Assembly: GCF_035594765.1 (NCBI RefSeq)
Contig: NC_085846.1
Location: forward strand, 108,239,190 to 108,303,189
Reading direction: 5' to 3'
Source: Anolis carolinensis
Taxonomy: Eukaryota
Length of the DNA stretch: 64,000 nucleotides
Shown here: piece after piece, positions 1-64,000 of the stretch
Layout: the number at the start of each line of letters is the position of its first letter
Position numbering within the stretch: position 1 is the stretch's first letter
Translations under genes and position numbers: made by a program
Notes under the pieces: model-generated
Databases searched by the model: none
What the model was told of the DNA's origin: nothing
The model's input: the letters and a program-made list of their open reading frames with translations, nothing else

Positions 1-1680
1 CTCGTTCTTTTACAACCGTGAAACCCCAAATTCCACACGTCAAAAGCACACATACACCTTGTTAATAGGAACTATAGATTGTTGTAATAAGCTGTGCATT
101 CAGTGTATTTTTAGCAACGTAGTGTTCACTTATGTTTTTGTAACTTTTCCAGGACTGAATATAAGAAGCAGGAGGCCTCATTATATATATTTTAAAAAGA
201 ATTGGGATTGTTCTTACAAAGGTCAGGCAAGCTCACTGAACAATGTTTGTGTATTTGTAAACACAGGCCTGACTTCTTGCCTAGAGAGGCTGTGCCACTT
301 CATGCTGCACCTTGGCAAAGTGATGCTTTTCTTAACTGTTGTTTACTTTTTAACTTTGTGCAATGAATAGAAGCATATTTGAGCTCCAAATCCAGAGACC
401 TGCACAGTTATCCACATCTACGGAGCAAAAGTCGGTCACGTTAGCAAGAGTCCAAGTTTCCAAAGAGCACATCAAACTTTGATTATATGTCGCTGCCCTA
501 ATGGGGGGAAGGAAGGCAGAATAATTGAACTTCACTGGATTTGAAAGCCCTTGGGCTTACAGTTTATTGAACGTTGATTTTCTTTTTCTTTTAATTAGGG
601 GAGACATTGCATCTATCCTTGTGTTTATATCTTGGAGATTAATTTCCCTTTTTTAATATTCAAATATGCACACTATTTTTAAAGACCAGAAAAGAGATTC
701 TTCTAATAGCTGTTCATATCAGACTTAATTGCTAGCATATTTATTCAAAATTGTAGCAAGCTCCTTGGTATACTTGTTTTCCTAAATTTGCAGAATAATT
801 TTAAAGCTGGCATCCCTTGCCTCCAGTTCTGGGCTTCTTTTCAATTTAATTACTTGCAAGTGTGTGCTTTCAGGATTGCTGTCTTTTACTATGAAATGGT
901 CAAATAAATAATTCCATATGAATCACAAAGAACGGGGGATGTGCCCCGTTTCCAGACCCATCCTATCCAATGTGCAAAATTTGTATGCCTCTTGCATTAG
1001 TTGGTTTCAGAGGAACTAAAACACGCTAGTGGGATGCATCTTCATTTGCTTGAGCTTTGAATTAAAATTTAAAAAATACTTGAATTATTCTGTAGTATAC
1101 AAATTAATTACTTGTTTTGAGGCTTCTGGCACTTGTTGTAGATTTCATTCCAAACTATGTGTCTATACATTTCTAGTCAGTTAAGTTGCTTTTTTTAAAA
1201 AGAAATGTATAATTTGGCTAGAACAGAAAGAGCACAGCATCTTGCGAACGAAATCATATGTTGCAATTCTTGGACATAGTCAATTAAGCACAGCTGCACC
1301 TCATCCTGTTAATTTCAATGGGGCTCCCAAGTCTCATTGACTCACTAAACCCTGTTGCGATGGATTTGTTCTTGCAAGTCCCATTGAAATAAATGAAAGA
1401 TGCCTATCTGCAATGTCCGGAGGACTGGATCCATTCTCTCCAATGTTTAATGTAAGCATAAATGAATCCTAGTAATTAAAGTATTGTTTCAAAAAGCTCC
1501 AGATGTGTTAACTTTCATGTTTATAATTCTGCACATTGTTCACAAAATATACGAAATGTTTGATTTGCACATTGCATTTTTATTATTACTTTCATTTCAC
1601 GGAGCAGCTGAAGCAGACTCTTTGGTCCACTCTGTATACACTTTCTGTATAGTTAATCAATATATTTTATGCTACTGACA
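1..1680 (+). other. Probable distal 3' UTR of an unidentified upstream gene
   Basis: Almost repeat-free, AT-rich, U-rich on +. GTGCAAT (miR-25/92-type seed match) near 358, AATAAA near 903. Terminal arrangement of two TGTA motifs (1633, 1646), AATATA (1659-1664) and a downstream U/GU-rich tract; TE density rises after ~2000. Inference only. Confidence 0.5.
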
Positions 1681-2019
1681 GGGGATTTGTAGTCCTTGAG
1701 ATATTATTAGACTGTTGCTTTCATCATTTTTCACCACAAGGAATGATAGCTAGGACCGACGAATTGCAAACATGCAGTCCTACAGATACTGTGGGACTCC
1801 AACTCTCCTGTCCTATGACACTCAAATTTTAGAACTTCTCTAGCCATAAGTAAAACAAAAAGTGAAGGACTGTGAACACTGTATTTCTGTAAGTCTTGAC
1901 TTGGGAAGAGAACAGTATTTGCAATGGTATCTGCCAGCATTTTGGATTAGGTTCACTCAAGAGAAATACGCTGTAATGGTAATTCAGATGGTCCATGTTT
2001 GGAGGATGTTACCATAGAG

Positions 2020-2154
2020 CAGTGATTCTCAACTTGGGGTCCCCAGATGTTTTTGGCCTACAGCTCCCAGAAATCCCAGCCAGTTTACCAGCTGTAAGGA
2101 TTTCTGAGAGTTGAAGGCCAAAAACATCTGGGGATCCCAGGTTGAGAACCACTA
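2020..2154. mobile_element. hAT (Charlie/SPIN-type TIR) palindromic MITE
   Basis: TIRs CAGTGATTCTCAAC / GTTGAGAACCACTA, near-palindromic body, 8-bp TSD ccatagag/ctgtagag; paralogues at 33778, 37365, 54204. Confidence 0.9.
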
Positions 2155-2159
2155 CTGTA

Positions 2160-2255
2160 GAGTGTCATAGTCTAATCTCTTGCCAGTTCTAGAATCTACC
2201 ACTAAAGCATCCCTGAAAAGTAAGCATCCAATTCTGTTTAAATCTCTCCAACGGT
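2160..2255 (-). mobile_element. Old CR1 3'-end fragment
   Basis: Resembles the CR1 tails at 16745 and 60246 (catagtctaatctcttgcc...ctaaagcatccctga...catcc). Confidence 0.5.
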
Positions 2256-4170
2256 TTAGTCATAGGAACTGCAGATAGAAAAACAGCAGGCAGGAATTTA
2301 ACAAAACTACAAGGATGGGTCATTTCTTTTAGAAGCAATCTGCCTACTTATTAACCCATACTTTCTCCCAGGTTAGTGGTGGCAACCAGTGGTCCTCCCA
2401 GATGTCTCTTATATCTGGAACTGTGATACGAACCCCACATAGCTAAGTTGGTGTGAATCACACAGCTCTGAGAATGACATGTATTACTCACACTGATATA
2501 TTCACACAGCCAACATTCAAATGCCAACAGTACAAAAAAAGATCCACACAAGTTTTAACCACCCATGTGAAGTCATCATTAACATGCACTGCTTAGCCAA
2601 ACAGGTTTACATTGTAGAAAACTGATTTCTACATATCTGAGTGTAAGAGGAACCTATATGAGACTGCATTCAGCATTTCTTAACACACTGTAAGGAGACC
2701 TCTGGTAAACTATTTCAATACTGAAAGAGCCATTCTGTCTCATTCTAACAATGTTGACTGTAGTAGCAAACTCTGTCTCTTCTCTATTGCCATTGACATC
2801 CAAGGGAAAGGTTACAGGACTTTGTAGTTGATTGGCTTGACTCATTGATAACACTCAAGGTGAACTAGGTATACTGAAACTCTAACACCTAGAGAGGTAT
2901 TTTAACGTATCATTTGTACTGTTCCCTGGGATACTGCTGGCTCAGGGGGTTACAGTTCCTGAAATATCTTTAAAATGGTTGGCAGTAAAAACTATGTTTT
3001 TTCCTTGAATTTATGATGAAAGATTTTATGTGTCCTACCATACCTTTTAAGCATAATTTCACATAGGCTAGCAATACAAGGGACTACCCTGAACCTCAAT
3101 ACACCTACAAGTATTATCCAGGAACTACAGGAATCCATTGTTGGCTGGTTTAAAATGTGCTGTAGTAGCAATATATGAAAGTCAGTTTGGAAAAGAATGA
3201 AATTTATTCTACCTACTCTGAGTTATGAAAACACTCGGGGAATAATACCCTGTTACGCATCCTACAGAGTATAGCAGTATTACCTGTAATTTGTGAGCTT
3301 GTGATTTATTAATCAAGTATAACATTAATATTGAACATTATTATGTTGTAATTACTGTGCTAGATCTTAACTTTTAAAAATGGAACAAGACATTTTTATT
3401 TATCTAGGAAACACAAAGTAGTTGATGAATTTGATTACGGAACAGTAGCAACCTTTTAAATGTGTTCAGGGAACATTCTTTGAAAAAAATGTTCACTTTC
3501 TTAAATCTATGGGCCTGAATCCTGCATGACCTTTCACTCAACATGAATTTGTGCACACATAAGTAACTAACAAAGATGCCAAGAAACCCAGTTAACTGAA
3601 TTGCACAGATTCATAGCTAGATGCTGGCAAAAGTGCCTGATGTGCATAGGGGTGACCAACATGCATCATGGGCCTGGTGTGCATTGGATACCATTGTGCA
3701 GTAGTCCCAGCTAGCTTCAGTCCTATTGGGCATCAGTCCATTTGCCAACTCTGCTACCTAGTTATAATAATCACTCTCTACCAGATGTGTACATTTCACA
3801 AGCCCACTTAGAACCATGTGGTGATCCAAAACAGCCTTTTGCTTTGGGCACAATGTTTAGATTGGATTTAAAAGAAAAGACCAAAACTCATCTGGCATCT
3901 TTGTAATTTAAGCTTCTTGCAAAAAAGAGTTTAAGAGACAATTTAATTAAAAACATAGGAAATCTTCCATTTTAGTTTCTATTGCGTATTCAGACATTAC
4001 CATTTTATGCAATATTGGCCTATAAACTTTTAGTATAGCTTAGGTAACCTGGATACCACAGTGATGCAATGAATGACACAGCCAGCTCCCTACCCCAACT
4101 CAAAAGAGAAAAAGAGTGCTGGGTATGTGCTTGCGAAATGACTGGCTGTAATATGCAATTAGTTGAACAA

Positions 4171-4257
4171 CTATATATATATGCTATATATACTATATAT
4201 ATAGTATATATACTTGTGAGGGCAAATATACTATATTTGTATATTTGCCCTCACAAG
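4171..4257. repeat. TA-rich palindrome plus perfect 19-bp inverted repeat
   Basis: cttgtgagggcaaatatac (4213-4231), 7-nt loop, exact reverse complement (4239-4257), preceded by a self-complementary TA-rich tract. Confidence 0.95.
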
Positions 4258-4941
4258 ATCCCAGCTAATGGCTATAAAGTTTGGAAAAATTACCATTTGG
4301 GATAATTTCCATAATCTCAAACCAGCTCATCTGGAAGAAACCATGCGCAGGGATTGTGAGAGCTGTAACCAATCCACTTCATCAGATGCATCAAAATTCT
4401 TTCTGAAATGTTCTATGTGCAGAAGTGTGTTCTTTGTAAGCATGAAAAATACAGTTCCTCCACCTGCAGTTGAAAGTGGTCTCAGCTCACCAAGAACTTC
4501 ATGATATCTTTCTTATCATGCAGCCCAGCTCTTAAATTTAGCCTACTGAGTGTTGGTCATGCCGAATAACTTAATAAAAATTTCTCATCAGTTATGAGTA
4601 CTGTATTATACTGCTCTGCAATTGACCACACAACATTGTTAAAAGGTTTTGCATTTTGAAATTCCAGAAGAATTAGTATTTAGGAAAATACTTTCTACAA
4701 TATCAGGAAGACGTCAACACTGTGCTCAGTTAGATTGCTGAAAGTAGAGGAGCTGGTGCTTTGAAGACAACTGGTAGCATGAGCGTGAATGATAGTATCT
4801 GACATCACAAGACAGTCCTGTTTGGTGCTCATCTTATGCTGTTTGACACACCTGTTTGGTACTGAGTTAGGTGCTGCCAGGATTTACCATCCCACTGATT
4901 ACAAACAGGGCACTGCACTATGAATTTATTTCATCCGATTA

Positions 4942-5289
4942 CATGCCTTCCAAACTTTCCCAGGTAAAAACTGGGACAAGTGTGGCCAAAGAATGTCAGA
5001 ATGTGGTTGACATGGCAGAAGTTTCAATGAGGAAGAGTAGACAAATTAGGAAAGGCTACTTTGCTTTTACCTGAGCCTACTGGGAAGGGCAAGATTTCCT
5101 CCTTTCCTCTCATGAAAACAATTTACTTTTGAACTTTGAACAATTGAACTCACTTTGTAAGTTAAGGACAAAGAGGAAAAGTGGGAGAAGGGGAGAAAAA
5201 CCGGGACATTTTAAAAAAAACAGTTGAAAATGTGGGACAAAAAGGATCAATCGGGACTTTCTCCCAATCAGGAAATTTTGAGCATCCTG
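4942..5289. mobile_element. Degenerate hAT-like non-autonomous element with GGGACA subterminal motifs
   Basis: Starts catgccttccaa; repeated gggaca/cgggac motifs near both ends; strongly eroded. Confidence 0.4.
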
Positions 5290-6469
5290 TGAGAAAGATG
5301 GTCAGATATGTTAGTGATCACTTTCATCTCTGGCAAGATTTCTTAGTTTTGAATTGGATCTCAAACAAGGCCATAGAAATAGTTCTTTCTCTTGAGAATA
5401 TCGGGCAGGGGATTGATACACGTGGCTTCAAAAAGCCAGATTCAAGTCTGTCATATAGTATAGTAGCCTATAGTAGTCCAACACCAAAACCACTCCTCCA
5501 CTCACTGCTCTAAATATCATGTTAACAGATAAACTAGTTTTCTATTGTAGTTATTCGGGACTTAGCGATTATGTAAGAGGAATGAAGGGTTTGATATTCA
5601 GATTTTTCTCAGACATTTTTTGAGATAGCTCTGCACTTTTTTGTTTGGTTGTTTAGACCATTACTGCAGCTGGCCTTATTTTCATGCATAGATACATGCA
5701 AACATGCATAGAATATACCATAGCTTCCATGCATATAACAACAACGGTACTCACAAGTTGCAACACCTGCAGCAACAGTTTCAGGGAACAGAAATATTGG
5801 GATAGTGTTTTGGTAGAATGGATAGTCCTAATGGCAACATAAACGCTACACCAAACAGAAGTGAGTTAACATGTAATAAAGGCATGCCTCTTGGGAGGGA
5901 ATCCAAATAGTTTTCAGGACCAGCTTTGCTCATGTTACCACAGAACACACAAGATTGTTTATCTTCTAATCTTTAATGCCATTCATCGTGTCATAGAAAG
6001 GTGATCGATGGGATGAAATCTACCTCCTTTCCACAGTCCTAATCTCTTTACTTTTGGCTCAGTGGGATGTATTTAACCTGTTGTAATCATTCATCTTGAC
6101 TGTCTCCAGAACATGTTCTGTTTCTAACCAGATTAAAACACAGTATCTTCTCTTCCTGGCTACTTTTATATGACTCCAAAGCATGCTGCTGACGTTGCTT
6201 CTGGGGCAAGATGATAAATGTGATGCTGTTTTCCTGTGCTTTGACCAAATGTGCTAAACAAGTGTGTGGCTGAAGCTACTGAAACACAAAAGCACAGCTT
6301 CCTTTGCCATACATGTTTTTCATTTGGGAGAGATGGAGGAGGAAGATATATGCTCTGTTATACAGAAAGGATGTGAAAATGGGACCCCTTTATTGTATTG
6401 TTGCCCATCAGTTTTGAATATATGAATTGCCTTGCTAGATCAGACTATGGATCAATCTAGTGTCTAGTA

Positions 6470-6650
6470 GAACCCTATGATTCACTTCAATTGTCATGGC
6501 TCTATACTATGGAATTGTTTACAGAGAAAGTATTAAGGATTGCTAGCCAGAGAGTTCTAGTGCCTCTCCAAACTACAAAGCCTGGGTTTCTGCAAGATAT
6601 TGCCATAGAACTTAGGTGGAGTCATGGCACAATAATTACGTAGTGTGTCT
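6470..6650. mobile_element. Old palindromic Harbinger-like MITE
   Basis: Shares the body (gtcatggctc..ctatggaat..gtgcctc.ccaaactaca) of the younger copies at 33501 and 43508. Confidence 0.55.
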
Positions 6651-7632
6651 GTCATGCCATTGATACAGGAGTTAGTCAGATGCCTAGAGGAACATGCAAC
6701 ACAGCCAATTCAACCTTTTTCTTGGTTGTGTGGATAGGGTTGCCCTGACTACAGAAGCAAATCGAGATACAGAGTGGTAACATTTATAAAGGGCTCTAGC
6801 ACATGATTCACCAAACACATTTGAGCCACAGAATAAACAACTGGAGAGAGTCTTGCGTGGTCCAGTGCTGCTCAATGAAGGGAAGATGCCAGACCACAAA
6901 AGCACAGTGTTTAATGTGCCAGTCACAGAAGAGCTAGTTTAAAACATGTGAGGCCAATGGGTTACTTCAGAAATCAGAAACCCATTCACAGAACATGACT
7001 CAATGGATGAAAGTAACCCACACCAGTTCTCTGGCAATGATTTTCATGAATATGACATCACAGCTGTGTGTGTGCCTGTGCCTTTAAGTCACCTGTTAAT
7101 TTACAACAACCCCGTGGATTTCATGGGTTTTTCTTAGGCAAGGAGAACTGTAAGAAGCTGGAGATACTCACACCGTAGAACTTGCTCAGGTACACATCGG
7201 AAACTGGAGAAACAAGCACATTGCCCATGTCAGTTAGGTAGATCCTGTGTAGAACCAGCAATGCCAAAGAAGAAAGGTAACACAGCTGCTTGTTGGCTTC
7301 AGTAAGGGTAATCTGCAACAGCTGGAGATGAGTGTGGCTACCTGGGAAAAAGTAGCCAAGAAGACAGAGTTAGAAGGGAAGGAGAAAAAGAGTGAGTGTG
7401 GGTTTGTAGGTGAGTTGATCAAGCAGAGTGGCCCCAAGTCCAGCAACCCATCTTGGGATCACTGGGTGAGAAGCTACTTCAGAAAGCTTGAACAAGATCC
7501 ACGATTGTAAGCTTTTGGGGGAGACGACCCTGACCAACAAAACTTCTTAAATCCTAAAATCTGGTGTAGGCCCATGGACAGCCAAGAACAAGGGGGTCTG
7601 ATATTCCCTTAGCAGAGCAGGATACCATAAAT

Positions 7633-7994
7633 TGGGGGTCCTCAAACTTTTTAAGCAGAGGGCCAGTTCACGGTTCCGCAGACTGTTGGGGAGCTGGACT
7701 ATAGTGAAAGAATTCTTATGCACACGGCACATATTTGTAGTGCAGAAACACAAAAGAGCAATGCAATATTTAAAATGAAGAACAATTTTAATCAACATAA
7801 ACTTACCAGTATTTTAACAAGAGGTGTGGGCCTGCATTTGGCTGATGGGAGAGTCAAGTTAATTAGGATTGTTGTTGTGTGCCTTCAAGTTGTTTCAGAC
7901 TTAGGGTGACCCTAGTCTAAAGTTTACGGCAGAAACAGGTAAATGACCTTGGAAGGCCATATCTGGCCCACAGGTCTTAGTTTGGGGATCCCTA
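7633..7994. mobile_element. hAT non-autonomous element, OC1/nhAT1-like
   Basis: Ends (t)gggggtcctcaaactttttaagcagagggccagttcac...tagtttggggatcccta; perfect 8-bp TSD ccataaat (7625-7632 and 7995-8002). Confidence 0.85.
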
Positions 7995-8049
7995 CCATAA
8001 ATACTCAAAAGTAGTTTGTCATTCCCCTTCTCTGAAATATAGGCTATTA

Positions 8050-8370
8050 CCTACTTACTTAGGTGATCCCTTATTGTCCTAGTATAATGGCCTTCCAAGT
8101 GTAGTATTTTTCTTGGAAGACACCTGTGCGTGAGTTTTTTTATGTGTGGAGGTCAGTTCACAGCTGATCAACACACAGTCCTCACAAGGTGAGGGTCTAA
8201 ACATGGGTAACAAGATGACGGTGGCTTCTCAATTTGCTGCAGCAAATTCTGTCTTCACAGCCATTGTAACACGTGCCATGGGAGTACATGACTCCGACAG
8301 TTACACCCACAGGTTCATTGGAACACGCAAGTCCCTCCACCAAGACAAGGTGACAATCCATTGAGTGCGG
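8050..8370 (-). mobile_element. Short non-autonomous (bipartite) RTE-clade retroelement
   Basis: Minus strand begins ...ggattgtcaccttgtcttggtggagggacttgcgtgttccaatga (RTE/Expander-like 5' end) and ends ggatcacctaagtaagt ((TAAG)n tail); no ORF between. Confidence 0.65.
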
Positions 8371-8799
8371 TTGTCTCCCATCCAAATACCAGGTATGGAC
8401 CTGGTTGACTTCCACAAACAGACAGCCTTCAGGGATTTAGACTTCTGAGAATATCTGGTGTCTTCAGTTAAGCTACTACACCTACGCAAATCAGCTGAAA
8501 GCAATATTTGTCCTGTGGAAAGACCGGAGTTCCTTTCACAATGGAAAAGAGTGGTTTCCTTTTTTTTAAGAAAAAATGTTTGAAAGTCTGATATTTTGGC
8601 TAATGTAGTTCTTTTGTTTGGGTCCCTAATGACAGAGGGACACTGAGACACACATATCCACAGGTGCTCAAGTATTGGGTAGAAAAACTAATTTCTCCAT
8701 TCATATGATCAGAGTTGGAAGATTTCTCCGTTCATATAATCAGATTTGGATGACACCTCTATGGCCATTTATATCATACAGGAACACAAAATCAAAGTA

Positions 8800-9142
8800 C
8801 AGTAGTCTCACTTATCCAACATTTGCTTATCCAACATACTGAATTATCCAACGCAGTCTGCCTTTTAATAGTCAATGTTTTTGTAGTCAATGTTTTCAAT
8901 ACATTGTGATGTTTTGGTACTAAATTCATAAATACAGTAATTACTAGGTAGCATTACTGCGTATTGAACTACTTTTTCTGTCAAATTTGTTGTTAAACAT
9001 GATGTTTTGGTGCTTAATTTGTAAAATCATAACCTAATTTGATGTTTAATAGGCTTTTCCTTAATCCCTCCTTATTATCCAACATATTCGCTTATCCAAC
9101 ATTCTGCCGGCTCGTTTATGTTGGATAAGTGAGACTCTACTG
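8800..9142. mobile_element. Tc1/mariner-superfamily (pogo/Tigger-like) MITE
   Basis: TIR cagtag(ag)tctcacttatccaac / gttggataagtgagactctactg, TA TSD; inverted relative to the copies at 38144 and 54684. Confidence 0.92.
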
Positions 9143-9294
9143 TACTCCCAAACGATGGCCATTCAGCCTCTGTTTATTTTTAAAGAACACCAAAGAAGGA
9201 AACTCAGTTACAGCCCATCCATACACATCCTTTGTCCAACTTTCCTTCATATAAGAGCAAACTAGGTGAATCTGCACTGATCACTTCCTGATAT

Positions 9295-9613
9295 ACTCAT
9301 CACACAAGGGCAGGCGTGGGCAAACTTGGGACCTCCAGGTGTTTTGGACTCCAATTCCCATAATTCCTAACAGCCGGTAGGAGTTGAAGTTCAAAACACC
9401 TGGAGGGCCCAAGTTTGCCCATGCCTGCACTAGAGCATGGCTCCACTTCAAATCCAGTTTCTGTCTCCTGCAGAACTGTGGGCTTTGCAGTTTAGGGAGG
9501 GGTCTTTAAACTGCTCAGCCAGAGAGGTACTGGCCTCACTAAATTACAAAACCCAGAATTTTGCAGGAGGCAAAAACCGGATTTAAAGTGGATCCGTGCT
9601 CTAGTGTGATGAG
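9295..9613. mobile_element. Palindromic Harbinger-like MITE interrupted by a hAT MITE
   Basis: Arms ctcatcaca..ctagagcatggctccacttcaaatccag / ccggatttaaagtggatccgtgctctagtgtgatgag. Confidence 0.7.
9311..9427. mobile_element. hAT palindromic MITE (CAGGCATGGGCAAACT family)
   Basis: TIRs caggcgtgggcaaactt / aagtttgcccatgcctg; TSD cacaaggg/cactagag; paralogues at 59938 and 62222. Confidence 0.9.
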
Positions 9614-10300
9614 GCTGATAATCAGTGTGTGAGGGAGAAACTCTGCAAAATCTAGTTCCTGCAATGCAAACAGAAAGATGGAGGAGTGAAAATGCAATGG
9701 CAAACCCCCAAAACTGCCACAAAGCCGAACTCCCCAGGCAGAGAAGTAACCGGGAAACAAGCTGAAAGAGAACAGGAACCTGGATAAGATGATTTAATAA
9801 GACAGCCATCATAAGCCTTGGCCTCCCTCTGTATAGCAAAAGCCTCAGGTGCTGTAACAATGGGAAGCTGGCAGCCATGCGATCACCTAGGAGCAGCGCT
9901 CAGCCTGTATCGCTGCAGGAGGCCCGGGATGAAAACATCACATCTGTGAGTGACAAGCTCTTTTAACCCTAGAGAGAGGGGTATTAATTCATTAGTCAAA
10001 TTAGCGAGGCAGCTATGACAGACAGAGCAATATTGCCGGGCCTGAGAAAGAGAAAGGACGTTTCCTTTTCAAAAGACAATCAGCAAAGCTCCAAACACCA
10101 AGCCAATCCTGGGAAGGGCAGCTGCTGGGAGAAAATTACATTGGAACATTTTGATTTTGATATTGCAATTCCATTCTTTCCTTTGTTTGAAAAACAATCT
10201 AGACAGCTTATCATAAAAGTTGTGTAACATATTATGCAAAAAAAGGAAACAACAAACTATAAAAAAAACTCTTTTATAAAACAAAAGCACATTTGTCAAT

Positions 10301-10660
10301 AGTAAAGGTAAAGGTTTCCCCTGACATTGAGTCCAGTCGTGACTCTGGGATTTGGTGCTCATCTCCATTTCTAAGCCAAAGAGCAGGCGTTATCCATAGA
10401 TACCTCCAAGGACATGCTGGCGTTGTCTGTAAATGCCTCTTAGGTCATGTGGCTGGCATGACTGCATGGAACGCTGTTACCTTCCCGCCAGAGTGGTACC
10501 TATTGATCTACTCACATTTGCATGTTTTCGAACTGCTAGGTTGGCAGGAACTGGAACTAACAGCGGGCGCTCATTCCACTCCCAGGATTTGAACCTGGGA
10601 CCTTCTGGTCCGCAAGTTCAGCAGCTCAGTGCTTTAACACACTGTGCCACCAGGGGCTAC
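10301..10660 (-). mobile_element. Sauria SINE with a ~30-bp internal duplication
   Basis: (ACCTTT)n tail and tRNA-like head with B box GGTTCAAATCC on minus; duplicated gcgtt.tc..ta.a..cctc..agg.catg at about 10386-10450. Confidence 0.95.
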
Positions 10661-12046
10661 ATAATAAGACTACATAATTCAACCCAAATGAACCAACAAA
10701 AAGTACAGTATTGCTGGTATCAGTGGTTTCATATATTCATATCTAACAAAATATGCCCTCTCTAAGCATTTTCTGAGTGGACTTAAAGAGCTTCTTTTAA
10801 TGATGAACTGTATGCAAAGAAACAAGAGGGTAAAAGAAACTAGAAACTTCCCAGAGATTTTGCTACTTTGCCTAACTTGCTTAACTTGATATGGCTTATC
10901 CACTACATTAAGTACTCCAGCATGAGGTGATGGTATTCTTGAGCCAGAAGTCCTTCCTTTCAATAGTATTCACTATCACTTGGAGTTTCACATTATCCAC
11001 ACCAAGTCTGAAAACATATCTTGTATCCATACAAGATTCATACTATATAGACAATACAAGGTACCAGAACTTAGTGCAGTCACAAACATTTAAATTTAAT
11101 TCAAGTGGGGCATGAGAGATGGCCAAATAGGAATGTTTTGAACAAATCATCTAAAACCAGATGCAGAGATATAGCCTGGCCAGCATCTGGAAAAAAACAG
11201 AATTGGCGTCTCCCATTTCCAAACGATCAAGCTCAAAGCATTCCCAAATCAATTTCCTAGGAATATCTGCTTAGTTTTAATAGATCACTGCCCTTTCTGC
11301 AATGAGGAAGGGCACAGGGTATGTCTGGAAGATATCCCAGAGCCATGGTCTTGGTAATGATACCATTAAAACTTGTCATTTCTGGCCTTCTCATTGTCTA
11401 TATCAAATTCACCTACCCAGTTGTATCCTCACAGTATGGAAGAACTTCACGAGTAAAGCTTTAAAAAAAACCCCTCAAAGTCATGTTTCCTTGCCAGTCA
11501 TTGAAGGCCATTTGAATTATGTTTGCTAGCCATGACCAAGTTTGTTAGTCATGACCTTCACTATGAATTCACAGCTAAAAACTTGTGCTCGGCAAATGTT
11601 TTTGATTTTTTTATTACTCATAGCCAAAGACTCCAGCAGAAGACTTAAATATCATTAAAATGATCCACTTGAGGAAAGGGTCTACAAATCTACATATGAC
11701 AGATGGTGAAAAACACCTTGAGAAGTGTGTGATGCATACAGAGTCATTGTAACACTCCTATAGGGCTCTCTTTGCTGTGAGTTGCACATCTGGTATTGTG
11801 GTGTGGGATCCACCATGAATATTCCTGCTTTTAGGTAGGGCTTGAGCTCATTGTAATCTAACTTTGTTTTAGAATATAATAGGTCATAATAAACTTTGTT
11901 CCAGAAACAGCTGATACTTAAGTATTCATCTCATGGGCAATTTTGAAATCCCTATTACAAATAGACTGCGTAGACTGAGTAGGGTGGGATCACCATGTTG
12001 TAGCCATGCTGTGAAAGAGCCAAGATGGTGTTGAGTGTTGGACTAT

Positions 12047-12502
12047 TGTCAGGAGATGATGGGGTGCAGAGTGAATTCCAAAATTCATCATCCCGGTCTC
12101 ACCTCCTTCTCCAGACTGTATTCCCATTCTGAGAAACAGCACTGGTCAAACAAACACTCCAGTAGACGAAGTCCAACTGTTGATTAACTTTATTTACATG
12201 TCTATTTACAGTTTGCATTTCTCGGCTTCAGAGCATAGCATTCATAATCCATCTTCAGCGAAAGCTCAAGCCGAACACCACAGATAAGATAAGAAACACA
12301 TTCCTCTGTCCAGAGGAAGTTCCAACCTTCAAAGGCCTCATAGGTCACAGTAATCACAGCCTCATAGGTCACAGTAATCACAGCAGGCTGTCAGTCAAAA
12401 CTAGCCTGCTCTTAACTATTTCATTACTGAAAATACGCACTCTAGCTCATCAGCAGTAAACACTTGATTTACATTTCATACAAATACAACCATACTCCAA
12501 CA
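12047..12502 (-). mobile_element. Solo LTR (456 bp)
   Basis: TG...CA ends (tgtcaggag / ctccaaca), perfect 5-bp TSD actat (12042-12046 and 12503-12507), AATAAA on minus near 12188, 24-bp tandem duplication 12335-12382. Confidence 0.88.
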
Positions 12503-12551
12503 ACTATGACTCTACAGACCAGGGTTTGACTCCCTACTACAACCATGGAAT

Positions 12552-13210
12552 TTATTTATTTATTTTGTGTCAAAAGCATTGCATAAATAAGTATAAAACT
12601 GATAAAATAGAGGGAGCTCAAGCGGCTAAATAATTTTAGACCAAAAATGGGCAGCAGTGACTGCATTGTCTGTAGCTTTTAACAATTCTTCCTCTGTGCA
12701 TGAGGCAGGGCATTGTGGCCAAGCATACAGATGTGGAGTTGTTTGTTCTGCTCCACAGTCGCACAAGGTGGAGGCTGCTTCTAGGTAGTGCAATTTGCCA
12801 GGTTGTCTTTTGATCTGCCCACTCCACTTCTGAGTCTGTTCAGGGACTTCCAAGTTGCCCACTCTTGGTTTGCCCCTGGATGAAGACCCTCAAGGGAACC
12901 ATCCTTTTGGGCTTTCCTGGTTTAGCTGCCCTGAGGTATACTCTTGCTGTTGCTGGGGGAACATTAAGAAGAGTGGCGGTTCTCATGAAGCTTTCTCTTG
13001 ATTTAAGTCTACTGGGAGGAGGCTGATAGCCATGCAGTGGATGGCTTTCACAGTGTTCAACCATATTTCTCTCGCAGTTGGCAGTGCCAGATAGTTTATA
13101 GAGTCTATCAACAGGTGTAGATGTAAGACATCCTGTGATTATTCTGCATGTTTCCTTCAGTGCTATATTCACCTGCTTCACGTGGACAAACTTGTGCCAA
13201 ACAGGTCAGG
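12552..13210 (-). mobile_element. Vingi (Ingi-related) non-LTR retrotransposon, 5'-truncated 3' fragment, frameshifted
   Basis: ORF remnants IALKETCRIITGCLTSTPVDRLYKLSG and C-terminal zinc-knuckle-like CDCGAEQTTPHLYAWPQC; (TAAA)n tail; ~12-bp TSD caaccatggaat/caaccatgaaat. Confidence 0.85.
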
Positions 13211-14054
13211 CAACCATGAAATGAATACCATACTCATGGGAATGGTATCCACAGTTTCATTTATCCACATTCAATAAAGTATGTTCTCTAGGCATTACCA
13301 CACAATAACCTTGGGCAAGTCACACTCTCTTGGCCTTGGGGAAATGCAATGGCAAACCCCATCTGAACAAAGTTTGCCAAGATCACTGCATGATAGGGTT
13401 TGAAGGCACACAACAATAATAACACCACACTATGCATGCAGTCAAACAGAGCAAAATCCAAAACAGTACATTACGATGACACCTGTTAAGCCACCCAAAG
13501 ACATCAAAAATATTGTGCAGGCAGTGCAGAAGTTTTTTTTATCAGGCATAAAAGTCATTTTAAGGGAATATAAATGATAGTGGAGGGTCACAGACTTGAA
13601 TCTTTCTTGAGTCATTAAAAATAAGTTTAAGAGGCTAGTGGAGGGAGATACGATGCAAGTAAAGGCCACTCTACTCGTTGGCCATGAGGCATTGTCTCCA
13701 TTGCTAAAAACAAAGACAATTGTCTCAATTGTCTCCATTACTAAAAACATAATATTGTATAACAAGGCAAATCCCTCGAGACCTAGCCCATATTTGTCCT
13801 GTCTGAGGCTACAAGGCCCTTTGTAAGCGAAATACGGCAAATCCCTTCCTCTGAACTGAAATATCTGTCGACAAACTTAGGTGCTGTAGAAGTTAAAATG
13901 TGCTGACAATAGTCAGTTTCCACTTGGACAATGATAGTTATCCATGATACGGTTTTTGCAGTGTTGTCACTTTATCATTATTATATGCAAAACAGATTTA
14001 AAATGTTTGCTTACTGCATACCATTGTAGGTACAGATATATAGATATATATGAC

Positions 14055-14402
14055 ATTTCTAGCCCGCCTTTCTCAACCCCGGAGGGGACTCAAGGCCGCT
14101 TTACACATAGGCAACTCTTTGATGCCTTAAAACAATATACAATTAAAATAAACATTTTAAAATAGAATTATAAAATAGATTACAACGTTTAAGAACAATT
14201 AAAACAATACTTTGATTATTAACCACGCTATCCACAATCGTAATCTGGGCCATTCCAATAGTCATTGCACATAATTCCATATCTATCTATTGCGCAAGTA
14301 CAGGTACAGGTATGCTGGGCCGGAACCATTTAGAGCTTCATAGGCTAAAGCCAGAACTTTGAATTGAGCTTGGTAGCAGACTGGCAGCCAGTGGAGCTTG
14401 CA
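14055..14402 (-). mobile_element. L2 LINE 3' remnant with internal deletion
   Basis: Minus strand encodes KLHWLPVCYQAQFKVLALAYEALNGSGPAYL (L2 ORF2 motif) joined directly to an L2 3' UTR ending gccttgagtcccctccggggttgagaaaggcggg. Confidence 0.8.
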
Positions 14403-15765
14403 ATGATAATAAAAGAGAAAAAAAGTAGGAAAATGGTTCTAACTGTATTAATGGTATATTCCTGGTTATTGCCATACAGCAGTGTTTGGATAAATATTTA
14501 TTATTAATTATTATATTCCACTTTTTATTGTGGTACTTCAAGGTGATATGCAATATAAAGAATTTAAAATTATTCTGATTTCAATTGTATTATGAAAAGT
14601 CAGAAACATATTACAGAATCAAAATAATGGGGGAGGCTTTATAATTGGTCCTGCACACATTTATTCAGAAGTAAGTCATGTTATGCTTAAAAGGTTTCAG
14701 TAAATGTGCATAGGATTGAGGTACTAATTAAGCTGGTAACCATTACTAATAGGCAATACTGTTTTGTATAGGAAAAAGAGAACTTTGATGCAACCAATGC
14801 ACCACACAGTGAAATATAATAAGCTCCTGACTGTTCTGAACTGCAATGAACTCCCAAGAGAACCAAAACTAAAAAACTCCACCAAAACACCCTATAGCCT
14901 TGAAACTTTGAAAAGTGTGAAGAAGGAAAAATACTCATAGGAGTACTTTTTTTTATGCTAGAGGGCAACTTGCCCAGACAGGAATTGTAACTAGGAAGCC
15001 AAACATGTGCATGTAGCAGCCAAAAGGAAACACTTTGCAAGATGAAAGTCTTCCACTTCACCCTCCTCTCCACCTTCCACCATTAAGTCATAGCTGTACT
15101 CTGATGTGACCAAGGGCAATCACAAACTATTCCTTATTCCTGAATTTGAAAACAACAGCACTCTGTAGCAACAACTATTTTTTCTGTGGCTCCTTGGGAT
15201 GGACTGGATGATATCTCACCTCTAATCTACAGTCACCATAAAGGAGTTGTGGGTGCATATAGCTCTTTCTTGCTCATCCACAGTTCTGTTCCGTCTCTAC
15301 CATCCTTGCAGAGAAGAATATCCAAATACTACTTTGGTTAGACAGTCCAATATTTATGTTGATGGAAACTGAACCACAGCTTTACTATTTTAATGTGGAG
15401 GAGGAGGAGGAGGAGTACTACCCATGGCTACACAATGAAATGTCCCACAAGTTTCCATGTTCTTGAGTTCTCCAGACCTTTCCATCAAGAAAGGGAGAAC
15501 AGAAAAGAAAGAACTCACCCACAGTCCATTTGCTGTCACCTCTAATATCACACAAACACACAATACACATGAAGTGATACTTTGCAGCAGGAGAAAATGT
15601 ACCTGCAAATGGCATTGCATCAATCTGTCTGATTTTACATTATCGGGTTTATCACAGCATGAAAGAAACTACAGTCAACACTGGGAAATGAGGCTTCACA
15701 AACTGAGGGAAAGTGTGCATTCTTTGGATTAGGAAAAGATGCCAGGAAAAGCAATCCCGTGGATA

Positions 15766-15900
15766 AGTTTTGGTTCCCAAACTTTTGTCTTCCAGATGTT
15801 TTCAACTTCACTTCCCAGAATCCAAAGATGGTCAGGCTGGCTGAGGCTTCTGGGAACTGAAGTCCAAAACAGCTGGGGAACCAAAGTTTGGGAGCCACTG
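15766..15900. mobile_element. hAT MER5-like palindromic MITE
   Basis: tggttcccaaactt...aagtttgggagccactg followed by ttctagag (Charlie-type target site). Confidence 0.75.
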
Positions 15901-16744
15901 TTCTAGAGCACGGAAGCACCCCATATAGGTTCTCTAAGGTTTGGGCTTCTATTATGTCCACAGGCCACACTTTCCTTGGATAGTGAGCTCTGAGTGCTGT
16001 CCTAGCTGTTGCAGCTATGCCTCTGCTTCTCTCTTTGCCCCTCTCAGATACTTGAAAGTTGTGGATACCCCTTGTTGTTAACATCTTGCCAGTCAAACCT
16101 TGCCAGCAGTTCCTTCAGAGTCTTTGTGCCAAGGGCGGCTCTATCCCCGCTCTCCTCTCTCTGCTTCCCCGCAGCAATTTCCCGACTCCTCTGTGGCTGG
16201 TGATTAGGTCAGTCCGTGCTGAATGCTTGAAGTATTCAGACCAATTAACACTCTTTCTGGATGACCAGGATCACCGATCGATTGAGCTGCTCCCCGCCTG
16301 CTGTGAGCTCCCCCGGCAGCAAAGACGTGAGCCTGGCCCCCGACTCTACGCCACGTCAAGCTAGAATTAACGAAAAGCTGGTGGAGACTGACAGCTCAAA
16401 AGCTTTTGACTTCTGGAAGCCACCCGAGAAGGCTTTGCCAGGTTCATTGCACCCTCGGAGCTCAGCAAAGAAACAACATCTGTCACTAAAGTGTGGAGTT
16501 ATTTTTAAAAGGAATATGTTCCACAAGCTTAATACAAAGGAAGCAATTTAACAAAGTAAAACTAGCATTTAAAAAATCTCAGTCCAGAGATGGTACAGTT
16601 TCATAAAGCCTATAAAGATGCTTTTCAAGACAATACAGTATATTAAAAACAATGGTTGGGATTCAATATGGGGCTTTTGTCTATGTAAGTGGACTTCCAC
16701 CTGCAGGAAATAGGAATTAGCTGTCTGCATTTAGCAAGGGCTGC

Positions 16745-16950
16745 CATGTTAGAATCTTAAAGTTGAAAGAGACCACAAAGGCCATTCAATCCAACCCTTC
16801 ACCATGCAGGAACAACTAATCAAAGCACTCCAGACAGATGGCCATCCAATCTGTTTAAAAAACTGCCAAAGGAGGAGATGCCACCACACTCTGAGATGGC
16901 ATATTCCACTGTTGAACAGTTCTCGGCAAGATGTTTATTCTAATATTCAA
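16745..16950 (-). mobile_element. CR1 3' fragment
   Basis: Colinear with the CR1 tail at 60246-60450. Confidence 0.8.
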
Positions 16951-16981
16951 CATGGCCCATAGGAAGGTTCTCAAGGTTCTC

Positions 16982-17073
16982 CAGGAAAGAATGCTTCTGG
17001 AACATGGCCATACAGCCCAGAAAACTCACAACAACCCAGTGATTCCAGTCATGAAAGCCTTCGACAACACATT
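16982..17073 (+). mobile_element. Penelope-like element terminal fragment
   Basis: Reverse complement of 62402-62490; flanked by direct repeat ttctccag (16977-16984 and 17072-17079). Confidence 0.85.
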
Positions 17074-18394
17074 CTCCAGCCCTGTTCTAAAGTGCCTTTC
17101 CCTTTCACTTGTCTGTATGTTATGTTTAGACTGGTGACTGGTGCTGGTTATAAGAACCATATAACTCCCTCCTTGAAACAGATTTTGCACCCCATTTTGT
17201 TTTTACTTGTATTGTGAGCTGCTTTGAGTCCCAGTTGGGCTCAAAAAGGCATCATTGGGGTCACAGTAGGGTACAAATCAAATCAAATAAATAAAAAATA
17301 TGGTGAAAATGTTTTAGTAACAGAAGAATTGGCAAGTTCTCCCACGCACAGCTTCATTTTTCTCCCCAGTTATAAACCTTCACTTTCATCATCCTTCTCC
17401 CTTTGTTCTGCCTGGACCACGATATCAGGATTTAGTTCCAAACTGGCACATTTTGAAGCCGGTAAACCCCCACGGATGAGTTCATTTCAGTATGAAGCTG
17501 AAGTTGCTGGCCTCTTTTACAGCCATATCTAGGGCCACCAATCTTTCCATTCACCTCTCATCTCCAGGGTAGCATACCGGAGACAAAAAGATTGTCTCCA
17601 GTATCCAAATCCCTGCAAATTTAATATTGTGAAAGCCATTTCCTTTGGCAGCTGCAAGGTGTTTGGTATTGTGTGCACTTTTAACACATCCACAGTATTT
17701 TACCCGCTCAGCTGACAATGAATCTAGCAATAAAATGGCCATCTCTAGAGCTTGTAAATCTAATTGGACATCCCCGCTCCCAGCCTCTCCTCACTTAGAC
17801 ACAACTATCAAGAAAACAACACACAACACAGAAAAATATAATTGCATTGTCCCATTACTCTGTCTTGCTTTACTGTTTTTTCCATTAATCTTTCAGGGTG
17901 CCCGGTTTGCTCTACTACTACCAGTTGATCAACAAACAGCCATTGAACGCTCCACGAAAGAATGAAAAAAGAAATAATAAATTTAGGAAGCAGTAACTTT
18001 GAAACATGGCCTTGATTAACATTCTATTGTGGCTAATCTGTTTTATCAGCCCCTAATACGGAGAATCAATGGTTACAAACAGAAAAGCAAATGAATTCCT
18101 TGCAGGAAAGAGGGGGAAATCTATAAAATGAAGACTTCATGTCCTAAAAGCTGCAAATTAAAAACAATGAGTGCCACTAAACTTTTATTCAAGGTGAAAA
18201 TTGCTGGTGTCTTAGCCTTATGCACAGCTGGAAGCTTTTTCTAAGTTGTAACCGAAAGGATGTTTGAGTGCCACAGCTAAGCACAATAATGATGCTGCAC
18301 AGCCCTGAATAGGCTGCTGGATCTCAGATAATGCCATTTCATTTTAGGAGCACTCAACAAAGGCAGGTAGTTACTGTAGATTTCTGGTGGTATC

Positions 18395-18945
18395 ATCTCC
18401 TACTATAAACCTGCCCGAGCCCTTCGTTCATCTGGGGAGGCCCTCCTGTCTCCACTGCCTTTATCACAGGCCCGCCTTGTGGGAACAAGGGAGAGGGCCT
18501 TTTCTGCTGTGGCCCCCCGTTTGTGGAACTCACTGCCCATTGAGATCAGGCTAGCCCCCACTCTTTTAGCCTTTAGGAAAGTTTTAAAAACATGGCTCTT
18601 CCGGTGTGCTTTCGGAGAGTAATTGTATATACCTCCTGTGTTTCTCTCCCCAACATGAATTCTGTAGACCCTGTTCCCCATGGTTTTATTCTTATCTCTT
18701 CTTACCCCGAGTTTTTAACCTTGTGTCCATGCGGCCCGCCCTTGTTATGTTATGCTACGTTCTGCTTTTTTGTTCTGTATTGTGTAGTGTTATTGTTGCA
18801 TTGTTTAATTGCATTCTGATATGTTGTTTTTATATTTTGTCTATTGTATTGTCTTGGGCATGGCCCCATGTGAGCCGCCCCGAGTCCCCGTTGGGGAGAT
18901 GGTGGCGGGGTATAAATAAAGTTTTATTATTATTATATTATTATA
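18395..18945 (+). mobile_element. L2 LINE 3' end (last 75 codons of ORF2, 3' UTR, tail)
   Basis: Open frame 18395-18622 ISYYKPARALRSSGEALL...RAFSAVAPRLWNSLP...KTWLFRCAFGE*; terminal stem-loop tgtgagccgccccgagtcccc..ggggaga..gcgggg and (TTA)n tail. Confidence 0.92.
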
Positions 18946-19524
18946 ATGCCTTACCTTGCAAAAATGTTAAGCAAATTTGCCAGGCTAAGCAAAATTTCTA
19001 TCATCTGCTCCTCACATGGACAACTTTGTGGAAGATCATACCAAAATGTACCCTCTTTGGGGAAAGTATGTTGGAGCTAGTTTATGTGTGTGTCTTCATA
19101 CTTAGAAGTCACAAGTCCATGAATGTTGTGATTTTGTTTTCATATTCCAGGCACTGTGGGAATTTTCTGAGTATGTTCTGCATAGCATCCTATCTAACAA
19201 CAGAAAACTCATCCATCAAGTGTGAATCCAGTGTAACCAACACTGACACACGTCAGCAGGCTTGAGGCAACCCCAGGATTTAAGAAGTATCCACACACAC
19301 AAAACCCCTTCAATTACATTTAAGTGACAAGGACCAAAAAAGTAGTGTGAAGAAGACCTGACTTTTGGGAAGGAGCTGGAAGAGGTGATGGGGCATCCTC
19401 AGAAACATTAAAGCTGCTGGTTTGAATCCTAAAATGGAATACAAAATATAAACAGCCTAGCCTGTGACCACCAGCACTGATAACCTCAAAACTGCATTAT
19501 CGCAGTGCGTTTCCCTTGATGATA

Positions 19525-19660
19525 TTTATTTATTTATTTCCAACTTTTATATCCCGCCCTTCTCACCCGAAGGGACTCAGGGCAGCTTACACAACTGGCA
19601 ACAATTCGATGCCGACACATAGTTAAAATCATAACAATATATAAAATCCATTATGACATT
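19525..19660 (-). mobile_element. L2-type 3' tail fragment
   Basis: (TTTA)n then atcccgcccttctcacccgaagggactcagggcagcttaca. Confidence 0.75.
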
Positions 19661-20504
19661 ACAAAATGGTTGGGAAACCCAGATGGCCACACCCAGCATT
19701 TTTCCTGGTCCTCTGTACCCTTGTGGGCTGCATGCTGCCATTTTTCCAAAATGGGAAGTGATGGGAAAGATGCATAACAGAACACCGACAAGACTACCTG
19801 ATGCACATAGGTGCCAATGCTAATGAGTATCAGGGCCAATGCAATAGACATCAAGATTGGTGTGTATCCAACCTATTGTGAATCAATCCAGAAGGCACAA
19901 ATGCATACTCAGCACTTTACTGGCACTGCTATGTAGTAATACAACAGTTGCCTTTTATGGATAGGGACATTGTGCAGTTTCTCACTCCTGCAGACACAAA
20001 TCCACTTAGAAAGATGCAAAGCCTCGATAGAATTTGAGGCAATAAATATTTATTAGATAAGTTAAACACAAACGACCTGCACTCTGTTCACACACCCAGA
20101 TCATAAAACCATGTATTTAAGAATATCAACTCATCCTTTCTAGCTGGTTGCCATTCTGCCTCTAACTGCTCCAAAGTCCCCTTTGAGCTTACAAGTGACA
20201 GCTTTTTTTCCATGTAGATGCATGTTCAGAACATCCCATGGGCTGTGATTGTCTGATTTTTTTTTCTTGGGCTGGCCCATCTTATCCATTCATGCCCCCA
20301 TCAGTGATGAAGATGCCATCAATATACCTGGAGAAGAACTCTGATACCCACAAAATCTTGTGCTATGATAAATTACTTGGTATCAAAGATGCTACTTGAG
20401 TCCTTCATGACAATCTCCCCTCCCTGCTGGAATAGACTAAGGACCTCATCACTCTGAGGTCAATAAGATGGGCGGCAATAAGGACCTCATCACCCTGAGA
20501 TCAA

Positions 20505-20780
20505 TAAGCCTCCCATGTTCTCTGGGAACCATCCTAGCATGTTGCCAGGACGTTTCCTCTACGGAGCCCTGCCAGAGGTAACCTTACGTCATGTGATGGC
20601 ATCCAGCAGGCTCCATCAAGGAAGCATTCTGGAAGCATCCTAGGACACTTCCCTTTGTAAACTTCTGAACAACCTAAGCAACTCCATGCATAAACAACAT
20701 GCATATATGCACATTTTGCCATGGAGTGGGGGAATGCACGTTCTTGATTTTGACATCCCAAGGAAACATGGAGAATGGTG
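20505..20780. mobile_element. Old degenerate palindromic element (probable MITE)
   Basis: Nested imperfect arms: cctagcatgttgccaggacgtttcct vs aggaagcattctggaagcatcctagg; ggagccctgc vs gcaggctcc; cccatgttctctggg vs cccaaggaaacatgg. Confidence 0.5.
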
Positions 20781-21167
20781 AGGATGACTCACTGGCACTT
20801 CTCGTTCCCTTCCCACACATACTTTCTGTACCTTTCCACTGTACAATTCCCAAGAGAGTGGCTGTTCATCTTCAATGCCCCCAGTGACTTTGGCAAAATC
20901 AAATTTTCCTTGCTTTTCTTTAACTCCTACAGTCTAACTACTTATTAATATATTACTTTTCTCCATCTTTTTTGCCTGTATGTTCATCAGACATATCTGT
21001 TCAGCAATATCTGTTGTTATTTCTATAGCAAATTTATTTGGTTTGTCATTTTTATACATTTTTGAGCAATGAATCTTGGCTGGGATTCAGCATGGGATTT
21101 ACATCTACATAAGTAGATTTATGCCTGCCAGAAACAGAACTGAGCATTTGGATGTAAGGAAGCCAGT

Positions 21168-21285
21168 GGAAGTTGACCATAGAATTACACTGGAGGACCT
21201 AGAGATCCCTAAACAGACAGTTTTTAATCAAATTCATGAATAATCAAATCTGCAAAAATTAAACCTGCAAATATGTTGGGCCAAA
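21168..21285. mobile_element. Tigger-like MITE fragment
   Basis: gaagttgaccatagaattacactggaggacctagagat matches the interior of 58463-58838. Confidence 0.6.
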
Positions 21286-22831
21286 TGCATGTATTCAATC
21301 AATGCAACATAGATTGCAATATGGAATTGAGCCCCCTCTTTCTGGATCAATAGGCTAAATATCTTCTTCTAGTCAACTGGTCTATTAAATTTGGAAAATT
21401 AAAACTACAATTATATGTGCATTTATTCATCTTTTGTCCCACTTATTCTCACAAGGCTTAATCTTAGCAAACATGTTTAAGATTGTAGCACTTGGTACCT
21501 TGAAACAGATGACATGCGGTGGCGCTTGAAAGCATTCGAGAGCTGACAACAGTGATGAGGAACTCTGACTATTTTGGCAATTTACTCGCAAACAGTGTTT
21601 GCTGGGATTCTGTTATTTTTATCATCTAACAAATATTGCCCATTGAGGGACTACCAAGCCTAAAACACACTAAGCTTCAGTGTATAGAAAGAGACAGACC
21701 AGCTTCCAGCCTTTGTTAGAGACGTATTGATCTGGAACACGATTAGGGAAGGTTTAGATTGGAATGAGACTGCAACTCCATCAGCAGTGGCCAGAAATGC
21801 TGGGAGCTATATTCCCAAAACTTCTTTAGGGCCATTAGATTCCCATCCCTGGCTTAAATCAAGACATGGAGTTGCATTTGGAAGACATTTGAACTATGAG
21901 CTAGATTTGAAAGAAAGTGTAGTAGGTAGTTATGTAGGTGGGTAGGAATTTGCATTCATGGTTTAAAATAACGATGCTTTTTATATTCATGAATTAGATT
22001 GTGGGGTCTGTCATTTATGCTATACATACAATGACCTCTTAGGTTATGTCTAAATAACTAATTTCGCTGTAAATAATACAAAATTCCTTCGAGACCCCCA
22101 ATGAGTGAAAGGCACTGCCAGCAATATACATTTAAGCCCAAGTGTTCCTTTCAAACTCTTCACCTCCCACCCACCCTTTAATATCTGCTACGGCTTGATT
22201 AAAATGAAACCTTTCATTCTCGCTAGTTATATTTTCTCTCTCCCCCTAATACGTATGACTGGCGTCTAGCAACGGTGCTCTTTAATTAGCAGCTTCTTTG
22301 TATTCTGGTTCCTGTTCACCCCACATCCCACCCCTTTTCATGCAGAAAGGCATACCTATTAATAGGGCCTTCTTGCCAAGGCTTTGTGTTGGCATTAAAT
22401 AAGTTGACTGTTGGGTGCGTCCCTCGGTTGCCAAAGGAGGTTCACAGAGCCGGGCTGCACTTATCCATACGCTTGCAAAGGTCATCCCCTGCTGCTCTCT
22501 GGACCTGACTTATTACTCATTCTGTTTGTTTCCGTTTCCTTGCCAGAGCTTTGTACCTCTCTTTGTCAGGTACAAGGAGGGAGGGTTGTGTTGGTGGCAG
22601 AGCTGCACATTTAAAGCCTTTCTAAGGAAATACTGGACTCAAATACATAAGATGTTAGAAGACATTTAAGGTCAAAATCATGACGAAACCAGAGTTCTAC
22701 ATTTTGGGGATGCTTGATGGTCACACAGAGAGAAAATAAGGAAGATTACAACTATATTTGACTATGACAGTGAGAATCATTTATGCCCAGAAATGGAAAA
22801 AAATCAGCTACTATGATGCAAGAAGACTGCC

Positions 22832-23052
22832 TTATTTATTTACAGCATTTATATTCCGCCCTTCTCACCCCGAAGGGGACTCAGGGCGGATCACATTACA
22901 CATATAGGCAAACATTCAATGCCTTTTAACATAGAACAAAGACAAGACAAACATAGGCTCCGAGCGGGCCTCGAACTCATGACCTCCTGGTCAGAGTGAT
23001 TCATTGCAGCTGGTTGCAGCTGGTTTGCTCTCCAGCCTGCGCCACAGCCCGG
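22832..23052 (-). mobile_element. Short L2-tailed tRNA SINE (internally deleted Anolis SINE2-like form)
   Basis: Head cgggctgtggcgcag...gagttcgaggcc joined to L2-type tail and (TAAA)n; near-identical copy at 49696. Confidence 0.9.
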
Positions 23053-23291
23053 GCCCTTATGAAGATGTGTGAATGAATTAGCTATGATGGATAAGCTGGC
23101 CATGTTGATCAAGGAGAAATCCTTGACCAAATTTAAGGACTTGGCTTATTTACTTTTTACACCAAAAATGGGGACAAATTTCTTCTATTTTTTTCTGGTT
23201 TAGAAGAATGCTATTGAAAGTAGAAGGGTGGTTATATAGTGATATACATTGTAAGGGAACAGAGACGTTCACAAGCACAGAGTGTAAGGCC

Positions 23292-23525
23292 TTATTTGTT
23301 TATTTATTTACAGTATTTATATTCCACCCTTCTCATGCCGAAAGGGACTCAAGGCAGATCACAGAACACATATACAGCAAACTTTCAATGCCGTTATACA
23401 CAGACAGGACAGACACAGTACAGATAGAAGTATATAGGCATTTCCCATCTTCGGCATACTGGAGGTTGTGCTCGATTCCAGCCATGAGGAGGTGCTGTCG
23501 CTCCATCCTTCATGTCGAAGAGCCC
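23292..23525 (-). mobile_element. L2-tailed SINE, 3' half
   Basis: Colinear with the 3' part of 45322-45787. Confidence 0.8.
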
Positions 23526-23644
23526 TGTTTATTGGGGTAATCTCTGAGTGGTTACACTCAATTTAACCCTCTCTGGGGGAGATTCCAACAAAATATAGCA
23601 GAGTAGCAAAAGTAAACTTTCAAATGCAGCAGTTACTTACACGC

Positions 23645-24192
23645 TGTGAGAAAAGAGAAGCCTTTGTCTATTTAGGATAGCAATAGAGTGCAGAGTCTCA
23701 GTAAAAGTTCAAACAGCATTTATTCAGGTAAAAAGAATTCCACTATAGATAGAAAGTTTTGGGAGCTGTCTAGGCTACTCTAGACTAGTTTCTAGGGAAA
23801 AATAAGAAAGGAAAAAATAACAAACATCTAAATAGTTACATCTTGCCAGGAGGAGTGGCAAGGTGTTGCTGTTAGCTTGAAGAACAAAGGGAGAAGACTG
23901 AACCAAAATGGTTCCAACCTCATGGTCCAGTTTATTGGGGCCATAAAAGACATTCTGACCAGTGAGAAGTTAGTGTCCCTGAAGATTCACATTTCTACTA
24001 ACTTCAAAGTAAGGGATGTGACGTAAACAGGATAGGAAGAGGGGACATACAGTAAAGCCTGTCTAGGCATGCTTTGGAAACAGGGAAAGGATTCCCTCAA
24101 TCTAATCCTATCATCTATCTGACTACATTTAGACTTGAGTAGTCCAAGGTGATTCCCAACACCATTCACAAACTTCCTCCTTTTTGATCTCA
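23645..24192 (-). mobile_element. Probable solo LTR
   Basis: Starts tgtgaga and ends tctca; flanks acgc/atgc; AATAAA on minus near 23719; TSD degraded. Confidence 0.5.
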
Positions 24193-24233
24193 TGCATTTT
24201 TTCTCTGGTATTTCCTTATGATGCCAATTAAAA

Positions 24234-24409
24234 TACCCCCCTGCTTAAGTAGTACCTATCTATCTACTCACAGCTGTTTTTGATCTGCTAGGTGAGCAGT
24301 GAGCTGGGCTGAAGGTTGGGCACTTACCCTGACCCAGACTTCGAACTGCCAATCTTTCGAATTGGCAAGATTTATTGCAGTTGGTAGTTAACCGGCTGTG
24401 CTAAAGCCT
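24234..24409 (-). mobile_element. tRNA SINE 5' part (SINE2/Sauria-related)
   Basis: Minus strand ggctttagcacagccggttaactaccaactgcaataaatc...cagttcgaagtc resembles the head of 45322 and 57791. Confidence 0.7.
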
Positions 24410-24583
24410 AGTATGTGTTGAGGTGTGTGTGGGTTTTAAATGGAGTTTTGTTAGTTGTTGTAGCTTAATTTTTCATATTAAGAAAAAAATGTAGTGGGGG
24501 ATATTGTCTTTTTGCTTTATGTAATTTCTTGTTTCTCTGTATACATTTCTGTTTGTTTATAGGTCTCTTTTCTTGAATAAAAA

Positions 24584-27500
24584 ATGTTAAAGAAAAAGCC
24601 TATCTGGGAGAAGAAGAGAAAAGGAGTGGCCCTGTATATTAATAACAAATTAAATTCATCTTTAGAATTTAAAGATAATGAGGGAAGAATAGTAGCAGTG
24701 AAAATCGAATTAAACTCAGAATCAATATTAATTTGTAATATTTATGCACCCAATGGGCCGAAAAGAAAATTTGTCAAAAATTTAAGAAATCATATCAAGG
24801 AAAGTGATTTCAATCATATTATTATAATGGGGGACTTTAATGGTATATTGGACAAAAACAGGGATAAAAAAGTAAATAAAAAGACCAAAATAAATAACAC
24901 ATTACCACAGAATTTTATAGCTCTAAAGAATGAACTTGATCTCCATGATTCGTGGAGATTGAGAAATCCCACCCAATTGGATTATACCTTCTATTCAAAC
25001 CGCCACAATTCGTGGTCAAGAATCGATATGATTTGGACGTCTAAATTATTAGCTACTAAAATAAATAAGGTAGAAATTCTTGCTAGAGACTTATCTGACC
25101 ACGGTGCTATTTTAATGGAAGTCAACAAGAAAAAAATAAATTTGAAATGGAGGTTAAATGATAATTTAATCAAAAGAGAAGAGGATATTATAAAAATTAG
25201 GCAAATGACGAAAGAATATTTCAAATTTAATAACATACAAGAGACCGACCCATTAATTATATGGGACGCCTACAAGGCAGTGGCTAGAGGGTTCTTTATT
25301 CAGCAAAAGAAGTTAAAAACGAGAATGAGAAATGAGAATTTAAAACAACTACAAAATCAAATAGAATTAAAGGAAAAAGTATTAAAAGTAAATCCTGGTA
25401 ATAATAAGATAAATCAGCAGTTAGCTATTCTAAGGAACCAGAAAAAAAACCTCGAATTAGATAACTTAGCAAATCAGGTAAAGTGGGCAAAACAATATTC
25501 ATTCAAAAACGCTAACAAGCCAGGAAAGTGGCTTGCTAGAATATTAAGGAAAAAAAGATATAGCCAACAAGTATTAAAAATAAATTCGCAAGGGAAAATA
25601 TTGTACACCGACGAGGAAATAAAGGAAGAATTTAAAAACTATTATGAGCAATTATATGAAAAGGAACGGATCAGTCAGGAGGAAATAGTAAAATACTTAT
25701 GCAAGCAAAAATTGCAAAAGATAACAGATGAGCAACGATTAGAATTAAATAAAGAAATAACACCCGAAGAAGTGAAAGGTGCGATAAAAGAATTAGAAGC
25801 AAATAAAGCGCCTGGATTAGACGGGTTTATAGCCGGGTTTTATAAAATTGAGCAGGAGGAGGTAATTGCACATCTGGTTCAAATAATGAATTTGGTCTTA
25901 ACAGAAAGTATTATCCCAAAAACATGGAGTGAAGCAGAGATAATAATGATTCATAAGGAAGGGAAAGACCAAAGTGAGGTTAAAAATTATCGACCCATAG
26001 CGTTGCTAAACTCGGATTATAAACTTTTTACAAAAATTTTGGCAAAAAGGCTATCAAAATTTCTAAATAATTGGATTGCAGACGATCAATCAGGCTTTTT
26101 ACCAAATCGTAGCACAAAAGATAATATTAGGATAATAATTGATGCAATCGAATATTATGAGCATAATCACCAAAAGACAGTAGGCTTTCTCGCACTAGAT
26201 GCCGAGAAAGCTTTCGACCAGTTGAATTGGGATTTTATAAAATTGTTATTACGAGAATTAGACATGGGGGCTCAATTTCAAAACAGTATAAATGCTATAT
26301 ACACTCAGCAAGAAGCCATTATTAGAGTAAATGGACAAACGTCTGGAAAGTTCAAAATCAATAGAGGGGCTAGACAGGGCTGTCCACTCTCGCCTTTAAT
26401 TTTTATATTGGCCCTAGAAATCTTATTGCGATCTATAAGGAAAGATAGTCAGCTAGCAGGAATAAAAGTAGATAGACAGGAAATAAAAGCCCGAGCATTT
26501 GCGGACGACGTAATCTGCATAATAGAAAACCCTAAGGATAATATCAGATTTTGGCTAAATAAAATTGAAGAATTCGGCAAATTAGCAGGGTTTAAAATTA
26601 ATAAAGATAAATCAGTGTTGTTGACAAAGAATTTGTCACCACAGGACCAGGAAATAATAAAGAAGGAAACGGGACTCCAACTAGCAAACAAAATTAAATA
26701 TTTAGGTATCTGGATTGCGGCAAAAAATAATCGCTTGCTGGAACTCAATTATATGAGGAAATGGAAAGAAATAAAAAAAGATCTGGAGGAATGGAAAAAT
26801 TTAAAGATATCTCTGTTAGGCAGAATAGCGACAGTAAAAATGTTAGTCCTTCCAAAGATGCTGTACCTATTTAGGAACATTCCTATAATAAGAAATAATC
26901 AACTGTTTAACAATTGGTACAAAGACATAAGAAAGTTTGTATGGAACAATAAAAGACCCAGGATTAAGCTCTCGACGATGCTAACCCCCAAAGAAAGAGG
27001 GGGGCTCGATTTGCCAGACCTTAAATTATATCATGAGGCCTGTGCTTTGGATTGGATTAGGGATTGGGCGAACCTAAAAAAAGTGAAAATTTTATCATTA
27101 GAAGGCTACAATTTAAGAAGGGGCTGGCATGGGTATTTATGGTATGGTAAACATAAAATTGAAAGGAATTTTGGTAATCATTTTGTTAGGTCGGCGTTAC
27201 TAAAAACTTGGACTAAGTACAAAAGATTTTTTTATGAAAAGACACCGCTTTGGCTCTCGCCGTTAGAAGCGAACCAGAGACGAGAACTAGGATGGATTTC
27301 CTGGCCAACGTATAAGGAGGTGTTAAACTGGTCAAATATGAATGGACTACCAGAGATTAAGAAGTTAGAAGAAATTCAAATTAATTACAAGAATGTATCA
27401 TGGCTACATTATTACCAGTTAAGAGAATGTTTTAGGGCTGATAAAAAACTGGGTTTTAGTCCAACTAATGAGTTTTGGGATATTATATTACATAGAGAGA

Positions 27501-28183
27501 AAAAGGTGATAACTATTTTATATAACAAATTAGCGGAGTGGGCCACGGAAAAGGAAGTAATAAAGGAACCAATGTTAAAATGGTCAAGAGACATAAACAG
27601 GCCAATTCTAATAAATGAATGGGAGGCGATATGGAATAAGAAAATTAAGTATTGCCGGGCCACTGACCTCAAGGAAAATTGGATTAAAACTATCCATAGG
27701 TGGTATCTGACGCCTAAAAAAATTGCCTTAATGTACAATAATATAGATAACAAATGTTGGAGATGTAGAGAGCAGGTTGGGTCATACATCCACATGTGGT
27801 GGAGCTGTAAAAAAGTTAAAAAGTTCTGGTCAATAATTAATTTGGAATGTAGGAAAATTCTGAAAATTAATTTGGAATATAAGCCTGACCACTACCTATT
27901 AGGGTTATATAATATCTTCGAAAACGAGAATAAAGTAGAAGCCAAAAATAAGGAGAATTTAGAGAAAATCTACACTTACTTAATAACGGCAGCGAGATTG
28001 GTAATTGCCAAATACTGGAAGCACTCAGAAACCCCTACTAGAGAGATGTGGTTAGACAAAGTAATGGAAATCAAGAACATGGATAAGCTAACCTTTTTGA
28101 CTAAAAAAAATACAGGAGGAATAATGAAAGAAACGGATTGGACACACTTTGAAGAATACGTAGAAGAAGAGCTAAGAAGATGA
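24584..28183 (+). CDS. L1 ORF2 (APE endonuclease lacking its N-terminus, reverse transcriptase, C-terminal CCHC knuckle); first 8 codons come from flank/TSD
   Basis: 1199-aa open frame with EN motifs NIYAPN, GDFN, SRID, SDH; RT motifs YRPIALLN, QGCPLSP, FADD, KYLG; CWRC-x8-H-x4-C. Confidence 0.95.
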   Translation: MLKKKPIWEKKRKGVALYINNKLNSSLEFKDNEGRIVAVKIELNSESILICNIYAPNGPKRKFVKNLRNHIKESDFNHIIIMGDFNGILDKNRDKKVNKKTKINNTLPQNFIALKNELDLHDSWRLRNPTQLDYTFYSNRHNSWSRIDMIWTSKLLATKINKVEILARDLSDHGAILMEVNKKKINLKWRLNDNLIKREEDIIKIRQMTKEYFKFNNIQETDPLIIWDAYKAVARGFFIQQKKLKTRMRNENLKQLQNQIELKEKVLKVNPGNNKINQQLAILRNQKKNLELDNLANQVKWAKQYSFKNANKPGKWLARILRKKRYSQQVLKINSQGKILYTDEEIKEEFKNYYEQLYEKERISQEEIVKYLCKQKLQKITDEQRLELNKEITPEEVKGAIKELEANKAPGLDGFIAGFYKIEQEEVIAHLVQIMNLVLTESIIPKTWSEAEIIMIHKEGKDQSEVKNYRPIALLNSDYKLFTKILAKRLSKFLNNWIADDQSGFLPNRSTKDNIRIIIDAIEYYEHNHQKTVGFLALDAEKAFDQLNWDFIKLLLRELDMGAQFQNSINAIYTQQEAIIRVNGQTSGKFKINRGARQGCPLSPLIFILALEILLRSIRKDSQLAGIKVDRQEIKARAFADDVICIIENPKDNIRFWLNKIEEFGKLAGFKINKDKSVLLTKNLSPQDQEIIKKETGLQLANKIKYLGIWIAAKNNRLLELNYMRKWKEIKKDLEEWKNLKISLLGRIATVKMLVLPKMLYLFRNIPIIRNNQLFNNWYKDIRKFVWNNKRPRIKLSTMLTPKERGGLDLPDLKLYHEACALDWIRDWANLKKVKILSLEGYNLRRGWHGYLWYGKHKIERNFGNHFVRSALLKTWTKYKRFFYEKTPLWLSPLEANQRRELGWISWPTYKEVLNWSNMNGLPEIKKLEEIQINYKNVSWLHYYQLRECFRADKKLGFSPTNEFWDIILHREKKVITILYNKLAEWATEKEVIKEPMLKWSRDINRPILINEWEAIWNKKIKYCRATDLKENWIKTIHRWYLTPKKIALMYNNIDNKCWRCREQVGSYIHMWWSCKKVKKFWSIINLECRKILKINLEYKPDHYLLGLYNIFENENKVEAKNKENLEKIYTYLITAARLVIAKYWKHSETPTREMWLDKVMEIKNMDKLTFLTKKNTGGIMKETDWTHFEEYVEEELRR

Positions 28184-28430
28184 ATCAAGCAGGACGACTA
28201 ACAGAAGATAGTAGAGCGGAAGTCCACCCCACTCCTTTCCCCCACCCCAATTCAGGGCTCCTTACCTACCACTATCCCTATCCCCTCCCAAGGACTGGTT
28301 TCCCCTCTCACCACCCACCCCTTTCCCCTTTCCCAATTCCCTGTCCTACAACTAATCTTCCCTTCCACCTTTCCCCTTAGGAGACAAGTGTTAAATGTAA
28401 ATTCTATAATAAAAATTATTACAAAAAAAA
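24609..28430 (+). mobile_element. Young 5'-truncated L1 retrotransposon
   Basis: Identical 20-bp TSD aaagaaaaagcctatctggg (24589-24608 and 28431-28450) at a TT/AAAG site; AATAAA at 28408; poly(A) from 28423; uninterrupted ORF2. Confidence 0.97.
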
Positions 28431-29614
28431 AAAGAAAAAGCCTATCTGGGCAACCTTTAGGCACATCTGGTAAGCCACTAAGATCCTAGGCTTTTAATAT
28501 GCAGGTCCTCCACCGACACACCAACACGGGAAGGCATTTGAATCCAAGTGGCCACAAATGATAGTATTTGCAAGTATTGATTGGAAGGCGGCCTTGGTAC
28601 CTTCTGTAAAGTCGGATGCAGAAACCCCTCATTCCCATCACCTCTAGTGTTATCATATATGGCCTATACTTCTGCCAGATCAGCAAGCCTCTCCTGAGAT
28701 ACATGAAACGAGTCTGAAATAGGCTTCCTCAGAGGCATAAGGCACTGCAAGCCATATACATTTGAAACCAGGTCCTTAAGGATACCAGTTCTCTCTTTTT
28801 TTATGAGAAGTAGAAAGGACCATCCGACATTTCAAAGATATGCCTTGTACTGTTTGATTGTATTGTTCTTACAGGCCCTATTTATACAAATACAGAAAAC
28901 TATGCCAATTGCTACTTCTTTGTCTTGAGATTTTTAACATGCTTGGACACACATGTCCCAGTTTCATCTTCAAGATGTTGGAGAATATACAGCCCCTGAA
29001 TCCATTTGTATCTCCTTCTTCCCATCCTTAAACATGAGCAAAGCAAAAGAAATATTGTCATAACAATGGCTGGAAACTGAATGCCAAAACAACTCTTCTA
29101 TAACGAGGAGGAAAACTTTCAGCACTTGGCTTGTCCAGAGCTCTTGTCTGAGCCCACACCTTTCCGTTTATATCTCTGAACATATCCAAAATATAGGAAA
29201 GCTTTCTCAAGTGTATATTGAAATGTCCTTCCCTCAGTGGCACTAGGCCGCCAATAAAGAAGAATCCTATTTCAGCATCAGGCTGTGTGTGAGAAGATGG
29301 AAATATTGAAACTGTGAGCCACATTTTGTTATCCTGTCACTTGTTGAGGGACTTGTGTGAAAAAGTAATTGCTCCTTTATTGCTGCCTCATTCAGCTGAT
29401 TGTTTTCTCCTTGAGGATTGCAGTGCTCTGGTCATGCGAAAACCTGAAAAACTTTTTTATTGGCTTCTATTAAAACATGGGCTATAATCCAGTCCTGAAT
29501 TAATTTTGAATTAATTTAGGGACTTTATAGACATGCCAAGGTCCTTCAAGATATATTTTTCATTAGTTTCAGCACCAGGGGTATATTTTTGATATATGAC
29601 TGTTGCATTATCAG

Positions 29615-30079
29615 TACAGTTTCCTTTGCTGGAACTGTGAAATTCAGAATGCTTCAAAATCCAAAATGGTGTACATGGATGGCTGAGATAGTTACTAAAA
29701 ATACTGTAAACTATGTATACAAATGAATTTCATGTTTAGACTTGGGTCACATCCCTAATATATTTCATTGGCGTAGTGGATTAAAGCCTTGTGACTTGAA
29801 GGTAGCTCCCTCTATCAGCTCCAGCTCCATGTGTGGACATGAGAGAAGCCTAACACAAGGATGATAAAAACATCAAAACATCCGGGCGTCCCCTGGACAA
29901 CATCCTTGCAGACGGCCAATTCTCTCACACCAGAAGTGACTTGCAGTTTCTCAAATCACTCCTGACACACACACACAAATATATCCAAACATAAGTATTT
30001 CAAAATCAAGTGGGGGGGGGGGGCAGTCTAAATAACTTCTGGTCCCAACCATTTTGGATAAGGCATATTCAATATGTAT
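29615..30079. mobile_element. Old Tigger/MER46-like MITE interrupted by a SINE
   Basis: tttagacttgggtc.catccc..atatatttcatt ... acttctggtcccaa.cattttggataagg.ata.tcaa..tgta. Confidence 0.65.
29770..29978 (+). mobile_element. tRNA SINE with Vingi-like tail
   Basis: catccgggcgtcccctgg.caac.tccttgcagacggcc...gacttgcagtttctcaa.tc.ctcctgacac; paralogues at 33752 and 44344. Confidence 0.85.
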
Positions 30080-30258
30080 TAGGATAGATTCCTCCTGGTT
30101 ATGTATTGTGCTTATTAAAGTTGCATGGATACAAATAAAATTTTACATCCTATGATTTTTGCCTCTCCCTTCTGCAGAGTAAATAATCTAGAATTTGGAT
30201 TATATCATTGACTGCTAAGAGATTGCTATCAACAGGGCAAAGGAAGCAGTTTCCTGAA

Positions 30259-30468
30259 GGAGTCAATATGGCATAGTGAGCTGAGTATCACTATGCTCAA
30301 TTCATCTCTCTACCCAACCATAAAAACTCAGTGGATGTCTTTGAGTAAGTTACTCTCTCTCGGTGAAAGGCAAAGCAAATCTGGTCTAAACATTCTTACC
30401 AAGCAAACCCTACAATAATGTTGCCATAGGTCACTGTTGACTTGAAGGCACATAACAATACCAACAAC
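30259..30468 (+). mobile_element. CORE-type SINE with RTE-like tail (old)
   Basis: Ends gacttgaaggcacataacaataccaacaac. Confidence 0.7.
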
Positions 30469-33218
30469 AGTGTTCTCCACTAACAGATATGTTTCTATTA
30501 TATACCCTGTTTTGGACTTACTAAACTACCCTTCAACTGTGGGACCAGAAAAGACATCATCAGTCTGGAAGTAAGATCCAGCTGCCAATCCACACGGAAT
30601 AAGTGAACAAATGTCTTAAGCCTTGCCCTACCCATAAAGTCTCTACAAATCCACCTTTCAATGGGTTGTAATTACAAGCCACTCATGGAGACGGCTGCAG
30701 TTCCAGATGGGGAAAAGGAAGCAGATTGTCAGCTTTCTCTTCTCCCTGCCCCTGTAAAAAGAAATCTTTGGATGTGCTGTCAATAATAACTGATGACAGT
30801 GTGACAGAGGCTCCCTCGCCTACCGGATCAGACCTGCCTAGGAAACAGAAGACGGGACCCGGGTTGGTGATTTCATGGAGACGAGCTTTGGCTGCCTTCC
30901 CAAAGAAACGTGACTAAGCAAGAAGCCCGGCCTCCTCGTTCTTGCAAAGTTGTGTTGCGCCTGTACATTACGGCATGGATGAGCAAGCCATCTCTCATTA
31001 TCGCTTCCATCTCTCATGCCGGCTTGTGTGGTGTGATAAGGAATTAGGTTCAGCAAATTAGACGAAGGAGAGGGAATTTAGAAATGACACCCCTGGTGAT
31101 TGATGATCCCAATAAGCCGTATGCTAAGGAGGTTCTCCCTCCGCTCCTTCTTACCCTCTGCCAACCTCTTGCTCCGGTGCATAAAACAAAGCCGCTCAAC
31201 AGCAGCCACTCTATATGAAAGAGGTAATGAGACATCTATGAAACAACACATGGAAATCATGAGAGGCCACGGATTTCAAATCCAAGGTACTTCTCTGCTT
31301 TATTTTATGGCATCTTGTCAATGTGACATTCAGTCACGCATTTATTGTGGTTGCTACTTAGCCAATGAAATTAAGCCATTCTTATTGCAGACCCCCAGCT
31401 TTCCCATTTTGCTGGTGCAACTTTGCCATAGCTCCTACTTTCTGATTATTTAACACCCAAATTACAGAAATTGCAGGATGACCTATGGAGTTTGCTTGGC
31501 TTTTTTCCCTTCCACCCCAGCGATGACATAAATAACCACAAAAGGGGAAGTGACCTTTAGGTTAATACCTGATTGCACTCGTGTTAATATTCGCTTATAT
31601 TTTACTCTGCAGTCTTGAAACCATAATTGGAAATGGAGCACACAGGAATATTGAGAGAAGTGTTTTGAACAGATGTCAAAAGAGGCACTACTTTTCAGCC
31701 TCTGACTTATTGGACTTGAAGTCCTGAAAAATCTAGTAGAAGGTCAGCTATGCTGGATATTGAAAAGAAGGAATAATAAAAGAAGTATAGATGATTTCAG
31801 TTTCTTCTTTTTTTGTGCTTCTAGTTGAGGTCCAAAGGTCCATGGCTTTTCTACAGTAAGATGGAGAAAATCTCAATGGATCATTGCAGTTTTTTATGTT
31901 TCATGAAATAATAGGGATATAATTCTGAAAAGTGCAATCAACAGAAGACCTCATGGCATTTGCCTGGAAATTATACGGCAATTGCATAGAACCCAATGAG
32001 GTATATTATTGGCTAAATGGTAGAAACCAAATGAAGTTGACAAACATCTGTATATTTTCTTATATGTTCTATGGCTGAGCTATGTCTTTAGTTTAAACTA
32101 TAGGTCATTACACAATTTCTGTAGTAAACTGAGGTTTTGGGCTGTGTGCATTGCTTTTTGAATGGCAAAAAATAGTTGTATCTAAAACCATCCATTTAAC
32201 AAAGCAGAGGAAGCCAAGGGAAAGTGGTAATTTTGGGCCCTGAGCAACAAGCACAATGCTAGTATTCAGCATGCATCTTTAATGTGTTATAGAAGCCTTT
32301 CTGCATGTATTTGGAGGCTGCTCAGCCACCTGAGACCATGGCGAAGGGACACAGAATCATTCTACAGCATTTGCTCTTATCATAATAGCACAGGTGTCTG
32401 TGGTCTCTTCAGTACTGATGCGCATTGCGAGCACAGCCTAGATTTTACCGGCAAATAATTCAGGATATTTCCATCCCAGTTGTTCCTGACTGAAGCGGCT
32501 ACATCCTGACCATAAAGCAGGAAAACACTGAAAGGTTGCTGGCCTCATTCCTCTCAGGGAGAAGAGGAAGGGGAAAATTTGCACTTCCCAGTAGGCTCTG
32601 CCGAAATCAAACTGCTGCAGCCTCTTTGAAGTTGCATAATCACTTTCTCCATCATGACCACATGCTTATGTTGCTTCCCTACACATGACCAAAATATTTT
32701 CACTTCCAAGATGAAGGAAAGTATGATAACAGAGATCTCCAAGTGAGAGTAGGAAAGAATCCTAGTTGATATTTTAAATTCCTTCTGTTGTGGCAATGCT
32801 GGAATAGATGAACTTATTATGGTCTGGCCCAGTATAAGGCAGCTTTCATTGCTGCAGATGCAGAAAGCCAGACCTCATTCTGTTTTCTCTGGCATTGCTC
32901 ATTTTTCCTTGTCTTGAAATCACTCAAAACAAGATTCTTGCCACTCTCATGTCTCACCCTCGCCCACACAGATTTTTGCCCACTTTGTGAATTGTGTCTA
33001 ATTAAGTGTCTTTTGTGGCCCAAGTTTTGTCATGCCAAACATGGTAGGAAGGGATGGAGAAAACCTGCTTTGAGCACTGTTTTCCCTCCAAGGGTTTGGT
33101 TGGTGTTTTTAAAAATTGGTCATTGTCTTACAGCGTCATATCGGGGAGAGTCTCAAAACATATTCATAGCACTCATTAAGACTCAGAAACGTTGGCCAGT
33201 TTTCTATATTCACAGCTT

Positions 33219-33424
33219 AGGACTCATTCACACTACAGAATGATAGCACTACCACTCCACTTTAACTGCCATAGTCCCATCCTATGGAATCCTGGGATTT
33301 GTAGTTTGGCAACACACAAATTAGTCTGGCTATGAAATCTAAATTACCCTCCCTAAACCACAACTTCCATAGGGCAGTTCATGTGGAGTAATGGTAATAT
33401 CCATCTATAGCATGAATGAGCCCC
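33219..33424. mobile_element. Palindromic Harbinger-like MITE (older subfamily)
   Basis: TIRs ggactcattcacacta / tagcatgaatgagccc. Confidence 0.7.
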
Positions 33425-33500
33425 TGGTTAAATATATTAAAGTTACCTGGGTTTGTTCATCTCTAACTGTTCTGTAGTCATGATCATAGTCATGACTTAA

Positions 33501-33706
33501 GAGTGTGTCTGCATTATAGAATTAATGCAGTTTGACACTACATTAACTGTCATGGCTAAATCTTACAGCATAATTGGAGTTATCATTTTACAAGGTCTTT
33601 AGCCTTTTCTGTCAAAGAGTGCTGGTGCCTCACCAAACTGCAATTCCCATGATTCCATAGCATTGAGTGGTGTCGAAATGTGTTAATTCTACAATGTAGA
33701 AGCAAC
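33501..33706. mobile_element. Palindromic Harbinger-like MITE
   Basis: tagaattaatgcagtttgacac...gtgtcgaaatgtgttaattctacaatgtaga; same family as 43508. Confidence 0.8.
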
Positions 33707-33751
33707 TGTAGTCACAACTAGGAAACTATTATCATAATTATCATAATTATT

Positions 33752-34155
33752 GCCCCCGGTGACACAATGGGTTAAACCAATGGTTCTCAACCTGGGGTCC
33801 CCAGATGTTTTTGGCCTTCAACTCCCAGAAATCCTAACAGCTGGTAAACTGGCTGGGATTTCTAGGAGTTGTAGGCCAAAAACATCTGGGGACCCCAGGC
33901 TGAGAACCACTAAACACTTGTGCTGGCAGGACTGCTGACCTGAAGGTTGCTGGTTCGAATTTGGGGAGAGTGTGGATGAGCTCCCTCTATCAGCTCCAGC
34001 TCCCCATGTGGGGACATGAGAGAAGGCTCCCAGAAGGATGATAAAACATCAAAACATCCGGGCATCCCTTGGGCAACGTCCTTGCAGACGGTTAATTCTC
34101 TCACACCAGAAGTGACTTGCAGTTTCTCAAGTCGCTCCTGACATGAAAAAAAAAA
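33752..34155 (+). mobile_element. tRNA SINE with Vingi-like tail, interrupted by a hAT MITE
   Basis: Head gcccccggtgacacaatgggttaaac, B box ggttcgaat, tail gtcgctcctgacatg(A)n. Confidence 0.88.
33778..33911. mobile_element. hAT palindromic MITE nested in a SINE head
   Basis: caatggttctcaacctgggg...ccccaggctgagaaccact; right TSD partly deleted. Confidence 0.9.
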
Positions 34156-35707
34156 TCATAATGATGCCTCCTCCCTTTCGCAAACATATATTAGCTGCAT
34201 TAAGAGAGGAGGGTTCTTCTCCTAATGTGGATATTATATAACAAAATATGTTTTCAAGATATAATGTGAATTTTAATTTTTTTAAAATTATTTTGAAATG
34301 AATAAAGAGAAGTGGGTCCTTTTTGCAAGCAATCAGAGCACAAATAAATGATATTTCCATAAGGTTGGTGGTGGTCAGGCCAGGAGACATTGCTTAAGTT
34401 GCTTTAGAAAGTAACTGATGTAGAATACCAGCCATTCTTTGCTGATATTCAATATTTAAGACAGCCAGATATAATATATATATATGAGCCTAATTCCAGG
34501 TTTGGTGGATGCAGCGGTATTCAACTTATTTGTTCAAGCTAACATTTAGACATCATGGATGTTTTACAAGCAGCTAGAAAAAGCAAGAAAACAGGATTAA
34601 TCAGGACTGTCCTTACTAAATTGGAAAGTTGGACAGGATGAAGTCTTGCACTTTGAAGCTCTGCTCTTGAACTCCATTTTTACTGGCTTTGGAATTAATA
34701 TTAAACAAAATCTAAATACACTTTGCATTTATGGGAGAGATGGGGGTGATAAGAAAGGAACAGAAAGAACAATATTGTGCCACACATAATTGTGACTGCA
34801 AGGATTTCATTTGTGGAAACAAATTAAACATGGATCGTTTCCTGTAACTCTCTAACAATTATTAAATTTCCTTGCAGCCATATTGGCAGAAGGCAAGGAA
34901 ATAAACCTCTTTAGTATATATTAGAAACAATATTTCTCTCTTCCCATTACTAACAGGAAAATACAATGTTTTTTTCCAACTTGCTTTTAATAAACAGTAT
35001 TTTTTTTCATTTTTGTAGTAATTCTGAGTTATTGCATAAGCGTTTTGGTCATGATCTACAGATTACAAACAACAGGATCAGTTGTGACAGAACCTCTTGA
35101 CAACTTTGATTAGCTGGTTTTGCTTTTTGTTATTGTTATGTACCTTCAACTCATTTCTGACTTAGGGTATATATTAGGCTTGATCGATCCACGAAAAATT
35201 TGATTCTAAACTCGTTTCAAAACTAGAGGGGGGCAGCTTTTCGTTTCTGATGGTATTTCCGAATTTGGCCCCCAAAAAAAATTCGAAATTAACGAAAATT
35301 CGTTATTTTCTAAATTAATTCGTTAATGGCGGACGCGCATGCGCAATTCCCAAAAACAGCACAGAGGGAGAGGACTTTACAGGACTCTCCCACCCTCATT
35401 TTTTGAGTGATCTTCTTCAAAATTGGTACAGTGGTAGAACACATTTAACACTGATAGCTCACCAAAATTTGGAACGTTTCCCTTATCCTCTGATTTTTGG
35501 CGAATTTTCATAGCTTTTATAATAAACCATTTTTTAATAATTGCAGAAATCTGTTCCTGGTTTGAAAGTCTTATTTCCTGTTAAATTGGGTTGTCTTTAC
35601 TGTGAAAGTCATTGTTCTACTTCAGAAACTTTGTTTTTGTGGCTGAAACTTTGTTAAATTGGTGTGTGTGTGATATATACTGTGTATATATATATAGTCC
35701 CTGCATA

Positions 35708-35708
<1 letters not shown>

Positions 35709-35740
<32 letters not shown>
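35709..35740. repeat. (TG)n microsatellite
   Basis: Read directly. Confidence 0.98.
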
Positions 35741-35743
<3 letters not shown>

Positions 35744-35744
<1 letters not shown>

Positions 35745-36073
35745 GGTAAAGGTAAAGGTATCCCTTGACGTTAAGTTCAGTCATGTCTGACTCTGGGGGT
35801 TGGTGCTCATCTCCATTTCTAAGCCCAAGAGCCAGTGTTGTCCATAGACACCTCCAAGGTCATGTGGCCGGCATGACTACATGGAGTGCCATTACCTTCC
35901 CGCCACAGCGGTACCTATTGATCTACTCACATTGGCATGTTTTCAAGCTGCTAGGTTGGCAGAAGCTGGAGCTAACAGCGGGCACTCACTCTGCTCCTGG
36001 GATTTGAACCTGGGACCTTTCGGTCTGCAAGTTCAGCAGCTCAGTGCTTTAACACACTTCGCCATCGGGGCTC
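35744..36073 (-). mobile_element. Sauria SINE nested in the composite hAT
   Basis: Full length, from (ACCTTT)n tail to gagccccgatggcg head. Confidence 0.95.
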
Positions 36074-36179
36074 ATGTATATATAATATACATACACATAC
36101 ACACAATGTGGAGAATATGTGGAAAGGTAGATAGATAAGTTGGGAGCCACAGCGAAGGCACCTTCCTGGGAGCAAGGTC

Positions 36180-36233
<54 letters not shown>
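36180..36233. repeat. (TAA)n microsatellite
   Basis: Read directly. Confidence 0.98.
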
Positions 36234-36235
<2 letters not shown>

Positions 36236-36384
36236 TCCTTACAATATCCAAGATGGCTCACTGCTACAGAATCTTGGGAGGTTTAGTTTGATATGGTACC
36301 ATTATTGGCAAAGAAAGCTAAGCTGTAGGAGTTGAAATCCAATCATTTATCCTCCCTATAGAATCAATTTTATATGCATTTTTA

Positions 36385-36670
36385 GCTACAGAAAAGCTAA
36401 AATCAGGACAGTAAAAGAACAACACCCAGAAAATGGGAATTCCAGACAGGAAACAATCAGGGCCAGCTAATACCTCCCAACAAAGGATTCCCCCAGGTAG
36501 GAAGCAGCCAGGCTTTGAAGCTGCAAGGCTATTCAATGCTAATCAAGGTGACCAATTGCAACATTCACACTTGCCTCCCACAGACAAGAGTTCTTTCTCC
36601 CACCCTGGACCTTCCACAGATATATAAACCCCACTTGCCTAGCTTCGCACAGACGTCAAAACCTCTGAGT
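36385..36670 (+). mobile_element. Penelope-like fragment inside the composite hAT
   Basis: Colinear (reverse complement) with 62520-62695; stops at acctctgag, the first hammerhead core box. Confidence 0.85.
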
Positions 36671-36671
36671 A

Positions 36672-36815
36672 TCAGGCCTGAGCTGAGGCGAGGCAGCGGC
36701 GGCCATTTTCCCCCTCCGTCTTCCTCCTCCTCCTCGGCCTCCTTCCCCCTCGCCCCCTCCCATTGGCTGAGCCCGTGACGCCCCTTTTGCTGAGGGGCAA
36801 AAGGAAAGGGCCTGA
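36672..36815 (-). promoter_or_regulatory. GC/CpG-rich promoter-like cargo
   Basis: Minus strand: cgtcac (CRE half-site), cagccaatgg (CCAAT box), purine-rich G tract, aaaATGGCCGCCGC (YY1 motif overlapping a possible start codon, MAAAAS). Confidence 0.45.
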
Positions 36816-37184
36816 ATGGTGGGAGTTTGGGTGATTTGCAAAAGCTTTTTTTTCCTAACGAAAAAAACGATGACATAACGAAAAACGGCCTCTCGCGATT
36901 CGAAACCGCGATATCCAGACGTGTGGACAACCAATGCCGTATATTGCTTCAAAACAAACGAAAATAACGAATTAATAACGGTTAACGGGGAAAACGAATT
37001 ATTTGAGCAAGCCTAGTATATATACCCTAGGGTAACCCTATATAACACGATTTTCTCGGCAATTGTTACAATTGTATTGTTTACATCACTGCATGACAAT
37101 CTAGAGCTCTCCAGATCACCATATGTTGCCACTGAATATATTTTAGCTAGGACACATGGCAGAGTTATGCCTGGCTACCTCGAG

Positions 37185-37310
37185 AACACCAGATCCCATC
37201 GGAGAGTAGAAACTAACTAGGATCAGCTCTGATTAATACTTGGATGAGAGACCACCAAGAGAAATCAACAGCTGTCAGCTATATTTCAGAAGAAGGAGCG
37301 GGCAAAACAG
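37185..37310 (+). mobile_element. 5S rRNA-derived SINE3 fragment
   Basis: 5S-like tacttggatgagagaccacc followed by ctatatttcagaagaagga..ggcaaaac. Confidence 0.7.
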
Positions 37311-37339
37311 TATTACATATGCATACCCCAGCATAGTAG

Positions 37340-37685
37340 CCAAATAGGCTGAAATATCCTAAAGCAGTGGTTCTCAACCTGTGGGTCCCCAGATGTTTTG
37401 GCCTTCAACTCCCAAAATTCCTAACAGCTGGTAAACTGGCTGGGGTTTCTGGGAGTTGTAGGCCAAAAAGCATCTGGAGACCCACAGGTTGAGAACCACT
37501 GCCTTAAAGTAACCAGATCCCATGTGATCTTGGAAGATTAGCAGGATCAACCCTGGCTAGTACTTCAGCGGGTGACCACCAATGAATACAAGGTGCTATA
37601 TTTGAGAGGAAGGAACTAGCAAAACCACACCTGAAAGAAAGAAAACCCTATTCAATTGATGAGGTTGTAACAGGAATTGAAGAAA
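37340..37685 (+). mobile_element. 5S rRNA-derived SINE3 interrupted by a hAT MITE
   Basis: tgatcttggaagattagcagg.tca.ccctggctagtactt (5S internal control region) ... aagaaaacccta. Confidence 0.75.
37365..37501. mobile_element. hAT palindromic MITE
   Basis: TIR cagtggttctcaacctgtgggtc / gacccacaggttgagaaccactg; TSD tcctaaag/ccttaaag. Confidence 0.93.
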
Positions 37686-37700
37686 TGTACATAGACAGAC

Positions 37701-37869
37701 GCTCTATGGTAATGGCGCTCCATGCAGTCATGCCGGCCACATGACCTTGGAGATGTCTACGGACAATGCTGGCTCTTCGGCTTAGAAATGGAGATGAGCA
37801 CCAACCCCCAGACTGGACTTAATGTCACGACTGGACTTAACGTCAGGGGAAAACCTTTACCTTTACTTT
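37701..37869 (+). mobile_element. 5'-truncated Sauria SINE
   Basis: (ACCTTT)n tail; 13-bp TSD tacatagacagac (37688-37700 and 37870-37882). Confidence 0.93.
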
Positions 37870-38143
37870 TACATAGACAGACACATGGGAGACAAAGCTC
37901 AGCAACTTTTAGTAGGCCACAGGTTTTCCATCCTGACTGAAATGATTTTTCAGATTTCCAGGATTTTAATAGTGTGTGGGCAAAGTGAATAAAAAAAACT
38001 TCAACAATTGCAATAAAACTAAGTGCTGAGGAGCAAGAGAACAAAGGCTCAGCAAGAAGCTAAGAAAGGTGGAGTCATATAGATCAGTGTAAGAACATTG
38101 AAGTGAAGTCCCATGTACAATTCAATGTATCCCATTTTAAATA

Positions 38144-38464
38144 CAGTAGAGTCTCACTTATCCAACATAAACGTTGGATAAGCGAATATGTTGGATAATA
38201 AGGAGAGATTAAGGAGAGATTAAGAAAAAGCCTATTAAACATCAAAATAGGTTATGATTTTACAAATTAAGCACCAAAACATCATGTTAGACAACAAATT
38301 TGACAGAAAAAGTAGTTCATTACACATTAATGCTATGTAGTAATTACTGTATTTACGAATTTAGCACCGAAATATCACAATGTGTTGAAAACATTGACAA
38401 CAAAAATGCGTTGGATAATCCAGAACATTGGATAAGTGAGTGTTGGATTAGTGAGACTCTACTG
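38144..38464. mobile_element. Tc1/mariner-superfamily MITE
   Basis: TIR cagtagagtctcacttatccaac, TA TSD. Confidence 0.93.
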
Positions 38465-39349
38465 TATAGAGTTAGCCTGTTAGACCTAAAAAGTCTAGCT
38501 CAAGAAGACACAGAACTTGGGATCTTTTAGCTTGCACTACCCTAAAATAGATTATTATGCCTATTTAGAAGTGTAAGCCTAAATGAGTTGGAGCACCATT
38601 GAAATACTGCTGAATAGACTGCTCTTCTTCAGAAGAGAAATTTGTCCTGCTGTCATTGTTGAGATGGTGCCCAGATGGATTGATGGCTCGATTGATTCAA
38701 CTGAAGAATGGTGTCTCATCTCATAAGTACCCCAAACATATAGGGTATTTAAAGTGAAAATTGTCATAGCCACCGGCATTGTTTTAAGTAAAGGATTCTC
38801 TTTCTTGCTTTTCAAAATATAGCCCTAACACAATGGAAAATTGTGCTCACTATTCATGTGTAGGGTGAGCAAAGGAATGGATATAGTCATCAAACTGCCC
38901 CAACTAGCAGTTTGTGACAACGTCTCCACATCATTCCCATTTTCAGTACTGTTCAGCTTCTGCACGCAGAGCTGCAGTCCAACTAGATATGAAATTCATC
39001 TAAGAAGTGACAAAATACCATTACAAAAGGCCTTCATGTTAGGTTGCTACAGTTCATCATATTTTCACTTAAGGATCCATTCAAGTTGAATTTAGAAGGT
39101 TGAAACACTGAGGCACCTTCCCAGGTGTAAGTTCATGGATTTTGAGAACATTAAAAATGCAAGACCCAATAAATCAATCATCAAAACATAATAAATGTAA
39201 CTATTGCTTTCTTTGCTCCTTAACTCACCATCCCAACAACCACCCATGTTTTTTCTTGCCACAGTCTCATTAAAAAGAAGACAGGATCAAAAAAAATGAT
39301 CAAAAGATTTTTAAAAAGGGGAATGGATGGAAGAAAAGAAAGGAGAAGC

Positions 39350-41350
39350 TTCAAACCTAAACAGAGGGAAAGAGGCTCGCCAGGTTGACTTCCACGCTGA
39401 AAATAATAGGTGGTGGGTTGTGTTTTTAAAGTTGAAAAGGTTTTAAAAGGTCATTATGCATTTAGTCGCCAAAGAGCAATATGAATTTCTAAGCAGCAAC
39501 ATCTGGAAGATCAAAAGAAATCATACTTCAATCAACATGAAAATATCTGCTCATTACACGCAATCATATTTAGCTATTAATAGACATTGGCTAGACACTG
39601 ACATTTTACACATTTCATCATATGATGCACCAGGGACACTTCTGGCATTTAGTTTATCATTTTCATCAGTGTCATGGAAAGAGTGACCGATCTGACCCAC
39701 AAAACCCTCCGACTGTCACTCATCCTAAGTGAATTTATCAACACATACAGGGTGGGAATACACAGGAGAGTTTTAACTGTTTGCATACAAAATCATTTCA
39801 TTCTTCACGCTTCAAAAAAGAGAGAGGCAGTGCCCTCGCTTTTGCATAATAAATAATAAGGGCCAGCTGACAATTACATAGGTGGAAATAGCCTGCAAAA
39901 TGATTGGAATTCAAATTTGTTGTGCAAATGTAACTGGCGGTGGCTGAAGTAATCAGCTGCAATGGGTTGATTTTTCCCTCCATTGTTAGAGGTTAACACA
40001 AAAGCTCTCCAGCTCATAATAGAAGCCGCCCGACTTCAACTGCAAATTGGCACACATCTCATTAGTATTTTCATTCTGTGACATCTCCTCTGATGGACTT
40101 AGATGCACAGGCTGGAAAAGATTAAAATTAATTGGACTGTTATATTTAAGGCATTAAAAAAATAGAAGACTTGGTGAAGGAACTTCTGGGAGGAGAAGTA
40201 GCTCTGACCCCAGCAGTCAAGAGGCATTGGGACCGCATTGGGCTTCTCTCTCCTTACGTGGCCCTGGTTGTGGCCCATCCCCTGGCTGTGGGGTTAAGCG
40301 GCTGCAATTAAAGGAACAACAACACCAATCCCTCCCTCACAACCCCTTGTTTTACCCATCACCATCCTAAAAAGAGGCCAAGAGGCATCTTCAGCCTGAA
40401 ATGGGATTTTATTTCTAATGATAGAAGATCGGATCACAATTTTATTTTTTGCTAATTAGACCCACCGCTGCATTTTCCGCAGTCACTCACTACATCCTTT
40501 GACGATGCCTTGCCAGAATTTATATTGCTTTAATAATTCTCTGGACAAATTTGCAGGGGATTTGGTTATGTTTTGTGACAGTTATAATGGGAACCTCATT
40601 CCGTGTTTCAGTTCCCGATGCCATCTTGATCGCTGAACCCAGCAGCTTTCAGAAAGAATGACTGTTTCAAAGGGATTATCCAGAAGCGGATGATAAGCAT
40701 GCATAATTCTTATTTGTTAAATAGAAATTAATACGCTGTTTACCCAGAGCTTTAAATAAAATAGGTGTGGGTTTGTTTTTGGTCGTAATTTGAACACTCT
40801 AGCACAAACAGTATCATGAATGCAATGATCTGGACATTATTTCTCTCTCTATGGATTTATTTTAAGATAATCGGTGGGTTTACAATGAAAGCTTTCAACA
40901 CATTAGCTTGTTAAATTCATTGTTGTTTATTTAAAAGGAGCTATACTTCCTGGAGTTCTCCAATCTAGATTCTCTCTTATTTTAAAACATTTTACAGAAT
41001 CACTCCAGCCCTATATTTCTTTGTCTCATACACCGTTTGGTTTCATAACATCTGCATTGGTTATATTTAATTTCTCCAAGGGATACATTTATGTTATGAA
41101 TTTCCTAATGTTTAAAACAGCTTGCAGTGTTTCTTAAGTACTAATTCAACATTGGTGACAGGCGAAAGAAATTCATACTTTATCCTTGCACCATGTCTAC
41201 TTCTTACTGGTTTTTACCATTAATGCAGTAAGCTGAATTAAGGTTGATGCTGATCTGGAAAAGAGTTATAATATGACCTCCTTCCATATTATCACAAATT
41301 TCTAAGCAAGCATTAGCAAGCGCGATGTGATCTGTTCATAACCACAGAGC
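39350..41350. promoter_or_regulatory. Repeat-free block, candidate conserved non-coding elements/enhancer
   Basis: About 2 kb with no recognisable TE in a TE-dense region; many TAAT/ATTA, TGACA, CAGCTG and CATTGT motifs; conservation not testable here. Confidence 0.4.
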
Positions 41351-42497
41351 CCTGGATTCAAGCAGATGTCTTACTCAATATGTGGTTGGAGAACTTAAAA
41401 GCAAACAGTTGACACAACACATATATGAATTGATTAAAAGTGGTATGTGGATAAATGTCTTTAAATATCAAGGTCATTTCATTTGTTTATGAAGAACTTG
41501 GCAAATTTCAGAAAGTTTTTAATATGAATCATACTGAATATTCTTTTGTGATGAGTACAAGAGGCAATACGTGATGAAAATACACTATTTGCCACAATTT
41601 GTCTATATAAGCAAGTGAAGACATGGAAAAGAAAACAATGGAGGAGCTATGCTTCTCTTTGACCCCAACCATGGTCTGTTCATCTCCACCTGAAAATGCT
41701 ATGAAACACTATACAAAGTCCAAAGTTAACACAGTGTAAAGATAGTTGTATTAATGGACAGTGTCTAAAATATTTTCCAAGATCCCATTTTATGGTAATG
41801 TTGTTTAATAATTAATTTTGTTAATCTTAGGCTTAGACTTCAATTTCCTTCAGGTTTGCTTCAAAGTGGCAACTCTTGTTATTTAAAGGCGCATTAGAGT
41901 GGGTTGAGGCATGGAACATTTTTAATGAACTTACCATAATTGAATGCACAAACTCAAACCGCGCAGTCTGAGAAAAATAAGAAACACAGCAATTACCAAA
42001 CCAATCATAAACATTGCTTGATGTCAGAAAATGCAATTTCTAGCCTTACAATGGGGCCATGAATTACTAGAGGTGGTAGCTAAGATCTGTCTTGGGGAGA
42101 GGGTGGGATGGAAGGAGCAGCTGAACAAAGGCTTGGCACATTAAAGACCTTTTGGAATCCAAAAGGAATAAGGAAACCACAAAAGTAATGCTTGGAGTTT
42201 TGTTCACCTAATTAAGGCCAACTTCACATATCCTAAGAGGCTTTTTTGTAATGCAATTCCATGCAGCTATAATATGTATGTGGGGCTGGGGAGATATGAG
42301 AGGGAATGGAAGAAAGAGAAAATGACATGACAATAGAATTAAACTCCACGACAAACTAGTTTTGCAGGCCTATTGAATATCTCAAACAACATACATAACT
42401 ACTTTGCAAGATTGAAATCATTACCATTTGATGTAAACACATCTGGAGATTGGTAGGTACTGACAACAGTACCTACCAATCAGAGCCAAAGAACATA

Positions 42498-43351
42498 CTG
42501 TATATACTCAAGTATAAGCCAACCCAAATATAAGCCAAGGCACCTAATTTTAACACCAAAAACTGGGAAAACTTATTGACTCGAGTATAAGATGAGGGTG
42601 GGAAATGCAGCAGCTAATGGTAAATTCCAAAAATTAAAATAGATACCAATAAAATTGCATTAATTGAGGCATCAGTAGGTTAAATGTTTCTGAATATTTA
42701 CATAAAACTGTAATTTAAGATAATAATAATAATCTATATATATAGAAGAGTGATGGCATCATGGCGACCCACAAAACAACAAAACTACAGGCCCCCCAAC
42801 CTCGAAATTTGACAACACAACCCATCATCCACGCCTCTAGGTTGATACAACAAAAAGAAAAGAAAAATAAAGTCCTAATTTGAGAGAGAGGAATAATTGC
42901 TTTTATCCAATTGCTGCCAGTTAGAAGGCTAAGCTCCTCCAACTTGGTCTCCTAGCAACCCAATAAAAATAATTTTAAAAACCCTAAAAATTAATACAAT
43001 AAAATACTATAATAACAGAAAATAACTAAAAATAATACAAGAAAATAATAAAATATAATAAATAAAAATATAACTTACAATAAAATTAATAAAAAAATGC
43101 AAATAATGTCAAATAAAAATTACACAACAATTTTTAACCAATACCACCACCACTTTGCCACAGCAACGCGTGGCCGGGCACAGCTAGTACTTTAATAAAA
43201 TAAGACTGTCTAACTCTGATTACCTATATACTCAAGTATAAGCTAACCCAAATATAAGCTAGTCAGGACCCTCACTCGAGTATAAGCCGAGGGGGGCTTT
43301 TTCATCCCTAAAAAGGGCTGAAAAACTCAGCTTATACTCAAGTATATATGG
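42498..43351. mobile_element. Tc2/pogo-like MITE interrupted by a Helitron
   Basis: TIR ctgtatatactcaagtataagc / gcttatactcaagtatatatgg, TA TSD; uninterrupted paralogue at 51462. Confidence 0.9.
42733..43187 (+). mobile_element. Non-autonomous Helitron
   Basis: 5' TC (tctatatatat), subterminal hairpin gccacagcaacgcgtggc, 3' CTAG, inserted between A and T with no TSD. Confidence 0.93.
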
Positions 43352-43390
43352 TAACTAACATCAGTGCTAGTCCAACCTACAATAAGCCCA

Positions 43391-43818
43391 TTGTTGTGTA
43401 TCTTCAAATCATTTTGGAGATATGGTGACCTTACAATGACTCTATTGTAGGATCTTCTAAGCAAAATTTTTCAGATAGAGTTATTAACTGCCTTTCACTG
43501 AGACTGATAGTGCATCTACAATGTAGCTTTGATGCAGTTTCACATCACTTTAACTGTCATTGTTCATTGCTATGGAAACATGGGAGTTGTACAAAGTTGT
43601 TTGCCCTTTCTGCCACAGAGTGTTGGTGCCTCACTGAATTACAACTCCAATGATTCCATAGCACTGAGGCATGGCAGTTAAAGCGGTGTCAAACTGCATG
43701 AATTCTACAGTATAGATGCACCCTGAGGAGTTTAAGTTGCCTAGGATCAAGCATTGCGTTCCCATGGCCAAGCAAGGATTCAAATCCTGCTCTCCCACTG
43801 TCCTAGTCCAACACTCAA
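43391..43818 (-). mobile_element. CORE-type SINE interrupted by a Harbinger-like MITE
   Basis: Tail ttgttgtgtatcttcaaatc at left, head ...tcctagtccaacactcaaa at right. Confidence 0.65.
43508..43723. mobile_element. PIF/Harbinger-like palindromic MITE
   Basis: TIR gtgcatctaca.tgtag / ctacagtatagatgcaccc; 3-bp flanking duplication tga. Confidence 0.82.
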
Positions 43819-44198
43819 ATCAAATCACTAATCCATTTCTCCAATCCTATTAGTCAGAACTAATTAAAATTTCAATCATTTCAATGAGATTTGCTACTCC
43901 AGCTAGAATTAATGCTAGATTGTAGTAGACGGGTAATTGGATCAAGGCTTGGGACACGCAGATTCAAAGTTTACCCATTCAGCCCAGATGCTTTCTATTT
44001 AAAAAAAACAAACAGTATTTTATTGTAAAAATATAAGTTGATGACATTAAAACACAAGCATCTATCATAAAATAACCCACATTGTTTATTTCACATTATT
44101 CATTATGGGTTATGTTTATAAAGTTGAATTTTCTCTGGATATATAATCCTTTTTACAGCTACCAATGGGTCAGTTTTCAGCTATTTTCCTTATCTAGC

Positions 44199-44338
44199 TA
44201 TTGTTGTCATGTGCCTTTTAACTGTTTCCAATTAATGGTGATCCTAAGGCAAACCTATCATGGGATTTTCTGGAGCTGAGAGAGGGTCATTCATTCAATA
44301 GGTTTCCATGGCTGAGAAGAGCATCAAACCCTGGGTTA
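44199..44338 (-). mobile_element. CORE-type SINE fragment
   Basis: ttgttgtcatgtgcctttaactg...cctaaggcaaacctatcatgggattttct. Confidence 0.65.
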
Positions 44339-44343
44339 AACCA

Positions 44344-44590
44344 TGTAGTGGTGCAATGGGTTAAACCCTTGTGCCGGCTTAACTGCTGACCTGAAGGTTG
44401 GCAGTTTGAATCCATAAGACGAGGTGAGCTCCAGTCTGTCAGCCCTAGCTTCCCATGCAGGGACATGAGAGAAGACTCCCAGCAGGATAGTAACACATCC
44501 GGGTGTCCCTTGGGCAACGTCCTTGTGGACAACCGATTCTCTCACACTAGAAGCAACTTGTAGTATGTTCACTTCTGACACAATTAAAAA
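44344..44590 (+). mobile_element. tRNA SINE with Vingi-like tail
   Basis: Colinear with 33752-34155. Confidence 0.85.
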
Positions 44591-45321
44591 GTGCTTTCTA
44601 AGAAGGAATTCTCCTTGAACATCTCCTATAACAAACCAGTCATTCCTCTGTTTGACAGGGGAGACAAACCATCTATTCCCCATTTACTCTCTTTTTATTT
44701 TCCAGTGTTGTGCTGTAACTATGCTAGCTGCTTCTAATAATAGTAATAATAAAACTAGGTCTTTGTGTGACAACAGCTTTTCTGTATCATTCAAAATAGA
44801 CAGAAGGGCTATCCATGGGGTGCTCTGAACTGTCTGCTGTCTTATTTGGGCTACATGTTTGAAAATAGCAGTCCAAAATACCAATATATTTGCAGGCCCA
44901 CCACCTGTGGAACAATCTGCCTCTGACTTCATCATTTCTCCTGCTGTTTGGGGAAAGATTTGTGCTTATGTGATTTAGTCTCATATGCTTTTCTAAATGT
45001 GAGAATATAAAGGCAACTATCTGATATTCAAAAATAATTTACTTTTTTCTTCACCATATGATTTTGAAATTGATAATTTCAAGTTCTATTACTCGAAGGC
45101 AAAAATAGCAGCATTTTTATAATCCACCAGAGTTCTGTAAATATATAGCCTAAGGTTCGACATCATGCTTGTGCATGTAAATCTACATTCACATAGCAAC
45201 CCAGAGATTTTGCTATACTACCCTTATGCAGCCAGTTGTGTGCCAACTGCCACTGTGCCTCCTTATTGCCCCATTGTGATGGAGAATGCATAGTAGTTGC
45301 TTCTACTATGCATTCTCCATA

Positions 45322-45787
45322 GCTGTGGCACAGCTGGCTAGGAAACAGCTGCAATAAATCACTACTGACCAAGAGGTCATGAGTTCGAAGCCCGGGTCGG
45401 GTTAAGCCCCCAACCATTAAATAGCCCGGCTTGCTGTTGACCTATTCAGCCCCGAAAGACAGTTGCATCTGTCAAGTAGGGAAATTTAGGTACGCTTTAT
45501 GCGGGAGGTTAATTTAACTAATTTACAACATCATAAAACTGCCAGCAAAACACGAGGAAAGGAATGAGGAAGTACAGCCACTAGTGGACAGTGAAGCAAC
45601 AGCTGCCCCTGTGGCCGGAATCGTGAAGCTGGAAAAAAAATATGTTAAATGCCTCTGTGTCTGTCTATATATGTTGTTTGTCTGTTGGCACTGAATGTTT
45701 GCCATATATGTGTTCATTGTAATCCGCCCTGAGTCCCCTTCAGGGTGAGAAGGGCGGAATATAAATACTGTAAATAAATAAATAAAT
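45322..45787 (+). mobile_element. L2-tailed tRNA SINE, long form (Anolis SINE2-like)
   Basis: B box gagttcgaagcc, L2-type terminal stem-loop, (TAAA)n tail. Confidence 0.9.
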
Positions 45788-46870
45788 TCTCAGTGAAGGA
45801 AGCAGTACATTTAAGGCATTCATTCATAGTTATCACCCACTATTCCCCATCCAAAAAAGTGCAACTGGAATCCTATTGGTATCTCTCAACTAGAGTAGAC
45901 TCAATCAATCCTTAAATGTTAGTCAATATGGAATAGAGCGAGTTTGTTCATTGGCTCTACTCTAGTTCAGACTAACAGAGTTAAAATTGTAGAGTTCAAC
46001 CCATGCCACTATGAGTTGAATATATCTACTTCATAATGTCTACAAAAGTACAACCAGACATATGGTATATGACACCATCAGGATTCTAGGGCCACGTTAA
46101 TCTCAAAACTTTAACCTCAAGTGAGAACCACATCTGCTCAGGGTTAACATTTTGTAGGTTGCATGCTGATGCAGGATAATGTCAGAATTAACTCACCTGC
46201 TCTCATTTAAAGTACTACCACTGCCCCCATGGCCCTTTACTCTGTATATCCCTCTCTTCTGATTCTTGAAATGGTGACGATCCTAATTTTAGATTATTAC
46301 TATTCTTACACTCTAACACGCACTTTCTCACATACACACACATACATAGATGCAGACAAAACTGTCCCAATGCAGACTGACAGATATCTTCTCTTTTTGG
46401 TTTTATAGATGTATCTCCATTCTCACACACACGCCATTCGGACAAATCCATCCAGAAGGGAGGCAGTCAGCAGTTTCCATGTCAGTAGGGTAATCAATCC
46501 ATGTTGAGATCTGTATGTGTAAAGGATCTATCAAAGATGCTGAACCCAATTTTTCAAACGGTTTCAGGACCTTGGATAGCTCCTTTATCATTCAGGCTGA
46601 TGCCCTGTTAGCGATATAGGCATCCATACATTATGCTATATATACAAGGTAAATTATTCACTATAGCACAACAAATATATTCAGATGATAGTGGTGGAAA
46701 CAGTTTAGCGTAAAGCAATATGTGCATTGAGGCTGCACACTGTGCATTATAATTGCAGGTATACACTATGAATTGCCTTTGTGCCTTGCACAAGAGCACC
46801 CAGCTATTGATATGTATTGTAGAACATTGCTATTAGAAATAGGGCAGGCATCATATATCTCCACTATTTG

Positions 46871-47090
46871 AGAGCTAGCATGGTTACTGGTTTGAGTGTT
46901 GGACTCTAGGAGATCACAGCTCAAATCCCTATTCAACCATGAAAACCTACTGGGTGACCTTGGGTAACCTTGGCCTAGTTCCCGCTTAACTTCAAAGGAA
47001 AACAATGGCAAACAATGGCAAAATTATGTGATAGGTTTAACCTAAGGTCACTGTGAATCAAAAACAACTTGAAGACACCAAACAACAAAA
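46871..47090 (+). mobile_element. CORE-type SINE with RTE-like tail
   Basis: gagctagcatgg...ctgggtgaccttggg...acttgaagacaccaaacaacaa. Confidence 0.8.
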
Positions 47091-47161
47091 TGTATCTCCA
47101 TACATAAGAGAGGTTCTTCCTCTCTTCTGCGGTCTTTTAAAGAGACCTACTGGTGTATACA

Positions 47162-47218
<57 letters not shown>

Positions 47219-47431
47219 GTGTCTTCAAGCCATTTCCAATCTATGGTGACACTAATGCAAACCTATCAAGGATTTTCTTGGCAAAGATATTTGCCATTGC
47301 CTTCCTCTGAGGCTGAGAGAGTGTGACTTGCCTCTAAGGTCACCCAATGCATTTTCATGGCTAAGCTTGGACTCAAATTTTGGTCTCCGGAATCCTAGGA
47401 TATTTATCAAACCACAACTCCATCCTGGCTT
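47162..47431 (-). mobile_element. CORE-type SINE whose tail is expanded to a long (CAA)n microsatellite
   Basis: (TTG)n at about 47164-47217 continuous with tgtgtcttcaag...; tail-to-tail with the copy at 46871. Confidence 0.85.
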
Positions 47432-48024
47432 CCGGTCAGTAACTACAGCACGTTTATTTTCTACTTCTGTCTTAAGAGATTCCTTTCTTTCTTTTCAAGT
47501 ATAGACATAATTGAAATGGAATAAAAATGCCCACCTAATTGTGCAGAAGCACATTAATCACTTAATTCAATTCTATTCTATTAGTTTCAACAGGATAAAA
47601 ATGTAATCTGACAGTCTAGGAAACCACAGATACTTACAGATATATCAAGCATTGTGATAACGTCTAGTTCTGTATTTCTGTAAATATTAGCATCAAATGA
47701 CTGACGCCAATATTTATGCTTAGTTGGATCCTGTACTTTTTCTTCTTTTTTGAAAAAGAGAAAATTGGATTGTTTTAATATATCAAACAGACTTCAGGGT
47801 GAAAAAAAAATCCCCATTATGGTGTTTGATAAATATTAGCGGGTTTTATTAAAAGCAAACACAGATACATTTGTAGAAAGATGAGTAGCTTGCTAATCTG
47901 GGAGTGTGAAATTTGCTTTGTGATGGAGCTTAATCAGCTCACATCCACAAAACAAAACCAGCCTGACCAGGGCCACAGTCATTCTGTGACATTTTGCCAC
48001 CTGAAATGGAACAGCAAATCCATA

Positions 48025-48330
48025 CAAATCTGAGTTGGAAAAGATCCCAAGAGCCATTTGGTTCAACACAAGCCACAGCTTAAAGCCATCCTGATAAATA
48101 GCCATCCAAAATATTTAAAACTACTAAACAAAAGGAATTAACACTAATTTCCGAGGCACTCTATTCAACAGTATTAAAAAATCTTAATATCCAGACGTTT
48201 TTGCTAATGTTTAGGTGGAATTTCTTGTCATATAATACAAATCCATTGATTTGTGTTATAGTCTTTCATACAGAAGATAACAAGTTTGTTCCATTCTCCT
48301 TTCAGAGATTTAAAGATGGTTTAATCCGAT
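48025..48330 (-). mobile_element. Old CR1 3' fragment
   Basis: gagttggaaaagatcccaagagccatt...gccatcc...ctaatgtttaggtggaat. Confidence 0.7.
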
Positions 48331-48783
48331 CCTAGGCATCAAAATTGTACCGACGAGTCAAGACAGGTGGCAAAACCTCTCCAACAGAGAATTCAAAGTC
48401 CCTTCCCAACCTACAAATCTCACAATTAACTGGGATCATGACACATACAATGGCATCAGATGGCATCATTGATATCCTTTAGGTTCCACTGAATTTGACT
48501 GAGGGCTAAAGGTTGTATGTATAATGGTAAATTTAGTGCATTTCCATAGTGATCTTATAGCCCTAAAATCATGTAAGAGGTTCCTTAGGGCATCACATTC
48601 AACTCTCTATTCAATGTAGGAACTTTAGGCAAGAGTATCCCTAGAGGATAACTACCTAGTATTGTTTTGAAGAAGTCCAGAGAAAGAGATACCATCTACT
48701 CTCTAGCTAATTGGTTCTATTACCAAACTGCTCTTACCATCAAGATAAGATATTTTAAGGTTGAAAGCTCAAATCACATTTTA

Positions 48784-48975
48784 ATTGTTGTTGTGTGACT
48801 TCAGATTTTTTTCCCCCTCCAACTTATCATGGAGCTTTCTTGGCCAGATTTGATCAGAGGGTGTGTGCCACTGCCTTCTTCTAAGGCTGAGAGAGCATGA
48901 CTTGTTCAAGGTCACCCACCGGGCTTCCATATAGAACAGGGATTCCAACCCTGGTCTCCAAGAATCCCAATCCAA
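48784..48975 (-). mobile_element. CORE-type SINE
   Basis: ggctgagagagcatgacttgttcaaggtcaccca CORE motif; ttgttgttgtgtg tail. Confidence 0.75.
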
Positions 48976-49695
48976 TGTAATCCAAGGTTCGAAGCTTTCC
49001 CATGCCTGATTTAACATCTCCATTTCCAGCCTTCTTTAAAAATAAACCAACTAACCAAATCTTGAGATCCTTTTTTTTTTCTAACTATGCAGATAACAAA
49101 AAGTAACTAACCTAGCAAAATGCCTAAGGAATTCAGTTACTTGTCACACCCACCCTTTCACACTGCAGTGAAGATGTAAAGGCTAAAATTGTCCCACCTG
49201 CTACAAATCAACCAGAATTCCTGAATAGAAATAGCTCTGTTGCACATTTCCCACCAATGAGATTCTCACTTTTTAAAAAGGTGGAGCAGAAGAGTGCTTC
49301 CATATGTGCTGAACATAACCCTAAAACTCAGAGTCCAATACCAAGAGCAATAATCAATGGGTGAATCATCAGATAACTTGCGAACCAAATAGATGATCTC
49401 AGGTGAACCACATCTGTTCAGCTTCTCCCCACCTCAATCAGTCATTTTTGTGGCTTTCAAGTCATGTCCAACTTAAGGAGGTTGGTTCCAGGAATCTATG
49501 CGGATAGCAAAAATGTGGATGTTGGAGTCCCTATTAATAAATAGCGTAGGGCAGAGATGGAGAGAGTGGCAAGGCCAAGCTTCCATATGTGCATTGTTTG
49601 AGCTCCCCAACTCCAGAGAGCAGACTGGAGAGTCACAAGGCAACAGAGAGATTCAAGAGACACATGCTGTTGAGGATCTCTGAAGTGATGGGAGG

Positions 49696-49939
49696 TATTT
49701 ATTTATTTATTTATTTGTTTATTTATTTATTTGCAGCATTTATATTTCGCCCTTCTCACCCTGAAGGGGACTCAGGGCGGATCACATTACATATATAGGC
49801 AAACATTCAATGCCTTTTAACATAGAACAAAGACAAACAAACATAGGCTCCGAGCCAGCCTCGAACTCATGATCTCCTGGTCAGAGAGATTCATTGCAGT
49901 GATTCATTGCAGCTGCTCTCCAGCCTGCGCCACAGCCCG
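49696..49939 (-). mobile_element. Short L2-tailed tRNA SINE
   Basis: Near-identical to 22832-23052. Confidence 0.9.
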
Positions 49940-51461
49940 AGCTAGGGATTTGCGCCAAGCATTAGACTTGGATTCCCACCATTTCACATATTGTTGTGTC
50001 TTTCAGCAGCAGTCTCTCTAGCCTCACAAATATAGCATTTGATGTACTAAGCTACTTGTGTTGTGTACTGTGTTGTGTACAATCCTGTAGTGTGAATCTG
50101 CAATTTCAACAGATGCAACTGGAAAAGAGTTGAAGGTAAACAACAACAACACTTTCATCAGGAGCCTATATGCTTTTCCAAACAGGCAGAGAGGAATGTG
50201 AGGAGAGGTGAAACCATTACCTGGTCAATGTCTATGTCTCAATTAGCTACTAAAAGCTAACAATTGTACCACCCAATCACTGTGTAGAGTTACTCAGAAG
50301 GAAGCATTCTCCCACCTGTATATGCATGAAAAGTTGCACTTCCAAGGAAATCTGCTTCTGAATGTAGCCTTAAAATTAGACTCAAATCCCTGAACATGTT
50401 CTGCCACTTGCATCTTTTTAACTTATTACATCTCTCTATCACTTCAGTTTTTTCAAGATCTTTCACAGCTCTAGGCCTGTATTGGAGGGAAAGATCTCCA
50501 AGGAATAAACCCAAGCGCTAGAAGCAATAAAGCCTAAAGAATTGATTGCCTTCAGGTTTATTCTTTTTATTGGGGAGGATCATTCTCCTGGTCGTGTAAC
50601 GGCTTCATATGTGTTCATTTTCAAGCAGCCCCACATCTTCCTGCAAGGCTGTTAAATAAGCTGGATGCCAGGGGCCAATTGACATCTGTTTTCTCCAGAA
50701 GGGCAAAGATAGCTTACTAGAATCCAGAAAATCTCCCAAAAGAGTGCTATATACTTTCAAGAAAAACAGCAGTCATCTCATCCTTTGCCCTTTCTGTTAT
50801 CCAATCACTTGAGAAGATAAAGTCTAAAGCCAGTCCGAGTCTCAATTCCTTGTTCTCAAATCTTCAACATATTTCTTTTAAAGATCATGGGCTACCGTCA
50901 AGGTTCTCTCTTGCTGCCTCTAACCTGGAAGGAGGCTGTTTGCCTTCTGATTAAACTTTTTTTGGAAATACTGTTGAAATCAGGCATTGCCTTTTTTTTT
51001 TCAATACAAAGGCTTATCTGCATCAAAACCAGGAACTCTTAAATCCTTCCAGGAAAAAAATACTGCAGATTGCTTGATACCTATGTACCACCAGAATTGA
51101 GATTGCATGCAAGTCGGAGACCTTTGACAGAGAAGCCGTGGACAATGGAAGGATATTAAATTCTCTGCTGAAACCTATGCTTGCTCAGCCTTGGTTGTTG
51201 GATTAGGCACTCATTCCTGTGCAGAGTTTCTCCATTTGACCTGGGATCCATGGGTGGACAACTGCTTCAACATGATACATAGCCAGGATGGTTGTTTAAA
51301 GTAGTGCTTTACATAACGTACATTGCAAGGTTGGAACACAACATAGACGTGTCCCTGGGTATAATTTCTTTAACAGGAAATTTAGTTTTAGTGAAGGAAA
51401 TAATATAATAGGGACAGGATTCTGTGCCACAGGAAAGGAGAGCAAAAAACATTTCAAAATA

Positions 51462-51877
51462 CTGTATATACTCGAGTATAAGCCGACCCGAATATAAGCC
51501 AAGGCATCTAATTTTACCACAAAAACTAGGAAACTTATTGATTCGAGTATAAGACGAGGGTGGGAAATGCAGCAGTTACGGGTCAATTTCAAAAATAAAA
51601 TAGATATTAATAAAATTGCATTATTTGACTAAACGACTGAGCAGCAGCAGCAGAGGCATCAGTAGGTTAAATGTTTTTGAATATTTATATAAAACTGTAA
51701 TTTAAGATAATAGACTTTAATAAGATAAGACTGTCCAGCTCTGAATACCTATATACTCAAGTATAAGCTGACCTGAATAGAAGCAGGCCAGGACCCTCAC
51801 TTGAGTATAAGCCGAGGGGAGCTTTTTCAGCCCTAAAAAAGGGCTGAAAAACTATACTTATACTCGAGTATATACAG
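51462..51877. mobile_element. Tc2/pogo-like MITE
   Basis: TIR ctgtatatactcgagtataag / cttatactcgagtatatacag, TA TSD. Confidence 0.93.
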
Positions 51878-51899
51878 TAATCAAAATTTAAAAAGAAAT

Positions 51900-53350
51900 A
51901 AGCAAGTCAGACAAGCTTGCATAAATCAAAACCTTTCAAAGCTTGAAAGCCTGTTCCAAAATGTATGCATTATAATTTGCATTTCATGCATTCTCATAAC
52001 GGGATTCTGGAGACAGCTGCTGGTTGCCTTGCCTGTTGTAGGCAGGCATACATAGCTACGTTAGGAGGGGCTAGAGCAGAATCTCATTCTTACCCAGCTC
52101 AAGATTTTACCCCATTGTTTACTACAAACAAGACTGCTATGACCTCACAATTAAAGTCTGTTTCTCTAACCCTTCTTCACAGTCTTTTAATACAAATGCT
52201 GCTTTAAAAAGCCTTCCGCTAAACAGAGGACAAGGAAGAAAAGAGGGCTGACAGGTATAAAAGGTTTTTGCAAAAATGAGTGTCTCTGTCAGCGGTGTTA
52301 TTGATCCAGGTATGCCTGCATATGGACAGACAGGACGACAGGAACAGCAAGTTGTGGTGAGGGAAAAAATAGCAGAAAGTAAATAAGCTCTATAAATGTG
52401 CCTCTTTTCTGCTTTTTTACTCAAATCACCGACATTCATATGCAGCACAAATAATACTCAAACGTGCTCTTCAGTGCCACGCATACAAATGCTGTCACTC
52501 TTTTTGTAACTGGCAAACCATTGTTGCGTCGGCATCTTTGGGCTTTATTCTTACATGTTCAAAGAGTAGCACAGCTTATCACATTTCTAGCCTTAAGGGG
52601 AACACTCCTCCTGCAAGGCTCTTTAAAGAGGCAATAGCATGCTGTATCAGACCCTCATAATGGAAAATCTTGTAGAGTGGGAAATATATTCTGTGTCTCG
52701 CTTTAAAGAAAATTCTGATATCACAAAGGGTCCTAGGAGTCTATTTATGGCTTGGACATTTCCCACTGTAGCATAACAGCTTTCGGGACAATTAGAATCT
52801 CAAAATTGTACCCCTCAATACAATTGTGTCCTTGCGCCAAAGTCAGAACCCTTAATCCTGATACTGTGAGCTATGGCTATGCAACGGATCATAGTATTGA
52901 GCCGTAAGACTCCTGCACGTCTTCCTGTTTATAGCTATTAGGAATAAATCCAAAGAGCAGACCTATTCAGCGCAGTCTTTCCAAATGAATAACACGGATT
53001 ATTACGATCAGCAGGCATGCTGGCATCAGGTGGATTGAGAGAGCATTCAGTGAGAAATCTGGTAAGCTCAGCTGCCTCCGTGTGCCTGTTTGTGAACTAT
53101 ATTTAACTCTTACTCGGCATTCTGTTCACACTCCCATCAAACGCTGCTCCCTGGATTCCAGCCCCAGGTTGGGGAGCTGAAGGTAGTGCTTCGATGCTCA
53201 TTTAATTAAGTGCTTCACGTCTTAAGAAGGTGATACTGCTGATTAGCGTTCTCTTTCCAAAGCGTTTCGTGAAGGAGAAAAGAAGGTTATTTCCCAGTAA
53301 ACAGTATTTGCTAACTTCATAAGCTCCACTGAGACCTACTGCCAATTGTT
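51900..53350. promoter_or_regulatory. Repeat-free block, candidate conserved non-coding elements
   Basis: No recognisable TE, more CpG retained than in the flanks, homeobox- and Sox-like motifs. Confidence 0.35.
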
Positions 53351-53675
53351 GTAAAAAAGAGAGAGAGAGAGAGAGAGAAAGAAAAAGAATATATAAAAGA
53401 TACTAACCTGTTTTACATCAAGCCATACCATCAATGTGGCCCAGAAAATATACACAAGCAAGCTGTGCAGGTGGAATAAGCTGGAGACCGCAATGTTTGA
53501 ACCTTACTCAATTACTCCCTATTTACTCTTTACTCTCTATGCATGTCCCAGAGCATGTCCTGCATTCCCCTAAATTACATTGTCACCATCAGATGCAATG
53601 AAATAAAATTCAACTGCAAGTCAAGTTTGTTTAGGTTTGATAAATGTAATGGGACACAATCTTGTTTTTCAGCAT

Positions 53676-53960
53676 AGGTAAAAGGTAAAGGTTTTCCCCT
53701 GACGTTAAGTCCAGTTGTGACTGACTCTGGGGGTTGGTGCTCATCTCCATTTCTAAGGCAAAGAGCCGGCATTGTCTGTAGACACCTCCAAGATCATGTG
53801 GCCGGCATGACTGCATGGAGCGCCGTTACCTTCCCGCTGGAGCGGTACCTATTGATCTACTCACATTTGCATGTTTTCGAACTGCTAGGTTGGCAGGAGC
53901 TGGGGCTAACAGCAGGCGCTCATTTCGCTCCCGGGATTTGAACCTGGGACCTTTCAGTCC
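53676..53960 (-). mobile_element. Sauria SINE lacking its 5'-most head
   Basis: Colinear with 60821-61090. Confidence 0.93.
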
Positions 53961-54047
53961 CAAATCTCTTGGATCAGCTATCCCAGTCTAGAACTGGGTC
54001 TCTAGACTCAGGTCTTTCTAGGGTTTTTTTTTTAAAAGTTGTGCCAG

Positions 54048-54179
54048 ATATTGGCACATGTTACTGCTATGAAATAAACTTCATTGAAGGTCAATAAGCA
54101 GGTAGGTCTCTTGTGGATAGCCTACCTGCTTATTGACCTTCAATGAAATTTATTTCAAAGCAGTAACATGTGCCAATAT
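54048..54179. repeat. 59-bp near-perfect inverted repeat (57/59) with 14-nt loop
   Basis: 54048-54106 vs 54121-54179 compared by eye. Confidence 0.95.
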
Positions 54180-54203
54180 GAAGTTTATTTCATTTTTCCC
54201 TTA

Positions 54204-54335
54204 CAGGTTCTCAACCTGTGGTCCCCAGGTGTTTTGGCTTACAACTTCCAGAAATCCCAGCCAGTTTACCAGCTGTTAGGATTTCTGGAACTTGAGAGCC
54301 AAAACATCTGGGGACCCACAGGTTGAGAACTACTG
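54204..54335. mobile_element. hAT palindromic MITE with eroded left end
   Basis: ggttctcaacctgtgg...cccacaggttgagaactactg then ccttagag. Confidence 0.9.
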
Positions 54336-54683
54336 CCTTAGAGCTGTAGAACTGTAGAACTGAGCCCCCTCCCAACAAACTTTACCTAGGCTTATCCCTC
54401 ACATCAAATCCCCATCCTTGGATATATGAAGAAACCTAGTGCTGGGATATTCCCTTTTTCCCCAACAAACCTTATGGAATTAGGCTCCAAAGAGCTATAA
54501 AGGAATCTTCTGCTTATTCAATAGGTTAGGGACCACAGCACTCTCAAAAAGTGGAAATGCTTGAAATGCAGAACTCAGTTTTTTTCCTCTCAAGGCCAAA
54601 TCAGATCATGTATCTGGATGTGTTAGTTTAGTCTACAAAGCAGCAATGGGGCAAGGATGGTTGTGAAGAAACTAATCTAATTG

Positions 54684-55006
54684 CAGTAGAGTCTCACTTA
54701 TCCAACATAAACGGGCCGGCAGAATGTTGGATAAGTGAATATGTTGTATAATAAGGAGAGATTAAGAAAAAGCCTATTAAACATCAAAATAGGTTATGAT
54801 TTTACAAATTAAGCACCAAAACATCATGTTATACAACAAATTTGACAGAAAAAGTAGTTCATTACACATTAATGCTATGTAGTAATTACTGTATTTATGA
54901 ATTTAGCACCAAAATATCATGATATATTGAAAACATTGACTACAAAAATGCATTGGATAATCCAGAATGTTGGATAAGTGAGTGTTGGATAAGTGAGACT
55001 CTACTG
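54684..55006. mobile_element. Tc1/mariner-superfamily MITE
   Basis: Same TIR and body as 38144. Confidence 0.93.
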
Positions 55007-56869
55007 TACTAAACTACGCAGGTGAAGGACAGTCCAATATCAGAAGTGAATCACCAAGTCTTCACGCATTGACCTCATGAAGTTAAAGTTGAAATTTAGA
55101 CTTAAAGCTTTTGGAATGTGGCAGAAAGTTATTACAGGCACAAATACTATATAAGATGAGAGATGCACCATGAAGGACTTCTATACAGGACACAAGATGG
55201 CAGTCAGTCAATTGAAAGAGATAAGCAGTGCATGGTTACAAAAGAGTTGTGCAAACATGACAAAAGACTGGACCACACATTGAACACACAGATGTTGGAT
55301 ATAATTTAAAACAATTGAAAAACAGGGGATCAAAAAATAGGGATGACGGTATAGTACAGAAACAAACGAAATCAGTTTGCACAAGTGTTAATCCATTTCC
55401 CTCTGCTAGGAATGAGAATTGTGCAAGGAGGCTAGCAAGAGAGAAAAGTTAACTCCCTCGGTTGGTTCTCACCTTTCATATTTTAATTACATGTAAACTG
55501 TTTGTAATAAAGACCATAGTGACGATGATTACATTTTGCCTAGAATAGAGTGGACGATCCATCGCTCAATAGTTATACAAATATGAACATGTCTTGGACA
55601 ATCTTCAATGAAGGAGTCTAAGCTGTTGCACATCCCAAAATAGCACACCAAGGCTCTCGACAGTGTATTGACAGAACAAGTAATTAGTGGAATCAGCTCA
55701 GCCTTCCAAAAGATCACTGCGCCAACATCTACACAATGTCATATTTTTGACAGATACTGTTTGCCTCCAGTTTAACCTTAGAAGCAATGCAACCAGCCAT
55801 TCGGGGAGTTTGGCCATACTCAACAACTGGAAGTAATTGCCTAGACAACAGCACTTCAGAAAAATAAGTAGAGGTCATGAGCTTCAGTCAAGAGAACAAT
55901 GTACTGGCATGAAAAAGAAATTAATGTCTTGTGTTATTTTAACAGAAAAAAAATTTCCACAATAAGGTAAATAAGAATGGTCTTTTGGGTCACACCGTAC
56001 CAGGTAATTCTGCTCAGCAAGTCTTGTCAATTCTTTGAAATGAATGGCATCTTTGCCAAACCACCAAGAAAAAGGCAAGGGGAAGGGGGAATATCAAGAC
56101 TAAAATAATCAATGATTTAATTGGTTCAAATGTTCAAATCCTCTTACAGTTAGGGGACCAGGGTTAAAGGACAAATGTTCTTCTTCCCTTGTTGGTTCCT
56201 AAATCTCCCAGTGTTTGGAATGGTAACATGTTATGTTTTCTGTGGTCTGCATATATCATCAACATTTTGTATGTTACGTGCATAATTAAATAAAATGTAT
56301 GGGTTCGGGCTGGAATGCGTGAGAACTATTGCAGATATGAACATGGTACACTGTCATTGATCTATCATGGGTTGAACATCCCCCCATTAGAATTCTGAAT
56401 TTTTTAAATTCCAGACCTAGTTATAATAGCCACCAACAATCAAACATAGCCACAGTTTCCTCAATAGTCTTGGGTTCATGGGGAACTATAAGAGCAATAA
56501 AAGAAAATTTGGTTGTTCAAAGGTTTCTTTATAGGAAGAAAAGTCTTCTTTAAAAGACCTATGTAAGAAGTTCCTTAGGAAATGTCTCCTATTGTCAGGG
56601 TAGAAGATAAATGCAGATGCTGGATCAAATAGAGCATAAGTGATCCACAGTGTCATTCTGCCGCAAGATTTCTCACTGTTTACTCCTGGTAAGCCCTCAT
56701 TTAGTTAGAGGAGATTAGTATTTTATGTATAGTTTGTGGGGTTAGTCTAGATAGCCTCTTCTTCCTTATATTTGAAACTTCCTTCACCCCATCCCTTTAA
56801 GACTCCTCTCATGGGTGATACTGGAAGGTGAAGAGTAAGATAAATTGGAAGAACCATAAAATAGAATGT

Positions 56870-56960
56870 CACATCAAAGCTACGCAAGTCATACAAGTCA
56901 CGTCAAAGTCATACAAGTCAAGCCATACAAGTCATACAAGTTACATCAAAGCCATATAAA
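56870..56960. repeat. Degenerate tandem repeat built from AAGTCATAC / CATCAAAG units
   Basis: Read directly; lies in a possibly LTR-derived block (about 56590-57185). Confidence 0.75.
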
Positions 56961-57714
56961 AGTAAAGACACGAAATAAAGCCACGTTGGAGATATAACAG
57001 ATTGAGATCCAATTAAAACTATTATTAAAGTAACATCCAGTCAGAACTGTGGTTGTGCTTCAAGGACTCTAACTCCCCACACAAGTACTGATAGTAAAAC
57101 TCTTGAGGAGAGAAAGTTTGAAATCTGTTAATATATTGTTGCTTTTATTTCAAATGTGTAGCATTCAATCTGTTCCCTGCATCACATACACCTTCCAAAT
57201 ACACCAAACAAACTTTCCTAGCTTGTGTGTTCTTCCTTATTAATAGCTTTTATCATCTTTACCTACTCTTCTATCACTTGGTCAAAATGTTGTTCTTCTC
57301 ATTGGACAGTAAGTACGTGTGCAATTTGAAAACTGATATCTGAAAGTAGAAGGCTCGGAAACAAATATCCTGACAAAATTAAGATATTGATCTTTTATCA
57401 TCAGCACCCACCCAACACACAAAGAGCTTACATGTCATGTTTGTAGCTTCTAATCCATTTCAAGTTGAAGAGTCTGTTATATGCGTCCTCCTGTCTTTTG
57501 TGTCCACCAAAGCAGATTTCCCACAGAGGATGCCAATGAGTGCTTTTAAAGCATCCATTGTTAAAAACATCCTCTCTAATACCAACAACATGTTTATTTC
57601 TCTGTAATCTCATCAACAGCGGCGCTGTTTAATTACTGAGGGCTCAAAAGCTTCATCTACTCACTCACTCCTGGAATGGAAAACAGGCATGAAAGAAATC
57701 GGAACCAAGGATCA

Positions 57715-58335
57715 CAACCAAAGGGATCTTGTAGCACTTTTGAGACTAACTGAAAGAAATAAGTTGGTAGTATATGTTTCTGACAGATATGGGCTGTGAT
57801 ACAGTCTGGTTAGTAGCCAGCTACAATAAATCACTATGACCAAGAGGTCATGAGTTCGAGGCCAGCCCGTGACGGAGTACCCGACCATTAAAATAAAAAT
57901 AGCCCTGCTAGTTGTTGACCTAAGCAGCCTGAAAGCTGGTTGCATCTATCAAGTAGGAAATTTAGGTACCACTTATGTGAGGAGACTAATTTAACTAATT
58001 TACAACACCATAAAAATCATCCAGCACTATTTGGAATGAGGAAGTATCCAAGGACTCAGTGTTACAGAGGACGATGAAGCAGCTGCTCCCCCTGTGGCCG
58101 GAATCGAGCTCAGGAAGCTGGAAAAGGTTAAATTGCCTTTGTGTCTCTGCATTGTCTCTGTCTCTATGTTCATATGCCACTGAATGTTTGCCATGTATGT
58201 GTACATTGTGATCTGCCCTGAGTCCCCTTCGGGGTCAGAAGGGTGGAATATAAATACTGTAAATCAATAAATCAATAAATCAATAAATAAAATTTCACAG
58301 ATAGACCTGCTTCATCAGATGCATGGAGTGACATG
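57715..58335 (-). mobile_element. Penelope-like (Neptune-type) terminal fragment split by a SINE
   Basis: With the SINE removed, minus strand reads gcatCTGATGAagcaggtctatctgt..GAAAcatatactaccaacttatttctttcagttagtctcaaaagtgctacaagatccctt. Confidence 0.7.
57791..58292 (+). mobile_element. L2-tailed tRNA SINE, long form
   Basis: Colinear with 45322-45787; imperfect TSD tttc(tg)acagata. Confidence 0.9.
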
Positions 58336-58462
58336 CCTAGGAACAGACCTTTATGTGTGAATAGTAATGGAAATACAAAACTTGTGGATTTCATATTTCT
58401 TCATCATCATACCCGTAAAAATAAGGATTATACATGTGCAGATTTCAGCCTTGCTTAGTAAA

Positions 58463-58838
58463 GTCAGCTCTCCATGTTTGTGGATTTGACTTTTGTGGAT
58501 TTAATTGTTCACATATTTGATAAATATGTATCTTCTCCCTAGTTCCTCCACTGTGAATCTATGGCCAAGTTCAATTAGAGGACATAGAGATTCCTAAAGA
58601 GAATGCCATTATAAGACTTTTGGTCCTCCAACACAACTTCCATCAGAAGTTGACCATGGAGTTGCATTGGAAGATCTAGAAATCTAGAAAGATCTAGAAG
58701 ATCTAGAAACTGGAAGATCTAGACATTTATTTAAAAAGTTTTCTCAGCTAAAAAATAGCATTTTATTTAATTCACGATTTTCCCACTTTCATAGTGGTCC
58801 GGTGCCCCTAACTGCAGTTAAAGTGGAAAGCTGACTGT
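58463..58838. mobile_element. Old Tigger-like MITE
   Basis: TIR agtcagctctcca / tggaaagctgactg followed by TA. Confidence 0.7.
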
Positions 58839-59567
58839 ATGTGGCTTGGATCATGCATCAACAAGTAAAGATCCTCTGTGTGTGAGAGAGAATCTTGGCT
58901 CTCAAAAAACAGTCATCCAAATGAATTTACGTGTATTATGTAAACCCTTAAATTGGTGGACAATTTAGCGACAGTGCCTTCTGTGGATTTAAGATTCCAA
59001 CATACAGAAATGCTTGTTTTCATGTATCTTGTGCTTACCAGTTGGGCTCCAAATGTAGCATTCTGTTTGATGCATCTAGAAATAAGATAAACATGGTATA
59101 TGAGTCATATGTTCATGAATCATGCATTTATCTCCATCTCGTTGCTCTCACTTCTTCAGCCATTTCTTTTTTTTGAAGAATTCTGAACATATGGAACCTG
59201 AAGTTCCACCAAAGGGAAAGTATGTGTTTCTTTAAAAGTCTGCCAACAAATGCAGATAAAAACATCAATAATGGAAAGCTCTCAGCCAATTAGAGTTTGC
59301 ATACAGTTTCCTGACAGAATCAGAAATTGGCCAAAATGCATATAGTAGCTATATTTGGGTAACCATTGCCATTGGCAACACTATCGAGCATTGCTCATCA
59401 TTACGGATTGCTGGGTGCTCCCTTCTCCATATTCACTTGCTCAAAGTCATTTCTCCCCCATTTATGTTGTGACCCAAGCTGCTGGCATCTCCCACAGGAT
59501 ACGAGCATTATGTGCTGGGTATAATTAATGGGTTCCTTTTTAGTCCTAGAAGAAGATAGCAGCCTTA

Positions 59568-59720
59568 ATTATTATTATTTTTAACTTTATTTATATCTCA
59601 CTTCCCACCCAAAACCACAACTCAAGGCAGCTTGCAAATTAAAATACAATGCAGTTATAGAAAAGAGTGGCATTGGAATGAAATGAAATTTTAAAAACAA
59701 ATTAAAACACATAAATGATA
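59568..59720 (-). mobile_element. Old L2-type 3' tail
   Basis: ttattattattttt...ctcaaggcagcttgca. Confidence 0.5.
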
Positions 59721-59805
59721 AAAAGCAGTTTTTGAAAAAGCACAAAAGAAGCCATAAAAACAATGCAGCTCTCTTGACACCACATTTAACAACTAAGATC
59801 CAACG

Positions 59806-60116
59806 TTATGCAATAATGGGAGTTGTAGTTTTACATGGTCTGCCAAAGAGTGCTGGTACCTCACCAAACAACAAGTCCCATAATTCCATAGCACCAGATA
59901 AAGTGGTGTGAAACTGCACTAACTCTACAATGTAGATCAGGAATAAGTAAACTTCAGCCCTCCAGGTGCTTTGGACTTCAGCTACCACAATTCCTAACAG
60001 CCTCAGGCTTAAGTGGCTTGAGGGGGGGAAGGAAAGGGCCTGGGGCTATTAGGAATTGTGGGAGTTGAAGTCCAAAACACCTGGAGGGCTGAAGTTTGCC
60101 CATGCCTGGTGCACCC
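59806..60116. mobile_element. Harbinger-like MITE with a hAT MITE inserted in its right TIR
   Basis: ctacaatgtagat[hAT]gtgcaccc. Confidence 0.75.
59938..60108. mobile_element. hAT palindromic MITE (long-loop variant)
   Basis: aaacttcagccctccaggtg / cacctggagggctgaagtttgcccatgcctg. Confidence 0.88.
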
Positions 60117-60245
60117 AAAGTCCCACCACAATGAAGCAGAGGATACTATTGATTGATAGCCAACTCTTGGTCTGGCAGGATCAACAGGGAAGTATTCCAG
60201 TAAAGATTGTCAATCACATTGTTTCTTTCCAAGCCTGAAACCAAG

Positions 60246-61220
60246 ATAGAATCATAGAGTTGGAAGATACCTCATAGGCCATCCAGTCCAACTCTCTGCC
60301 AAGATGCAGGAAATCGCATTCAAAGCACTCACAACAGATGGCCATCCAGCCTCTGCTTAAAAATCTCCAAAGAAGGAGCCTCCACAACAGTCCGGGGGAG
60401 AGAGTTCCACTGCCGAACAGCTCTCACTCACAGTGAGAAAGTTCTTCCTAATGTTCAGGTGGAATCTCCTGTAGTTTGAAGCCATTGTTCCATGTCCTAG
60501 TATCCAGGGCAGCAGAAAACAAGCTTGCTCCCTCCTCCCTATGACTTCCTCTCACATCTTTATGCATGGCTATCTTAGCCTTCTCTTCTGCAGACTAAAC
60601 ATGAACATGCCCAGCTCTTTAAGCCGCTCCTCATAGGGCTTGTTCTCCAGACCCTTGATCATTTTAGTCGCCCTCCTCTGGACACATTCCAGCTTGTCAA
60701 CATCTCCTTTCAATTGCGGTGCCTGGAACTGGACACAGTGTGATTCCAGGTGTGATCTGACCAAGGCAGAATAGAGGGGGAGCATGACTTCCCTGGATCT
60801 AGACACTAGACTCCTATTTAGTAAAGGTAAAGGTTTTCCCCTGACGTTAAGTCCAGTCATGTCTGACTCTGGGGGTTGGTACTCATCTCCATTTCTAAGC
60901 CGAAGAGCCGGCGTGACCTCCAAGGTCATGTGGCTGGCATGACTGCATGGAGCACCATTACCTTCTCGCCAGAGCAGTACCTATTGATCTACTCACATTG
61001 GCATATTTTTGAACTGCTAGGTTGGCAGAAGCTGGAGCTAACAGCGGGCGCTCACTCAGCTCCCGGGATTTGAACCTGCGACCTTTCGGTCTGCAAGTTC
61101 AGCAGCTCAGCGCTTTAACACACTTCGCCACCGGGGCTCCTAGACTCCTATTTACGCAGACCAAAATTCCATTGGCTTTTTTAGCTGCCGCATCACATTG
61201 CTGGCTCATGTTTAGCTTGT
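60246..61220 (-). mobile_element. CR1 LINE 3' fragment interrupted by a Sauria SINE
   Basis: ORF2 C-terminal peptide [20 protein letters not shown]...[25 protein letters not shown]; (ATTCTATG)-like tail. Confidence 0.92.
60821..61140 (-). mobile_element. Sauria SINE
   Basis: 14-bp TSD tagactcctattta (60807-60820 and 61141-61154). Confidence 0.96.
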
Positions 61221-62087
61221 TAATTTATTTCATTTCATATTATAGCTATGTTAATTATATTTTAATAATAATCTTTTTATTTAAAAAATCAGAAATATAT
61301 ATTTTTGTAATTTTGTCAGCTGGCTCAGGCCCTGGGACCAGGGCAGTGAGGTTGAATATAAATTCAAAGCAAAGATACATATATTCTTGACTGTGGAAAT
61401 GGGAAAGGACGAACGAAGAAAACATATCAAATGTAATCATTTTCCTATAATCTATAAAACTGCAGCAAGAACCTTTCAAGGCAGAGATATATTTGCATTG
61501 CCAGAAACAGATAAAACCATGTGATTTCTTCACTGCTAGACAGAAATTGTCATCTGTAAAAGATAAGAAGTCTCAGAATCTTCTCCTAAATAATCACAAA
61601 ATAGTGGATTTTAAAACCGACACGGGGTAATGCAGGGGCTTTGTGAATACATTTACATCTGCATTCTGCAAGCTGAACCAGTCCAGCATAACGTTAGTTA
61701 CATTTTCTGGAAAAAGACTTACTGCATTTGGTACATGCAATCCCATTTGCTAAATATAATTTGAATAACACAAATAAAGACAAGGCCGCTCAGCTGGAAT
61801 TCTAGGTAGTGGGCTTTGAAGCACACACTCTTCCAAATCTAAGAGCCTGAGACTAATTTAAATTTGGTCCAAAGAATTAATTTAATGGAAACAGACCAAG
61901 AACATCAGAGGGATGCCAAAAACTATGGAAACACGTTTCAAAGCCTTGGCTGCTTTGTCAAGCCATACTCTGCAAAGAAATATATACAGTATACCAGCAG
62001 ATGCTTGTGAACAGGGTTTAGGTAGTATTCAGGAATTTTGTAATACAGAAAAAACAGAAAGTAACACTATGGAACACAATTTGGGAA

Positions 62088-62221
62088 AAATTCTGTTCCT
62101 GTTTTGAAAGTGTTATTCTTGTTTAATTGTATGGTACTTACTTTGAAAGTAGTTGTTATACCCCTGAAACTTTGTTTTTGTGGCTGCCACAAACTATGTT
62201 GAATTGGTTGAGACTCTATAA
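62088..62221. repeat. Unclassified dispersed repeat that also occurs as cargo in the composite hAT (35545-35662)
   Basis: ctgttcctg.tttgaaagt.ttatt...gaaactttgtttttgtggctg shared by both. Confidence 0.7.
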
Positions 62222-62355
62222 CAGGCATGGGCAAACTTTGGCCCTCCGGGTGTTTTGGACTGTAACTTCCACAATTCCTAACAGCTGGTAGGCTGTTAGG
62301 AATTGTGGAAGTTGAAGTCCAAAACACCCGGAGGGCCAAAGTTTGCCCATGCCAG
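62222..62355. mobile_element. hAT palindromic MITE
   Basis: TIR caggcatgggcaaactttggccctccggg; TSD ctctataa/ctctgtaa. Confidence 0.93.
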
Positions 62356-62400
62356 CTCTGTAAGATATACATTAAAAACTATTGCAAAGTGTGCTGCAGG

Positions 62401-62720
62401 ATGTGTTGTTGAAGACTTTCATGGCCAGAATCACTGGGTTGCTGTGAGTTTGCTGGGCTGTATGGCCATGTTCTAGAAGCATTCTCTCCTGACATTTCGC
62501 CCACATCTATGTCAGGCATCCTCAGGGATTGTGAAGTCTGTTGAAAACTAGGCAAGTGGGGATTATATCTGTGGAATGTCCAGGGTGGGAGAAAAAACTC
62601 TTGTCTATTTGAGGCAAGTGTGAATGTTGCAGTTGGCAAGCTTGATTAGCACTGAATTGCCTGGCAGCTTCAAAGTCTGGTTGCTTCCTGCCTGGTGAAG
62701 GAAGCAGACAGGCTTTGAAA
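62401..62720 (-). mobile_element. Penelope-like element terminal region
   Basis: Overlaps the fragments at 16982 and 36385 in sequence; contains a hammerhead core. Confidence 0.88.
62487..62528 (-). ncRNA. Minimal hammerhead ribozyme motif (degenerate copy)
   Basis: Minus strand CUGAGGA-ugccugac-auagau-gugggc-GAAA-u-GUC^agg. Confidence 0.7.
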
Positions 62721-62876
62721 ACAAAACCCACCCAAAACATTTTCTTTTACATAGCTTTTCAGCCAAAGGCTTGCCTGAATAGAGTCTTAGCCTAAAGGTG
62801 AAAGGTTGACCCAAAAGACTTCTGAAACCTTTGATGTCATATGTTAAATATATATTCCTTTATTATATGTATGAGT

Positions 62877-63194
62877 GGAGCCTCCGATGGCTCAGTGTGT
62901 TAAAGCACTGAGCTGCTGAACTTGCAGACCAAAAGGTCCCAGGTTCAAATCCGGGGAGCAGAGTGAGCGCCCGCTGTTAGCTCCAGCTTCTGCCAACCTA
63001 GCAGTTCGAAAACATGCAAATGTGAGTAGATCAATAGGTACCGCTCCGGTGGGAAGGTAACGGTGTTCAATGCAGTCATGACCTTGGAGGTGTCTATGGA
63101 CAACGCCGGCTCTTCGGCTTAGAAATGGAGATGAGCACCAACCCCCAGAGTCGGACACGACTGGGCTTAACGTCAGGGAAAACCTTTACCTTTA
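62877..63194 (+). mobile_element. Sauria SINE
   Basis: Full length; flanking repeat cctttattatatgtatgag (62857-62875 and 63189-63207). Confidence 0.96.
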
Positions 63195-63827
63195 TTATAT
63201 GTATGAGACCCTCAGCTGTAGCAAATATGGATTACAGCACATTCTTAAATTAATTTTGCTTTTCTCCTTTGTAACTGTGCTTAGCATTGAAGCCAAAAAG
63301 TACAATAATATGTCCTTTACTCAAAAGAAAGTCCCGTTGTGTCCAGTGTACTTACACCCAAATGACTGCAGTTCCCTAAACCAAATTTTACTGTATGCAA
63401 ATCCATGAAATCACGCTAAAGAAAATACTTACGCAAACAAGTGCATTTAAGGTTTTGCAATCTGTCACTATAAAGGTGGAAAACAAATTATGTACACAGT
63501 TTCAAGGGAAGGAGGGAGCTGGGTTATATAAGGCAGCTCTAAGAACAAAAAAGATGGTTCCTGACATCACAGAAATATCACCTATGACTGCCGCGTGGTA
63601 TATAGGGCACATAGAGGCTTAATGCTGATGATGTAAAAGGAACAAGGAAAAGGGAATATGCAATACACTTTGTGATGCACTTGGCAATCTCAGAAGCAAA
63701 AGGGAAAGAATTTCAAACAGCTTCTTCAAAGAGGAATTTCAAACATCTCTGCAGGTGGCTGCAGAGAGGGAAGCAGTTCTGGGAGCTTGCCAGCCGAGAA
63801 ACAAAACCTAGTTTGAAACTAGCTCAA

Positions 63828-64000
63828 GGGGCGCATCTACACTGTAGAATCAAAGCAGTTTGACTCCCCTTCCAACCACCATGGCTCAATGCTATGGAAT
63901 CATGAGAGTTGTAGTTTTACATGGTCTTTAGCCTTCCCTACCAAAGAGTGCTGGAATCACACCAAACTACAACTTTCATGATTCCATGGTTGTGCCAAAC
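63828..64000. mobile_element. Harbinger-like MITE cut by the window end
   Basis: ggggcgcatctacactgtagaat... Confidence 0.82.

What the first reader, a model, noticed from the sequence alone, without database searches (positions are those of the whole stretch)
36672..36815. Housekeeping-promoter-like fragment (CRE, CCAAT, YY1/ATG) inside the transposon
Seen: ~140 bp of very GC/CpG-rich sequence in an AT-rich window. On minus, in promoter order, it has cgtcac, cagccaatgg, a G/A-rich leader and aaaATGGCCGCCGCT (MAAAASPQ). It is bracketed by inverted tcaggcc/ggcctga and points into the Penelope fragment in antisense. Known: YY1 sites overlapping AAGATGGCG-type start codons and CCAAT boxes are typical of CpG-island promoters. 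Inference: a captured gene promoter or first exon that could act as a mobile Pol II promoter, or drive antisense Penelope/SINE RNA from many copies.
Basis: partly seen in the sequence, partly recalled or inferred. Interest (0 to 1): 0.7.

Follow-up and report, generated by a model that had tools for sequence, protein, structure and literature searches.

The report
Lizard transposon stole zinc-finger gene promoter
More than 1,100 copies of a lizard jumping gene carry a stretch that matches, and was likely copied from, the predicted on-switch of clustered zinc-finger genes; the copies likely sit methylated and silent rather than switching other genes on.

Summary
The motifs are real. The patch lies in an 1841-bp non-autonomous hobo-type hAT element (35175-37015, 8-bp TSD). 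Window 36673-36784 is homologous to the predicted promoter/first-exon region of clustered tandem C2H2 zinc-finger genes: about 86% identity over some 325 aligned columns in the full-length family, and a same-strand finger exon 4-23 kb downstream in 17 of 20 non-hobo loci checked. The other 3 belong to a second hAT family that carries the same promoter. The piece replaced the transposon's own 5' sequence and is absent from 7 of 7 autonomous elements. At least 1153 copies carry it; 233 share this copy's ~390-bp deletion. Capture removed the upstream CCAAT and GC box. The CRE half-site, ATG frame and 'inverted bracket' are not conserved features. Transposon copies lose CpGs 10-15 times faster than other C/G sites; host copies do not (0.4-1.7). 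So the transposon copies are likely methylated cargo. No near-identical donor was found, and transcription was not tested. This scan noted the block before on other DNA but found no donor. Precedent: bat Helitron promoter capture; a 100-genome Pack-TIR survey lists zero for this lizard.

The parts
35175..37015 (-). Non-autonomous hobo-type hAT element, 1841 bp; its 5' end (relative to the transposase of autonomous relatives) is at 37015
   Evidence: TIRs and TSD; TIR matches hobo_AC in Table 1 of PMC3014272; orientation from autonomous copies
35167..35174 (+). Left 8-bp target-site duplication
37016..37023 (+). Right 8-bp target-site duplication
36825..37015 (-). hobo 5' terminus, about 191 bp, 83-86% identical to autonomous elements; CpG-rich subterminal region
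36789..36828 (-). Arm of an unrelated palindromic MITE (11 bp deleted in this subfamily); supplies the right-hand ggcctga
   Evidence: 4947 matches to the MITE word; 88-98% over 50 bp for the undeleted form
36673..36784 (-). Captured piece of a zinc-finger-gene promoter/first exon: remnant of GC box with CGTCAC, one CCAAT box, purine-rich leader, YY1-like ATG word
   Evidence: Local alignment score 118 to host copy L245 vs shuffle maximum 43; homology to host copies starts at this same base
36762..36766 (-). CCAAT box (the downstream one of a host pair spaced 40-42 bp)
36775..36780 (-). CGTCAC 'CRE half-site'; not conserved in the donor family
   Evidence: 7 of 54 non-hobo matches carry it, 44 of 54 read CGTCCC
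36696..36710 (-). YY1-like word overlapping an ATG; motif conserved in host copies, reading frame not (YY1 label recalled)
   Evidence: 35 of 40 host copies have the word; distance to the next GTGAG falls in all three frames
36672..36673 (.). Junction of a ~390-bp deletion that removed the predicted splice donor, the rest of the captured region and the end of the Penelope piece
   Evidence: 233 copies share it
36399..36672 (+). Penelope-like fragment, integral to the family (left edge approximate)
   Evidence: PMC3014272 describes a Penelope piece in group A
35746..36073 (-). SINE, integral to the family; its 3' part is shared with the 3' end of autonomous elements (strand from recall of the SINE's layout)

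Best explanation
The patch is a piece of the predicted promoter and first exon of the lizard's clustered zinc-finger genes that was likely copied into a hobo-type hAT transposon and now likely rides as methylated, passive cargo in more than 1,100 copies. Shown: homology, its sharp start, copy numbers, absence from autonomous elements, and CpG decay in transposon copies but not host copies. Inferred steps: (1) during repair of a broken or excised hobo element the template switched, just after the 191-bp 5' terminus, to a MITE arm and to a zinc-finger promoter, replacing the element's own promoter region and transposase with about 1.2 kb of foreign DNA; (2) the ends stayed intact, so hobo transposase in trans amplified the element; (3) later deletions made the sister (320 copies) and window-type (233 copies) subfamilies; (4) new copies are methylated in the germ line, so the truncated promoter is mostly off.
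For: Host homologues without hobo ends: 30 matches, 54 matches, 40 scored, mostly on contigs C18, C19, C26; 1 of 87 aligned host loci had a hobo TIR word in its 3-kb locus, apart from the promoter. Collinear match over the full-length segment: 282 of 323 aligned columns for L245, score 262 vs shuffle maximum 47; 279 of 325 for L300; similarity runs to the Penelope junction. Same-strand poly-C2H2 exon 4-23 kb downstream in 17 of 20 non-hobo loci (Pfam zf-C2H2). Direction: hobo copies form one clade (100/100), sister to host copy L300 (95/94), inside a clade with L296/L297 (100/99) (midpoint root); hobo copies differ about 1% from their majority, host copies much more; host copies continue upstream with a second CCAAT at 40-42 bp in 43 of 44. 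Segment absent from 7 of 7 complete autonomous elements and unrelated to their own 5' region (score 19, shuffle mean 20). Elements with the same terminus subtype but the native continuation exist, about 36 of the first 100 of 1886 listed by hand count. CpG transitions in the segment: 17/530 vs 5/1580 (window type, 30 copies), 15/712 vs 5/3561 (29), 40/1090 vs 15/4008 (28), equal to the terminus rate (p 0.52, 0.15, 1.0); host paralogues 0.4-1.7-fold.
Against: No near-identical donor was found (best about 86% in aligned columns, with many indels), and the hobo stem is long (0.15-0.24). That stem shows no CpG loss (0-3 of 16-23 host CpGs read TG/CA in hobo), which fits a recent capture from an unsampled paralogue but also fits unmethylated, possibly active master copies. 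CpG decay is an average and does not exclude active single copies or active tissues. The host regions are called promoters from motifs, position and lack of CpG decay; no start site or splice was shown. In 1 of the 17 loci a short antisense finger fragment lies before the sense exon, and paralogues are not independent. The first tree left the hobo clade in a polytomy.
Confidence: 0.77

Rival explanations
1. Same origin, but the captured piece is a working mobile promoter in many copies, driving antisense Penelope/SINE RNA or chimeric host transcripts.
For: One CCAAT box and the YY1-like word are intact in most copies (30/30 and 22/30 in the window type). No CpG loss on the hobo stem. About 61% of matched hobo 5' ends carry the capture (1153 vs 1886). 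Bat Helitrons with captured promoters reached higher copy numbers (PMC4224331, passages).
Against: CpG decay 10-15-fold, no slower than the terminus; upstream CCAAT and GC box lost; motif retention is what 1% divergence gives without selection; copies with the native 5' region also amplified.
Confidence: 0.12
2. Counter-defence: small RNAs made against the many hobo copies, or factor titration by them, dampen the zinc-finger genes, which may repress transposons.
For: 18 of 44 host promoters share an exact run of 25 nt or more with the window fragment. A second hAT family carries the same promoter, in two arrangements (16 of 24 loci TSD-bounded). Analogues: TART-A/nxf2 (10.1101/2020.02.20.957324, abstract), maize gene capture (10.1101/777037, abstract), zinc-finger genes against transposons (PMC10547256, abstract).
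Against: Host promoters show no CpG decay, in the captured or the uncaptured part (low power, and selection could mask it). No KRAB or SCAN exon was found between promoter and finger exon in 3 of 3 genes scanned, so a repressor role of these genes is unshown. A large, GC-rich, multi-copy promoter family is an easy target by chance; multicopy Pack-TIRs tend to capture high-GC sequence (PMC8277862, passage).
Confidence: 0.07
3. The segment is the transposon's own leftover transposase promoter, or the host promoters derive from the transposon.
For: It sits where the autonomous element has its own CCAAT-bearing region, facing inward. The non-autonomous terminus is only 82-86% like the sampled autonomous one, so an unsampled parent lineage exists; only 150 of 1206 hAT-domain candidates were scored.
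Against: No similarity to the autonomous 5' region; absent from 7 of 7 autonomous elements; truncated at a MITE arm, while host copies are complete, more diverse and surround the hobo clade in the tree; the native continuation survives in the same terminus subtype.
Confidence: 0.04

Closest known systems
hobo-N1 to N6/N14_AC non-autonomous hAT families of Anolis carolinensis (PMC3014272; parts 2, 3 and 5 of 6 read, term search of the whole text)
   Same: 11-bp TIR, 8-bp TSD, about 1% divergence, embedded Penelope and SINE pieces, size near hobo-N1 (1854 bp, 300 copies) or hobo-N14 (1911 bp, 235 copies).
   Different: The paper reports captured DNA and transposon scraps but its main text has no 'promoter', 'zinc finger', 'exon' or 'CpG'. 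The exact subfamily could not be assigned; its supplements were not available and could bear on this.
HelibatN3 and other promoter-capturing bat Helitrons (PMC4224331; passages read)
   Same: A DNA transposon amplified a host promoter, 5' UTR, first exon and part of intron 1 to about a thousand copies.
   Different: Rolling-circle element and a conserved gene (NUBPL) there; here a cut-and-paste hAT, a multi-copy lineage-expanded zinc-finger family as donor, and a second capture by another hAT family.
Multicopy Pack-TIRs in animals (PMC8277862; passages and one supplement row read)
   Same: TIR element flanking host-derived GC-rich sequence, distinct TSDs, donors on other chromosomes; the frog example is an hAT with a 5' UTR piece.
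   Different: That survey found only four multicopy cases in reference genomes (the frog example has three copies) and lists 0 Pack-TIRs and 0 hAT consensus for anoCar2; this family has at least 1153 copies and no unique parent.
TART-A capture of nxf2 in Drosophila (10.1101/2020.02.20.957324; abstract read)
   Same: A transposon carries sequence of a host gene class linked to transposon control.
   Different: There piRNA targeting of the host transcript was reported; here no effect on the donors is shown and the CpG test gave no sign of one.

Membership tests
Non-autonomous hobo_AC (hAT) | 11-bp TIR of the hobo_AC type at both ends | tested here: met
   vs Table 1 of PMC3014272
Non-autonomous hobo_AC (hAT) | 8-bp TSD differing between copies | tested here: met
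   18 of 18 loci with both full flanks readable, of 30 examined
Non-autonomous hobo_AC (hAT) | Termini shared with a transposase-coding element; no transposase of its own | tested here: met
   191 bp at 82-85% and 875 bp at 85% shared with 7 of 7 autonomous elements; ORF has zf-BED and Dimer_Tnp_hAT
Specific subfamily (hobo-N1 vs hobo-N14) | Match to published consensus | not testable with these tools
   Supplements unavailable; size and copy number fit either only in part
Pack-TIR | Internal sequence duplicated from host DNA that lies outside any TIR element | tested here: met
   Host homologues lack hobo ends and precede zinc-finger exons
Pack-TIR | An unambiguous parental locus | tested here: inconclusive
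   Best paralogues about 86%; junction and similarity searches found no near-identical parent
Pack-TIR | Microhomology at capture breakpoints | tested here: inconclusive
   A few shared bases at the hobo/MITE and MITE/promoter joins are visible; not tested against chance
Active CpG-island promoter (host copies) | No germ-line CpG decay; conserved CCAAT pair, GC box, YY1-like word | tested here: met
   (factor names recalled; downstream CCAAT and most GC-box counts are set by the search pattern, the upstream CCAAT is not)
Active CpG-island promoter (host copies) | Transcription start site and splice to the finger exon | not tested
   No raw RNA reads or CAGE were laid on a host gene
Active CpG-island promoter (hobo copies) | Protection from CpG decay | tested here: not met
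   10-15-fold CpG transitions, equal to the terminus
KRAB/SCAN zinc-finger genes (as donor class) | KRAB or SCAN exon between promoter and finger exon | tested here: not met
   No such Pfam hit in sense frames of 38 aa or more in 3 of 3 genes; other donors not scanned with Pfam

The most novel reading that the evidence does not exclude
hAT transposons of this lizard have repeatedly taken up the shared promoter of a large zinc-finger gene family and spread it to over a thousand sites because it pays: silencing RNAs or factor titration aimed at the copies also turn down the host's candidate anti-transposon zinc-finger genes, the first such counter-defence by a DNA transposon in a vertebrate.
Probability: 0.07. 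Interest if true: 0.85.

Novelty: new variant of a known kind. Interest (0 to 1): 0.5.

Why it matters
It names the source of cargo in a known lizard transposon and gives a vertebrate cut-and-paste element that amplified a host promoter piece to over a thousand copies, where a 100-genome survey found only four multicopy cases and none in this lizard. The same sequence now sits in about a hundred apparently unmethylated host promoters and over 1,100 apparently methylated transposon copies. That is a ready natural test of what keeps a CpG island open (upstream CCAAT and GC box, or position) and of whether captured gene pieces cause cross-silencing in vertebrates as in maize and flies. It also warns that repeat masking and multi-mapped reads will confuse these zinc-finger promoters with hobo copies.

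Tried and rejected
Own transposase promoter: rejected. Single-copy donor by junction patterns: one search gave a sister subfamily (320), a MITE family (4947), two loci (a chance-level 45-bp match and a hobo copy with an insertion). Plain DNA searches return only the top 40, all hobo copies. Conserved protein start at the ATG: rejected, frames 0/1/2 in 10/22/2 of 34 host copies with both words, many with early stops. CRE as core element: rejected (9 of 29 in the sister subfamily). RNA family in the patch: none; Rfam hits lie elsewhere and below cut-off. Trans-methylation of donors: no sign. Expression: no RNA holder listed; contigs of four guessed-RNA runs cover the segment and the hobo terminus at similar summed depth, and one contig bridges terminus, MITE arm and promoter piece; contigs show neither start, strand nor level, so this counts neither way. 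One search had a wrong region bound for the sister subfamily; one search replaces it. One search dropped one hobo row and had an unsettled bootstrap; one search used 36 rows (host copies with score 140 or more and long alignment, duplicates removed). Literature searches for a prior description of this capture (listings only unless cited) showed none; one search was too loose to inform. PMC10547255 (passages) had nothing on lizards. Host genes in the window were not annotated beyond a long-ORF list.

Full report
Observation. The 144-bp stretch is the GC maximum of the window (66.7% vs 39.6%) with 8 CpG (observed/expected 0.52); the adjacent 144 bp of transposon end has 16. The minus strand carries CGTCAC, CCAAT, a purine-rich leader and an ATG in the stated order. 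The open frame is 16 codons. The Penelope-like piece next to it lies on the plus strand, by alignment to the region behind a Penelope-type ORF in L204 (the ORF label is recalled), so the patch faces it in antisense.

The carrier. The patch lies in an element at 35175-37015 with 11-bp TIRs and an 8-bp TSD. All 30 loci fetched with the patch share element sequence, most of them end to end at 94-99%, and 18 of 18 with both flanks readable have their own perfect TSD. The TIR is that of hobo_AC of Anolis carolinensis (PMC3014272, Table 1), so the genome is likely the green anole. Seven complete autonomous elements (15-21 kb, ORF with zf-BED and hAT dimerisation domains) share only the first 191 bp and the last 875 bp with the non-autonomous element. 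Their own sequence after base 191 has a CCAAT word but no similarity to the patch (score 19, shuffle mean 20). Of 1886 hobo 5' ends matched, about 36 of the first 100 listed keep the native continuation, some with the same terminus subtype as our family (hand count). So about 1.2 kb of foreign DNA replaced the element's inside.

Subfamilies. A full-length form keeps about 390 bp of GC-rich sequence. A sister form (320 matches, nearly all of one junction type among the 100 listed) and the window form (233) arose by deletions that start at the same base and remove a conserved GTGAG word. At least 1153 copies carry the junction in front of the patch. The 50 bp after the hobo terminus are an arm of an unrelated palindromic MITE. 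The 'inverted bracket' is therefore made of a MITE word and a deletion join.

The donor. A loose end of one contig gave a variant word that matches 30 places, all on contigs C18, C19, C26 and C88. The 20 fetched have no hobo ends and align to the patch from one fixed base onward. A pattern excluding the hobo junction found 54 places, 49 on C18/C19/C26; homology again starts at that base. Of 20 such loci followed downstream, 17 have a same-strand tandem C2H2 exon 4-23 kb away, one as a divergent pair with a homologue on each strand. Pfam confirms the fingers and finds no KRAB or SCAN between promoter and fingers in 3 of 3 genes. The best paralogues match the full-length segment collinearly: 282 of 323 aligned columns, score 262 against a shuffle maximum of 47; 279 of 325 for L300, with similarity up to the Penelope junction. 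In a 36-row tree the hobo copies are one clade, sister to L300 (95/94), within a clade with L296/L297 (midpoint root; the smaller tree left this unresolved). Host copies run on upstream with a GC box and a second CCAAT 40-42 bp away in 43 of 44; the hobo copy is cut inside the GC box. The YY1-like word (35 of 40) and GTGAG (35 of 40) are conserved, the reading frame is not, and CGTCAC occurs in only 7 of 54. Factor names (NF-Y, YY1, Sp1, ZNF143) are recalled, not from a call. No near-identical parent turned up.

A second capture. The 3 loci without a finger exon belong to another hAT family with a CAGAG-type TIR like hAT-N6 to N8_AC of Table 1. A search with one of them found about 20 dispersed relatives at 77-91%; 16 of 24 loci examined are bounded by matching ends and an 8-bp TSD with 0-2 mismatches, 15 in one arrangement and 1 flipped. 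These older elements kept the upstream part of the promoter.

Function. In three hobo subfamilies (30, 29, 28 copies; the searched words excluded) CpG transitions in the segment are 10-, 15- and 10-fold above other C/G sites and no slower than in the terminus. In two groups of host paralogues (12 and 20 copies) the ratio is 0.4-1.7. By established knowledge of methyl-CpG deamination, hobo copies are likely methylated in the germ line and host copies are not. Against a purely passive reading, the hobo stem shows no CpG loss, which fits either a recent capture from an unsampled paralogue or unmethylated master copies. Exact runs of 25 nt or more are shared with 18 of 44 host promoters, enough in principle for small-RNA cross-talk, but host promoters show no extra CpG decay in the shared part. 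Transcription of hobo copies and the exon structure of the host genes remain untested.

Known and new. The carrier family is known (PMC3014272), though that text never mentions promoters, exons or zinc fingers (supplements unseen). Promoter capture with thousand-fold amplification is known from bat Helitrons (PMC4224331). For TIR elements in animals, PMC8277862 found four multicopy cases and lists none for anoCar2. Three earlier notes of this scan saw the block on other copies; none found a donor and one read it as the transposon's own promoter. New here are the donor family, the replacement of the native 5' region, the second capture and the methylation contrast. Verdict: real feature, captured zinc-finger-gene promoter piece, likely passive; new variant of a known kind; interest 0.5.

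Noticed in passing
L336-L358 (e.g. G000:C1:223359861-223360665; C5:157078.6-157079.5 kb): A second, older hAT family (CAGAG-type TIR, 570-907 bp, 8-bp TSD) carries the same zinc-finger promoter, in two arrangements.
   Followed up: partly
L091-L109, L162-L168: Complete autonomous hobo elements are 15-21 kb, longer than the 9-15 kb published, with long tandem arrays before the 830-842-aa open frame; at least 150 hAT-domain matches, many in intact frames.
   Followed up: partly
G000 contigs C18, C19, C26; C4:256.19 Mb; C1:2.2 Mb: Large clusters of finger-only C2H2 genes (9-24 fingers) with a shared double-CCAAT promoter, some in divergent pairs.
   Followed up: partly
L183-L185 (G000:C88:26781-27593): The promoter is triplicated in tandem with a period of about 392-396 bp.
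   Followed up: no
L140-L159: A palindromic MITE with 4947 matches to its arm word, often in inverted pairs and tandem units; its arm is fused to the captured promoter in hobo.
   Followed up: partly
L117, Penelope part of the full-length family: A hammerhead-like core (pattern recalled) with one altered core base is present; the window subfamily's deletion removed most of it.
   Followed up: no
L161: A hobo copy with a ~930-bp insertion exactly at the promoter/Penelope junction.
   Followed up: no
window 37486-37604: Weak 5S rRNA match (31.9 bits, below the cut-off of 38), likely a pseudogene or 5S-derived repeat.
   Followed up: no
window 24581-28180 (+): A 1200-aa open frame that looks like a LINE ORF2 by eye; not scanned.
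   Followed up: no
window 33781-33909 and 37366-37500: Two copies of a short palindromic MITE; the second causes the sub-threshold microRNA hits.
   Followed up: no
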